Shown piece by piece: positions 1 to 64,000 of a DNA stretch of 64,000 nucleotides (the first letter of the stretch is position 1; each line of letters opens with the position of its first letter). The stretch is from NCBI GenBank assembly GCA_951406725.2, contig OX597816.1, positions 99,572,001-99,636,000 on the forward strand, written 5' to 3'. Source of the stretch: Octopus vulgaris. Its lineage: Eukaryota. Both the position numbers and the translations under genes were made by a program. The notes under the pieces are model-generated. The model made no database searches. It saw only the letters and a program-made list of their open reading frames with translations, and had not been told where the DNA came from.

Positions 1-899
1 GTTGGTGTGGAATATACTATTAAATGCATGTTGTATAAGATATTCTTCTGTTCTACTTCACAGTAATTTCATTATTTTCAAATGAAAATTCTATCTTTCA
101 CAACAAAACATATTTGTAAGGAATTATAAACAGAATTACCAATTAGCTTTAAACATGTGTAGCTGATATTTTGTGCTAATGTAACTTAACATTAAGGAAT
201 TATGTAGAATCAATAGAAAATTATTCATTTTCAGTTTTTTTGTACAGAATTCTAAAATCATTTATCATTGGATTTGGTATTAGGCAACGTGATAGGAACT
301 GAAACAAATAAATAAATAAGTAAAATAGCTAAATACTTCCTTGGGTAATTTTGGTAAACCTCTTTCTGGAGTAATTATCATTATTATTTTCTCTGTGTGT
401 GAGTAGTATTAGTTAGTTTTAGTTAGTTATTAATACATTTCTTATCTTTCAGAACACATCTGCATATCAATGCTGTTTCTCTTAAGATAACAAAATTATA
501 AGGAAAAAGAAAAATGTAAAACATATTAAATGGAAAAGCAAAGTGAAATAATATAAAATTTTTCTGTGTTTAGTCATTTGATCAAGTCTCTGTTTTTTTA
601 TTCTTATATTATAATTTTGCAACTTGTGGAAAAATAGAAGAAAAATTTTTAATTTCTAAAACTATACAAAATAAATGAACAATTGAGTTAACCATGTTTT
701 AACTAGAGTTATAGTAATGTTGTTTACTTCTGAGATGAATTTTGTAAGGCTAATATTGAATAGTTGATTAAAGCAAATCTAATTTTTAATTGATATTTAT
801 TTTATTGTCTCATGAAAAATGAGGATCTGAAGAATTTGAAAAGCTTTGTTCCAGTACGTATTTAAAGAGCACTGCTCAATGTATATTTCACTTTCCTCC

Positions 900-1170
900 T
901 TTATGTGTGTCTGACACGATGTTAAAGAGAGCAGGGCCAATTGAGGTGAAATAGTTCTGTCATAGTGTTGTGATACGACAATGAACATTTCTGTAGTGGA
1001 TGGATGGCACGGGAGCCAAGCCTCGGATGAATTTTAAAAATGGGTAATGTTGATGGAATATTTTCCACATCATACAGATGATATAGAGCTCACAGCAGCA
1101 ATGGAGGGAGCAAAGCCTTACCTTTTTGAGTCGATCCCAATAGTCAAGGCTTGTCATGTCCTCCTCCACA
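900..1170 (-). mobile_element. CR1/L2-group LINE, decayed 3' end of ORF2
   Basis: Minus strand reads MTSLDYWDRLKKVRLCSL..ELYIICMMWKI, then YFTSIGPALFNIV, resembling the 'LDYWERLK.L.LYSL.RRR.RY.II..WKI ... GP.LFN' tail of CR1/L2-type RT proteins. Confidence 0.6.
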
Positions 1171-1374
1171 GACCTCTGCCAAGCAGCTCATTTTAAGATG
1201 GCTATGCGAGTAAAATTACTATTAGAGTAACGAAATAAACTTTGGAAACAGCAATGCCACCATCGGTGGAAACGATGAACGTGTTTTCAAGGGAGATAAT
1301 CAAAGAAAGTAACAGTGTAATACTTCATGTAAAGTAAATATAACAAATGAAAAATCCTTCAAGAATCCATAAAA

Positions 1375-1535
1375 ATTCCTAGATCACTACTAAAATTTCA
1401 TCATCTGTTTCTTGTGTCATTATCAACTTTTTCTGCAAGTTTCATCAAATATCGTTAGCAACATTTTAGTTATTTTGCACACAGATGGACTACCAATGCC
1501 GATGAAAACATAATCTTGTTATTTGGCAGATGTAA
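1375..1535 (+). repeat. Short interspersed non-autonomous DNA-element remnant, possibly Helentron-associated
   Basis: Motifs 'aagtttcatcaaat...ttagttattttgcacacaga...gatgaaaacataatct..tggcagatgtaa' resemble the end of a widespread invertebrate/fish non-autonomous repeat; recognised from memory only. Confidence 0.3.
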
Positions 1536-3172
1536 CAAATGTTATATAGAACTACACAGTTCAATACTACATCTATTCAATACAGCAGATATCATATGGA
1601 ACTACAATTCAGCAGTATATCCAAATAATCTTACTATCTGCATATGTATAAAGCTTATATGTGAATATGTGTATGTGTGTGTACATATGTCATCCCTGCT
1701 CAAGCAACCTTATTATCAAAGGTTTTCTAGCCATTACCACATTATTTAATGTTCCCTTCTGCATTGAAGGCAGTAGGGTTTGATTAGGGAGATTTGGCTA
1801 CTATTACTAGCAAATTGAATGGCTACACAAGGGTCGACCTTTATTAGTTCATGTGTATATATGATTGTTTATATGTGTGAGTTTTCTTATAAATGAATTT
1901 TTTTAAATATAGAATACTAGACAGTATTTAATACCATCTTTCTGTATCCTGAGATCAAATTTTGTTGGGTGACAGAGGTCAACAAGTTCCAGGATTGTTC
2001 AAATAAATATTAATGGGATACTGAAGTCAAATTAATAAACAGTACCTACCTCTAATCTGCTGTAAATGTGTGGTTTTGTAGGAATGTTACAAATCATATG
2101 TGTTTGTGTTTTTGTGTGTGTGTATATGTGTTTTGTGTTGTATTTGAGGTATTATAAGAATGCAATGCATTATTAACTGCAGCATAGAGTATGCTATTTT
2201 TTTTTTACATAATTAATCAAATTACTGTTGACACTAAATCATTGTTTATAAATGATGTGTGTTCAAGACATACTATCATTTTTGGCTGAGGAGAAAAACA
2301 CTTCACTATTCATGGACTCCTTCAGTGCTATGCATCACAAGATGTACAATTTAAGATAGTTGTTGAAACAACATATTAATCATTTTCTAATGACATTAGA
2401 TCATTAATTTATTCTGAACTCCTAATTATCTCACTATATGTCTTTTATTATTTATTGTAATGAACTCAATTTCATTGCTAATTACATTTTATAAGGAGAA
2501 AGTTGTGACCATTTCTCTCTCTTTCTCTGACCCTCTTATTCTCTCTTTCTGGCATCTTTTCTCCACCCACTTTTCTCCTGGATCAGTTCCTGGAATAGTT
2601 ATATAAAAAATACAAATATTTTCCTTGAAGAACTTCCAAGACAACTTAAGAATGAATAATCATCATTATTATTTCTATGACTTGGTGGAATTGTTACAGC
2701 ATCACTCAAAAATATCTTGCAGCGTTTTACATTTTAAGTTCAAATCCTGTTAAGATCAGTTAACAACCACTTGACACAAGCTGCTCATTATATGCCCCTG
2801 ATTAAATTCAGGTCTTAATCAGAAATTCTCATGCATAAAAACTAATGGGATATGAACTATATTGTATATGCCAGGTTTGCACCAACAAGGACTTAAACTG
2901 TTGTATGAAATACTTTGCTATATTCATCAAGTGATGAACTGTTACATACATGGTTGCACTGACGAGGAAATGAATTATGATATAGGTCACATGGTTGTTT
3001 TGATCTGTAGAAAAACTCTCTGGAGATGCATATTAGGCTAACCATGATTAAAATTTAGCACATATTGCAAGATGAAAGGAGCAAGAAATATATATCAAGA
3101 TATGTTTCAGGGTGTATAGACTAGAATATAAACTATGCTATGGCACAGGATATGACAGATAAAGAGATAAAC

Positions 3173-4477
3173 TATGAGGGACACCCAAAAGTAACCAGAA
3201 AAGTTCTCTGTGGAGTAAGCCAGTTGTAGTTCAGACTTCCACTGCTACAAGTCACTTGATGCAACCCTCAGGCACCAGTATACTAACCAATGGACCAGTG
3301 GCATCGAGTAAAGTACTGCCATGTGGCGTAGCATTGCTTTGCAGTGCTTCTCCCAGTTTGTCAATTTTTGTGATGGCTGAAACAAAGGAATAGCATGCTT
3401 CCATGAAACAGTTGTGATGCTTCAAAAAGCTTACAAGGACGCTGTCATGAGCAAAACAAGTTTACGAGTGGTTTTCATGCTTTAAGAATTGTCACATGTT
3501 GCTTGAATACCGATCTTGTTCAGGGTGTCCATTGACCTCCCAAATGAATGAAAACATCACAAAAATTCATGAACTGATCTTGGAGGACCATCACCAAACA
3601 ATTGACAAACTTGTTGATATGACTTGTGTGTCCTGAAGCTCCTGCCAATGAATTTTAAGTGAGGAATTGTGAATGAAAAGAGATGCAGCAAAATTTGTGC
3701 CGCATTTGCTCACAGAAGATCAAAAGCAGTCATGACTGAATGTGTTGTGAACTAAAAAAAAAACAGTTGGAGATTGATCCAGCCCATTTTCTAAAGATCA
3801 TCACTGGTGATGAAAGTTGGTGCAATGGCTACGACCTGAAAACAAAGCAGCAATCAAGTCAATGGAAGCATTCAATATTACCATGCCCCCAAAAAGTATG
3901 TCAAGTGAAGTGCAAAGTCAAGACAATGCTGTTTTGTTTAATCAATCCAAAAGGAATTGTCCACACAGAATTTGTTCCTCCAGCTCAAACTGTTAACCAA
4001 TCATTTTATTTGGAAGTTCTGAAGTGCTTGCAAGACATGTTGAGACAAAAATGCTCTGACCAGTGGCAAAGTGAAGAGTGGTGGGTTCATCACAACAATG
4101 CACCTGTGCACACCTTCTTGAATGTGAGACAAATTTTGACCCAAAAATGGAATAAACCTGCTTACCCACCCTCCCTATTCACCTGATCTTGCTCCCTGTG
4201 ACTTTATCTTTTTTTGTTTTGTTCCTCTGAATGAAAAATGTCCTTAAAGCGAAACGTTTTACAAATGTGGAAGAAGTGAAGAGAAAAATGATGGCAGATT
4301 TAAAAGGCATCACTTTGCAAGAGTTCCAATACTGCTTCAAATGGTGGAAAATGTGTCTAGGTCAATGCATTGCTTCAAATGGAGAATACTTTGAAAGCAA
4401 TAGAAGTGTAAACATATAAAAGTAAGTGAATAAAATAATACTGCAAAATTCCAGTTTCTTTTAGGTACATTCTTGTA
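3173..4477 (+). mobile_element. Near full-length, inactivated Tc1/mariner (mariner-type) DNA transposon
   Basis: TA at both ends (3173-74, 4476-77); imperfect TIRs TGAGGGACACCCAAAAGTAACCAGAA / TTCCAGTTTCTTTTAGGTACATTCTTG; about 1.3 kb; transposase motifs AAKFVPHLL, IITGDESWCNGYD, HHNNAPVH, PPYSPDLAPCDF, MK..LK.KRF broken by stops and frameshifts. Confidence 0.93.
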
Positions 4478-6197
4478 ATACATTACAACAAAGAATGAAT
4501 AAATTTTATACATGGAAACATCTTTAGTTTTACTGCATTAGGATTTGTATTTTTAGATTCATATTTAATGAGAGACATGTGATGAGCAACTAGAATCATG
4601 AAATGGTTAAATTAATGATGATTTTTTGACTTTTAATATGAGTCACATCAGATCTGTTGTAGCAAATGTCTTGAGTCACCTTGTCAGAGTTTTAAATGAT
4701 TAAAAGGATTCTTCACAGAAATCTTGTGTTAATGTAGATTCAATTGTGAATGTCAGATTGCCAAGTGAATAAGATATTAATTTATCAGTCATGTGATTGA
4801 ATCCACTGCAAGATTTCTTTTCTTTATCAAAGCAGAATTCTGTACTCTGTATTGCTTCAGTTCAATGTGTGGGAAATGTATCAAATTGTCTGAGAATGCA
4901 TATTTCTAAAGAATTACCTATCAATGATTTTCTTTAAACCATTGGGTAATTAAGTCTTTGGCTCACATTTGTTTTCATATTTTTAAAATTCAGTATGAAA
5001 GTGGGATGGCTGATTTCATTTTCAGTCACTGGTACTATGCTAAATCTAAGCCCAAAATATTTAATATTTGTCTACATAACTGTAAATAAACTCTGCTGTA
5101 AAATTACTACACAGTAATGTAAAATTATCTAATAAGTCTTTTGTTATTGATGCTAAATTCATTTTTACCCATAGGTGAGTTAACTGAAATATATTTGTCT
5201 GTCATTGGCTAGGTGCCAAGGAAAATAGCAATTATCATTAGTTTCATGACTTTTGTGGCAGGAAATAATAGAGCACAATAAAATGAAGCGTGATAACTTT
5301 GAAGAATAATGTTTCATTCAATTTGCCTTGTTACAGATTAAAGATTAGGTGGTGAAGATGTAATTTTTTAAGGGCTTTGGTAAAGGAAGAAAAGCAACAC
5401 CCATTGATTTTTTTCAGGTGCTTTGTAACTGATGCGAGGAAGGGAAAAAGTTAGTGCCTGATCCCAGCAACAGAGTAGACTCTCCTAAAGGCAGCCAAAT
5501 ACAAAGTGGTGGTGTTGAACTGAGAAACAGATAATATCTGTTAGAGATTAGCAGTCAAGAATTAGATGCTGGAAAGTAAAAGCACATTATTTTGGATAGG
5601 ATGTTCTGATTAAGGACAGAAGGGAAATTTGCAAGCAGTAAGTAAATATGAGAAAAAACAGGACAAATATTTAGCATGATATTAGTAAGCAACCATGAAG
5701 AATTATAGAGAGGAAAGACATGTAAAATGGAAATACCGGTTAGTTGAGTGAGTTTAGATAAAGGTAGCATAGTCAGCATTTCTGGAAAAATATTCCATTA
5801 TATTAGACAATGACAACACTCATTTGAACACTAGATAAGGTAGTTTAAATGTTAGATGATATGAGTGAAAAAATACTTTTCAAGTGGACAGCTATTCCTT
5901 CTGTCCAGACATGATGTACAAAGTGTAGATGTATAGAATGTACACAAGTTTGGGATCTGTAAAATATTTGTAAAGTATTAGAATGTAAACACCAGAAAGT
6001 GGCAGTAAGCTCCCAATTTGCTGAAATAGTAATGTAGATAAAATTCTTGATCTGAGCTTTTTTAGTTCCCCAATTTCTACTTAAAGTAAACAACCTAAAA
6101 GGTATTGGACTGGTTTTCTTTCATATAGTATATAATTATGAAGTCTTCAGTGATTACCCAACAACATATAACATATATAATGTTATATGAACAAATA

Positions 6198-6590
6198 GGT
6201 GAAGGAGTGGCTGTGTGGTAAGTAGCTTGCTTACCAACCACATGGTTCTGGGTTCAGTTCCACTGCATGGTACCTTGGGAAAGTGTCTTCTCCTATAGCC
6301 TTGGGCCGACCAAAGCCTTGTGAGTGGATTTGGTAGACGGAAACTGAAAGAAGCCCATCGTATATATGTATGTGTATATATGTGTGTATTTGTGTTTGCC
6401 CTCCCCAACATCACTTGACAACCAATGCTGGTGTGTTTACGTCCCCATAACTTAATGGTTTGGCAAAGAGACCGAAAAATAAGCACTAGGCTTACAAAGA
6501 ATAAGTCCTGGGGGTGATTTTCTCAACTAAATGTGGTGCTCCAGCATGGCCGTAGTCAAATGACTGAAACAAGTAAAAGAAGAGAGTAAA
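6198..6590 (+). mobile_element. tRNA-derived SINE, family A (CORE-like middle, internal TA/TG tract, AAAGAGT-type tail)
   Basis: A-box-like TGGCTGTGTGGT, B-box-like GGTTCAGTTCC, 'ccttggg..agtgtcttct' segment; closely similar copies at 29933-30340 and 54301-54682. Confidence 0.88.
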
Positions 6591-7044
6591 TAGTAAATGA
6601 AAGAATGGAAACTACTCAAAGAAACAGTTTCTGTCCGTAATGAAGAAACCTAAGCATTGTGAATGTAAAGTGGAATTGCTATGAGCAGTTAATTAAGCCA
6701 GGAGGCATATCTACCACAAAGTTCTGTAATTAGAAGAAGAAAGGATCAGGCATTTCAACTATGAAATCAATTATTTTAACAATTCATCTGTAAATATTCA
6801 AATTCCCTTCCGCATCTTATCTAAACTAAAAAAAAAAAAAATTCAGAATTGAAAACAGTGTATTTCAACCAATGTTAATACAAATAAAAGGATGTTAAAA
6901 TCATTATAAAAAAATGATATGAAATATATTTGGAAACATTTTGAAATACTTATAAAAAGCTTTAGACGAAAGAAAAACAGTTTTGCTGAATATAAAATTA
7001 AATGTTTTCATGAATAATAAAATATTTTGTTTCTTTTACAATCA

Positions 7045-7188
7045 TATATAATATGTATGAGTGATGTATGTATGTAAATATGTATGTATGCATGTATGTA
7101 TGTACGCATATATGTATGTATATCTACATATATATATAAATATATATATACATACATGCACACACATATGTATGTGTCTGTGTATATA

Positions 7189-7228
<40 letters not shown>

Positions 7229-7340
7229 TATTCATATATATATATATATACATATATTTGGGTAGGTATATATGGTGTGTGCGCATGTGTGTGCGCATTT
7301 GTGTGTATGTGTGTGTGTATGTGCATGCATGTGTGCGTGA
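7045..7340. repeat. Compound (TATG)/(TA)/(TG) microsatellite
   Basis: Directly visible; explains the Y/I/C/V/M-rich ORFs. Confidence 0.95.
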
Positions 7341-7449
7341 ATTTCTGTTTTCTTGAATGATCTGTGAGAAAAGTTATTCACTCCAGTAGAAATTCTAATT
7401 TGAAAGTCATTCTATCATCAAATGAAAAAAATAAAACAAATTGCAGCTT

Positions 7450-7509
7450 ATATGATGATGATGACAAGGATGATGATGATGATAGTAACAACAAAAACAG
7501 CAGAAATGC

Positions 7510-7553
<44 letters not shown>
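7450..7553. repeat. (GAT)n plus (AAT)n microsatellite
   Basis: Directly visible. Confidence 0.95.
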
Positions 7554-8154
7554 GAGACCATGTAATTCAGAAACCATCTATTTGCAATGTTATATTTGCT
7601 GTTGATTAAGCACAGTAAAATAAAACGTCTGCTCCAACAAACAAGATGTACTATGTTTTAAAAATTACTGCGAGATTTGCTTAATTTAGTTTGTCTTTTG
7701 CTCCTGTTCATTCCTTATCAGTCTTACAGCATGTATTATGTTCATATCAGTACATTAGCAGCTTTGACAAGCCTGTCGCTTCCAATAACATAGATGTTCT
7801 GCTGTATAGTGAGATGCTCAGTAACAACTGCTCAGTTCTTTAAATCAATTAGTCAAGAGTTGCTTCAGTCATGTGAATTATTGAATTATTTTTCTTCCCT
7901 TGTACTTATTCTCTGTTTCACTATGTTGGTAGCATTTTCCCTCCGTTCTTATCTCAGTCAAAAGTTACATTTCTGTAAAGAAAAGAAAGAAGGAAGACAG
8001 AAATATTGGTGCAAGAATAAGACACATCATGCAAAACGATTGTATAAAATAATAATTAGGTGATTGATTTACAGACGCAAATAACAATGATATTAAGATA
8101 GAAAAGAATGATAAGGAAGAAAAGATAGATGCAGAATGAGAAAGCGCATAAAAG

Positions 8155-8206
8155 ATATACATACATACATATACATATCTGTATATACATGTGTGCATGT
8201 ATGTAT

Positions 8207-8267
<61 letters not shown>

Positions 8268-8375
8268 CATATATATATATATATACATATATATATGTCT
8301 GTGTGCATGTATATATATGTATAAATGTATGTGTATGTATGTTTGTAGGTATGTAGGTAGGTAGGTATGTATGTA
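8155..8375. repeat. Compound (CA)/(TA)/(TATG) microsatellite
   Basis: Directly visible. Confidence 0.95.
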
Positions 8376-9079
8376 TTGTTCTATTCTATATCTACCACCA
8401 CAATTTTATCATTCTTTTCTACTTTTCTCTGTCTCTCTCTTCTTCCTTTTCTCTGACACACTCATTGTTTTCTCAAAAGTGTGTACTTTGAAAATAGCTG
8501 ATCTATGTTCTTGCAATCTCTTCTGGATAGATACCGCCAAATAAAAGATAACTGTCAAAAGGGCAAAGACTTCAAAGAATAGGGTTAAGATCACAATGAG
8601 CTTTTAACTCGTGTATGACCATTACAGATCAGAAATTAAAGCCACACAAAAAAAAATATTCTTCTTCACAAAATAATTACTTTTGGATGGAAAAATTAGT
8701 AGAATGGTGGACAAAAAAATGTCGTACTAAATTTAGTTACAGTTATATCCCTTTACATTCTGAATTCAAATCCCATCGATATCTACTGTACATTCCATCC
8801 TTTGAGAGTTGATAAAGTGCCAGTCATTTACCGAAGTCAACTAACTATTTCTGTCTTTAAAAATATCAGGCCATATGCTTATGTTAAAGATTCGGCTCTT
8901 TACATTTTGTGTTCAAACAACATTGAGGACAATGTTGTATTTCATTCTATAAGGGTCTTTGAAATAAAGTCAAATATTAGAGTCATAATTAACAAGCTCT
9001 TTGTTCTCAAGCTGCTACTGGCCATGTACCTACATTATTAATAGTTATTTACTATCATGATTATAAAGAAAAGGGTAGT

Positions 9080-9275
9080 AGACTACTAGAATTGTTAGAG
9101 CATTGGAAAAATATCTGACTCTATACTTCTGGGTTCAAACTATGCTAAGGTCAACTTACTCTTTTATGTCTTTGGAGGCAATAAAGTTAGGTATCAAACA
9201 AGTACAGAGGTTGATATAATTAACTAATCACCTCCCCACAAAATCGCTGGCTTTTGTACCTAAATTTAAAACAGT
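9080..9275 (+). mobile_element. Old diverged copy of SINE family B
   Basis: 'agaattgttagagcatt...ttctgggttcaaac...aaggtcaactt...' aligns by eye with family B at 17124-17341; other old copies near 1920-2090, 8690-8900, 16630-17020 and 60290-60450. Confidence 0.6.
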
Positions 9276-10039
9276 TGGAATGAGAGAAATTATTCTTACA
9301 GTGTTAGATGTTAAGAATTATTATCACCATGAGCAGTAGATGGTAAAATCAGTGGAGTAAACATTAACGTCATCAGTCCTAATGCCCATGGAAGAACTGA
9401 AGATAAAAAACTTTAGAAGTAAACAAAAAAATGAGACCAGAAAAGACCTTTTCTTTCTCTCTTGGTAGTAGAAGCAATGAAAGCTAAACATGAATGACTC
9501 CATTATTATGTGCCTTTTCACATCAATTAAGACTAATAATTCTTATCCCAAAAAGACTACTGATAAGCAGAGAATGGTCAACATTTCATTACTTATAATT
9601 TGGAGAACCTTTAGGTGTTATTTTGGCAAAGATATAGTGGAAATTTTCATAAAGTGAATCAGAAAAAGTTGGGAATAAAGTTGGTGATTATAATTTGTAA
9701 GTAGTCATATTATAAATTTAGCTATTAGACATTTATTTCGTCAGTCCCAGCACAGAAAGTACTTAGTGACCAGGTGATCATTTTCTGAGAATATGCTTAA
9801 TAATTAACAAAGATGAGTACTTAAAAAGGAAATTAAGAGAGATGCTGTGGTCTCAGTAAAAGAAAGAAAGGAAGGAGGGAAAGCTGACAAACTAAAAGTT
9901 CTTAAATTAAGAATATAAAATTCAATTGATGTAGCCTCAATTTGATCATATTTTTCCTCCAGTATCAAGGGTGAATATGCATGACACCAGCCCTGATGGA
10001 AACCCAATAAAAGTGGATAAGAAGTATTTGGCTAAAGTT

Positions 10040-12273
10040 CTTTAGCTATCAATCATAAGTCCTTGATTCAGGTAGTGTACATTCTAGCACATTGTTTTGG
10101 GTTATTGAACGTTCATGCAACAATTCATTTAATGCAGAAATATTTCATCGTTGTTTTTGTCAAGTGAACAATTATATCATATGTCAATTCCAAAAGTAGA
10201 ATGAAGAGTAAACAAAATGACCATAATTTAAAAAAACAACATCACCAAGAAAAGAGTATTCTAGTTGTAATTTATAGATTCTAAGACTTTGGTGATATGT
10301 GATTGCTTCTCAAATTCTTTGTCATTCATTGTATGTACTTGTACTTCATTCTATATAATGAAATGCTAAAATATTTTCTTAACTGATGATGCTTGAAATT
10401 AAGTGTAAACAAAGAAGGCGTAGAAATATTTAGCACAATGGATGTCAATAAACAATTAAACATTTTATTGAAAAGACTTGATTCATTGTTAAAATCATTT
10501 CTATTTAAAAAGACATGTTTAGATCCAAATCTCTTCCTTTCTATCTGAGATTGTACAGTTGGTATCAACATGAATTTCATTGGAATAGGGAGGAAGTGGC
10601 TTTTTCATGCTCTAGATACTCTAGATATGTATGTATTAATCTACCTGGGATTTTGAAGTTGGGGAACAGAGGCAGTGAATAAAATAAGAAGTCTATTGAT
10701 GAACATTATTATTCAATTGCTTCAAAACTTCCTAGATCAATTCAACCATTCTTGAAAATTATATTTTAGTAACATTCATGGCTGTTGTTGTTTAGCTCCC
10801 AGTCAGCCACTGGTCATCCCTGATTAAGCAAATCTGTGCATAATTAATAATAGTCCACTTTTAACTGATATTCGTGGTGATGGGAGCTGATTGTAATATA
10901 GATAGTTATTACAATGTTGATGTTAGTCATGCTGATCATTTTGATGACAGGTAGTGAAAATTGTGATGATAGGGATGAAACATCAATAAGGATTACCGTG
11001 ATGATGAAGTTGATTACTATGATGATGATGTTGATTACTATGACAAAAATGAATGATGATGAAGGAGATGATGAAGGAGATGATGATGGAGATGATGATG
11101 AGGAGATGATGATGGAGATGATGGAGATGATGAAGGAGGTGATGATGGTGATGACAGTATTGACAGTTGTGGTGATGCCAATGATGATGATAATGATAAC
11201 AATGATGATGATGACAGTGATAGTAATGGTGATGCAGTTTGTTCTCATAAATAATACAATTTATACTGGACAATGCAAATTTTCTCCTATATTACATATT
11301 TTTCCATAACAAAATCAGCAGTGAGCAACATCATAAAAGTAGACAGATTCCAGCAGAAAATCTCTTTATTGTGAAAATATTGTGTATAAGATACTGTAAG
11401 GTCTATAATAACCAAAGTAGTTTTAATAACCACACCCCATACTGTGTTTTATTAACTTTTTCTGCTCAAGTTTTCTTTATTTTTACTTGTTCAATTTATA
11501 GTGTTCTTATAAACTTTATATTTTGCTTTCCTTAAAGATTTATGTTGTTATAAACAAAAGCCAGTTATGCTATAATAAACCAGGCAAAATCTGATACAAA
11601 ATCTAAAACAAAATTAACACAAAGATTAATTTGTTTTGAGTAAACATGGGGCAAATTTTATAAATGCATGCATACGTACATTCATACATACTACAGATTT
11701 ACACAAAAAAACTAGAAATACTAGATTTTTAAAAGAAAGAGTAAAAGAGACTGATGTGGATTCTCCAAATCCTATCTACTAGTGGCACCAGGAAGATTTG
11801 TAAGCCATCCCAAAGATTCTTTACCTGAGATTCTTCAGATGAATAGATGCACACACTTGGTTGTGTAATTTGGCAGCTCAATCAACACACCAACTCAACC
11901 ACATATTTACAAACACTGGAAACTCTCTTAAATCAAAAAGTCTTGTTACTTTGTTAGCGAACAGGTTGAACCCTCTTAAGACAAACTTATATAATACTCA
12001 AAGAAAAGACATACATACACACATACTCACACACTTATATATAAGAAGGTTATAGAGAAGGTATAACAGAGGTCAATGTGTTGCAGGTACTTACCGTAAT
12101 AATAGCCTGGTATTTAGCTGTCAATCATAAGTGATTGATTCAGATTGTGTACATGCTTGCACATTGTTTTGGGTTATTGATGTTACAATTCATTAAAGGA
12201 AAAAATATTTTGTCTTTGTTTTTGTCAAGTGAACAATTATATCACACATTCCAAAAACAGAGTGAAGAGTAAA
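10040..12273 (+). repeat. Dispersed direct repeat of about 165 bp (10040-10211 and 12113-12273)
   Basis: Both copies share tttagct.tcaatcataagt...gcacattgttttgggttattga...tttttgtcaagtgaacaattatatca...tgaagagtaaa. Confidence 0.85.
10900..11240. repeat. Degenerate (GAT)n/(GAG)n low-complexity tract
   Basis: Directly visible; produces the poly-M/D/H/I ORFs. Confidence 0.9.
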
Positions 12274-13327
12274 TATCTACTCTCAGACAGCTTATTTTGT
12301 GTTGCACTCATCGCATAAAATATCAGAAAATTTCCTGACTCGAAATAAGAACCTCAACATGGTTGCTCAATTGTTATAAATAGCAGTCAAATATCCGTCA
12401 ACTCACATCCTGCTATTTTAAAAATAGAAGAATATATTGGATAACATAGTCTTAGGTAAATTATGTGAGGTCAAAAAGGCAGTAGTCACTGCTGCAATGC
12501 TTTCAATCATAAATCTTCTAAAGGAGGGTAAACCTTGTGAGAAATACAACAGCAATAATAAATTTCTTAAACGAAAATTCAGGATCAATATCTTTCTATG
12601 TAAGATAATCATGAATATTGTTTATTCCATGTTGAAGGCAGTTCTACAGCCTGACCTTAGCCATGATAGCTAAGACAAATAAAAAAATATATTACTCATC
12701 AGTTTCATGTATTGTAATTCATGTAATTATACCAGTAAGGTTTCTCAAGAATGAACTTATGCATATGCTGTGCTTAAAGTCACTCCACCCAACCCAACTC
12801 TTATTCCTTACCACAGACTCTAGACCAGCATTTGATGATGTTATCTATCAATAATTATAATAATTTCAATTTTATATCCAGAATATAAATTGACCCTTCA
12901 TTGCAACAATTCATTATAGCTTCAAATATCATCTTATGAGCTGTCATGTACAGTACATTATAGACACTGATGGAATAAAGGTTAAAGTCAATCTCAGAAG
13001 AGAAAAAGATAAATCTAAATCCTATTCTTCTCTTTACTCTATTATTTTCAGTTTTAATGATCAAGAGGCACTTCATTCAGTCAACTTAGTAACATAAATA
13101 TAAATATTTTGAGGTGCCATCTCTCTCCAGTTGGTTAAAATATTATTCAGGGTTTACTTTTTCCTAATCACTTCTTTGTTATTTCTTTTTATATCTGTTT
13201 CATGCTGTACCAGGCAGTTTCAGTAACATATCAATTTTCCATTGATAGGATTGGTTAGCCCCTCACTCAACCTACTCCATTTCTGTGTGTAGTTTCACAA
13301 GACCCTTTTCATAACACAATAAGGCCA

Positions 13328-13381
<54 letters not shown>

Positions 13382-15396
13382 GGTGAACTGCAGTCAGAAC
13401 TTGATTAATACTTTTAGTGACTCTAGAAGGATGAATGACAAAATTGATTTTTACAGAATTTTAACACAGAACATAGAGAATTGGAACAACTACTACAAGA
13501 CATTATATCTAATGCTCTTCTAATAACTACCAATTTTCCACATTTACCCTCTGTACTTTCTTTACTGTAATATATTTAGACTGGTATTTTATCATTTTTG
13601 TTAACTTACACTGCCTTCTAATACTGAAAATTGATTATATATATGGAATTGGGCAACGGAAAACATGTTCAGTTGAAATTGTGAAGGTGATTTATGTTAC
13701 AGGATCTTGGACTCTGAGTTTAGATTTATACAGGTGCTTGATGATGTTACAGAATAGAATACTTAATTCAGCCTGGTTACTATAGCTGCATTTTCACTTA
13801 GCAGATCTGGAAATTTTACATATAAGAATTTGATACTTCTATGCTCCTATCTAAGGTGGTATTCATCTCATATCTGCTTAATGTTGTAAGGATTCAAACC
13901 CCAACTGCAAAATTATCAGTTCAAGGTCATGAGTAAACCGCAACATGCTCATGCGCCCAACCTTAAAATCAACCAATCAGCTTGAAGCTATGCCAGGAAT
14001 AGCATCTCAAATGTCCTTCTTCCCTAGTTATGCAGTTTGGCATCTAAATCATGGCAGAGAGCTGTTGGCATTCAAGCAAGACAGATCTCAGCTCTCTCAC
14101 CATCAAGCCATAATAATTTGCAGTGAGCTTGTATCTTTTGTTTTTCACTTTTCCAGATGATTAAGGGCTAAGTAAAGAGTTAAATCAATTCCTACATACT
14201 GTTCTGATAACAAGTGAGACTATGATAATTTATATATGATACATGCATAATTTTCTATCAATAAAATCTGTTGTTAAACATTTGTGAGTTTGCTTTTGCT
14301 CTACTAGAATGCAGTCAACCTGATCTTACTTTCAATTAATGAAAATAATCATCAATCTTTCTCATGACAACTCGACCCTGCAAAAATGGTGACTCAGTGT
14401 AGAAAAGCCTACAATAACCATATATGCAATAATGGTCTCCAGCAAACACAACAATAATGCAGAGCTTGCAACAATATCATCATGAAAATTAGTAAAGCAA
14501 TTTTCATAATTGCCAGAAATAAGTAATATATCTTCTAGGAAAAGATTATTGCAGCTTGTCTATTGCTTGCCTATTACAATAGCTTACACTAACCAATGGA
14601 TACAGCAAACTGAAAATAATTTTAAAATGACTCTTTTTATTCCACATTATGAAAATACCTGAGGGAAAATATAAGTCTTACAATTTATAACTTCAATTTC
14701 AACCAAAAATTAAAAATTATTTTTGCAACTTAAAATTAGAAATTGCTTTTATTTGCTAAGGCTGCAGGTAGTTAATATTAACAAAGTTATTAAAGTAAAA
14801 TTTTTGTCACTAAACAAATTGTTTTACTTTATTTTTTTTACTGTTCTTTTGTTAACACTTCTTTTTACTTTTTTTTTCAAGAAGTAAACCATTCATTTAA
14901 AGAATACTCTAAACTAAAATATTTTTTAAAATTAACATTTTATGTTTGTTATTATAAAATGTGTGAACATTTTGAAACGAAATTTTTGTCATCTGACAAA
15001 TGTGTTTTTTTTATTATATTACTTAATTTTTACTTTCACATCTGATGTTTGTTACTTGAAACTTTTCTTATGTTATCTGTAATGAAATCCTTAACTTTTA
15101 TAAAGGATTTCAATAAAAAAAAGAACCTAATGCTGTCACTAGAAAACTTTTGGTTTGAGATTCGTAATGCCTATAAACCAACTGACAAAAATGGTATGTT
15201 AAAAATATATAGAGAGAAGCCACAGTAGGCTCAGTTGATAAGATAACAGCATACCACTGAAAGGTTATCAATTTTATATTTCATCACAATTGTTGTACTT
15301 TTTCCATTACCAAAACACTTAAATTTTACTGGCATAGACTGTATACTTATAAGCAATTACAATAGAGAGCTATACTTCACTAATGAAATAGGCAGG

Positions 15397-15916
15397 ATCA
15401 TCATCATCATCATCATCATCGTCGTCATCATCGTTTAACGTCTGCTTTCCATGCTAGCATGGGTTGGACGATTTGACTGAGGTCTGGCGAACCAGATGGC
15501 TGCACCAGACTCCAATCTGATCTGGTAGAGTTTCTACAGCTTGATGCCCTTCCTAACACCAACCACTCTGAGAGTGTAGTGGGTGCTTTTACTTGCCACT
15601 GGCACAAGGGCCAGTCAGATGGTACTGGTAATGGCCATGCTCAAATGGTGCTTTTTATGTGCCACTTGCACAGGAGCCAGTCCAGCGGCACTGTCAACGA
15701 CCTCACTCGAATGTTTTTTCACGTGCCAGTAAAGCGATGCAGGTAACGATCATGCTCGAATGGTGTTTTTTTACATGCCATCGGCATGGAGGCCAGCTTG
15801 TTGCTCTGGTAACGATCACACTTGTGTGATACTCTTAGCGCTCCACTAGCACGGATGCCAGTCATCGAATTTGATTTCGATTTTGATTTCACTTGCCTCA
15901 ACAGGTCTTCACAAGC
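15397..15916 (-). mobile_element. RTE LINE 3' UTR with (GAT)n tail, heavily 5'-truncated
   Basis: catcatcatcgtttaacgtc.gctttccatgctagcatgggttggacg start and internal 'gtgctttt.a.gtgccac' subrepeats match the 3' end of the RTE copy at 30467-32004. Confidence 0.85.
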
Positions 15917-17123
15917 TGGCTTGTAATGCTAAGTTCAACTCCTGCCATGAAGAGTAAAGTCAGGGCAGTCCATTGATGAATATATAAAACAACTTTAGAA
16001 GATTATATTGAAGGATTCATTGATAAAAGAATGTTTATGCTACATTACCAAAACTGATAGTCATACTACTAATTCAAATGAAATTTAAATTAAAAATACA
16101 CTATTTCTATATTTATACTTTGAAATATTTGCATCATAACTTTACTATAAGTGACCTTAAAACTGTGTTTGCAATGCAGCTTCTGTACACCATTGAATGA
16201 GTTCATGCCTCTTACCTTTCTCTCTGGTTGAAAAGGATGACATTTATTGTTTGCAGTATCATATCTTCTCCACATTCCTTAGAGTGTAGCACAAACATAG
16301 CCTGAACTGGAAACTTAATCTTCACTGAGCCAATGAAGGTTTTTCTGTAAGATCATTCAACTAAATAGAAGTATCAGACAAACTCACTCTGATTACACAC
16401 TTTTATCTTCAAAAGTGGGGGATATATTGTATAATGTAGCCTTAGATATGCAATGCTCAAGAGATGAGAGAGAATAGCTATATTCAAAAGGTTTTTAATT
16501 ATAAGCTGATTCAGTCAGAGTTGATATGGGCTAAAGAACAACATAACCTTGTATTCAATAATATACAGCAGTGCATCATTTATTATACAAACATACATAT
16601 ATATATATATATATATATTGTTTTTTTTACCATTGGGGCTGTGGTTGGCTGAATCATTAGAATGCTTTGTGGTATGTGGTTATGTTCTAAGATCAACACA
16701 CTGTCAATTAAATAAAGTACTAGTCAAGATCTGGAATCAATATAATTAATTATGCCTCACTCTCTCAAATTTCATACATTGTGACTATGTTAGAAAACAT
16801 TTTTTTTCCAATTCATGAGGTATTCACAGAGAGTATCTTAAAGTATTTTAGACACATCTCTATATTGATTTCGTTTAAATTCTAGCATATCTTTGTCTAT
16901 CACCTCTCTGGAATGAATAAAATAAGTACTAGCTTTCATTAAGCTAGTAATTAGTTTCATTGACTATGCCTTCCCCTATAAATCTGTAACCTTGCACCAA
17001 TGTGAGAAAATAGAATTATTATTTAAGAAGTTGCACAGTATCAAATATTATGATGTTGTTGATTGAAGATATTGTGTCTACTGGGTGTTTGTTCTGTCTG
17101 TCAAGTCACAATAAGGACCTCAT

Positions 17124-17341
17124 AGGGTGGCGAGCTGGCAGAATCATTAGAATGCTTAGCAACATTTTGTCTGTCCTTACGCTCTGAGCTCAAATTCCAC
17201 CGAGGTCAACTTTGCCTTTCATCCTTTCAGGGTCAATAAATTAAGTACCAGTGAAAAACTGGAGTTGATGTCATTAACTAGTTCCCTCCCACATAATTTC
17301 AGGCCTTGTGCCTATGGATTATTATTATTATTATTATTAAT
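17124..17341 (+). mobile_element. tRNA-derived SINE, family B, with (ATT)n tail
   Basis: GGCGAGCTGGCAGAATC head, GCTCAAATTCC B-box-like motif, conserved GTCAACTTTGCCTTTCATCCTTTCAGGGTCAATAAATTAAGTACC core; tandem copy immediately downstream. Confidence 0.85.
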
Positions 17342-17580
17342 AAGGTGGTGAGCTGGCAGGTTTGTTAGCGTAATGGTCAAAATGGCTAGTGGTGTTTCAT
17401 CTGTCTTTATTTTCTGAGTTCAAATGTCACCAAGGTCAAATTTGCCTTCCATCCTTTTAGGATTTATAAAATAGGACCAGTCAAGCACTGAGAGTTGATG
17501 TAATTGACTTCCCTACCTCAAATTCGCTGGTCTCATACCAAAATAAGAAAAGATTGCTATTGTTATTATTATTATTATTG
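17342..17580 (+). mobile_element. SINE family B, second tandem copy
   Basis: Same head (aaggtggtgagctggcag), gttcaaat and ttgccttccatcctttt core; ends in (ATT)n. Confidence 0.83.
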
Positions 17581-17659
17581 TCATTACTATGTCTAACATT
17601 CTCAACTTGTTTGCTGACGATGTCATTACTGTACTAGTTGTTTACTTCCCATTAATGGA

Positions 17660-18085
17660 GGAGGTACTTTTATTACAAGTTTTGAACACATTACAGAGAC
17701 TCCTTGCAATACCAAGTAACACTGTTTTCTGGATATATTCTATTTTCATTTTTATTGCTAACATTTCCAACCAACTTTTTATTTTTTAATCACTGTACCT
17801 AGGACACCAACAATTATTGGAAAAGTATACACTCTTTTCATTAACCCTAGTTTTTCTATTTCTCACTTCAGAACTTCATTTTGTGTCAGTTTTTTCTTCT
17901 TCTTAGTCAATGATTCTGCTAACATGGGGGCAAGCAATAATTATTAACAGGCATGACTTTGCTTCCTTGTCTACAAGTTCAATATCAGATCTCTGGTGTT
18001 CAATTCTATAATCATACTGGATCATGAAGTCCCAAAGGTTCTTAACTCTGTCACTTTCACGACACTCTTTGGCTCATCATCATAC
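17660..18085 (-). mobile_element. Dong/R4-like non-LTR retrotransposon, restriction-like endonuclease C-terminus, decayed
   Basis: Minus strand LWDFMIQYDYRIEHQRSDIELVDKEAKSCLLIIIACP ... EYIQKTVLLGIARSLCNVF matches 'LWDF.IQTD..I..RRPDI...D.....C.IID.ACP ... IQK..LLGTA..LR.VL'. Confidence 0.8.
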
Positions 18086-18089
18086 AAGA

Positions 18090-18770
18090 TGACACATTTC
18101 TGTAGGTCAACAATGTGTGTCTCAATTCCAATATTCTACAATCTTTTAAGTAGCAGTTTGGGTTCTGTACCAAGTGTGCCAATTACCAAAGGAATAATTG
18201 TCACCTTTGTCTTCCCCAGTCTTTTTTTCTCTCAGGTTAGATCCTCATATTTCTCAATTTCTTTGGTATTCTCTCTATAATATTATGGCACTGCAAAGTC
18301 TATGATCTTTTACTGTTTTTCCTTTTGTGTGCTTTGTTTTTCTGTTGTCCTCTTCAATCATGCATGGTCTTCTTGTTTCAATACTATAGTCAGCCATTAG
18401 GAAGAAATCCCATAGAATCCAATAATTATTATTCCCATTCACAGCCTCTGTCTTGTGTTCACACCACTTTTCTGTCACTGTGAATTCACAACTGACAAAC
18501 ATCCCAATGTACTCTTTTATTACTGAAGTCATGCCTGTGCTTATTCTCTTTATGTGCTAGCTTATTGAATTCACTTAAGAGATAGTTAATACTTTCATCT
18601 CCTTTCCTACAGGTTCTGTGTTTGCTCACTGACTGAGTTTTATCAAGCTTTCCTATTACCAAATTTATTCTAATGGCTTGTTCCTGAGTAGCTATGATTA
18701 GCAATTCAGTTTCTCACTTCAGGTTTCCACCTGTCGGCCACAATCAGCATTCTTTACTTCCAACATCCTT
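18090..18770 (-). mobile_element. Second Dong/R4-like remnant (CCHC region plus endonuclease)
   Basis: IIATQEQAIRIN...RTCRKGDESINYLLSEFNKLAHKENKHRHD...VHWDVC and WILWDFFLMADYSIETRRP in ORFs 18486-18704 and 18275-18532. Confidence 0.8.
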
Positions 18771-20259
18771 TGTTTATTACTAGCAGTATTAGAATTACTG
18801 TTATAATTATCAGTTCTCATAGAGGAAACATTTTATTTTTCTTTAAAGCAAAACTTTATTCAAGCAAATTTCTTTTTGGAGTCTTGCCAAAAAAGGATTT
18901 TTATTACCCAGGAAGGTCTGTCCATGGTGACTGGAGGAGTGGTAAACAAAAGAAATGTTTTTACATACTTTATTTGCTTCTATATATTTTCCACATTTTC
19001 ACATTGAGAATAGCTACCAGGCACAAACACAGTGCAAGACAAAATAGTAAACAATGTGATAAAGTCGGCTCAGAAACAAATTATGCCACCAAATTAAAGA
19101 AATGAAAATAATGAACATTTTTGATGAACAATTAATAGAAAAATTCAAAGTCTAACACAATTTTGAAGATAATAATAATATCACTGACATTTGTACAGTC
19201 AAGTATTTTAAATTGTTTCTATAGTATGTGTTAAAGGTAATTTTGCCCTATTTGTAGCACAAACATGATTTTTAGATGTAACACAACTCCTAGTTATTGA
19301 AGTAGTTTCATAAACTCAGGCTGTATTTCTTTGCTAGAGGATCTAATCTAAGAGAAAATAAAGAAAACAAAATATATATACGTTTTAGAAAAGATAGTCC
19401 TGGTATCAAATTACCATAGAGGCAACAATTGCAGGAAGCACTCCATGAAAATTCAGGGAAACTTTTCTCCTTGAAAAGAGGAAAAGTTATGGTGCCATCT
19501 GCTACACTTTTAGAACAAAGATACAGCTAAAACATTGGCTAAAATGGTTGACAGTAAGAATCATAATTTTGTATTGTGGTATGGGTAGATAGTTAAAGCA
19601 GGATTGACAAGTGGCCACATGTGATCAAGGTATGTCATAATGGATTTATTATAGAAGTCCTAATGACCCACGAAGACCACAAAGCCATACTAGGACTCTG
19701 CTTAAATGTAGATGCTGAGACAAAGGGCATAAGTTTGATGATAGAGCGTAAAAGCTCAGTTGCTATATGTACTGTAGTAAAAATCTCAAAGCATCTTGCT
19801 TTGAAAAACTGAAAAGGTGAGGGAAGAAAACAAGAAACGAAAGTAATACAGACTAGCTAAGTCTACAACATGAGCAACAAACTCTAGTTTCCTGACCACC
19901 ATCAGTTACAAGACTGGAAATGAAGAAGAAATCATCTCATGCCTAGTCATAGAATCAAGGGAGCAAATCCCCTCTCTTAACAAGAGCAACAAATAGAACT
20001 AATCCATCATCATGTTTATTAGTGAGATAATGATTGCAAAGGAAAATAATCAAATTACAAAAGAGGAAAAAAGAAGAAAAAGCTACAAAGAAAATGTCAA
20101 GTCAAGTAAAACAGATTAGAAGGATCAATCTTCTCAAAATGATGAAGATGATGAAGTAGAGGACAAAGAACTAAGATTTACCATCTTTTAAAAATAAAAT
20201 CGACAACTAATAGATAAAATTCCTGGGCAATTCAAAATTCAAAAGTATTTGACAGATAG

Positions 20260-20970
20260 AAGTACCATACACATAGCAACTAGTAAGAAAAAATCTTCAG
20301 AATGTAGTTGTTAATTTTTCTGAGCAAATCAGCACCAAGTTTATGAGTAATATATTAAATAAATCTCCAATAGCTAAGCATTTTCCATTCCAAAGTTTCT
20401 CAGTTTGCAGAATGCTGTTCAATAGTGAGTACTGCTTAGACACCAAACTTCTCATTATAAAACACAAACAAACCTGTCTGTAACTCTGCTAATGACTGCT
20501 TGTAATGGCTACAATATTTCCAGGTATTCGTCAAATTTATCAAGTTTTCACAGAACCAGGCACTTACACCATCAATGAAGTGGACAAGTGTATCACCCTC
20601 ATATAACTCATGCAGAAGAAGAATCACTGGAAGATCACACTATTTTAGCTGATGCAGTAATTTGTAGATGTAAGCATAGGAGGAAAGACTATCTTTTGAA
20701 GCATCCATATTTCACAAACCTTAGCAAAAGATACCTTCTAAGTATACCCAAGAATGGTCATCTGTTGGTCAAATTCTATATAGTTTCAATAACTGTATGC
20801 AATTGTGTTTTGTTGAGAAAAAATATTATACAGACTGATATCACCTTCTAAATTGCTGGTTTTCAATTTGTATTTGACAATTGGCACCTTGACAATAGTG
20901 ACTGTAACAGCACCATACAGTTGCTTATTCTTGCACAGTTTCTGACCAAAATTCTCAATGATACATACAC
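20260..20970 (-). pseudogene. TUT4/7: Processed pseudogene fragment of terminal uridylyltransferase 4/7 (ZCCHC11/ZCCHC6-like), nucleotidyltransferase and PAP-associated region
   Basis: Manual minus-strand translation: KVPIVKYKLKTSNLEGDISLYN..QQNT..DQQMTILGYT*KV.FAKVCEI.DASKDSLSSYAYI..PVILLLHELYEG..IDGVSAWF..QSLAELQTGLFVFYNEKF..EKLWNGKCLAIGDLFN..HKLGADLLRKINNYILK..YGT, collinear with TUT4/7 as I recall it; no introns; several stops and frameshifts. Confidence 0.85.
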
Positions 20971-20984
20971 TGTAAAGATCATCA

Positions 20985-22200
20985 GTGATTTTGGGAGTTA
21001 CAAAATGTAAAGCATATGGTGAGGTTACTGCTCTGAATGCCAAATCCATTGCAGGAAAATTCAAATGAACATAGATGACTTTCTGGATACATGAGACATT
21101 CCAAACCTTTAACTAACTTCTACTTGTCCTTGGTATTCAAGTCTATAGGATCAATATCTTTTGGCTTTCACAGGAGCTTTAAATATTTTTCCATCATAAT
21201 GACCACAGCAATAACAGAGGCAGTGTATCCTCAGGACAGCTGTTATTCAACTGCTTTTATTTTCAGAAGAAAATTCAACACCAAGATTTAATGCTTGCAA
21301 AAATCATATGAAGCTTCTTCAGGCAGGAATTGCTAATGCAATTAAATTAAAGGCTTTACTCAGGTATCACTATGAAAATTCAAGTACTTCTAAAGTTTGC
21401 TCAAAGATTAATCAACCTCTGATTTAGTGTTCAAATAAGAAGGCATGGATGACTAAAGGCCTTTTTGAATAGTGGTTTACAAACAACTTAGACCTGTTGT
21501 AGAAATGTACAATGATAAGCATATTTCCAACAAAGCATTGCCTCTTTTTAAAAATGCATCAAGCAATTCATTGCATTGAAATGAGCTTTCTGGTATGAGA
21601 GATGTGATAGCTCACTGTAGTATAAATTATTTAGGAAGATCTTTCAAGCAACGTATGAAAGCAATTAGCAGAGAGGATAAACCTACAATAGTGCAACATA
21701 ATGGATTTTGTGGATAAGATAGCTGAATCATGGGATGAAGTGAAACCTTCAACTTTGAAATGTGCATGGAAAAACAGATGGCCAGAGTATTCAAGTGACT
21801 TTATAAATTTTCTACAAGAAGAAAGTCAACATTAAATTCAGAAACATATCGCAACACTTGCAAATGTTGTAGGGTTTCCAGAAGTTGTCAAAGATGACAG
21901 TGTTGAGTTGATGGTATACCATGGAGAAAATTTATCTCATAAGGAGCTGGTGTTGTTTGATCAAAGTAAGCTGGGAATACAGATTAGAATACAGAAATTC
22001 GACCAACTCCACATAAATTGACAACAAAGAATATTGCTGAAGGGTTAGCATTTATAGAAGAAAGTCTGCAAGATTTTAATGATAATGACACTAACTATGA
22101 ACACATCATAAAAATTACATGAAGATTTTACGAGTTACATTCCTACACTGAATTGTACAAAAAGATGATGTGCTATATACATTAAACAATTTTGAATAAG
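20985..22200 (+). mobile_element. Tigger/pogo (CENP-B-like DDE) transposon remnant
   Basis: ELQNVK.YGEVTA..AKSIAGKF, KLK.LLRYHYENS, SNKKAWMTKGLFE*WF, AESWDEVKPSTLKCAWKNRWPE; many stops. A Tigger-like subterminal motif may extend to about 22620. Confidence 0.8.
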
Positions 22201-22624
22201 GTCTTCCCCCTTTCAAATAAATGTTAATGATGATGAAGTATAATATAGAGATAATGTCCCTCATCCTCCCAGTAACTCTCATTCCACACAACCCTCAGAA
22301 AGTAGTCAACATCTTTTGTGATAACATTGTAACTTGTTACAATTTTATGGTTTTATTTATTCCCTGACGTATTTCTCTTCAAATGTGTTTTTATGTATAC
22401 ATATTGTAGTATGCATGTTTAGAAATTGTTATTTTCATGCATAAAAGTGGTTGTCTTGTTTGTTTTTTGTCATTCATATTGTTTCTTCATTTATTTATTT
22501 TTTTTTAAATCTGTCAGAATACATCTCAATTTATAACATGAAAATCATTAGGAAAATTGATATTGTAGTATTTCTCATTACGTTGAAGTTTTCAAGAACA
22601 CATTACGCCCATAACACATATACA

Positions 22625-23678
<1,054 letters not shown>

Positions 23679-24479
23679 GAAGGTATGTATAAATGAGTGT
23701 GTGTATCTATGTATATTTAATATGATTTCTTGAGAGTCCTTACTCCTAATTACATAGTTAAACATAGGTTATAAGAACAGATACACTCTTTGTTTGTAAG
23801 CCACTCCCACCTTCACACCCACACCTCATTTTATTTTTTGTTTTTTTGTTTTTTTTCACTATCTTACTTCTTTGCATCTATTTCTATATCGTTTTCCTTC
23901 CTTTCTTTTTACAAGCTAGCTGTAAGCAGCCTCTACATCCATCATCATCATTTGAAGGAATTGCTGCTTCCTTGCACACTGTTGTTTCCATGACAACCAT
24001 ATCAAGTTAAAAGCTACTAGAAGGAAGACAGTGTATATTATTATCTTTCACCATCTTTAGCACCAATTGTTTTTCTTTCCCCCACCTGTTCACTTCTGTT
24101 TAATTCACCACCCACATCTCAGCAAAGCAAAATCTCAACAAGGTTTCAATATATTTGTTACAACTAAATTATATTTTGTTACATCTAATATATGTCTTCT
24201 GTTCTGTTACTGATTTCATTCATTTAACTTTGGCCATGCAGTAACACTGTCTTTAACAATTTTAGTTATATCAACCTTAGTGCATAGTCTGGTCCTTATT
24301 TTATCAATCTCTATTTATAGAATGGTTAAGTCCACCTGAATCATCTACATGTAGGGAGTTACTTACCCTTCAAGAACACAAATAAACAATATATTTATAT
24401 CAGTTTTCCCACACACATACACACATGCATGTACACACACACACTCACACACACCACCACCACCACCACACACATATGC

Positions 24480-24625
24480 ACACATGATTTCTGTCTACTA
24501 AATTTGCCTACAAACATTTGGTCAATCCAAGTCTATGGAAGAGGGCATTTACCCAAAGTAAAGCACAGTGGGATCAAGCAAGAACCATATGGTTGTGAAG
24601 TGAACTTCTTGATAAAGCACATCCA
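24480..24625 (-). mobile_element. SINE family A head, diverged
   Basis: Reverse complement matches ..ccactgtgc..ttgggtaaatgccctcttcc..gaccaaatgtttgt...; similar minus-strand remnants at about 34680-34800 and 43790-43885. Confidence 0.6.
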
Positions 24626-24714
24626 TGCTTGTGCCCCTATATCAATATACATCTTTATGTACATCATTATATACCAATATATGTTTTATATATATCATTA
24701 TATATCAATATATG

Positions 24715-24754
<40 letters not shown>

Positions 24755-24756
<2 letters not shown>

Positions 24757-25022
24757 CTGTGAGTCAAGGACCATCTGTGATTCACTCTGAATCTCAACAA
24801 TGGTGTTAAAACAGTAATCTTTGAGCTGCATTTTCATCTTGAGGAAGAGATGAAAGTCTAGAGGTGCTAAATCTGGTGAACAGGGCGGGTGTGGAAGCAA
24901 TAACATGTTGTTTTAGGCAAGAAGCTTATGAGTGAGGAGAGTTCGGTGACAGGGTGCATTGTCATTGTGAGAATCCAATTCTTCACATTCCACAGATCTT
25001 GTTGCTTTCACCGAATGTCCTC
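24755..25022 (-). mobile_element. Mariner transposase C-terminal fragment
   Basis: LLPHPPCSPDLAPLDFHLFLKMKMQLKDYCFNTIVEIQSESQMVLD, with HNDNAPCH upstream. Confidence 0.88.
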
Positions 25023-26059
25023 CCTGGTAGATAAAGCAATTAAGCCTGTACAACTCTTCAATGGACATTGTAAAAGTGTAAATTTAAGCATTCCTGGAGT
25101 TGCAGATATAAGTAAGTAAATCAATAAAGAAAGAAGAAGAGAGGAAAAGAATATGAATATCAATATGCCAATTTTAGATTAAGTAGGTAGGTAGCTAAAC
25201 TTGTTGCATTTGTCCCAGGAGGGAGAGAGGGAGAGGAAATTGTAAGTATGAGGATACCACCAGTGAGGGAGGGGGTTTCTGTTGACAGAAGAGAGGAACA
25301 AGCACGCCCATTGAATGATCACCTACGTATCCATGCACAAACACAAGTCAAGCAAGCACACAGACACACACACACACACACACATGGAACAAGAATGCAC
25401 ATATAGCCCATTAGCTTTCCCTTTGATACGACCTTGGAAGTTACCGAGTAGTTTGTTGACAAATTTCAAGTCAAGACAAAAGAGAGCCGATTAAGTAGGT
25501 GGGCAGCTAAACTAGTTGCATTTGTCCCATGAGAGAGAGAGAGACGGAGAGGAGATTGCAGGTATGATAGAGAATACCACCAATGAGGGAGAGGGTTTCT
25601 GGTGAGAGAAGAGATATCTGGTAATGGTGGTGGGAGAAGAGGGAGATATCCGGCGTTGGTGGAGAGAGAAGAGAAAGGGTGGAGAGAGAGAGAGATCTGA
25701 GTAGTGGTGGTGGTGGTGGTGGTGGTGGTGGGAATGGGCGGGTGCACTGTGAACAAGCAAGGGTTAATTTAGATAGACAACAAAAAATATGTTGCTAAGA
25801 AGAAGAGATTCCATTTAGGAAATTACATGAAGAATTAAGGAAGAATGAAGGCTGAGAGAGAGAGAGAGAGATTTAGGCAGTTATATATTGAAGGGTCAAT
25901 TTAAATAATTAGCTTATGAAAGTAGATATTAATAAAAAAATAAATAAACAATACGTAAATAAATAAGTAAACATAAATAATAATATATATTAAAAGTGTT
26001 AATGGCGAATAGATGAAAGAAAAGATCGAAAGACTATCTAAGCTTTAGAAATGTATAAC

Positions 26060-26982
26060 TGGACGTTTGAGCACAATTAAAGTGTCACCCTCACTGTATG
26101 TGGCTGAACATAATCCTGATGGAAGAACACCTTTTGTCTTGAAATCAAAGATGATCGTTTACCTTCTAGCACTAACTTAAGCTATTCAGGCTGCTCACAA
26201 TAGATCTTCTTTGTTATCATTTGGTTTGAGTTTAAAAGTTCAAAGTGGACTAAACTTCAGATAATAACACTTTTCATGGGTGAAGACCTTCTTTAGCCTG
26301 GGGTGCTGGTGTTTTTTCTTTTCCTATCCACAGTCTTCAGTTATTGACATTTTTATAGAGAACCATTTCTCATCACCAGTCCAAAAAAGTTTCGTTTGTG
26401 AGACATGACAGCAAAGAAGACCACACATTCCCGTTCTGCATGCAATTAGACATGGAAAATTTGTGAGGAACCCATTGATCCAATTTGTTGACTTTCCTAA
26501 TGGTTGAATGACCGAATCAAAGCTTTTCTACTAGTTCCTCAACAGTTACAAGGGTATTTTTTTCCACCAGAGTTTACAGGACATCCTCATTGAGTTCTAC
26601 AGATCTTCCCAGATGAGCTGATCTTTTAGGCTGTAGTTTCTGGCTTGGAATTTCTGGAACCACTGTTGACACTAACTCACACTTATTGTCCCATCCCCAT
26701 ATACTGCATAAATATTCCTTGCACTTTCCATTGTGTTGTTGTCTTTATTGAATTCATGAAGCAAAATATGTTGAATATGCTCGTTTGCCACTTCAATTGT
26801 AGCTTTGAAAAAATAACTGTTAAAATCGAACTGCACTCTTCAAAACTTGCACTAAGAATAAGTAAAGGTAAAATTACTACCTACTTGTATAGTAAGTAGA
26901 TGAAGGCAGTTTATCCCATTTCCCTTTGACTTTTAGTTCATGCAATTGAAAAAAAACACATTATTTATGGGATGATCCAATA
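26060..26982 (-). mobile_element. Mariner transposon, 5' TIR plus most of a decayed transposase (different subfamily from 3173-4477)
   Basis: Minus strand begins TATTGGATCATCCCATAAATAATG; EHIQHILLHEFNK..ESARNIYAVYG..CQQWFQKF, QWVPHK, TGDEKW, GLHP*KVLL, FHQD..PH. Confidence 0.85.
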
Positions 26983-27049
26983 TGTATGTATGTATGTGTA
27001 TATATATATGTATATATATGTGTGTGTATGTATTTTATATATATGTATG

Positions 27050-27086
<37 letters not shown>

Positions 27087-27231
27087 TTAATTACTTAGTA
27101 TTACTTAAATTTTCCTCGAATGGGGCTTTTACATGCCGAAATCTACTTGGTGTAATTGATAATTATTCCAAATTAATTAATTTCACCATTTATTATTACT
27201 GATAACTATATATATATATATATATATATAT

Positions 27232-27445
27232 AGTTAATCCAAATATGAAAACACAAAGAGAAAACAGGGCAACATGAGGACGTGGAACAAGTATAGTATT
27301 ATTGGACGCTCAGGAAAGGAAAGAAAGAAGGAGGATTTAATGTTTCGAGTGGAGCTCTTCGTCAGAAACATAGAAAAAGGATAGATCCAAGGAAGGGAAG
27401 ATGGAGGAAAAAAAAAATCACCAACAATACACATGCGGTCACATA
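27232..27445 (-). mobile_element. Penelope-type terminal repeat fragment with a minimal hammerhead-like motif, abutting (TA)n
   Basis: Homologous in opposite orientation to 47205-47412; contains GTTT-CTGACGA-AGAGCTCCACTC-GAAACATT-AAAT on the minus strand at 27335-27369. Confidence 0.65.
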
Positions 27446-27949
27446 TATATATATTTTTTCATACATATATTTATATCTATATACATACATACACACACAT
27501 CTCATATGCCTACTCCACACCTTATTTCTCTTTTGACCTAGCTGCTGCTGTTGTTATTCAGTCCCAAGTCAATACTAATCAAGCTGATCTATCATGAAAG
27601 GTTTTCTAACTGTGACCATCCTATTTTCATGGATGTATGTAAGACTATATTTTCTAATGTGTCATTTCATTATTTTATTAGATGGGATGTAATTTTGAGG
27701 AAGCTGTGTCCACTCAATGTAGCAGATCAAGCAAGTGGTGTGACATAGATGCAGGCAAAGCTTTGTGATCAAGAAGTTTGCTTTACAATTGTTTTCTAGG
27801 TTCAATACCTCTGCATGGTGCCTTGAGTCAGAGCTGCTTTAATAGTATTATAGTACAGAACAGTTAATCATCACTTGTGAGCAAAAATGTTTTGCTAACA
27901 TGTACTATGCTTTTGCTAATAATTATTAGAGAGAGAGAGACCCTCTTGA

Positions 27950-28156
27950 CCTCAGCACCCAGAATAGCAGCATACCCAGTGTGTGAACTAGAGGAAGACT
28001 GAATTGCATCAGCAATCAGCTAATATTCATTCCAGCTGAGTAAACTGGGACAGCATAAAATGAAGTGACTTCCTCAAGATGTGTTACCCAATCCAGGACT
28101 TGAACCCATGACCTTATGATCATGCAACAAACACCCAGACTATTAGGTTACACATG
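27950..28156 (-). mobile_element. CORE-type (MIR-like) tRNA SINE remnant
   Basis: Plus strand shows aaatgaagtgacttcctcaag...ggacttgaaccc, the reverse complement of a B box plus CORE-like segment. Confidence 0.55.
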
Positions 28157-29932
28157 TTAGACTACTGGGCAAAGCAATGCACTAAGGTTCTTACATACAC
28201 ATTCACAACATACACAGTTTAGTCTTGGATCCCCAGATCCATGAGCATCCAGAAACGGTTCAGTGTACCTCTACCTTAAGACAACACTATTTGGAGGAAA
28301 CCTCTTCTAATGTAGGCAAGAACATAGCTGATGAAGTAGCTTAAGGTATTTTAATTAATATTATAGCTTTGTTAATGAGAACAATCATTATCTAATAACT
28401 AATTCTTATAAAAGAAGCAAAACTTTAATAACAAAAATCAATTGAGCATAGAATACAAGACAGGCATCAATGTTCATTCATGAAGTAGTGCCACTTAAAG
28501 TTCTAAAATCTAACAATCATCTTTAGGTTTGGCTTTATGATGAGGTCTAATACTATTGAAGCATGTCTGGAGTTGTTCCCATGCTACTAAAGATCAAACA
28601 CACTCCCTACACCTCGTTCTGTATTTTATTCATTTTAATTAATAATAATTTGGGATTGCCTTCCTTTAATTGAATTAGTCATTTAGAAAATGATCATTCT
28701 CATTATTAAGATTGTACTTTTAAATAATTAACCACTAGTGCTCTTATTACACTATTCAGTTTTTATGCTGCTTATGGGTGTGCTGCTATGCCTTGAATGC
28801 TGAGGCCAAGAGAGTCTCTTTACCTGTTTGTAACTAACAATTATTCGACTAATAATAATTAGCAAAAGCATAGTGCATGTTAAGAGGCATTCCTAGATAT
28901 TTTTCCAATATGTTTTTTAGCATATTGTACAACTCTGTGTTTAGTCACACAAAATGCTGTATATCTCTAGTTGTTCTAGAATTTACTAGTCACACTAAGA
29001 CCAAGCTTTGGTTATTAGGTCTAAGAAAACCAAAACATCTCTGGAGCTTTCATTATACTGCTGACAATGGAAATCCTTCTTCATTGCATTCACTAATTAT
29101 CAGTTTCTTTTGCTGTTAATAGAATTATTCTTCTATCACTATATATTGACTAATGTCTTATGAAATGAAATTTGGCAAGTGGAAACTGTGCTGAGTCATC
29201 CCATGTTGTCCTTTATATTGTTTACTGTATTTACTCAATGTATGTATGTATGTATGTATGTATGCATGCATGTAGGCATGTATGTATGCATGCATGTAGG
29301 TATGTATGTATGTATGCATGTAGGCATGTATGTATGTATGTATGTATGTATGTATGTATGTATGTATGTGTGTGTATATGTATTTTCTGGTGTGTTTTAT
29401 TATTGTGTTTATGTTTACTGGTGTTAACTTACGCATCAGGTGTCATCAATTTATGTCAAATTTATCTCAAACAGGTAACTTAGTCAATCAATAAAATTGG
29501 ATGTGATAAAAAAAAAAAGCACAAGTCTGAAATCAGTATGGTTAATGTGATCAGCACAACACTCTTGAAGATAGGGCCCCAGTATGGCCACAGTTCAATG
29601 ATAAACAATGTGGTAGCTTTCATAGACTGGCTTTATAGGTCTGAGGATCAGCACAGAATTTGTAAATTTTACAATGCCTATTTAGAAGTACCTAGGTTTT
29701 GTGATCCAATGTATTGAAATTGAAACCTGTAATTTTGATAATATTCTGTCTGAGATGTAGTACTGTTATAGTGTAAAACATTTCTCTCATCAGCCTATTT
29801 AGTTAAATCTATATATTAATGGCAGAAACAAATATAAAACCATATCAGGATCCACATGCCAGTTTGCAATAAAATTTAATCTTCTTTGAGAATCATCACT
29901 TTTTGCATTTCAAAAATGCTAAGAAAGTTTCA

Positions 29933-30340
29933 GGTGCAGGAGTGGCTGTGTGGTAAGTAGCTTGCTTACCAGCCACATGGTTCTGAGTTCATTCCCACTG
30001 TGTGGCACCTTAGGCAGGTGTCTTCTACTATTGCCTCGGGCCGACCAAAGCCTTGTGAGTGGATTTGGTAGACGGAAACTGAAAGAAGCCTGTCATATAT
30101 ATGTATATGCATATATATGTGTGTGTGTGTTTGTATGTCTGTGTTTGTCTCCCCAACATTGCTTGACAACTGATGCTGGTGTGTTTACATCCCTGTAACT
30201 TAGCGGTTCGACAAAAGAGACCAGTAGAATAAGTACTAGGCTTACAAAGAAAAGTCCTGGAGTTGATTTGCTCGACTAAAGGTGATGCTCCAATATGGCC
30301 ACAGTCAAATGACTGAAACAAGTAAAAGAGTAAAAGAGTA
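29933..30340 (+). mobile_element. SINE family A
   Basis: Full-length match to 6198-6590 from head GGTGCAGGAGTGGCTGTGTGG to tail AAGTAAAAGAGTAAAAGAG. Confidence 0.9.
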
Positions 30341-30466
30341 TATTCTAGAGATTCTTCCTTTCTAGACAATAAAGTGAGCCAAATTGAAGGTTAGAATAGT
30401 CAAACATACAACTGACATTTAGCAGTATTTGCTGTTAATGTTTAGAATTTATCAGTGTTATTAATG

Positions 30467-32004
30467 TCATCATCATCATCATCGTTTAACGTCCGTTCTC
30501 CATGCTAGCATGGGTTGGACGGTTCAACCAGGGATCTGGGAAGCCAGAAGGCTGCACCAGGCTCCAGTCTGATCTGGCAGTGTTTCTACAGCTGGATGCC
30601 CTTCCTAATGCCAACCATTCTGTGAGTGTAGTGAGTGCTTTTTACGTGCCACCTGCACAGGTGCCAGGCGAGGCTGGCAACAGCCACGATTCGGATAGTG
30701 CTTTTTATGTGCCACCGGCACGGAAGCCAGTCTAGGCGGCACTGGCATCAGCCACCTTCAGATGGTGCTGTTTACATGCTACTGGCTCAGGGATCACAAC
30801 TGCAGTTTCCATTGATTTTGATGTCGATGTAGTTGACTCAATGGATCTCCTCAAGCACAGGGTCGAAATGGTGTTTCTTCAGTTGCCACCTGCACAGGAG
30901 TCAGTCCAGCGGTCCTGGCAACTGCTGGGTGCCAGTCATAGGATTGGTTCAATTTCGATAACGATTTCGATTTCACTTGCCCCAACAGGTCTTCGCAAGC
31001 AGAGTTTTGTGTCCAATGAAGAGAGGTTGGCATGGGTGCCTGTCGTCGGATGAGGTTCGATTTCGACTTCGCTTGCCTCAACAGGTCACTGGTCATTGCC
31101 TCGGTGAGGCCTAAAGTTCGATGGTCGTGCTTCACCACCTCGTCCCAGGTTTTCCTGGGTCTACCTCTTCCACGGGTTCCCTCAACAGCTAGGGATTGGC
31201 ACTTTTTCACACACCTATCTTCATCCATTCTCACCACATGACCATACCAGCGCAATCGTCTGTCTTGCACACCACAGCTGATGTTTCTTAGATCCAACAT
31301 TTCTCTCAAGGTACTAACGCTCTGTCGAGTATGCACACTGACATTACACATCCATCAGAGCATACTGGCTTCATTCCTCACGAGCTCATGCATGTCCTCA
31401 GCAGTCATGGCCCATGTTTCACTGCCATGTAGCATGGCTGTTTGTACACATGCATCATATAGTCTGCCTTTTACTCCGAGCGAGAGGCCTTTAGTCACCA
31501 GCAGAGGTAAGAGCTCCCTAAACTTTGCCCAGGCTATTCTTACTCTAGCAGTTACACTTTCAGTGCACCCACCCCCACTACTGACTTGGTCACCTAGATG
31601 ACGGAAGCTATCAACTACTTCTAGTTTTTCCACCTAAAAAGTGACGGAAGTTGTTTTCTGCAGATTTTCAGAGTTTATTGCTCCTGAGCATCTGCCACAT
31701 ACAAAAACTATCTTCCCAGTTAGCCTTCCTTTGACATTGCTGCACCTCTTATGTGTCCATAGCTTACACTGGGTACATCTTATAGAGTTTCTACCTACAC
31801 CTTTTCTACAGATCGAGCAGGGCCATCTACCTGAAGACATTTGTGTTTTGTCTACCTTCCTACTTATTAGTACTTTGGTTTTAGCTAGGCTGACTCTAAG
31901 GCCCCTCAATTCTAATCCCTCCTTCCACACCTGGAACTTCTCCTCCAGTTCTGATAGTGACTCAGCAATTAGAGCAAGGTCGTCAGCATAGAAGGTCGTC
32001 AGCA
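30467..32004 (-). mobile_element. Young 5'-truncated RTE-clade LINE: RT C-terminal half, PHD-like finger, 3' UTR, (GAT)n tail
   Basis: One frame with two nonsense codons: YADDLALIAES..KTKVL..WPCSICRKGVGRNSIRCTQCKLWTHKRCS..FVCGRC..F.HLGD..ARVRIAWAKFREL..LYDACVQTAMLHGSETW..RRLRWYGHVVRM..RGRGRPRKTW. Confidence 0.95.
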
Positions 32005-33565
32005 AAAAAAAACCCTGCAAATCTATTGACTAATCCACATTATTATCAGTTATACCATTAGTTATACCAACACTATGTTGTTTAATAATTAATGGCAAAG
32101 CTGAAAGGATTTTTGAACATCATCTCTCTCCTTTCTACATTTTAGTTAAGATTGATGTAGACATATTAAATGTTCAGCATTATAACATCTTCAATATCAT
32201 CACTATCATCATCATCAATATCTAATATTATCATCATATTCGCTATCAACATCATTATCATCATTATTTTAACATCTGTTTCCTGTGATGGTGTAAGTCA
32301 CATGGGCAGCTACATAGCATATTGCCACATGTTTCAATATTTTGCCTGTAAATCCCAATATCCTGATACTACTACCTGTTCCAATATGTTCCAATATGTT
32401 TTTCCATCTTGCTTTGTCACATCATCCATTCTAAAGCAGTCATCTCTCCTCCATCCATTGCCTCATGCCTTTAATATACATTCACCCCCTCAGCTCAGTT
32501 GTATTTTGCTCTTTATATAAGTTAAAACTGTATCCTAAATAAGTCAAACATGATTGATTTCTCTTCAGCCTCTGCTGTTCCTCTGCACTTAGCATCCATA
32601 TCTCATTATCAATTAGCATCACATCATAGAATCTGGTTTTCTCATGGAGAAGAAATTACTTTGATTCCACAGAGATAATAGTTCTTTTGACTTCCTCCCA
32701 CCTTTCTAACTCTATTACGCTATCTCTAGAACTATGTCTAACATTAATTATATAAACTTAAGAAAACAGAATTGAAATATCTATCAGCTAATTACATAGT
32801 ATAGTTTAATATGTGTATAACAGCAAGTTGGGAGAAACATTACCTAATTCCAGATGAAATCTCTTACAAGATTTAGTTTTCTTCCTCTGCACATTGAATT
32901 CAAATCTCACTTGTACCAGTTCTGAAATTTATTCAGCTAGTATTGTCAAAATAATACCAGTAATATATCAAGTTTGATCCAAATGAATCTTTTAACAAGT
33001 AAATTTTTCATGGTGTGCACCTAGTGGAGAAGGCTTGTGAGTGATGAGTTTATCATATAACCGACTGTTGTGCACTAATCATTGCAAGTAGTAACCAGAA
33101 CTGGAGTCTGGTTCCAATGGCAAGATAAGTTGAGGTGATAGAATTGTGTTGCCAGAATAAGATTAAAAATAAGAAATGACTTTTCCAGCCCACAAAAGGT
33201 TTTACTGAAGTAACACCAACTAATCCCTTATCAGTACAGTTACCTTCAGAAATAGCAAATTCTTCCTGTTGTATGATACCTATGCTCAGTTAGGACTGAC
33301 AGTCATGAACAGGATATAAACCACTAACTGCTTCTCAGGTTTTCTGTTCACTATAAAATCCCCTATCCTCCCTTTCTATAAACCTGTCCTTCACAGACAC
33401 TAAGAAAAAATCACAATTCTTATATGACATAGGAAATTTTTTTTTTCCAATAAAATGTTCTTAGTTTTCTCCAGTCATATTTTCTTTGTATTATTGTTAG
33501 AATATTAATGAATTGTATTTGCTTTGCTAAGCTGCACATACAGATTCTGTTATACTCAAATAATG

Positions 33566-33596
<31 letters not shown>

Positions 33597-35729
33597 CTCC
33601 CTCTCAGATCTGCCGAATTGCATAATTCAAGCAATTAATTTGGCATAAATCAGACGCTGAAAGTTGTCAAAAATCAGTTTGTTCACTTTGAGTGTAATGT
33701 GTGAAAAGCTGTGCTAAAATACCTAAGGCCTGTAGTAAAAACTCAAAGTAGTGTAAACAGAGCTTTAAATAGATGCTAGCTAATTTCAGTGATCTCCACT
33801 CATGCAGCATACTTATATTATAACAGCTCTTACTATTCCTTTTATCTTTTTCCTCTGGCTTTCCATGTATAATTTATAACTTTCTTATCTGTTTGTCTTC
33901 TCTCAATCTAGTTTTGTCTTGCACTCAGTGTTCTGTTGATTTATGGACAGAAGAATCAGTGGAATGCACACATTAGACAATAGCCTTATTTCAATACAAT
34001 CTGGCTTAGTTAGTAAATTCTTTACCAAAAATATCAAAATAACTACTGCTTTCTTCTCATCTCTAATTTCTGTTAATAATTGTCTAAAAATAACAAATGT
34101 ATCCCTTTACATGCAACACATCTATGGCAATTGTAAACAAAGAGGGTTTTAAAACAACCTTATTCTGTTCATAGCTTGGAGACAAAGGAGCCTTTCATTT
34201 AGAAGGAAGTATCATTAAAGAGATGAAATTCATGCCATTATTCTTGATAATTGCTCATACACATAGCAATAGAAAATTCTAGAATCTTGTTATACTGGGA
34301 AGAATTCTGCTGCTGCTACTGCAGGAGTGTCCACTTGAAATAGGAGAGGATTCGACAGACAAGGATTTTTTTTCTTATTTTTAATTCTACATGAGGTGTA
34401 ACACACTAATCCAATAATAAATCACCTGATGTTAGTTACAGCTGTGGTATTATTTTTTTTTTTTTATTTTATATCACTTTTGTGAATACCATTGTTGATT
34501 ACAAGTTTCCAGTGGACAAAACACTAGTTCCTTACATTTACAATAGTGATAATAATAAAAGATTGTCTGTTTAGCTCAGGCAGAACAAATACTATGTGAC
34601 ATCATTTAAATTTGCCAGTTCATAGATTCTCTGATCAATGGTTGCATCCTTCACTGATATACACATACATACACAGTAGAATTCTGTACAGGTTCCATTT
34701 ACTAAATTCCTCTTACAAAGAATTGGTCAATCTAAAATTATAGTAGAAGATATTTGTCCTAGAGTGCTTTGCATTGGAATCAAACCTAGAATACAGAATT
34801 GCCAATCAAGCATAAGCACAAAATTATAAATTGTGTTCAAGAACACAGTTGATTAATTTGATCCCATCTATATATCACATGTATTTTATACCATCCATAA
34901 GGATGAAAACAGAATTGAGCCAGGTGGGGTTTGAACATAGATTGCAAAGGGACATAACTAAATACACTAATAGCAGCTTGACTTTTCTAATCCACCATGT
35001 TTATAATATTGAGTAGAATGCTATGTTCTATTCCCACCAAGTATGCTTCTAGTAATAAGAAAAGAATTGTTGAATGAAGAGATGCTTAGGCAATTATAGT
35101 TCAAGCAGAAGTAAGTAAGATGGAACAAGGACTAACTGACAACAAATTGATGTAGATGTTTAGCCCAAGGCTGACTGAGTAGACCTATCATTTGTTACTA
35201 CAATGAACATTCTGTCTCTTGTGGAAGAATTAGAAATATTATACAGCTCCATAAAATTTCTAGATTATTTGCAATATTTTTCTTTTGTTGACAAAACAAT
35301 AAGTCACATGATCCAATGAGGGAGCCTACATGTGGTCATTTAACCAGCTAAAAGTAGCAGCTATATTCCTTGAGAATTATAAAACAGGCAGCGTGCTTTA
35401 AGATATACATCAAAGGGAAAATGAGATACTCAAGGCTGAAATGCTTTGAATCAGAGGTTTGTTTCATTAGGGCTGAATCAAGATTAATGAACATCATAAA
35501 TAAGTTGAGTCACATGTTAACACCAAAACTAGATGTCTGAAATCATAAACCTAGTGTTTAACATGATGTTTAGTGTTTGTAATAAAAGAAGAAATATTGT
35601 CTCTTAGCTCCTAAAGGGATTTTTGGAGTTTAGTTTTGGATGTTTAGGCCCAATCTTGTATCATTAAACAAATAAGAATAAAAATTAAATTAACATTCAA
35701 ATAAACCACTGTTCTATTGCATATTGTTC

Positions 35730-35925
35730 TGGTTTAGTTCTGGGTCAGTTTTGATCAAACAGATCTATAATCAAAGACATTCCAACTGTGATCATCCTAT
35801 ATTTTTATATATTTAGTACTACCTTATATATCTTGCTTTTTTCAGAGAGTAAGATGTATTTGAAAGAGATTTGGCTACTATTTCTAGCAAGTCAAACAAT
35901 TTAATAGTGGCACCCTCGTTGGTTA
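35730..35925 (-). mobile_element. SINE-like repeat family C (gagatttggct.ctatttctagca core, AAC-rich tail)
   Basis: Shared core seen also at about 1690-1850 and 27540-27750, and in the opposite orientation at about 35310-35500, 16340-16560 and 59950-60070. Confidence 0.55.
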
Positions 35926-35974
35926 GTTTATTACAGTAACACTTTCAAATGATCTGGTACCTGTTTCTGAGGAA

Positions 35975-36330
35975 CTGCTGTAAATTCATCTCAGGTAATT
36001 ACATCACAGTGAATACATTGCCTGTAATTTCATCACCTGGTAATTAAATTGCAAGGTAATTACATTACAAGGCTACATATATTGTTGGTAAATTCATTCA
36101 GCATCAAGGTAAATACATCATTGGCAAATTCTTCAGAGTAAATACATCGTTAAACTTGAAAAAGGAAAATTCAAGAATTAAGTAATATTCAAATAGTATA
36201 TCAATCGTGCAGCAAATCCACATCACAAAGGGAAATAAAGATAGTGCTGTGAAGATGCAAGGTACTACGACTGATTGTCAAAATCGTGAAAATGGATAAT
36301 TTATGAGAGATTACTTGGAAATTTCTCTTT
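35975..36330 (+). repeat. Degenerate minisatellite of about 15 bp (GGTAA(A/T)T(A/T)CATC), possibly the subterminal array of a Mutator-like element
   Basis: About ten units visible at 35978-36152; the following sequence weakly resembles a MULE transposase C-terminus (RLIV...MRDYL). Confidence 0.5.
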
Positions 36331-36550
36331 TTAGAATATTTCTTCCAACATCCAATTTAAAATAGTGTTATCTTTTCACTGCATTATTTTGTGATTTTAC
36401 GTTTTAAGTTTTATTTTGTTTGATTATTCATGTATATATTGAGTAAATTTCTTATTAATAACATTTTATCTATGAATTTCTTTCTCATTCTTAATGAAAT
36501 GTGACATATTTACTTCCCAATAAAATCTTTAACTAATATTTAGCAATGTG

Positions 36551-36597
<47 letters not shown>

Positions 36598-36683
36598 GTA
36601 TGTATATGTGTGTATGTATATAAATATATATATATATATATACACATATGTACACTTATGCATATGTGCATGTATGTATATAT

Positions 36684-36928
36684 ATCATCATAATCATCAT
36701 CACCATCGTTTAACGTCCGCTTTCCATGCTAGCATGGGTTGGACGATTTGACTGAGGTCTGGTGAACCAGATGGCTGTTCCACCCTCCAATCTGATCTGG
36801 CAGAGTTTCTAACGCCAACCACTCCGAGAGTGTAGTGGGTGCTTTTATGTGCCACTGACACGAGGGCCAGTCAGGCAGTACTGGCAACAGCCATGCGCAA
36901 GCGGTGCTTTTTATGTGCCACCTGCACA
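36684..36928 (-). mobile_element. RTE LINE 3' terminal fragment
   Basis: catcatcaccatcgtttaacgtccgctttccatgctagcatgggttggacg, nearly identical to the 15397 and 30467 ends. Confidence 0.88.
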
Positions 36929-39556
36929 TAAAATTTTGAAAAATTTAACAATGATAAATAGCTGTCAATTATAAGGAATTTACCAGAATATAATTCCCCT
37001 GAGGGAACTTACAAGATACCATTTGTGAGTGCTGGGCAACCTAAACAATGGCGATATGGAATAAAATGTTCTATTCCAGAATATAATGAAACACTTTCAA
37101 CAGATTCAAACTCTTGATCTATAAACAGGAAGTTTAGCCAAGACATATTATTTAAAATATTAAAAATTACTCTAGCATTGTAAGCATAAAATCCCAATAT
37201 TAGCCATGTTCACTGAAAAAGAGTATTGTTTTTATTATGTGTTAACAGTGTATGGAAGACAAAACAAATGAGTGTTTGATCAAAATTTACATATTTATTA
37301 AAAGTATATGTGCAGCCATCCTATATATACCTAACTTGTGGTTACATATATTTATGAGTTAATTTCTCTTCAGTGGTTCAGGATGAGATTAAGCTTTGTA
37401 ATAAAGTAGGCTTGTGTTAACTTGAGTTCCATAAAAATTGCAATATGTCACCAAAATTCTTACTGCGTACCAAAATTATTGCTTTGAATCTCATTCAGGA
37501 TTTTACCAATGAAGACATTCACTACACACACACACACACACACATTCTGTCTACTAATTTGTTCTCTTTAAGTTTGAAGTTTAAAAAACATATTAAGAAA
37601 AATATTCTTAGATATAAGTTCAGGTTGATGTGCAATAAAATCCTGTCTTCTATGTAATATTAAGTTACAGTGATATATAATTATTTTCCTATAGCTGAGA
37701 AGAATATTTTAAAAAACCCAGTAAATTAAAGATAGTAAACATATAAATAAAATGTGCAGTATTTGAAAGTTTTGTAATATGTTCTCAGAAAAAGTAACCT
37801 GACTTTGTAAAAAAGTTTCTTTCTGCATCTACCAGCATCAACTAACTTCAGAGATCATACGGTTGTTTTTTCTTTATGCCAAGTAAAAAGATTTAAAGAA
37901 TAAATATTTAAATAAATTACTGCGGATTTCAATCAATTTATTTTAGCAGTAACTTTTTGGTAGTTTTTTTTCTTCTTGCTTTCATTCTGACTTTGGTGCC
38001 AGGGAATTTCTAAACAATATACATGCAGAAGTTATCAGTATATCAGTATCACAACTATAACGACTATGTGATAAAATTAATAGTCATAATAATTATTTCT
38101 AATTAGGCACAAGGCAAGTAACTTTGAGAGGAATGAATTAATTAATACCATCGATTCTAAGTACTTGACTGCTACTTTATTTTGTTAGCTCAAAAAAAGA
38201 TGAAAGGTAAAGTTGACCCATGTGTGATTAGAACCCGCAAAACAGGTCTTCCAAAGTTTTAATGGTTCTACCAATCCAACTACTCAGTAAATTAATGGAA
38301 ACACACACCAGTATAAATAAAGGGTACACCAGAAAAAAATATTTAGCTATTATTATATTCTTTTGAATTTGAAAGGCAAACAATAATGAAAAATGTGAAA
38401 AATAATCTTTAAAATTTTCGATACATTTTTTTTTGCTACTTCTAATCAAGCAGTAAAATGAATAAAATAAACTTTAGTATTCTTTATCAAAGAATCTAGA
38501 GAGAGGAAAGGGAAGAGAGCATCAGTTAATGTTAGAAGGGAATAATTGTTACTTTGCCAAGAGAAGTAGCTGTATTTGAAGTGTAGGTTAAATGTACAAC
38601 TATAAAGGAGACAAGTGTTCTGAAGTGAGAAAGTAAGGTGGAGGTGGGGGTAAAAACAGCAATTTCCTGTTGTTCTGTGTTAATATGTCAATCAGAACAA
38701 TATCATTCTATGCCCAGGGAATGAAAAGAGTTTCAGAAGGCCTGAATAAGGTTGGTATGAAGTTGTTGTTGTTTGGCCCCAAGTAGGATTTGATCAGCAG
38801 TGAATATTTTGTTGGCCCAACTGACTATATGTACTGTGAGGCACCCCTGTAATATTTTCAATAACTTTTCATGTAGTCTGCTGTATGCTGAAATATCTCC
38901 TGGTCATGAAGAGAAGATGCAGTCCTAGCTATGCTAAGAAAGTGATTATACCAGGAGAGGTCATCAGTGACAGTGGGGCCAAGCATTTTGAGTGTAAGAG
39001 CTCTAACTGAATGTCACACATGTTTGAGAGTTGAGGTGTAGTGGTGTTTTCTTGATGTGATTAGGGTTTGAGTTCTTTTGCCATTAAATGAAGTTCTCAT
39101 GGATATACTCGAGGGTGTTTCTGAGGTCTTTGCTTATAGAATCATACAAGTTTGGCATATGACGTGTATGATCAAGAAAAGGTAGAGAGGAGTGAAAGAT
39201 CATGGCATGTACATATTAGAGATATCATAAACCAAATTCCAGCCATAAAGTGACAACAAAATGGAAAGAAAATAAACGTGGTTCTCCAAAATAACATCAG
39301 TCCTACGACTCAAACCCTCAAAAAAATAAAAGAATAACATTCTGTTACAACAATCCTGGGACTGAAAATCTGACAAACAGATTGTATTGTGTGTGTGTGT
39401 GTGTGTATGTGCACGTGCATGCATGTATGTGTGTACATTTAAGTCACAATATACAGATTCAAGTATTCTGGTAGTACTCATAAAAAAGTTCTTTAATGTA
39501 TCATTCTATAAAACATGTTGAAGATATAGTATAATACAAGAGAAAACCATAAGGAA

Positions 39557-39920
39557 TATATAAAGTTATAAATGATGAGTGAAATACTATGACAAAATTT
39601 ATCTAACCATTGGAAAATTTCCATATCACAACAAACAAATTGTTTTGTAACTTAAAGTATGTAAAGATAATTTATTTTATAATATTTAATAATAAATGCA
39701 TTACTTAGATGTCTACATTAATGCAAATAATCCTGTAAAGCAATGCAGAAATTAAGCTATATCCTCAGGTGAAAGAAAAATCTTTGTTCAATACTAAATT
39801 CTTGCCATAATATTTCAGTATTTAAATAGAACATTAAAAGTTACAAAATAATTTGTTGAGATATAGAAATTTTCCAGTGGTTAAATAAATTTCATCATAC
39901 TATTTCTCTCATCATTTTTA

Positions 39921-39930
<10 letters not shown>
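39557..39930. repeat. Inverted repeat with arms of about 95 bp (39557-39655 / 39838-39930)
   Basis: tatataaagtta.aaatgatgag.gaaata.tatga..aaattta..taacca.tggaaaattt...ttttgtaactt and its reverse complement. Confidence 0.85.
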
Positions 39931-39951
<21 letters not shown>

Positions 39952-40007
39952 TAATTGAAGTGTCCAGTATTATATATCCATTTCAGCCAATCTTACCTTT
40001 AAGTATC

Positions 40008-40150
40008 ACACTAGGGGTTCAACGAAGTGTTAGGTAACAGTCTGATTATATAACTCTGTGCTCCTCAGAGATGGCAGTTATGGAATGAAATATGGAGCTC
40101 AGGGTTACATAATTGGACTACTACCTAACACTCCATTGAACCTTTAGTGT
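40008..40150. repeat. Fold-back hairpin with 57-bp arms
   Basis: acactaggggttcaacgaagtgttaggtaacagtctgattatataactctgtgctcc versus the reverse complement of 40094-40150. Confidence 0.88.
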
Positions 40151-41351
40151 AAGATCAGCCAAACAGAGGTATAATACTATATACTCTGATTAATATACCC
40201 ACTCTACTGACAAATATATGAGTGCATTTTTTCTTATTTACACCAATAATAATAGTAAATACAGTGCATGTGCTTATTATTATTAGATACAAGATTTGTT
40301 TCAATGCACAAATTTACAGCAAGAATCTTGGAAACTAGGTACAAATATGAAATATATCATCATCATTTTAATGTACATTTTCCCATGCTTACATGTGCCA
40401 GCCAGATTTTTACATTATTTCAAGTAATGTAAATTTTCACCATACCTGGACGTTTTTCATGGAATATTGGAAATGAAAGACACTGCTTAAGTTAAAATGA
40501 TGCTCATCTACAACTATAACTCAATGTCAAGACAAGGAAACATACACACACAAACATATATATATATACACACACACAATGGGCTCCTTTCAGTTTCCAT
40601 ATACAAAATCTGCTCACAAGGCTTTCGTCAGCCCAAGACTATAGGAATAGATGTTTGCCCAATATGTCATGCAGTAAAACTGAACCTGAAACCATGTGGT
40701 TTGATAGTGAATTTGTTAATGCTACAGGTATGCTTAAGTCACTTTGTGCGTGTGTGTGTTCTATAGTTTCTGATAGTCCTCTCCTTAAACAATTTACAAC
40801 TTTATTAAATCCACAAGACTTTCAGTCCATTAAATAATTTACAAGAAAAACTTCAAACAAAAGAAATCCCCTTCCCCAAACCATTGCTTTTCTTTCTGGC
40901 TGTTTGCTTCAACCAAATTATTAATGCAGAAAACGTCATGAACAGAGTATTTAAAACTATCTTGAAAAGAATATTAAATAAAAGTAAAATGGTGGCTAAA
41001 ATTGGAATCTATACCACACTTTATATACTTTTGGCTCAGAACAAGAAGATTCCTTGCCAACTAGACCAATAACCAAACAATGTTCTTATTGATAAAACAG
41101 TCTTATTCTTCAATACTGGATACTACAAAATATTAACACCCTAACATATGATTCTTAATGTTTTTAATTTGATAAAAATTATTTTTTTTAAATCTTCTAA
41201 TAGATTCACAAAATTTAAACTTAAATACAGGGTAAAATGAAATTTTCTGAAATTTTTAACATAATAATAAACACATATTCTTTCACTTTCTTCAGTTAAT
41301 TTTCATTCATGTTAATTTAATATTGACTTCAATTTTATAATTTTGTGCATT

Positions 41352-41431
<80 letters not shown>

Positions 41432-41519
41432 TTTATGTATACATATATTCATATATATTTGTGTGTGTAAGGAGAGTGAGAGAGAGAGAGAGAGAAAGGT
41501 AGATAAACACAGTTATGCT

Positions 41520-41890
41520 TAAAGCATATTTCAAAAAATCACAAAATACAGATCATAAAATAAAGAAAAAAATTATGTAATGTCTTATCCTGACAGCTGT
41601 TTCAAGATAGCCATAATTTACATAATAACTATATTCATACATATTATTTTGGTTGCTGCTAGAATAGAATGGTAAATACTACTCATACTCTTGAAAAGTG
41701 AAGCCTAACTTACTTTAACGACTTCATCTGAACTTGTTGCTGGTTGCACACCAATAAAATTATGCATATTTATGAATAGGGTTATTGCATAAGTTATGGT
41801 CATTTTGAAACAGCTGTCAAGATAAGACATTAGATAATTCTTTTCCTTTATTTTATAATCTATGTTTTGTGCTCCATTTAAATACATGCC
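41520..41890. repeat. Inverted repeat with arms of about 120 bp, each containing GAAACAGCTGTC
   Basis: 41520-41640 is the reverse complement of about 41765-41890 (cacaaaa.a.agat.ataaaataaag.aaa.aattat.taatgtcttatc.tgacagctgtttcaa). Confidence 0.85.
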
Positions 41891-42096
41891 TCAAATCAAA
41901 CTGTGTTTATCTAGCTTACTACCTCCATAACAAATCAATTAGGAAATTTCTTATAGCTGCTTTTGATGCTGTGGTGTTGGCCTTTGATAAAGTAGTTGGA
42001 GTTTATGTTCACTTCCATTTGAGCACTACTGTATATTATCTATACAGACCTAATTTTGCTTATGTTTTTTTCCAGTTAGCTTATTCATAATAATAG

Positions 42097-42185
42097 ACCG
42101 ACACATGTTTCGATTGCACTAGTTGCATATTGTTGTATATTTATATGCAACAATTTATGCATCGTTAGTATGATCTCTTCAGAGT
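42097..42185 (-). ncRNA. Type-I hammerhead ribozyme-like motif with extended stem II
   Basis: ACT-CTGAAGA-GATCATACTA..(tgcat/attgttg..caacaat/atgca hairpin)..TAGTGCAATC-GAA-ACAtgTGT-C-GGT: intact core, G10.1-C11.1 pair, GUC cleavage triplet. Confidence 0.7.
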
Positions 42186-43062
42186 ATGTAAATATAACAT
42201 TGTTTAAAGAGAAATTTTCCTCCATTATTAGTTTGAATTAGGCTTGGTAGTAGTAAACTATGACCTTTCATCGATGAGTTGTTTTTCTCAACTGATTGTT
42301 TGGGTAAAATTCAGCAATAGCAGCCGAAGTGTTTGTTGAAGTTGGCAAATTTTCTTGGTCATTTAGGGAGTGGTTATTTATAGAATACTTTTCTTTTGAA
42401 CTGATTCAGGTTACTTCATTGTCACGTGGCATTTTGATGGATTTCAAAATTGATTATATTCTTTGAATTTTTGTGAAGGTTATTAATGGTAATTGTGGAT
42501 AATTAAAAGGCAGTCAGAATTGTGGTTGGTAAAAGAAGTAGATAGTAGTAATTTTTATACACACACACACATATATATATAATGTGTAAGTAGTTAGGGT
42601 AAACCCAAGCCATTTCCTCTTGAAACACATGCTTATTTCATTATTACAATCCAATATGCAGTCTCAGTTGCTGCTGTACGTTATTTCAAAGTACATATTA
42701 AAATTGAGCTTTATGGAAATATTATTTGAAAAGTTATTGTATAACAAAACAAAAAAATTGAGAATTTTGGGATATTATTTAGTCACCATTACATGTGTTT
42801 CCTTTCCTAATAGGAATTACAAAGTTTTAAATGTTAGATAGAAATATAAGGAATTTCCTATTAGAAATTCTTCAGACAGATATTAAATTATATTATTTAA
42901 TAGCTCTTTCTGAAGAATTTCTAAAACAAATTCCTTATATGTCTATCTAACAAGTAAAACTTTGTAATTTGTATTAGGAAATGAAACACATGTAATGGTG
43001 AATAAGTAATACCAAAGAATTTTCAATTTCATTTTGTTTTATATATACATATATATATATAT

Positions 43063-43095
<33 letters not shown>

Positions 43096-43299
43096 GCAAG
43101 AGAAAGAGAGAAAGAGAGAGACATAGATAGATATAGATACATATGTATATATTTGTATTTATATTTATATATATACATATATATATATATGTACACATAC
43201 ACACACATGCATGCGCACACACACTCACACAAATGTAAACACACGCACAGATGCACACACACACACAAGATCAAGACCAAGACTGAAGACTTCAACCAC

Positions 43300-43790
43300 A
43301 TTACTGCCAGCTGCTAGAGAATGTCTTCCAGATATTATCTTTCCATGAGGCTTGATGTGGTGGCCTGAACAGTTTAGAACAGTATATCGAAAAAGAAAAC
43401 GCCTACAAAGGAAGTTGAGTATATTGAGACAATGGGTCATAAGAATATGGGTAGTACTTAAAAATTAAAACAGCCACAAGTTTAAAACACAACCGGCCAG
43501 ATATTGTTATGTGGGACCACAAGGAAAAGATATACTCCATTGTGGATTCCAGCTACCCTCCGCACACCAATGTGGTTAGAAAAATACAAGAGAAAGTGGA
43601 CATCAGTAGACCATTGATAAGAAGTTTATAAATCCAGTACCCAAGTTACACTCTCAACTACATACCTATTACCATTAGAGCAACATACATACTGACCCAT
43701 CTGGAGCAAAGTATGGTTGAACTTGGGATCTTGAGGAGAGAATGCAAATCCTTAGTATTATAATATCAGGGATTATAAAAATCCACTAGA
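43300..43790 (+). mobile_element. Non-LTR retrotransposon remnant with restriction-like endonuclease (R4/NeSL/CRE group)
   Basis: SRYYLSMRLDVVA, then IKTATSLKHNRPDIVMWDHKEKIYSIVDSSYP..NVVRKIQEKVD...IPITIRAT. Confidence 0.7.
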
Positions 43791-43949
43791 AAATCACTTG
43801 CCCAAGGTGCCACACAGTGAGATTAAATCAGGGAATCATGTAGCTGGGAGCAAACATTTTACCACACAGCCATGCATGTGCCTATGCAAAAAGTTTATAC
43901 CTTTTATTTATAAGTTAGTTGAAAGGAATACACCACAGCATTATAATTT

Positions 43950-44625
43950 CAGATACAACACCTGAAATATTTTTTGCAAGCTGAATAGTTAACCTTAACA
44001 GAGTTCTTATTCAATAGTTTTCTATACATATGTCCTGGCAGAAAATGTTGATTTCTTGAATTAACAAACTCTTCAGTTATATTAGTTTTTACTGCTAGCT
44101 TAAATACTACGTTGTACCATAAAGTATCCCTTTTTCTATTCCTATTCTTATAGTGTGCATTCTTAGTGATTTTTGTGTATCTAATCTTATAACAGACCCC
44201 ACTATTTCTAAGCACCTCAATATAATACCCATGTACACACATAAAAACATCTTTATCAGAAGGTAAAAAGGGTGTCTGTTTTCTAATAATGTCAATCAAG
44301 TTCTTCAATATGCAAGGTGGATGATTCGATTATCTATGTATACATACCAACTTCTCATTTGGTTTGTGGCATGGTGCGAAACTATTATTGGCCAGTCTTA
44401 ATGTTGCATCTAGAAAATTCACAGCAATAAGGTTTGTATTTACTGAAATACTTTAATCAAATCTTTCCTAAATTTGTCTAACTCATGACCAATACAATTT
44501 CTCAATAGATTCAGACCATCGTTATGATATAAACCACAGTTTATATCAGGAAATTTTATTCTCAGTAAATTAAGAACATATAGCACTCCCTATAATTTCA
44601 CTCACCTGAGCAGCATGTTAGCATT
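43950..44625 (-). mobile_element. Penelope-like element, RT and thumb remnant
   Basis: AQVSEIIG, GLYHNDGL (LYRDDGL-like), VNFLDATL..KPNEKLVYVHR*SNHPPCILKNL, RKRDTLWYN..VKTNI..HF...KLLNKNSVKVNYS. Confidence 0.82.
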
Positions 44626-44796
44626 TTCCCCAAAATTAGCACACTCCATCAATACAAAAGACACAAAATCCAGACATTCTCTCACACACACACACACACA
44701 CACACACACAAATACTCTCTCTCTCTCTCTCCCACTCACATACATACACACACACACACATCTATCTATATATATATATTTGAATACATATATGTA

Positions 44797-46020
44797 TCAT
44801 CATCATTTAACATTTATGCTCCATGTTGGCATGAGTTCGATAGTTTGACATGATACAGTGGGTCTGAAGACTACATCATGCTCCAATGTCTGCTTTGGCA
44901 TGGTTTCTAACTTGGATGCCCTGTCTAATGCCTTTATAGTGTGTAATGCATGCGTTTTGTCATGGCATCAACATTTGTATAGTTACCACACAGTCTGCAA
45001 GACTAAGATTCTGTTCAAATCCCCAGTTGACTCCCTAGAGATAACTGGCATCTTCTGTTACCTTGGTCACCACAGTAGAAGTGAGGGTCAGTGTTCTAAA
45101 AGTATAAAAGCTAGAGTTAAAATGGGTTGTAAAAAGTTTCAGAGAGAAAATATTTATGCTGGCAGCAAAAAATTTCTCCCTCAGAAAGGCTTGTGATGCC
45201 TTGCTAGTGTAAGAAGTATCATGCATTATTGCAAAGGGACATAGTCCTTGACTGCAGAGAATTTGGGGAACTTAAAAGAAACGAAGGGATTATACTTCAT
45301 TAGATATATAGTGTTAGTGTTCATGAACACTAAGTACAAATAGCTGAGAGGAAACCCCCCATATAAGTAGAATCAGATGCAATGTGCAATTGAGAATCTG
45401 TGTTTGTACAGACAAGTAGTTTGTAAGGAGATTAACAGCAGTATAGAAAACAGTTCAGCATCAAAATGAATGGAATCTGTGGAAGAGAGAGATCAAGACT
45501 TGTGATGAAGATTTCCAATTTATACATACACTTTTTTTTTTATCCCATCTTAGTTCATCTTCTGCTATCATTTTCTCTGTTACCTGTTCTACTGGTTACA
45601 TTGCCCTGAACCAACAAAAACAACATAGAACAGTGAAAACTTATTTGTTTCGTAATGCACACAGTAAAGTTACTGGTGCTGGTGTCATGATAAAATGCAC
45701 TCAGTAAAGTTTTAAATGATGGATAGATGAACAGAAACAATGTAGTACCAGGTGAATCCTTACATTTTGTCTTGACAACAACATGACTACTTTTCTAGCA
45801 CTGGTGCAACAATACATTGCATTCAGTTTACACTTTTAAAGTAGATGATGTGAGGTAAGGCAACAAGAGTTAGAAACCATGCCAAGAAAACAATATATGA
45901 GAGACATGGTCCCTTAGTCTATCTAGGAGTATAGAAACTCTAAATAAGAAGTAACTTGGATTCTGATGACTGTTCAACCCATGACTATATGGAAAGTACG
46001 TGTAAAATGATGGTGATGAT
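44797..46020. mobile_element. Two old RTE fragments head-to-head: minus-strand 3' end at 44797-45010, plus-strand coding remnant and tail at 45020-46020
   Basis: (CAT)n-tttaacatt..ccatgttggcatg on the left; SLEITGIFCYLG..GQCSKSIKARVKMGCKKF in the middle; atggaaagtacgtgtaaaatgatggtgatgat tail on the right. Confidence 0.65.
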
Positions 46021-47149
46021 AGCATATACATACACACATGTATATGTACACTCATACGTATTTAATGCCTACATGTAAGCATAAATATGTTTACACATAG
46101 ATCATTTATATATAAAGAGAAGACAAGAAAGATCACTTCTTCATATGTTTTCACTCATGTAAACATCAAAGTTAATAGATGAAATTGATTGTAAAAACAA
46201 GGAAACTTTATCAGTTCATAACAAAAGTGAAAAGGTCAACAAATTTGGATGATACCCAATATTTTTAGTCCTTTCCTTTCTTCCAATTTCTCTTCAGAGA
46301 CCTCCGCTCTATACCATTCCCAGATACTTGAAGAAAATAATAATAAACATAAGAGTAAAAATAAAAATTAAACTCATTTCTCACACATGACAGACATTTC
46401 AACTATTCCAATTTTAGCAGATAAGGTAATAAATAATGGTCAGTGAAAAATAATTTCACAGATGTTCAATTTAGTGAAAAATTGACACTATTTAATGGAG
46501 CTTTTTATTTTTTTATCTTTGAGACAAATGAAAATATAATACTATAGAAATGTAACCGTGCAATAAAAGAATTTGAAGTAAATCAAAGCAAGCTATACTT
46601 CAGTATCCTCTTCAAAATCATCATCATTGTCGTCATTGTCATCATCATTATCATCATCATCATCATCACCATCATCATTATCATTTTCATGTCCACACTT
46701 CCATGTTAGCTTGGGTTACATGGGATTTTTGGGGTAGTATTTTAAGGCCAGCAGATACTCTTCTCTATGCTTATTCTTATAGTTGCCTTTTGCAGCATGC
46801 TGAGAAATGGGTGTACCTATTCTAAAAACAGGAGTACACAGAGGATATATGTACATATATGAGTGTGGAGTGTGGTGGTAGTGGTGGTGTGTGTGTGTGT
46901 GATGAATGAACAAAAAGAAGAAAAAACACGAGGGACAATTTTCACCAAGGTGTTAATAGGTTCACACTTCAAAAGAAAAAGGAAAAGGGTCTTTAACATT
47001 TCAGATATGGCATCCTTCATCAAAAGTAAGTAAGTTAAAGAGAAGGTTGTAGAAAGGAGACCCATCATTTTCTTTCCTCTTTTTCTTCTTGCATGAACCT
47101 ACTAACACCTTTGTGTAAACTTGTCTCTCCTGTTTTTTCTTGTTTTTCT

Positions 47150-47408
47150 TCATTCGTCACACACACAAACATTATTCTTCCACCTTTCTACTTCCGGTCT
47201 TTCAATATGTGACCTCGTGAGTACCACTGGCGATTTTTTCCTCTGTCTTCCCTTCTCAGGATCTTTCCTTCTCCTATGTTTCCGACGAAGAGCTCCGCTC
47301 GAAACGTTAAACCCTCCTTCTTCCCTTCTTTCCTGAGCGTCCAATAATACTTTATTTGTTCCACGTCCTCGCATTGTTGTGTTTTTTTTGTTTTCTTGTT
47401 TGGATATA

Positions 47409-47412
<4 letters not shown>
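47150..47412 (+). mobile_element. Penelope-type terminal repeat fragment with a minimal hammerhead-like motif, ending at (TA)n
   Basis: GTTT-CCGACGA-AGAGCtccGCTC-GAA-ACGT-T-AAAC at 47278-47312; homologous to 27232-27445. Confidence 0.68.
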
Positions 47413-47443
<31 letters not shown>

Positions 47444-47812
47444 GTGTGTGTTAATGGTTATTTTTATATTCACTTATAATAAAAAATTTTACATTAATCT
47501 GAGGGTTACTCTATACATTTGTAGAGTACCAATTTATTATTCTTAAACAAAAATATTATTGACACTGGCTTTACATTTTGAGCCAGTTGAACCCTTGTTG
47601 GGCTGCATGGTTTGATGATTGCTAAACTGGCTGAAAGAGCAAAGTTACTGTCAATGATATTCTTGTTTAAAAATTTTGTGTTGTGTTGTGTTGTGTGTGT
47701 GTTTTACTCAAAGAAATTCCAACTTTGTCTGATTTTCACATTTTATTTACAATCTTATAGTAATATAACATAATATAATAAAATGATAGAATGCTAAATG
47801 TCCATTCTGATT

Positions 47813-47855
47813 GAACTAGTACTTTCATGCATTAAACTATGCAATCTTCAGGTTC
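47813..47855 (-). ncRNA. Minimal type-I hammerhead ribozyme-like motif
   Basis: GAAC-CTGAAGA-tTGCATagtttaATGCAt-GAA-AGTACT-A-GTTC: stem I GAAC/GTTC, palindromic stem III. Confidence 0.7.
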
Positions 47856-47861
47856 ATGAAG

Positions 47862-47928
47862 TAGTGGTGACAGTTATATTTTACAATTTACAACAGTTGT
47901 AAATTGTAAAACATAACTGTCACCACTA
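47862..47928. repeat. Near-perfect palindrome: 33-bp arms, 1-nt spacer, one mismatch
   Basis: tagtggtgacagttatattttacaatttacaac-a-gttgtaaattgtaaaacataactgtcaccacta. Confidence 0.95.
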
Positions 47929-48720
47929 TCTGTTATTTTAGTTAAAATACATATTTCTGTTCAGATCCTCTGTAGTAATAATTTACATAATATCTCTAAT
48001 TAACAGAATTTTTTTGCAACGCTAAATGTTAGTTTAACGGTTAACACTTCGATTTTCAATGTTATAATACATATTTCTACTTATCAGTCCTAAAATTATT
48101 ATTTACGTATTGATTTAAAGCTACAGAATTCTTGTAACGATAAATTTGTAGTTAATTTTTAACATGGTTTTAGTATAATTTTAGTCTAGTATAATTTTAA
48201 TCCCAAATTTGTAAATTCTAAATTCTAAATTATAACTTTAATTTTTAGTCTAACGTCTAAAATTCCAGTTAACTGACAAAAATAAGATAAATAATGTTTT
48301 TACTTTTCATAAAAACCAGTAAATTCTATCTGATTACTTATTTATCTGAATAAATTAACCACGGAAACTAATTTTTTTTCCTTCATATATATATATATAT
48401 TTTCTATTTTTTCTTATTTTTAATATTTGAAATGTTTTTATAATTATCTCCCCTACACCGGGAATCTTAAATAGAGGATAGTATTTTCTTTAGAAATGGT
48501 ATTCAATAATTACGAATTATCTCTCCTACATTGTAAATCATATAAATAGAGGACAACTTCAGTAGCCATCTTTAATTTGTGGAGTTAACTGGTGCTCATC
48601 AATAAGATAAGTCATGCTCCTACTTTTCTTTAAGACTGTTAAATCTTATCAATTATTTATAAATGTATGGTGTAAGAATAACATCTTCGTTTATGTTGTG
48701 AATTTATTTAATGTTATTGA

Positions 48721-48827
48721 GACCTGAAGAGTGGTTATGTATCGTTGGACTGAAGAAATATTAATTTTTGAGATTATTGATTTTGATATCGTAGATTTGT
48801 ATACATAGTCACGAAATGTGCATTGTC
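48721..48827 (+). ncRNA. Type-I hammerhead ribozyme-like motif with long stem II
   Basis: GAC-CTGAAGA-GTGGTTATGTAT...ATACATAGTCAC-GAA-ATGtgCAT-T-GTC; 12-bp stem II including two G-U pairs. Confidence 0.7.
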
Positions 48828-49140
48828 GTTTTAATGTGCATTTTTTAATGTGTATTATTTAGTATAGAAATTTTTAGTACAATATTAATAATAATGTAGT
48901 TTTAATGTTTATTTCTTTAATGTGTATTAATCAGAATAGAAATTTTTAGTAGAATGTTAATAATAATACATTTAAATTTACATTTTATTATAGATAATAT
49001 CTTTCATTATTAATTGAATTTCTTAATGGAGGTTCTGTCTCTTAATTCTATATATATTTAATATATTGTGAAATTTGATTTAATATTATTAAATTGAGTT
49101 TGTTTTCCCCTGTTGCCTTGGAATTTTATATACCCTACTA

Positions 49141-49182
<42 letters not shown>

Positions 49183-49854
49183 TATACATACATGCATGTA
49201 TATATACATATACAGATATATATGAAATACATATATAAATGTATATATGTGTTTCTTTCTCTTTTCTCCCACTCTTCTTCACTTTCCCTCTCTCTCTGAA
49301 GGATTTTATACAAACTAACACTAAATGTAGAAGCACTATGATGGTTAGGTATATCTGAGACAAGCCTGATTCATATAGTGTATATCAGAAAATAATTCAT
49401 GAAAAACAGCACAAGTAAACAGTAAGAGCAGCATTCAAAGTTTTTCTGAAAGATGACTGCACTTGTATTATCATTTGATGGATATGGACAAGGGATGACA
49501 AATAACAAAAGTACTATGTACTCTCATTAGAAGATATCTGTGGAAGGGAGAGAATGAAAAAAAAACATAAAATGAAATAGTGAAATTTTAGAAAAGCTGA
49601 CAACATATGGAAACAGTTGACAATAGGTTGTATGGCTGATACTTGCAATCCATGCCAGTGTGGCAAAAATGCATGTTAGGATGTTAAGAAGAAGGTATAA
49701 TATTTGATTATTGTCATAATCATATTTGTCTGACAGTTAGCTGAGTGAAGCATATTACTTTAAATTAGATCTAATATTCTCTTAAATATTATATTTTGTT
49801 AGTGCATGCTAAATTAAACAGCAGGTATTTTCTCTTGAGGTTTGGTGACAACAA

Positions 49855-50320
49855 ATCTCAAATCTCAAGAATCTTCCTTAGTACTCTTGCAGAATATATG
49901 ATGTTACTTTCCTGCAGATCGACAATGTGTGATTCAATTCCAATCTCTTTCAGTCTTTTAGGTGGTATTTTAGGTGTTGTACCAAGTTCACCAATTATAG
50001 GAATAATTGTTGTCTTGGTCTTCCACAGTCTCTTCAGCTCTCTGGCTAGATCCTGATATTTCTCTGTTTTTTCAATCTTTTTAGTATATACATTCTTTTC
50101 TGGTATCTATTTTGATAAACTCACTTCTGTAATAGCATAACAGTTCTATTGTCATTTTGAGTCCATTTCATCCTAACTTTTGTAGCAATACTTGGATAAT
50201 GATCAGGTCCTCCCTACTGTGCAACAGAGCATCTGTCATGTGAAAGACCTTCACTTGTTGCACTTATAAAGAGGGCTGTGTTGGTGACATGTCACAACCA
50301 GCAGTGTTTTTATCAAGACA
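49855..50320 (-). mobile_element. Dong/R4-like C-terminal remnant
   Basis: EKYQDLARELKRLWKTKTTIIPIIGELGTTPK..LKEIGIESHIVDLQ....SARVLRKILEI on the minus strand. Confidence 0.8.
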
Positions 50321-50558
50321 GCATTTCTAGGGGTTGCCAGCCAAGGATAAAGGGACCCTCTTCACTCTTCGTAGATTTATTCCCATGAAGACATTCTTTG
50401 CCATGTTTGTTCTCAAGATATTTGTTATTATTATTACTGCTGTCCTGTGTGGTACCGGCTCTATCAGTAGTATTAATACAGAGGTGCTAATTGGGTGGCT
50501 GCTAACTTTATTATTATTACTGTTGTTGTTGTTTTTGTTGTTGTTGTTGTTGTTGTTG

Positions 50559-51100
50559 AGTGAGAGAGCACCACATGTCAACAAAGTTACACTGGAGTAC
50601 AAATATACAAAGCCCAATATATCCATCATGACTACCTGTCTGATAAGGGTACACCAGGCACAGGCATCACAACCACATATGCACAACATATCGATCACAT
50701 ATCAAGATAAACAGCACATGGCCTGCAGGTAGGGCCCAGTTAGAATTTTCTTCAGGTCAAGTAAACCATCTCACTCAAAAGTTCCCTGAACAATGTTTAA
50801 ATATGATGAATGAAACACACACGTTTCCAGAGGTGAATTATTCAAACATGAAAGAATTCCTCTCAACACATGGCTATGATGCCCCACCACTACTTCTGCT
50901 CATGATCAGAGATGCGCATATCGTCAGCCACTCAGGGACATACTCAACTGGTTGAGGTCAAGCAAATCTGTGGTATTGAGCATAATATTTGCTGTAGCCC
51001 ATATTCTTATACCAAGACAAAACAGGTACATGATAACACTTCTAATCAGTTAAGATCAAAATTCACAATAGTCACTGCCTGGTACTGCATCAGGTCATTT
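50559..51100 (-). mobile_element. Unclassified non-coding element of about 540 bp bounded by (TTG)/(TTA) tracts
   Basis: Higher-GC block sharply delimited by microsatellites on both sides, no convincing ORF; resembles an octopus interspersed repeat (from memory). Strand is tentative. Confidence 0.45.
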
Positions 51101-51140
51101 ATTATTATAATTGTTATTATGATTATTATTATCATTATTA

Positions 51141-51322
51141 AGAAAGTGGTGAGCTGGCAGAATTGTTAGCGTGTCAGATAAAATACTAAGTGGTATTTCG
51201 TCTGCTGTTATGTTCTGAGTTCAAATTCCACTGAGGTTGACTTTGCCTTTCATCCTTTCAGGGTCAATATAATTAAGTATCCCTTCCCAGAAAATCCAGG
51301 TGTTGTGCCTATAGTAGAAAGG

Positions 51323-51359
<37 letters not shown>
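51141..51359 (+). mobile_element. SINE family B with (ATT)n tail
   Basis: gtggtgagctggcagaattgttagc..gttctgagttcaaattccactgaggttgactttgcctttcatcctttcagggtcaat. Confidence 0.87.
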
Positions 51360-51360
<1 letters not shown>

Positions 51361-51792
51361 GTTTTTTCCTTCTTTCTTCAAATTTTCTTCTGTTTCTCGC
51401 CGAGTGTTTTCCATACACCTAGGGCAGAGAAGGGCATTGTATGCATTCCCAGATTACACGTGCAAATTCACAGATAAAATATGTATTTAAAAATGAATAA
51501 ATAAATAAATTCATGGATGGATGTTATTTTCACAGCGATAGTGCTCTTCTCAGTACATGAGCCGTTCCAGTTAATACGATTTTTTGCACTTCCTGTAGGG
51601 ATGGTAAGCCTGGAATCATTTTCAAATAGGTTTCAGTACCTTTTTTTATCATTCCTAGAGATCCTACAATCACTGGTACTGTAGTCGCCTTGAAATGCCA
51701 CATTTTTTCAATTTCTATTGGCAGGTCTTTATATTTACTAATCTTGTCAAATTCTTTCGCCACTATATTGTGATCACAGGGTATTGTGATCA

Positions 51793-51793
<1 letters not shown>
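51360..51793 (-). mobile_element. 5'-truncated, well-preserved Dong/R4-like LINE inserted in (TAA)n
   Basis: Open ORF IPCDHNIVAKEFDKISKYKDL.IEIEKMWH.KATTVPVIVGSLGMIKKG..IPGLPSLQEVQKIVLTGTAHVLRRALSL*, 3' UTR of about 170 bp, (TTA)n on both sides. Confidence 0.9.
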
Positions 51794-51855
<62 letters not shown>

Positions 51856-51920
51856 CATTATTATTATTATCATTATTATTATTATTATTATTATCATTAT
51901 TATTATTATCATTATTATTA

Positions 51921-52137
51921 AGTCAGCAAGCTGACAGAATTGTTAGTACAGCACCTTTTTTTCTGATTTTATGATCTGAGTTCAAATTCCACCAAGGTCG
52001 AGTTTGTCATTTTTCCTTTCCCAGTCAATAAAGTACCTATCAAGTACTGGGATTAATGTTAAAAGTTACTCATCCCACTCATAATTACTGGCCTAATACC
52101 TAAATAAGAAACCATTTATTATTATTATTATTATTAT
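51921..52137 (+). mobile_element. SINE family B, diverged
   Basis: gcaagctgacagaattgttag..ctgagttcaaattccaccaaggtcgagtttg..aaagtacc..(ATT)n. Confidence 0.75.
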
Positions 52138-52139
52138 TT

Positions 52140-55080
52140 ATATTTTACATAAATCTTACATTTATGGTGTGCTTTCACTGCATTACTACATGGAAATCTG
52201 TATGACTTGTGTAAGTGCAATGTTTTGTTTTGGTGTTTTCTATTATTGAAAAGTGCTCTATGTAATACCTAGGGCTTTTTCTTTTATTTTTGCATGTTGT
52301 GTATACTGTATGTTGTGGGGTTTTGGCTCTGCATTTTCTATAATTATTCTCAAGGCAGAGATTATTACAGAGATTATAAAGATTATTCCTGTTTCCAATC
52401 TCCATATTCTGATTATCTCTACTTCTGGATCTTTATATTTCGATTATGTAACATGTATGGAGTGCTTTGTAGGGCTATTTAGCTTTATAATCTGCATATA
52501 TTTTTAAGTCCTGGGATTTAGGTTATGCATTTGTCAGCATGTTGTTCAATCATTTCCCAAACTACTATTATGAAAGATTTTGTTTTCAATCTCCACATTC
52601 TTATTATCTCTCTTTCCAGTTTTTTTTTATTAAGTAATTTCTTTTAGAGTTCTATTTTCATTTGTTGGGACTGATGTTTCCTTTATGTGTCCCTTCTCTT
52701 CCTGGTAGTCTGTGAAAATAACTGGCAAATTAGCCTTGATCTCTCTATATTTATGGAAATCAGTAAGTATGGTTTACTTCATCATTCTCTGAATGGTGAG
52801 TTTTCATGCCATCTCTTTTCTGTTGGTATTTCATAATTCTGGCAAAAGTTTTATTGTATGAAAGCCTTCAACTCTGTCATACTTATATGTAGTTAAAAGC
52901 AATGCAGTTAATTGTTTCTTTCCAACCATCACATATTCTCCAGTTACTAAATGTATTTCACTTCCTTATATATTTTTAGTAGTTTCTGGCAGGAAAGCTT
53001 TGATCTTAGATTCCAATCAAGAATCCTTCTGTAGTGACTTAAACAGCTCTTACCTTTCCTTCACTGTTTCTAACCCTCTCTGGTACTGTTTCAGGTGTTG
53101 GCCATGTAGTGGTTTTTCTTGCTGTCAATTTTGCTTAGCATTCAAAAATTACATTTTTATCTTTTTCACAATATCATAACACTGCAATAATTTCTTTTAT
53201 ATGAAAGGCTCCAATTCTACAATGCCTGTAGAGGTAACCAGAAACAATGTGGTTAATTGATTCTTCCAAACTGCTAACTATTCTGCAGTTATTGTTACTT
53301 CTTTCTCCTCATAATTAATTGCTTCTGTTGTATATTTGTGGATTCCTTTAAGACAGAAATATATTTTTGTTCATAGTTTGTTGTTATTTGTATTAATTCT
53401 CCAATGTTCTTTATGAGATATTTCCTGTCCTACAGTGAGTGTTTTATAATTCTTCTCTAGTTCTGTAATTCTGCATTCATGGTTAATAGAATTTTCCTAT
53501 GTCAGATTTTGGGTGGTGTATTCTGAATCCAATAACTGTTTTTCTTGTTTTTCTTTCCAGTTTTGCTAATTCATTCAACACACTTTTGAGAACTATCATA
53601 ACTATAATTTATTTCTATGACATCAAGAGTACTGATGTTCATTATCATATTTTTTTCATTTAGCTCTCTCTTAAGCATCAATCTAATGCTTCTATGATTT
53701 TCCTTCCTCACCTTTTCTTTCATTTGTGTGTGATGTACTCTCTCCAGTTCATTGATTCCTAAGTATTTGTAAATCTGTGTTTGGCCTAATTCTCTTATCC
53801 CTCTCTTTCTTTATCTCACATGATAATAGTGTTCTTAATTATTTTTGTTCTCTTCAAGGTTGCCTTAACACATTTCTCTAATCCAAATCTCTTACCAGTT
53901 TCACTAGTATATCTGCATACTGTCTGTAGTAGCACTTCTAATTGTTTCTCATTTGCAGAATACTACTTGAGATAGTCCATAAACAAAAGATTCTTGATTG
54001 TCCATCCATAGCATTTGTATCTGAGTCTTGTCTGATTTAATATAACTGATTAAAGTTGGAACACCAAACAGAGAGGAATAAAGAAAGAGAATCTTCTTTG
54101 AATATTCTCTTTTAACAGAAATGGGTTAAGATTTATAATTCCCTTATTTTGTACCTTCAAAATTGTTCATCCTTTACTCGTGACCTATTAAATGTATCAG
54201 CTTATTATAGCTGCTACCTTACTCACAGCTGATGCTTCCAGAATTCATGTCTGGGGGACATTTTCAGAAACCTTTAGACAGTAAATCCATTCCATACTCA
54301 GGTGCAGGCATAGCTATGTGGCAAGATGCTTGCTTCTCAACTACATGGTCCAGGTTCAGTCCCACTGTGTGGCACCTTGGTCAAGTATCTTCTACTATAG
54401 CCTCAGGCCAGCCAGAGCATTGTAAGTGGATTTGAAAAGTGGAAACCGAAAGAAGCCTGTCATATATGTATGTATTATGTGTGTGTATCTTTGTGTCAGT
54501 GTTTGTTCCTTTACCATCGCTTGAAAACTGGTGTTGGTGTGTTGACATCCCTGTAACTTAGTCGATTGGCAAAAGAACCCAATAGGATAAATCCTGGAGT
54601 CAATTTCTTTGACTAAAACCCTTCGAGACAGTGCTCCAGCATGGCTGCAGTCAAATGGCTGAAACAAGTAAATGAATAAAAGTAAATCCATTCCATACTC
54701 AGACCTATCTTGCTTGTTTCACTGTCTTTTTTGGTCATGGCTTTTTTGATAAATTGTTGATCTTTACATTCATAAGAGGCTTTTGCAACATCCCTTCTAC
54801 TTCTTTGCAAACAAGTTTTTTTTTCCATATGGTTATACTCTGTTATATTATTGCCATTGCTGTTTCATAAACTGCAGAGAAGCAGGTTATAAATGTATAG
54901 CATTTAGAGTGAGCTGCTTCTTTAGCCTTGGGGAATAAGATGTATTTTTTCCTCCCAGTGAATTGGTCAGATATTGCATCAAGCACATTTGGAATAATCC
55001 TATTAAACATATTCTCGCATCAGGTATCCCTGCTAAACATATTAATCAGAACATTAGGATATTATCTTTTTATGGAACCT
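52140..55080 (-). mobile_element. Long decayed Dong/R4-like LINE (RT through C-terminus), interrupted by a SINE
   Basis: KASYECKDQ..KAM..GLSMEWI (RT N-terminal part), IFKEDSLSL (QGDSLSP-like), NLLFMDYLK (LYMDDLK-like), FGLEKCVKATLKR, YKYLGINE on the minus strand. Confidence 0.8.
54301..54682 (+). mobile_element. SINE family A with 22-bp target-site duplication
   Basis: AGTAAATCCATTCCATACTCAG at 54280-54301 and 54681-54702 flanks the SINE. Confidence 0.92.
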
Positions 55081-55559
55081 TCTGATGATGATGGTGTGGT
55101 GACAATACCAGTGACAACAGCAATGGTGGTGATGATGATGAGCTTGCTGGTATAATCTATAATTGCATTACATTTTCAAAAGCTGGATTTGTCATCCATG
55201 TTAGGTCACATATTGGGAGGCCAACATATGATGCTTACATCCATGCTGTTCTGATAGCCTCAGTTAAATACTACTCTATTTATGGGCAAAGTTTGCACAT
55301 CTACTGCTAGGTTGAGCATCTATTTTGGGATGAATGCACAAGAACAGAGCTGCAGTTGATGTGATTATTAACAAAATACGTAGCTACATTTGTCCCCAAA
55401 ATTCTAAACAAAATCACCGTTAGATAATCACCTGAGGGCCTATAGCAGAAATACTGTCAGACAATGTTACAGTCATAGGACTGCAATAAAAACGTGGTCA
55501 TAATTGAAATCTAGTTGATTACCAATATCTCTCTCTATATATATGTGTGTGTGTGTGTG

Positions 55560-56450
55560 TATGTCGTCTGATCAATAAGTATCCTGATTGTTGCCATATT
55601 AATGAAACTAAAGCATGCAGAGTGAAGCTGTTAGGCACAGATTTACATTAAACTTGTCTGTGCATACACACTAAGTTTTAACATTCTAGCTCACTTCCAC
55701 TATTTACAGCAGTGCTTGGAAGGAAGGCATATAGCATGTGATTGTTGCATTCACCATGACAGAGAAAGTTGAGCAGAGAGTCTCCATCAAATTTTGTCAA
55801 AAGCTTGGCAATACCTGCTCAGAGGCCTACACAAAGTTTTCAAAAGTTTTTTCATCATTCTCAACACAATGAAGGAGATCTTGTGCAACTGAAAACTGAG
55901 TGTCTTCTTTGTCAACTGAAAGCAGTTCTGGCACAAACTTTGCAGACACGTGTCTCATACCCAAATCTTCAGTGATAATGGTCTGAACTGAACCGTAACT
56001 AATTTCCACATCCTCTGATAACTCACAAATGATTATTCAAAGATTTCCCTTCACAGCTGCACCGACATCTATGATGTTTTACTGAGTTCTGCCTGTTGCA
56101 GGTCTCTCAGAACTTTTGTCAGTATTTTTCAGCCAACTTGGAAACGTTTGAACCAGTTGTTCATTTGTGTGTAGCTCATACACTCAACTCCATACACTTT
56201 CTGTTACTTTGCGTAGGCCTCTGAGCAGGTATCGCCGTAACAACTTTCTCTGTCATGGTCAATGCGATGATCACACACTACACACCTTTCTACCAAGCAC
56301 TGTTGTAAACAGTAGAGGTGAGATAGAATGTTAAAACTTAGTGTGTATGCACAGCAGAGTTCAATGAAAATTTTTGCCAAACAGGTTCACTCTACATGCT
56401 TTAGCTTTGTTACTATGGCAACTGTCTGGATACTTATTGATCAGACTTTG
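55560..56450. mobile_element. Fold-back mariner derivative made of two inverted 5' ends (about 890 bp)
   Basis: TIR gtctgatcaataagtatcc / ggatacttattgatcagac; 55562-55850 is the reverse complement of about 56200-56450; both arms carry ATGACAGAGAAAGTTG; the minus arm continues to ISYGSVQTIITEDLGMRHVSAKFVPELL. Confidence 0.9.
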
Positions 56451-56475
56451 TGTGTGTGTATATATATATATATAT

Positions 56476-56662
56476 TTCGTTTTTGGATTTGGCTTGCAAG
56501 ATTCTTTATGTGAGTTCGTGTGTTGAAGCATATTCTGTTGTGTCTGGGGAGAGTCATTCTCTTTTGGTGCCTTATAATTTAGCACACTCAGGGGTAAAAT
56601 TTCCATTTATTTTTTTTTTATTTTTCTAAAATTTTCATTGCATCTTGCAAACTTTTCAATAG
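56476..56662 (-). mobile_element. Short repeat next to (TA)n with a degenerate hammerhead-like motif at 56626-56662
   Basis: CTA-TTGAAAA-gtTTGCAagaTGCAAt-GAA-AATT-T-TAG on the minus strand; core differs from CTGANGA. Confidence 0.4.
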
Positions 56663-56679
56663 TTTTAAAAAGGCTACTG

Positions 56680-57010
56680 GTGGATAGTGTCCTCTATCCA
56701 CTCGAGTTCTATCCCAGGTGACAACCCACAGACCCAATCTCTTGTCAACTTCCTACAATACGCCAAAAGAAACAAAATCTCTTTGCCCTCTAAGGGCTGG
56801 CTTGCAAATTTGCAAGTCTCTTCAGGGGTGTCAAATAGCAACTAAACCATTACATATTTGATCCCCTTGGAAATGAATTTAATAGTTGGCAAATACTCTG
56901 CCAACTCTTTCTCAATTTGAGTCTTTTGAAAGAGCACGATGGTGTCAAGCAACTTTGAGTAAGTCCTCAACACCACCACCGTCTCTTCATCCACTGTTTG
57001 GATGGGACAA
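56680..57010 (-). mobile_element. Probable L1/Tx1-type ORF1 remnant
   Basis: DEETVVVLRTYS..IEKELAEYLPTIKFISKG..FDTPEETCKFASQPL..LFLLAYCRK..LSPGIELEWI resembles cephalopod L1/Tx1 ORF1-like proteins (from memory). Confidence 0.45.
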
Positions 57011-57319
57011 TCTCCCACTAATCTTCTTGGTAAGGGCACAAAACAGTCACACAAAAATGGTAAAAAATAAGCACAATTATAGGAGGAAAGATATTCCCCC
57101 AAAACACACTTCTCACCACTAAGTGAGACTTCTAAACACAACTACAGGCAGACAAATGCACAGAACCCAGTGGAGGTGTCTTGTTCGACAAAATAATTAA
57201 ACACAAGTAACAAACCCCTACTGAATCCCCCCCCCCAAATGTCTTACCTGGTAGTTGTGCTTCACTTGTTCAATAATTCACGACGTTGGTAGACAGTGCA
57301 AAGAAAACACTGACAACGA

Positions 57320-58150
57320 CACATGCGCAGAAGCATATAGAGACTTCATGGCAACCAGAAGTTGCCTGCTAGTTCCAAACACCTGCAAAAGCCTCCACAG
57401 CATGTCCAGTGTCATGCAGTTTTATGCCTTTTCAAGGCCTACAAAGTAAGCATATGCCTCTTGGTAACATTCCCACAATTTGTTGAAGTCCTGAAGTGAA
57501 TATCTGACTGGTTGTGCTGCATCCAACACAAAAGTCTCACAGTTCTTGAGCTAGGTTGGACTCAACAATTTTTCTACATTTCTTTTCCAGACAGCTAACA
57601 TAGACTTTGCTGGAGAGGCTCAACAAGAAGATTCTTCTATAAATAGAGAACTCTCTCTTCTCTCTCTTTTTTAAACAATACGGATTATTATCCCTAATCG
57701 CCATTGCTTTGGTGTCTTTCTAGATGTCCAAGTCACCCAGCATACATGAGTCAACTAGAGAATACCTTCTATGCATAAGGTTTTTAACATCTCAGGCTGA
57801 ATTTCATCCTGCCCAGCAGCCTTTCCACATTTGAGCACTTTAAGTGATTCTGCGACATCAGCCTCTGCAAGGTTTGTCTTCAACCCTGGATGCACTCTGT
57901 GTCCACCAGAAAGATTTTATCATGACAGATTTAGGAGATCAGCAAAATATCCTCTTCACCTCCCTAGAATGCTCTTCTCTACAGAGAGAAGAACCCTAGC
58001 TGAGTTCATAATGGTAGATGTGGAAGAGGGTTTCTTGCTACAAAATCAGTTGATAGTCTGTTGGAATACTTTATTAGCCAATCTAAAGTCCAAGTCCAGC
58101 TTAACTCAAAGTCTTACTATGACTCCTCTACCTGAGATCTAAATGCATTC
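57320..58150 (-). mobile_element. RTE-clade LINE, decayed RT N-terminal region
   Basis: ANKVFQQTI, GKAAGQDEIQPEMLK, LEKKCRKIVE..STTSQIF..YAYFVGLEKA*N..LWRLLQVFG..LLVAMKSLY. Confidence 0.8.
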
Positions 58151-58412
58151 CTTGTAAACTCACACAATGATTGATGTGGTATGGTTGTTCTTTTAAATCC
58201 CCTTCACATTGAAGTTTTTGGTGGTCTCATTCATGCAAGGCACCAAGGTGGTGTTTGCATTTGACTCAAACAGTGTTCTCTCACTTCTCTTTTTAGCACT
58301 TAACACTGCACTACTGCATATATATCATATATTTATGCATGTGTATGTATGTATGTATGTATGTATGTATGTATATATAAATAAAGAGAGAGAGAGATAC
58401 ATATGTATGTAA

Positions 58413-58467
<55 letters not shown>

Positions 58468-59289
58468 CACATTTAATATTACATATGCATGTGTGTGTGT
58501 GTGTGTGTGTGTGTATAGATGTTTAGTCTTGCCAAACTACACAGACCTTATCCACCTATATGCCAAACAAACTTTCAGTCTTTACCCCTTCTACTACCAA
58601 CCACACAACACCATTCTTTCCACTTTTGCATTACTCTTTCATTGCTACTCTGTCTGCTTTCGCCACCACCTCTGTATTCTCTGCCAAACATTATCTTTCC
58701 ACTGTATTTAGCACTAAATTACTTTCGGCACTTAAACTACATCCCACTCTCCACAGCTAACACTCTTATACACACAAGTAAACACACACACATACACATT
58801 TTCTCTTTCTTTCTTCCTTTCTTTCTTTCTTCCTTTCTTTCTCTCTCTCTCTCTATCTTTCTCTCTTTCTCTCCCTTTCTCTCAAGCCTTTGCTGTCTTT
58901 CTCCCTTTCATCTTTTAGCCTGTGTGTGTATGCATGTGTGTGTATGCATATGTGTGTGTGACCCTGGGGAGGTATATACAGAGACACAGGCAAACAGACA
59001 GAGAGGGTGAAAAAGAGCTATATTTCGTTTTACAAATGGTAGTAAGAGAACTCAATACATCCACAGAGTTTATGTAATTTTTAGTTAGATAAGTGTTTCA
59101 CATGAAATTCAAAGCCTTTGAGTCACCCTTGTAGTAGTCTCAACTAATAAAGTCAGTGTGTATGTGTACACATGCTTGTGTATGTGTACATGTGTGTGTT
59201 ATGGTATATGAGTGTGTATTTGGTCAAAAGAGTAAGGTCATTTCCTATAATCTTTGTAAACCCTCTCAGGTAGGTAAGATTGACATGGT

Positions 59290-59740
59290 TGATGCTCTTA
59301 ATTCACTTGATGTCAGTAGGAAAGTTGTAGGTTAGATGAGGATTCCAGAGAGCAAAATTTCTGGGAGAATAACTAGGTGATTTGCTTACTGCATAATCTG
59401 GTCAAAAAAAAAAAAAAAAAATTAAAGATGATAGAGTGGCTGAGAGGCAGGTTCGTCAGAAAAACATGAGATGTAGTTTATTGAGGCTGCTCATTCAGAG
59501 GCATGGTTACCATTGTAGTAATGTTAGAAAAAGCAAAGAGGAGGAACAACACATTTGGGTCCTAATGAGTTCTTGGAAGTGTATTAAGAAATGAGTTTCA
59601 GATGATCAATAAGATGATTCTAGAACTGAAAAGTCGGTGGGGGGATTGGGGCATATATCATGACAGAATATCTTATCCAAGAATATAGAGACTGTTGTAG
59701 CACATTCAGATAATTTGGCTTGAACTAATATGTATGATAT
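59290..59740 (-). mobile_element. CR1-group LINE 3' remnant
   Basis: Minus strand ILDKI.. and VVPPLCFF*HYYNG..SE, resembling the 'VASL.LFYRYY.G.CS.EL' motif. Confidence 0.45.
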
Positions 59741-61246
59741 AGTGTATGCAACATAGAGTATAGAAAATCTTTGATCAGCGAAGTATATTCAGGTAATTAA
59801 TAAGAGAAGAGTTACCTTGAATAATATCAGTTAATTGCCATTTTCAAGACTCTATCATATTTGCATTTAGTATGCAGAATGCTTGCCAAAGGTATTTTCC
59901 CCCTTATCCATAGTATTAGCTAGAACTACCCAATGTAATTCTGTATTTCCAACTACTGTATGCAGCTGTTCTTCTACAAATAGCAGCCAAATTATCCTCT
60001 GGTCTTTAATATGGTCTGATTGGATAATGTGACAGGGGTACAATAAATCTTAGCTCAGCTCCAGATGACAAAGGATTTCAAAATTGTCCTGACACGGAGA
60101 TAAAAAAATATCAAAATCTTTTAAGTAACTACAAAACAAATGTCAGACATCATAATCTCAGTTATTGTATCATATAAGATTGTAAAAACTGCTTTATGAA
60201 AGCTAAGTTCCTCTATGGAAGTTAGTAAAAATTTCAGCTCTGATGACTTGTTATCCATCTACCAGAATTAATGAAATTATTAACGTATATGATTAAATTC
60301 CTAGTGGTATTTAGTCACAATATTTTATTATTAAGTTTAAATTTTGCCAAGGTCAATCACTGTTCTTCTTTCCAGGATTGATAAAATAAAATCCCAGTCA
60401 TGTTCTGAGATTGAATTATATTCATCCTAGATGTAAAAATGTAAGTGGAATTATATTAGAATAATGAAGTTGAAGTAGGGCCAATACTGGAATACTGTTT
60501 ATATCAATAAGGTAATGCTGATGTAACACACACTAACATTCTGAATTGCATATAAAACAAGGCTATTTAATTGATTTGTATTGATTCAGTCACCATTGGG
60601 AACTGATCTATCTCAAATATTAATAAAATAAAAACCTCACAATGACTTAGGGAGCTCTTGGAATTTCATGCAGGCCAATTACCAAATCAAATATTAAACA
60701 ACTACAATTAGAGAAGGCTTGAACAGAACCAACATAGTTTATTTACTGGAAATGAGTTTCAAACAAACACGAAGCTGCAAAGATATTCAAATTGTTCATA
60801 ATAGTTCTAACTCAATTCTAAATTACCAATTGGTACATAATATTCCATCTAAAAGTTTTATCTGATCTCCCAACATATATGGTCTTGGCTTTAAGTGAAT
60901 GAGACACATTGAGTAAACATATCCAAAAGCTTGACATGAAATAGAACTAGATCAAGTGAGGCCAGAAGGGAAAAGTGATATTGCACAGTTGCATTTTTGT
61001 GAGTCTGGGATTTCATTGCTATCAAATGACTCCCTAAAGCAATGTGAAAATTATGTGTGTGTGTGTGAGCATGTATGTATGTTTGTATGTATGTATGTAT
61101 GTAAATATATGGGTATGTAGGTAGTTAGGTAGGTTGGGAGGAAGTGAAGGAAATAGAGAGAGAGAGTGAAGAAGGTAGACTGATATGTTGGTATATATGT
61201 ACATAATGTATGTATATAAATAGATGTGGCTTGATGGATTAAATAT

Positions 61247-61850
61247 ATCATCATTATCATTTTACTTCTACTTTCCATACTGGAAAGGATCAGTTTTGGC
61301 GTAATTTCTATTACTGGATTCCCTTCCTAACATCAAGTGGTAGCATTACTGAGTGCATTGCAGAGTGTTCTTTTCATGACACCACCACTATAGAGGTCAC
61401 CTAACAACTCACATGAATAAAGAGCCCCACCCCGCCACTACTGAAAGAGAGAAAGATAGTAGAGGAGGGGGGGAGATGACTTTAAGCTAGGTATTGAAAG
61501 AAGTTAAAGTATGATGGGATTGGGTAGAGATGAGAATATAGCTGCTACAATATGAATAGGGTGGACAAAGTTCAGAGAGAGCTCCTACATCTGTAGGTAA
61601 CAAAGGGCTTATATCTTAGAGTGAAATACAGATTGTATGATGCCTGTGTGCAAATAGCCACGTTACATGGCAGTGAAACATGGGCTGTGACCACCGAAAA
61701 CATGCATAGGCTTGAAAGAAATGAAGCTAGTATACTTTGCTGGATGTGTAATGTCTGTGCATGCCCAATGGAGTCTAAACGTCTTGAGAGAAAAGTTGGG
61801 CATTAGAAGCATCAGATGCAGTACACAAGAGATACTACTGTACTTGTATG
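61247..61850. mobile_element. RTE fragments: minus-strand 3' tail (61247 to about 61420) followed by plus-strand coding remnant (about 61540-61850)
   Basis: IGWTKFRE..VTKGLYLRVKYRLYDACVQIATLHGSETWAVTTENMHRLERNEASILCWMCNV, a paralog of 31355-31633. Confidence 0.8.
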
Positions 61851-62106
61851 ATCAAAACAATTGCATTACTTAGAGTAGGGCTATTCACTCTAACAACTTT
61901 TCCTACTCACCCATCTTTTCTCAAATTCACTGGGAGGTAGCACTTCCCTCTCCACCCTCACTTACCTTTCCAAGTGAAACTTAAAAAGTCAATGAGGGCT
62001 TCACCAAAGAGGAAGGTATCTTTCTTCAATACTTTCAACCTTGTCCACCACACAACCTCTTCAGCCCTATCCACTAGAGGAACACACCTACTCTACCATG
62101 GTAAAA

Positions 62107-62127
62107 GTGGTGGTAGTGGTGGTGATG

Positions 62128-62184
<57 letters not shown>

Positions 62185-62203
62185 TAAGCAGCAGCAGCAG
62201 CAG
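62107..62203. repeat. (GGT)/(AGT)n/(AGC)n microsatellite
   Basis: Directly visible; gives the poly-Ser and poly-Leu ORFs. Confidence 0.95.
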
Positions 62204-62399
62204 TGAAGATTTGGTCCTAGTTGTTGGTCCTAGAATGGTCACAAACTGGTAAAAATAAAGATATGTTTGAATTGACAGAAAATAAGTAAATGAACCAAGT
62301 ACACATGATCCACAGAAAAGGTTGGCTAATGACACTTTTTTCTTTGGATCATGTCTGCTTAGTTCATTTGAAATTGATAGCATACGGAAAAGAATCAAT

Positions 62400-63990
62400 G
62401 GAGAGATGAGAGGTACCAAAGAAAGAGTGAATGTAGACATCTTCAAGTTGAAATGTTAAATGAAAACAGCATGAACTCTCAATGGAAAGAAATGAAATTG
62501 ACATGGAAGTAGAAAACAGGAACAATATAAACAAGGATAAGGGATTGACAATATACAATGCATTTGAAGGGAACACATGCAAACAAAGTCATGAAAACAT
62601 TTGTAAAATCTGAAAATTAGGAAATGGGAAGTGAAAAATTTTGATGGGATAAAAAGAAATAATTCAGAAAGCATAAAGCTATTAAAAGTATTAACAGAAG
62701 AAAACTACCAATTAAAATACAAAAAATTGATGTGACACTAGATCATGTTACAGTTACAAGCATTATTGACATAATAATTCAATTTGTGCAGCTTTGCAGA
62801 GAAGAAAGTAAAAAAAGATCCTTGGTGGAAAAGACAGATGGAAAGAGATATAAAGATACTTGGAAAAGACCTCAGCAACATTGAAAGCTAGAACAGGGGT
62901 ACTTATGAAAAGAACACAACCAATCTTACCTTAAACAGAAGTATCACTTGCATGAGAAGGAATTTAAGTACAAAATCAAGTGAAATAAAGAATTACACAC
63001 AGAGCAGAGAGCTACTTATATTGAGCATAACAGACATTTTTCAATCATAGAACACAGATTTCAATATCATTCATAGAGATATAATTGAAACATCAATATC
63101 AAATGCTGTGAAAGCAATAGAATTTTGGCTAAGAATTCCAGTTTGTCCAATTAAATATGATGGAAATGCAGATGGATCAAAACAGCTGAAATGGAACTAA
63201 GCAGTAGAGAAACCAGAACTAATTTCTATAACAAAGATGACATCCAGCAGCAGGCAAAAATATTGTAAAATTAGAAAGTCCCAGAACCAGGTGAGCTCCG
63301 AGGTTCCTGAATAAAACATCTGAAAACCCTTACACAGTCAAATCAAGAATCCTTTGAATAAATGTGTAAACTAACAAACTGTAACAGAGAGGATGGTTGA
63401 GAGAACAACTTTAATAATGAAAGATCCACAAAAGAATAAGCTATAAAAAAGTATCAACCAAACACACATTTTTTCTCTGAGAAAACATGATCAAATGATG
63501 CAGAACAAATTCTACCTATTAAACAGGAAGGCAGAAAATATTTCAGACGTGTTAAAGACCATCTAATGATTGACAAAATGGTAATGAAAGCTTGCAAGTG
63601 ACAACAGATTAATTTGTGCATGGCATGGGTCAAATTCAAGGAAGTTTAAAGGTGGAGTCATATTCTTGGGGTTTTGGAGTCATTTAATATGTTTAGTATA
63701 GCTGTAAACTTCATCAACATCTTCAGTGATAGCATGATGAGCTGGGAAACAAATGATAGTGTTTGTCTCAATTTACACTGATCACTGCAAAAAGTATGGA
63801 TATATCAAATAAGTGGTACAGTCATGTATCAGAAAAGCTTCTAAATGAATGTGATAAACCAAAGATTCTATGAGATTTTGATATCCTGGTTGATAGATAA
63901 GTTGAACACCATAGCAGGGATGTCTTAGCATCTATACAGAGCCCTGGGGCATATCAATGCACTAAGTCCTATAGTGTTTATTTATTGACA
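62400..63990 (+). mobile_element. Decayed, internally deleted Dong/R4-like LINE
   Basis: PWWKR, KDLSNIE, N*KVPEPGELRGS*IKHL (NWKAPGPD..GFW.K-like), RTTLIMKDPQK, KDHLMIDKMVMK..NLCMAWV, then KWYSHV..KIL*DFDILVDR*VEH. Confidence 0.75.
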
Positions 63991-64000
63991 GCAAACCACA

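Follow-up and report, generated by a model that had tools for sequence, protein, structure and literature searches.

An AT-rich octopus locus with two opposite-strand hammerhead motifs splits into three dispersed repeat families, two of them assigned to Penelope-like elements

Features of the locus

The window analysed here, a 64-kb stretch of Octopus vulgaris DNA from a 2.8-Gb animal genome rich in microsatellites, contains an AT-rich block (47400..49145) that an earlier note, made from the sequence alone, had interpreted as a candidate retrozyme or Penelope-dependent element. Every feature listed in that note is present in the sequence. The block has a GC content of 24% and its longest stop-free stretch is 65 aa, in keeping with its description as AT-rich and free of reading frames. 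The near-perfect palindrome consists of two 33-nt arms (47862-47894 and 47896-47928) that match at 97%, and the duplications described as about 120, 74 and 72 bp long measure 120 nt (82/126 columns identical), 73 nt (46/76 columns identical) and 72 nt (63/73 columns identical; 87% by TRF). The (TA)n runs proposed as the bounds of the unit are also there (47412-47440 and 49144-49178), but the window holds 15 TA runs of at least 10 units, so flanking (TA)n does not define a unit.

Two hammerhead-like motifs on opposite strands were reported, and a type-I descriptor applied to 47441-49143 recovers both, compared with none in 1000 dinucleotide shuffles of the same stretch, which answers the concern that shuffled sequence might yield such motifs as often. 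The minus-strand motif (47812..47856) has core position C3 at 47851 and H17 at 47817, with a predicted cut after 47817; its stem I is 5 bp long (47812-47856), its 5-bp stem II follows a U.U at positions 10.1/11.1 and its stem III is palindromic. The plus-strand motif (48721..48827) has C3 at 48724 and H17 at 48824, with a predicted cut after 48824, a stem I of 3 bp, a stem II of 12 bp around a 58-nt loop and again a palindromic stem III. The same descriptor finds a third motif on the plus strand directly left of the block (47282-47308), which is absent from the earlier note. An Rfam scan of the block gave 25 hits up to E 10, none of them to a hammerhead family and all of them low-complexity or hairpin matches. 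The predicted lowest-energy folds of both window motifs differ from the hammerhead fold, and single-strand folding gave no significant z-scores.

Further traces of a similar kind occur in the window. A weak hammerhead-like match with 3-bp stems at 42100-42182 on the minus strand could be due to chance or could mark another old end of a Penelope-like element (PLE). The segment 46888-47171 has inverted arms (46888-46985 and 47073-47171), a decayed minus-strand hammerhead can be made out by eye near 46990-47030, and the segment is probably another old PLE end.

The block splits into three repeat families

Genome searches split the block into three dispersed repeat families with sharp borders, referred to here as E, A and B. 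Each DNA search scored its best 40 candidates, so diverged copies spanning a junction could be missed, and the following statements apply to the candidates scored. When 47440-49143 served as the query, 61 matches were listed, and the non-self ones all start at or beyond 47920 (query position 481). With 47445-47935, matches run from 47704 to 47933 at most, and most of them start at query position 260, equivalent to 47704. The query 47448-47680 retrieved a third, separate set of 64 matches. The 19-nt sequence across the A-B junction (47917-47935) has a single exact match in the genome, the window itself, and the window is also the only one to span the junction among 47 matches to 47880-47990. 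The earlier note had suggested looking for multiple copies of the block as a whole; it occurs once in these searches, again among the best 40 candidates of each. Direct joints between different families are found elsewhere, with A joined into C, a fourth family outside the block, at locus L036 and B into C at L004.

Other searches concerned the block as a unit. TRF found no tandem unit holding a hammerhead in the block, the flanking microsatellites contain no readable target-site duplication, and the sequencing-run search listed no RNA run as holding the block. From part to part, summed contig depth in three runs varies by two to four orders of magnitude, although it is not a measure of copy number. 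Pieces corresponding to 48307-48622 and 48639-48999 occur with 0-1 differences in runs X1, X2 and X3, which carry three organism labels and come from two studies; these near-identical pieces suggest that the window's B copy is shared and old. Among the pieces listed for these three runs, none crosses the A-B joint.

Family A and its Neptune-type parent

Family A is represented in the window by a left arm on the minus strand (47704..47894), whose 3' end at 47704 lies against (TG)n, and by a right arm on the plus strand (47896..47928) that stops after 33 bp, before its hammerhead. Longer A copies elsewhere extend upstream into broken coding sequence for a reverse transcriptase (RT) and a GIY-YIG endonuclease, and a search with this coding body led to younger relatives, including locus L169. 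Here two direct repeats of 871 bp, 100% identical and each with the hammerhead, enclose an open frame of 1199 codons, with A ends directly 5' and 3' of the frame. The window's A sequence matches both of these pseudo-LTRs (pLTRs) at 77.7% over 211 columns, and its hammerhead matches the L169 motif at 91% over the surrounding 58 nt. Pfam detects RVT_1 (E 3e-6, just below the cut-off) and GIY-YIG (E 1e-4, at the curated cut-off) in the L169 frame. The first methionine of the A-parent frame is at 25, and the frame carries DKG at 582, YLDD, a C-x4-C-x2-C linker at 1074 and CxxC within the GIY-YIG core at 1114, with histidines downstream of the GIY-YIG cysteines as read from the frame.

A single frame with an RT plus a GIY-YIG domain at the C-terminal end, between direct pLTRs, is the arrangement of EN+ PLEs and is what L169 contains; the RT, linker and GIY-YIG motifs of the A-parent frame are those of the Neptune type, and family A has the hammerhead in the pLTR, the optional tail and the inverted 5' copy that go with it. 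On these features we identify family A as the end of the pLTR of a Neptune-type EN+ PLE, and the window's left arm as the last ~190 nt of it. Relative to the Neptune PLEs described in PMC8557442, the A parent shares DKG, the C-x4-C-x2-C linker and, at the C terminus, a GIY-YIG domain with two core cysteines, and family A shares the pLTRs, the inverted 5' copy, the ~30-nt tail and the microsatellite targets; the parent differs by a long N-terminal extension, its frame having 1199 codons in all. In the same account this motif set marks both Neptune and Nematis, and our Neptune label derives from motifs and not from a tree.

The optional tail of ~30 nt is present in 18/30 A copies and absent from the window's left arm. 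Its sequence is that of the stretch after the 5' repeat of L169, leading into the frame, and such a continuation is what the two RT start sites described in PMC11167929 would give.

The earlier note had made conservation of core and stems in homologs a test of the motifs, and in family A both are retained: the core CUGAAGA is found in 24/33 rows and GAAA in 30/33, and 94.6% of the stem cells are paired. The U.U at 10.1/11.1 recurs in 31/33 rows and A17 in 29/33. The covariation in stems that had also been proposed as a check did not emerge, in that one pair has a two-sided change, a level reached in 132/500 shuffles, in rows that were chosen by likeness. With their conserved core and three stems, the motifs of families A and B conform to the hammerhead and are candidate ribozymes. 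In the intact Neptune-type element itself (L169:682-5824), core position 4 of the hammerhead is C, and U.U is again found at 10.1/11.1.

Family B and its Hydra-type relatives

Family B occupies 47927..49049 on the plus strand, followed by an optional tail of about 95 nt (49050..49143) and then by the (TA)n target. B copies have two 3' end points, one at about 49050 and the other about 95 nt further on, and mostly stop in (TA)n. B-like copies at L003, L021 and L064 extend upstream of 47920 into GIY-YIG coding sequence and match aa 638-838 of an intact 841-aa frame at L137 at 63-65% for the main stretch; in these longer copies the coding match ends about 250-280 nt before the window's B start. 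A sister subfamily of B has the same sequence linked to RT remains. The L137 frame contains DKT, KWK at 44, YRDD and a C-x-C-x5-C linker, lacks CCHH and has CxxC and CxH near its end, and Pfam returns no match to it.

These motifs, on the intact sister frame, and the canonical hammerhead and (TA)n insertion of family B itself are those of Hydra-type PLEs, and we identify the window's B sequence as the 5'-truncated 3' end of such an element with its tail, comprising 3' non-coding region and pLTR. The assignment follows the motifs DKT, C-x-C-x5-C, absence of CCHH, and CxxC with CxH that L137 shares with the Hydra PLEs of Craig et al. 2021 (PMC8557442, section 11), and not a tree. The canonical hammerhead and (TA)n targets are likewise common to family B and the Hydra PLEs of that paper, in contrast to KWK in L137 versus RWK there, a tail of about 95 nt in B versus 30-40 nt, and a unit of about 6.3 kb at L172 versus a reported length of <3 kb. 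The latter is a tendency rather than a strict mark of the group, and it is exceeded by a ~2.5-kb frame together with the 1-1.5 kb of 3' sequence in B.

The intact Hydra-type elements form a sister family whose hammerhead is a different one, located about 270 nt upstream of the frame (4/5 fetched), and none of the loci examined contained an intact frame from B's own subfamily. A counterpart of the B 3' end in the upstream region of intact Hydra-type elements was sought and rejected, the alignment scoring 154 against a shuffle maximum of 156. Hydra-type frames that are intact or nearly so are numerous at L172-L176 (e.g. L137:970-3492); they are 820-860 aa long, contain an asparagine-rich insert and belong to a unit of about 6.3 kb. 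Further families at about 50% identity occur as well, and Pfam recognises none of these frames. Within the window, 44165-44583 on the minus strand is a decayed Hydra-like RT thumb fragment, 30-36% to L137 (E 1e-11).

In nearly all parsed rows the B hammerhead has the core CUGAAGA, and its stem II loop is 50-65 nt long across copies. Among 32 rows, of which 21 are window-like and 9 belong to the sister group, position 9 of stem II is G-C or G-U in 20/21 window-like rows and A-U in 9/9 sister rows, a pattern that reads as one compensatory change between the subfamilies. In the window's own B hammerhead, stem III is affected by CpG-type decay and position 17 is U. B carries its duplications in the 3' non-coding region, and the 72-nt one varies between presence and absence among copies. 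In the inverted pairs of B (L024, L064, L076, L083, L095 and L096) the extension is found at one end only.

Families C and E

Family E (47448..47674) is a separate, unclassified dispersed repeat with internal inverted arms. It has 64 matches at 68-91% among the best 40 candidates scored, its copies end at microsatellites and not in A, and in 10 loci it has neither a hammerhead nor a linked reading frame. Ahead of the E hairpin stands a partial hammerhead-like 5' core, whose remainder is missing in 10/10 loci.

Family C (47200..47411, plus strand) lies outside the block and is a short, high-copy repeat that carries the third hammerhead (C3 47282, H17 47308) and ends in the (TA)n at 47412. It has 39 non-self matches at 94-98%, and its copies run into (TA)n at their 3' ends; the left (TA)n of the block is therefore the 3' flank of C. 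In the sequence listed for 30 loci, no coding body was found upstream of C, and C may be a non-autonomous PLE derivative. This family is young, and its minimal hammerhead has C at core position 4. To the right of the block, frames of non-LTR retrotransposons have their 3' ends at 49858-50106 and 51530-51922 on the minus strand, with (ATT)n arrays after them.

The 5' ends of family A

The palindrome is the point at which two A ends meet head to head, through a 5-nt quasi-palindrome (47893..47897) located at the preferred 5' end of the family. We mapped 5' ends in 30 A loci (30/42 matches) that were found with the last 109 nt of A only, that is, with sequence downstream of the cut site. In 11 of the 30, including the window and one local duplicate pair, the 5' end falls within -3..+5 of the point equivalent to 47893. 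Of the rest, four lie between +20 and +22, another four between +14 and +68, and eleven further upstream, one of these being poorly anchored. The predicted cut (+81) is the 5' end of none of the 30 copies. The preferred 5' end is likely the start of the RNA. Head-to-head pairs meet at the same preferred point via the 5-nt quasi-palindrome, and in other palindromic copies (e.g. L034, L037, L038, L039, L049 and L053) the whole second arm is present with its hammerhead.

Inverted 5' copies are an established part of PLE architecture (PMC8557442, PMC3846280). The account in PMC11167929 includes cleavage and extension on two strands and two RT start sites, and PMC3846280 proposes self-priming on an antisense template for the inverted ends. 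What family A provides is a countable genomic read-out, namely a preferred 5' end that lies 80 nt upstream of the predicted cut site, the absence of ends at that site and joints of varied form, which bears on the open question of the role of PLE hammerheads and of how inverted ends are formed.

Origin of the composite

We consider it very probable that the block consists of family E, two head-to-head Neptune-type A ends and a truncated Hydra-type B 3' end, likely brought together by successive target-primed insertions in one microsatellite patch. As reconstructed from sequence comparison, the local (TA)n/(TG)n patch would most likely have received E, C and A as separate insertions. The A enzyme would have used both strands of the target for priming and made two copies of the first ~195 nt of its RNA, and the 3' ends of the two cDNAs may have annealed via the 5-nt quasi-palindrome at the RNA start, giving a fold-back of ~390 bp. 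Priming of B would have followed later, in the (TA)n on the right-hand side, and the 5' end of B would have been joined inside the right arm of A by microhomology (47920..47928, where the B copies align; 2 nt exact, 7/9 nt imperfect). This joining would have removed about 160 bp of the right arm, and a later deletion would look alike. Both the order of events and the annealing step are to be read as a model of this kind.

The idea of two elements joined at the palindrome, put forward as a variant in the earlier note, is borne out insofar as more than one element is joined, but the palindrome links two copies of family A and not two hammerhead-bearing elements. The attribution of the motifs to PLE-type type-I hammerheads also holds, and A and B both trace to PLE families with coding copies. 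The hammerheads would be passengers of their parent pLTRs and would act as homodimers in tandem precursor RNA; such motifs have been suggested to cut weakly, as dimers or with the help of protein (PMC4209133, PMC11167929). Lying on opposite strands and having different stem III palindromes, the two cannot serve one transcript and would have no joint role here.

A first alternative, which we regard as quite improbable, is that a single event integrated both A and B, through the joining of a Hydra-type cDNA to a twin-primed Neptune-type intermediate, which gave a cross-clade inverted insertion. If true, it would show that cDNA ends from different PLE clades can be joined by microhomology. The divergent orientation with both 3' ends outward agrees with such an event, as do the tail at the B end only, the lack of a microsatellite between A and B, the 7/9-nt microhomology and the broadly similar divergence of A and B from their relatives. 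However, the A-A centre is complete and 33 bp of the second A arm precede B, so the A fold-back formed first; moreover, truncated right arms and direct joints between families occur elsewhere (L033, L036, L004), and this particular joint occurs once in the searches made. Taken jointly with such single-event Neptune-Hydra stitching, a reading of the fixed A start and its 5-nt quasi-palindrome as the genomic record of cDNA-end annealing from uncleaved RNA seems improbable to us.

The palindromes of family A could in principle form a MITE-like unit, copied whole from a palindromic master, of which the window holds a broken copy. Many copies share their centre and their outer ends, as this would predict, but the centres vary, with 51, 57 or 63 nt between the same fixed anchors, and the central base, judged against the tailed arm, can be the variant of one strand or of the other. 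The older and the younger subfamily each form palindromes of their own version (L053), and single arms start at the same point with no partner. On the grounds of these variable centres, the central base found either way round and the lone arms with the same start, we reject copying from a master as very unlikely. Instead, we infer that every A palindrome arose anew: both strands of the target were primed, and the two cDNAs annealed by their ends where the RNA starts.

That the whole 1.7-kb block is a non-autonomous, ribozyme-processed, retrozyme-like element moving as a unit is extremely unlikely and is rejected: the two real hammerhead motifs, the lack of a reading frame and (TA)n on both sides fit it, but the motifs are on opposite strands with no hammerhead-bearing tandem unit (TRF), the left (TA)n belongs to family C, and neither the block nor the A-B joint has a second copy among the best 40 candidates scored.

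Comparison with known systems

The non-autonomous unit or retrozyme of the earlier note gives way to a composite of likely successive insertions: no other copy among the candidates scored spans the block, A and B are fragments assigned to protein-coding PLE families, and E is a separate repeat. The non-LTR retrozymes described in bioRxiv 10.64898/2026.07.22.740005 are likewise non-coding, related to PLEs and equipped with type-I hammerheads. They consist of at least two consecutive tandem units, each with a type-I hammerhead, and are multi-copy as whole units, whereas the block has two unrelated motifs outside any tandem hammerhead unit, is found once among the best 40 candidates scored and has parts that come from coding elements.

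For PLEs, opposite-strand hammerheads 100-700 bp apart, an inverted 5' copy, a tail and (TA)n targeting have been described (PMC8557442, PMC3846280, PMC4209133). The motifs here resemble the published PLE type-I motifs in their short stem I and palindromic stem III, the published ones being mostly solitary in truncated copies. They depart from these descriptions in that family A has U.U and A17 in place of the usual G10.1-C11.1, in family B stem II is 12 bp long and its loop 50-65 nt, and the window's opposite-strand pair comes from two different clades. A repeat annotation of one octopus reports 31 recently active Penelope-like families, with ribozymes unmentioned in its main text (PMC13282606). 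A literature search found no description of these particular families or their hammerheads, which the supplements of PMC13282606 or Repbase may hold.

The features noted at the locus are real, and they belong to a system of known kind and constitute no new element. The locus itself carries little weight: PLE ends are nested in microsatellites at many places, and this is one of them. The intact Neptune-type element and several intact Hydra-type frames are candidates for in vitro work. Contigs near-identical to L169 occur in four runs guessed to be RNA. In one contig (depth 3.8; run X13, guessed RNA), more than 20 A-to-G changes are clustered across the pLTR end at L169:1465-1559, a pattern that would be expected if inverted ends gave double-stranded RNA and this underwent A-to-I hyper-editing, this being a single contig with no DNA control.
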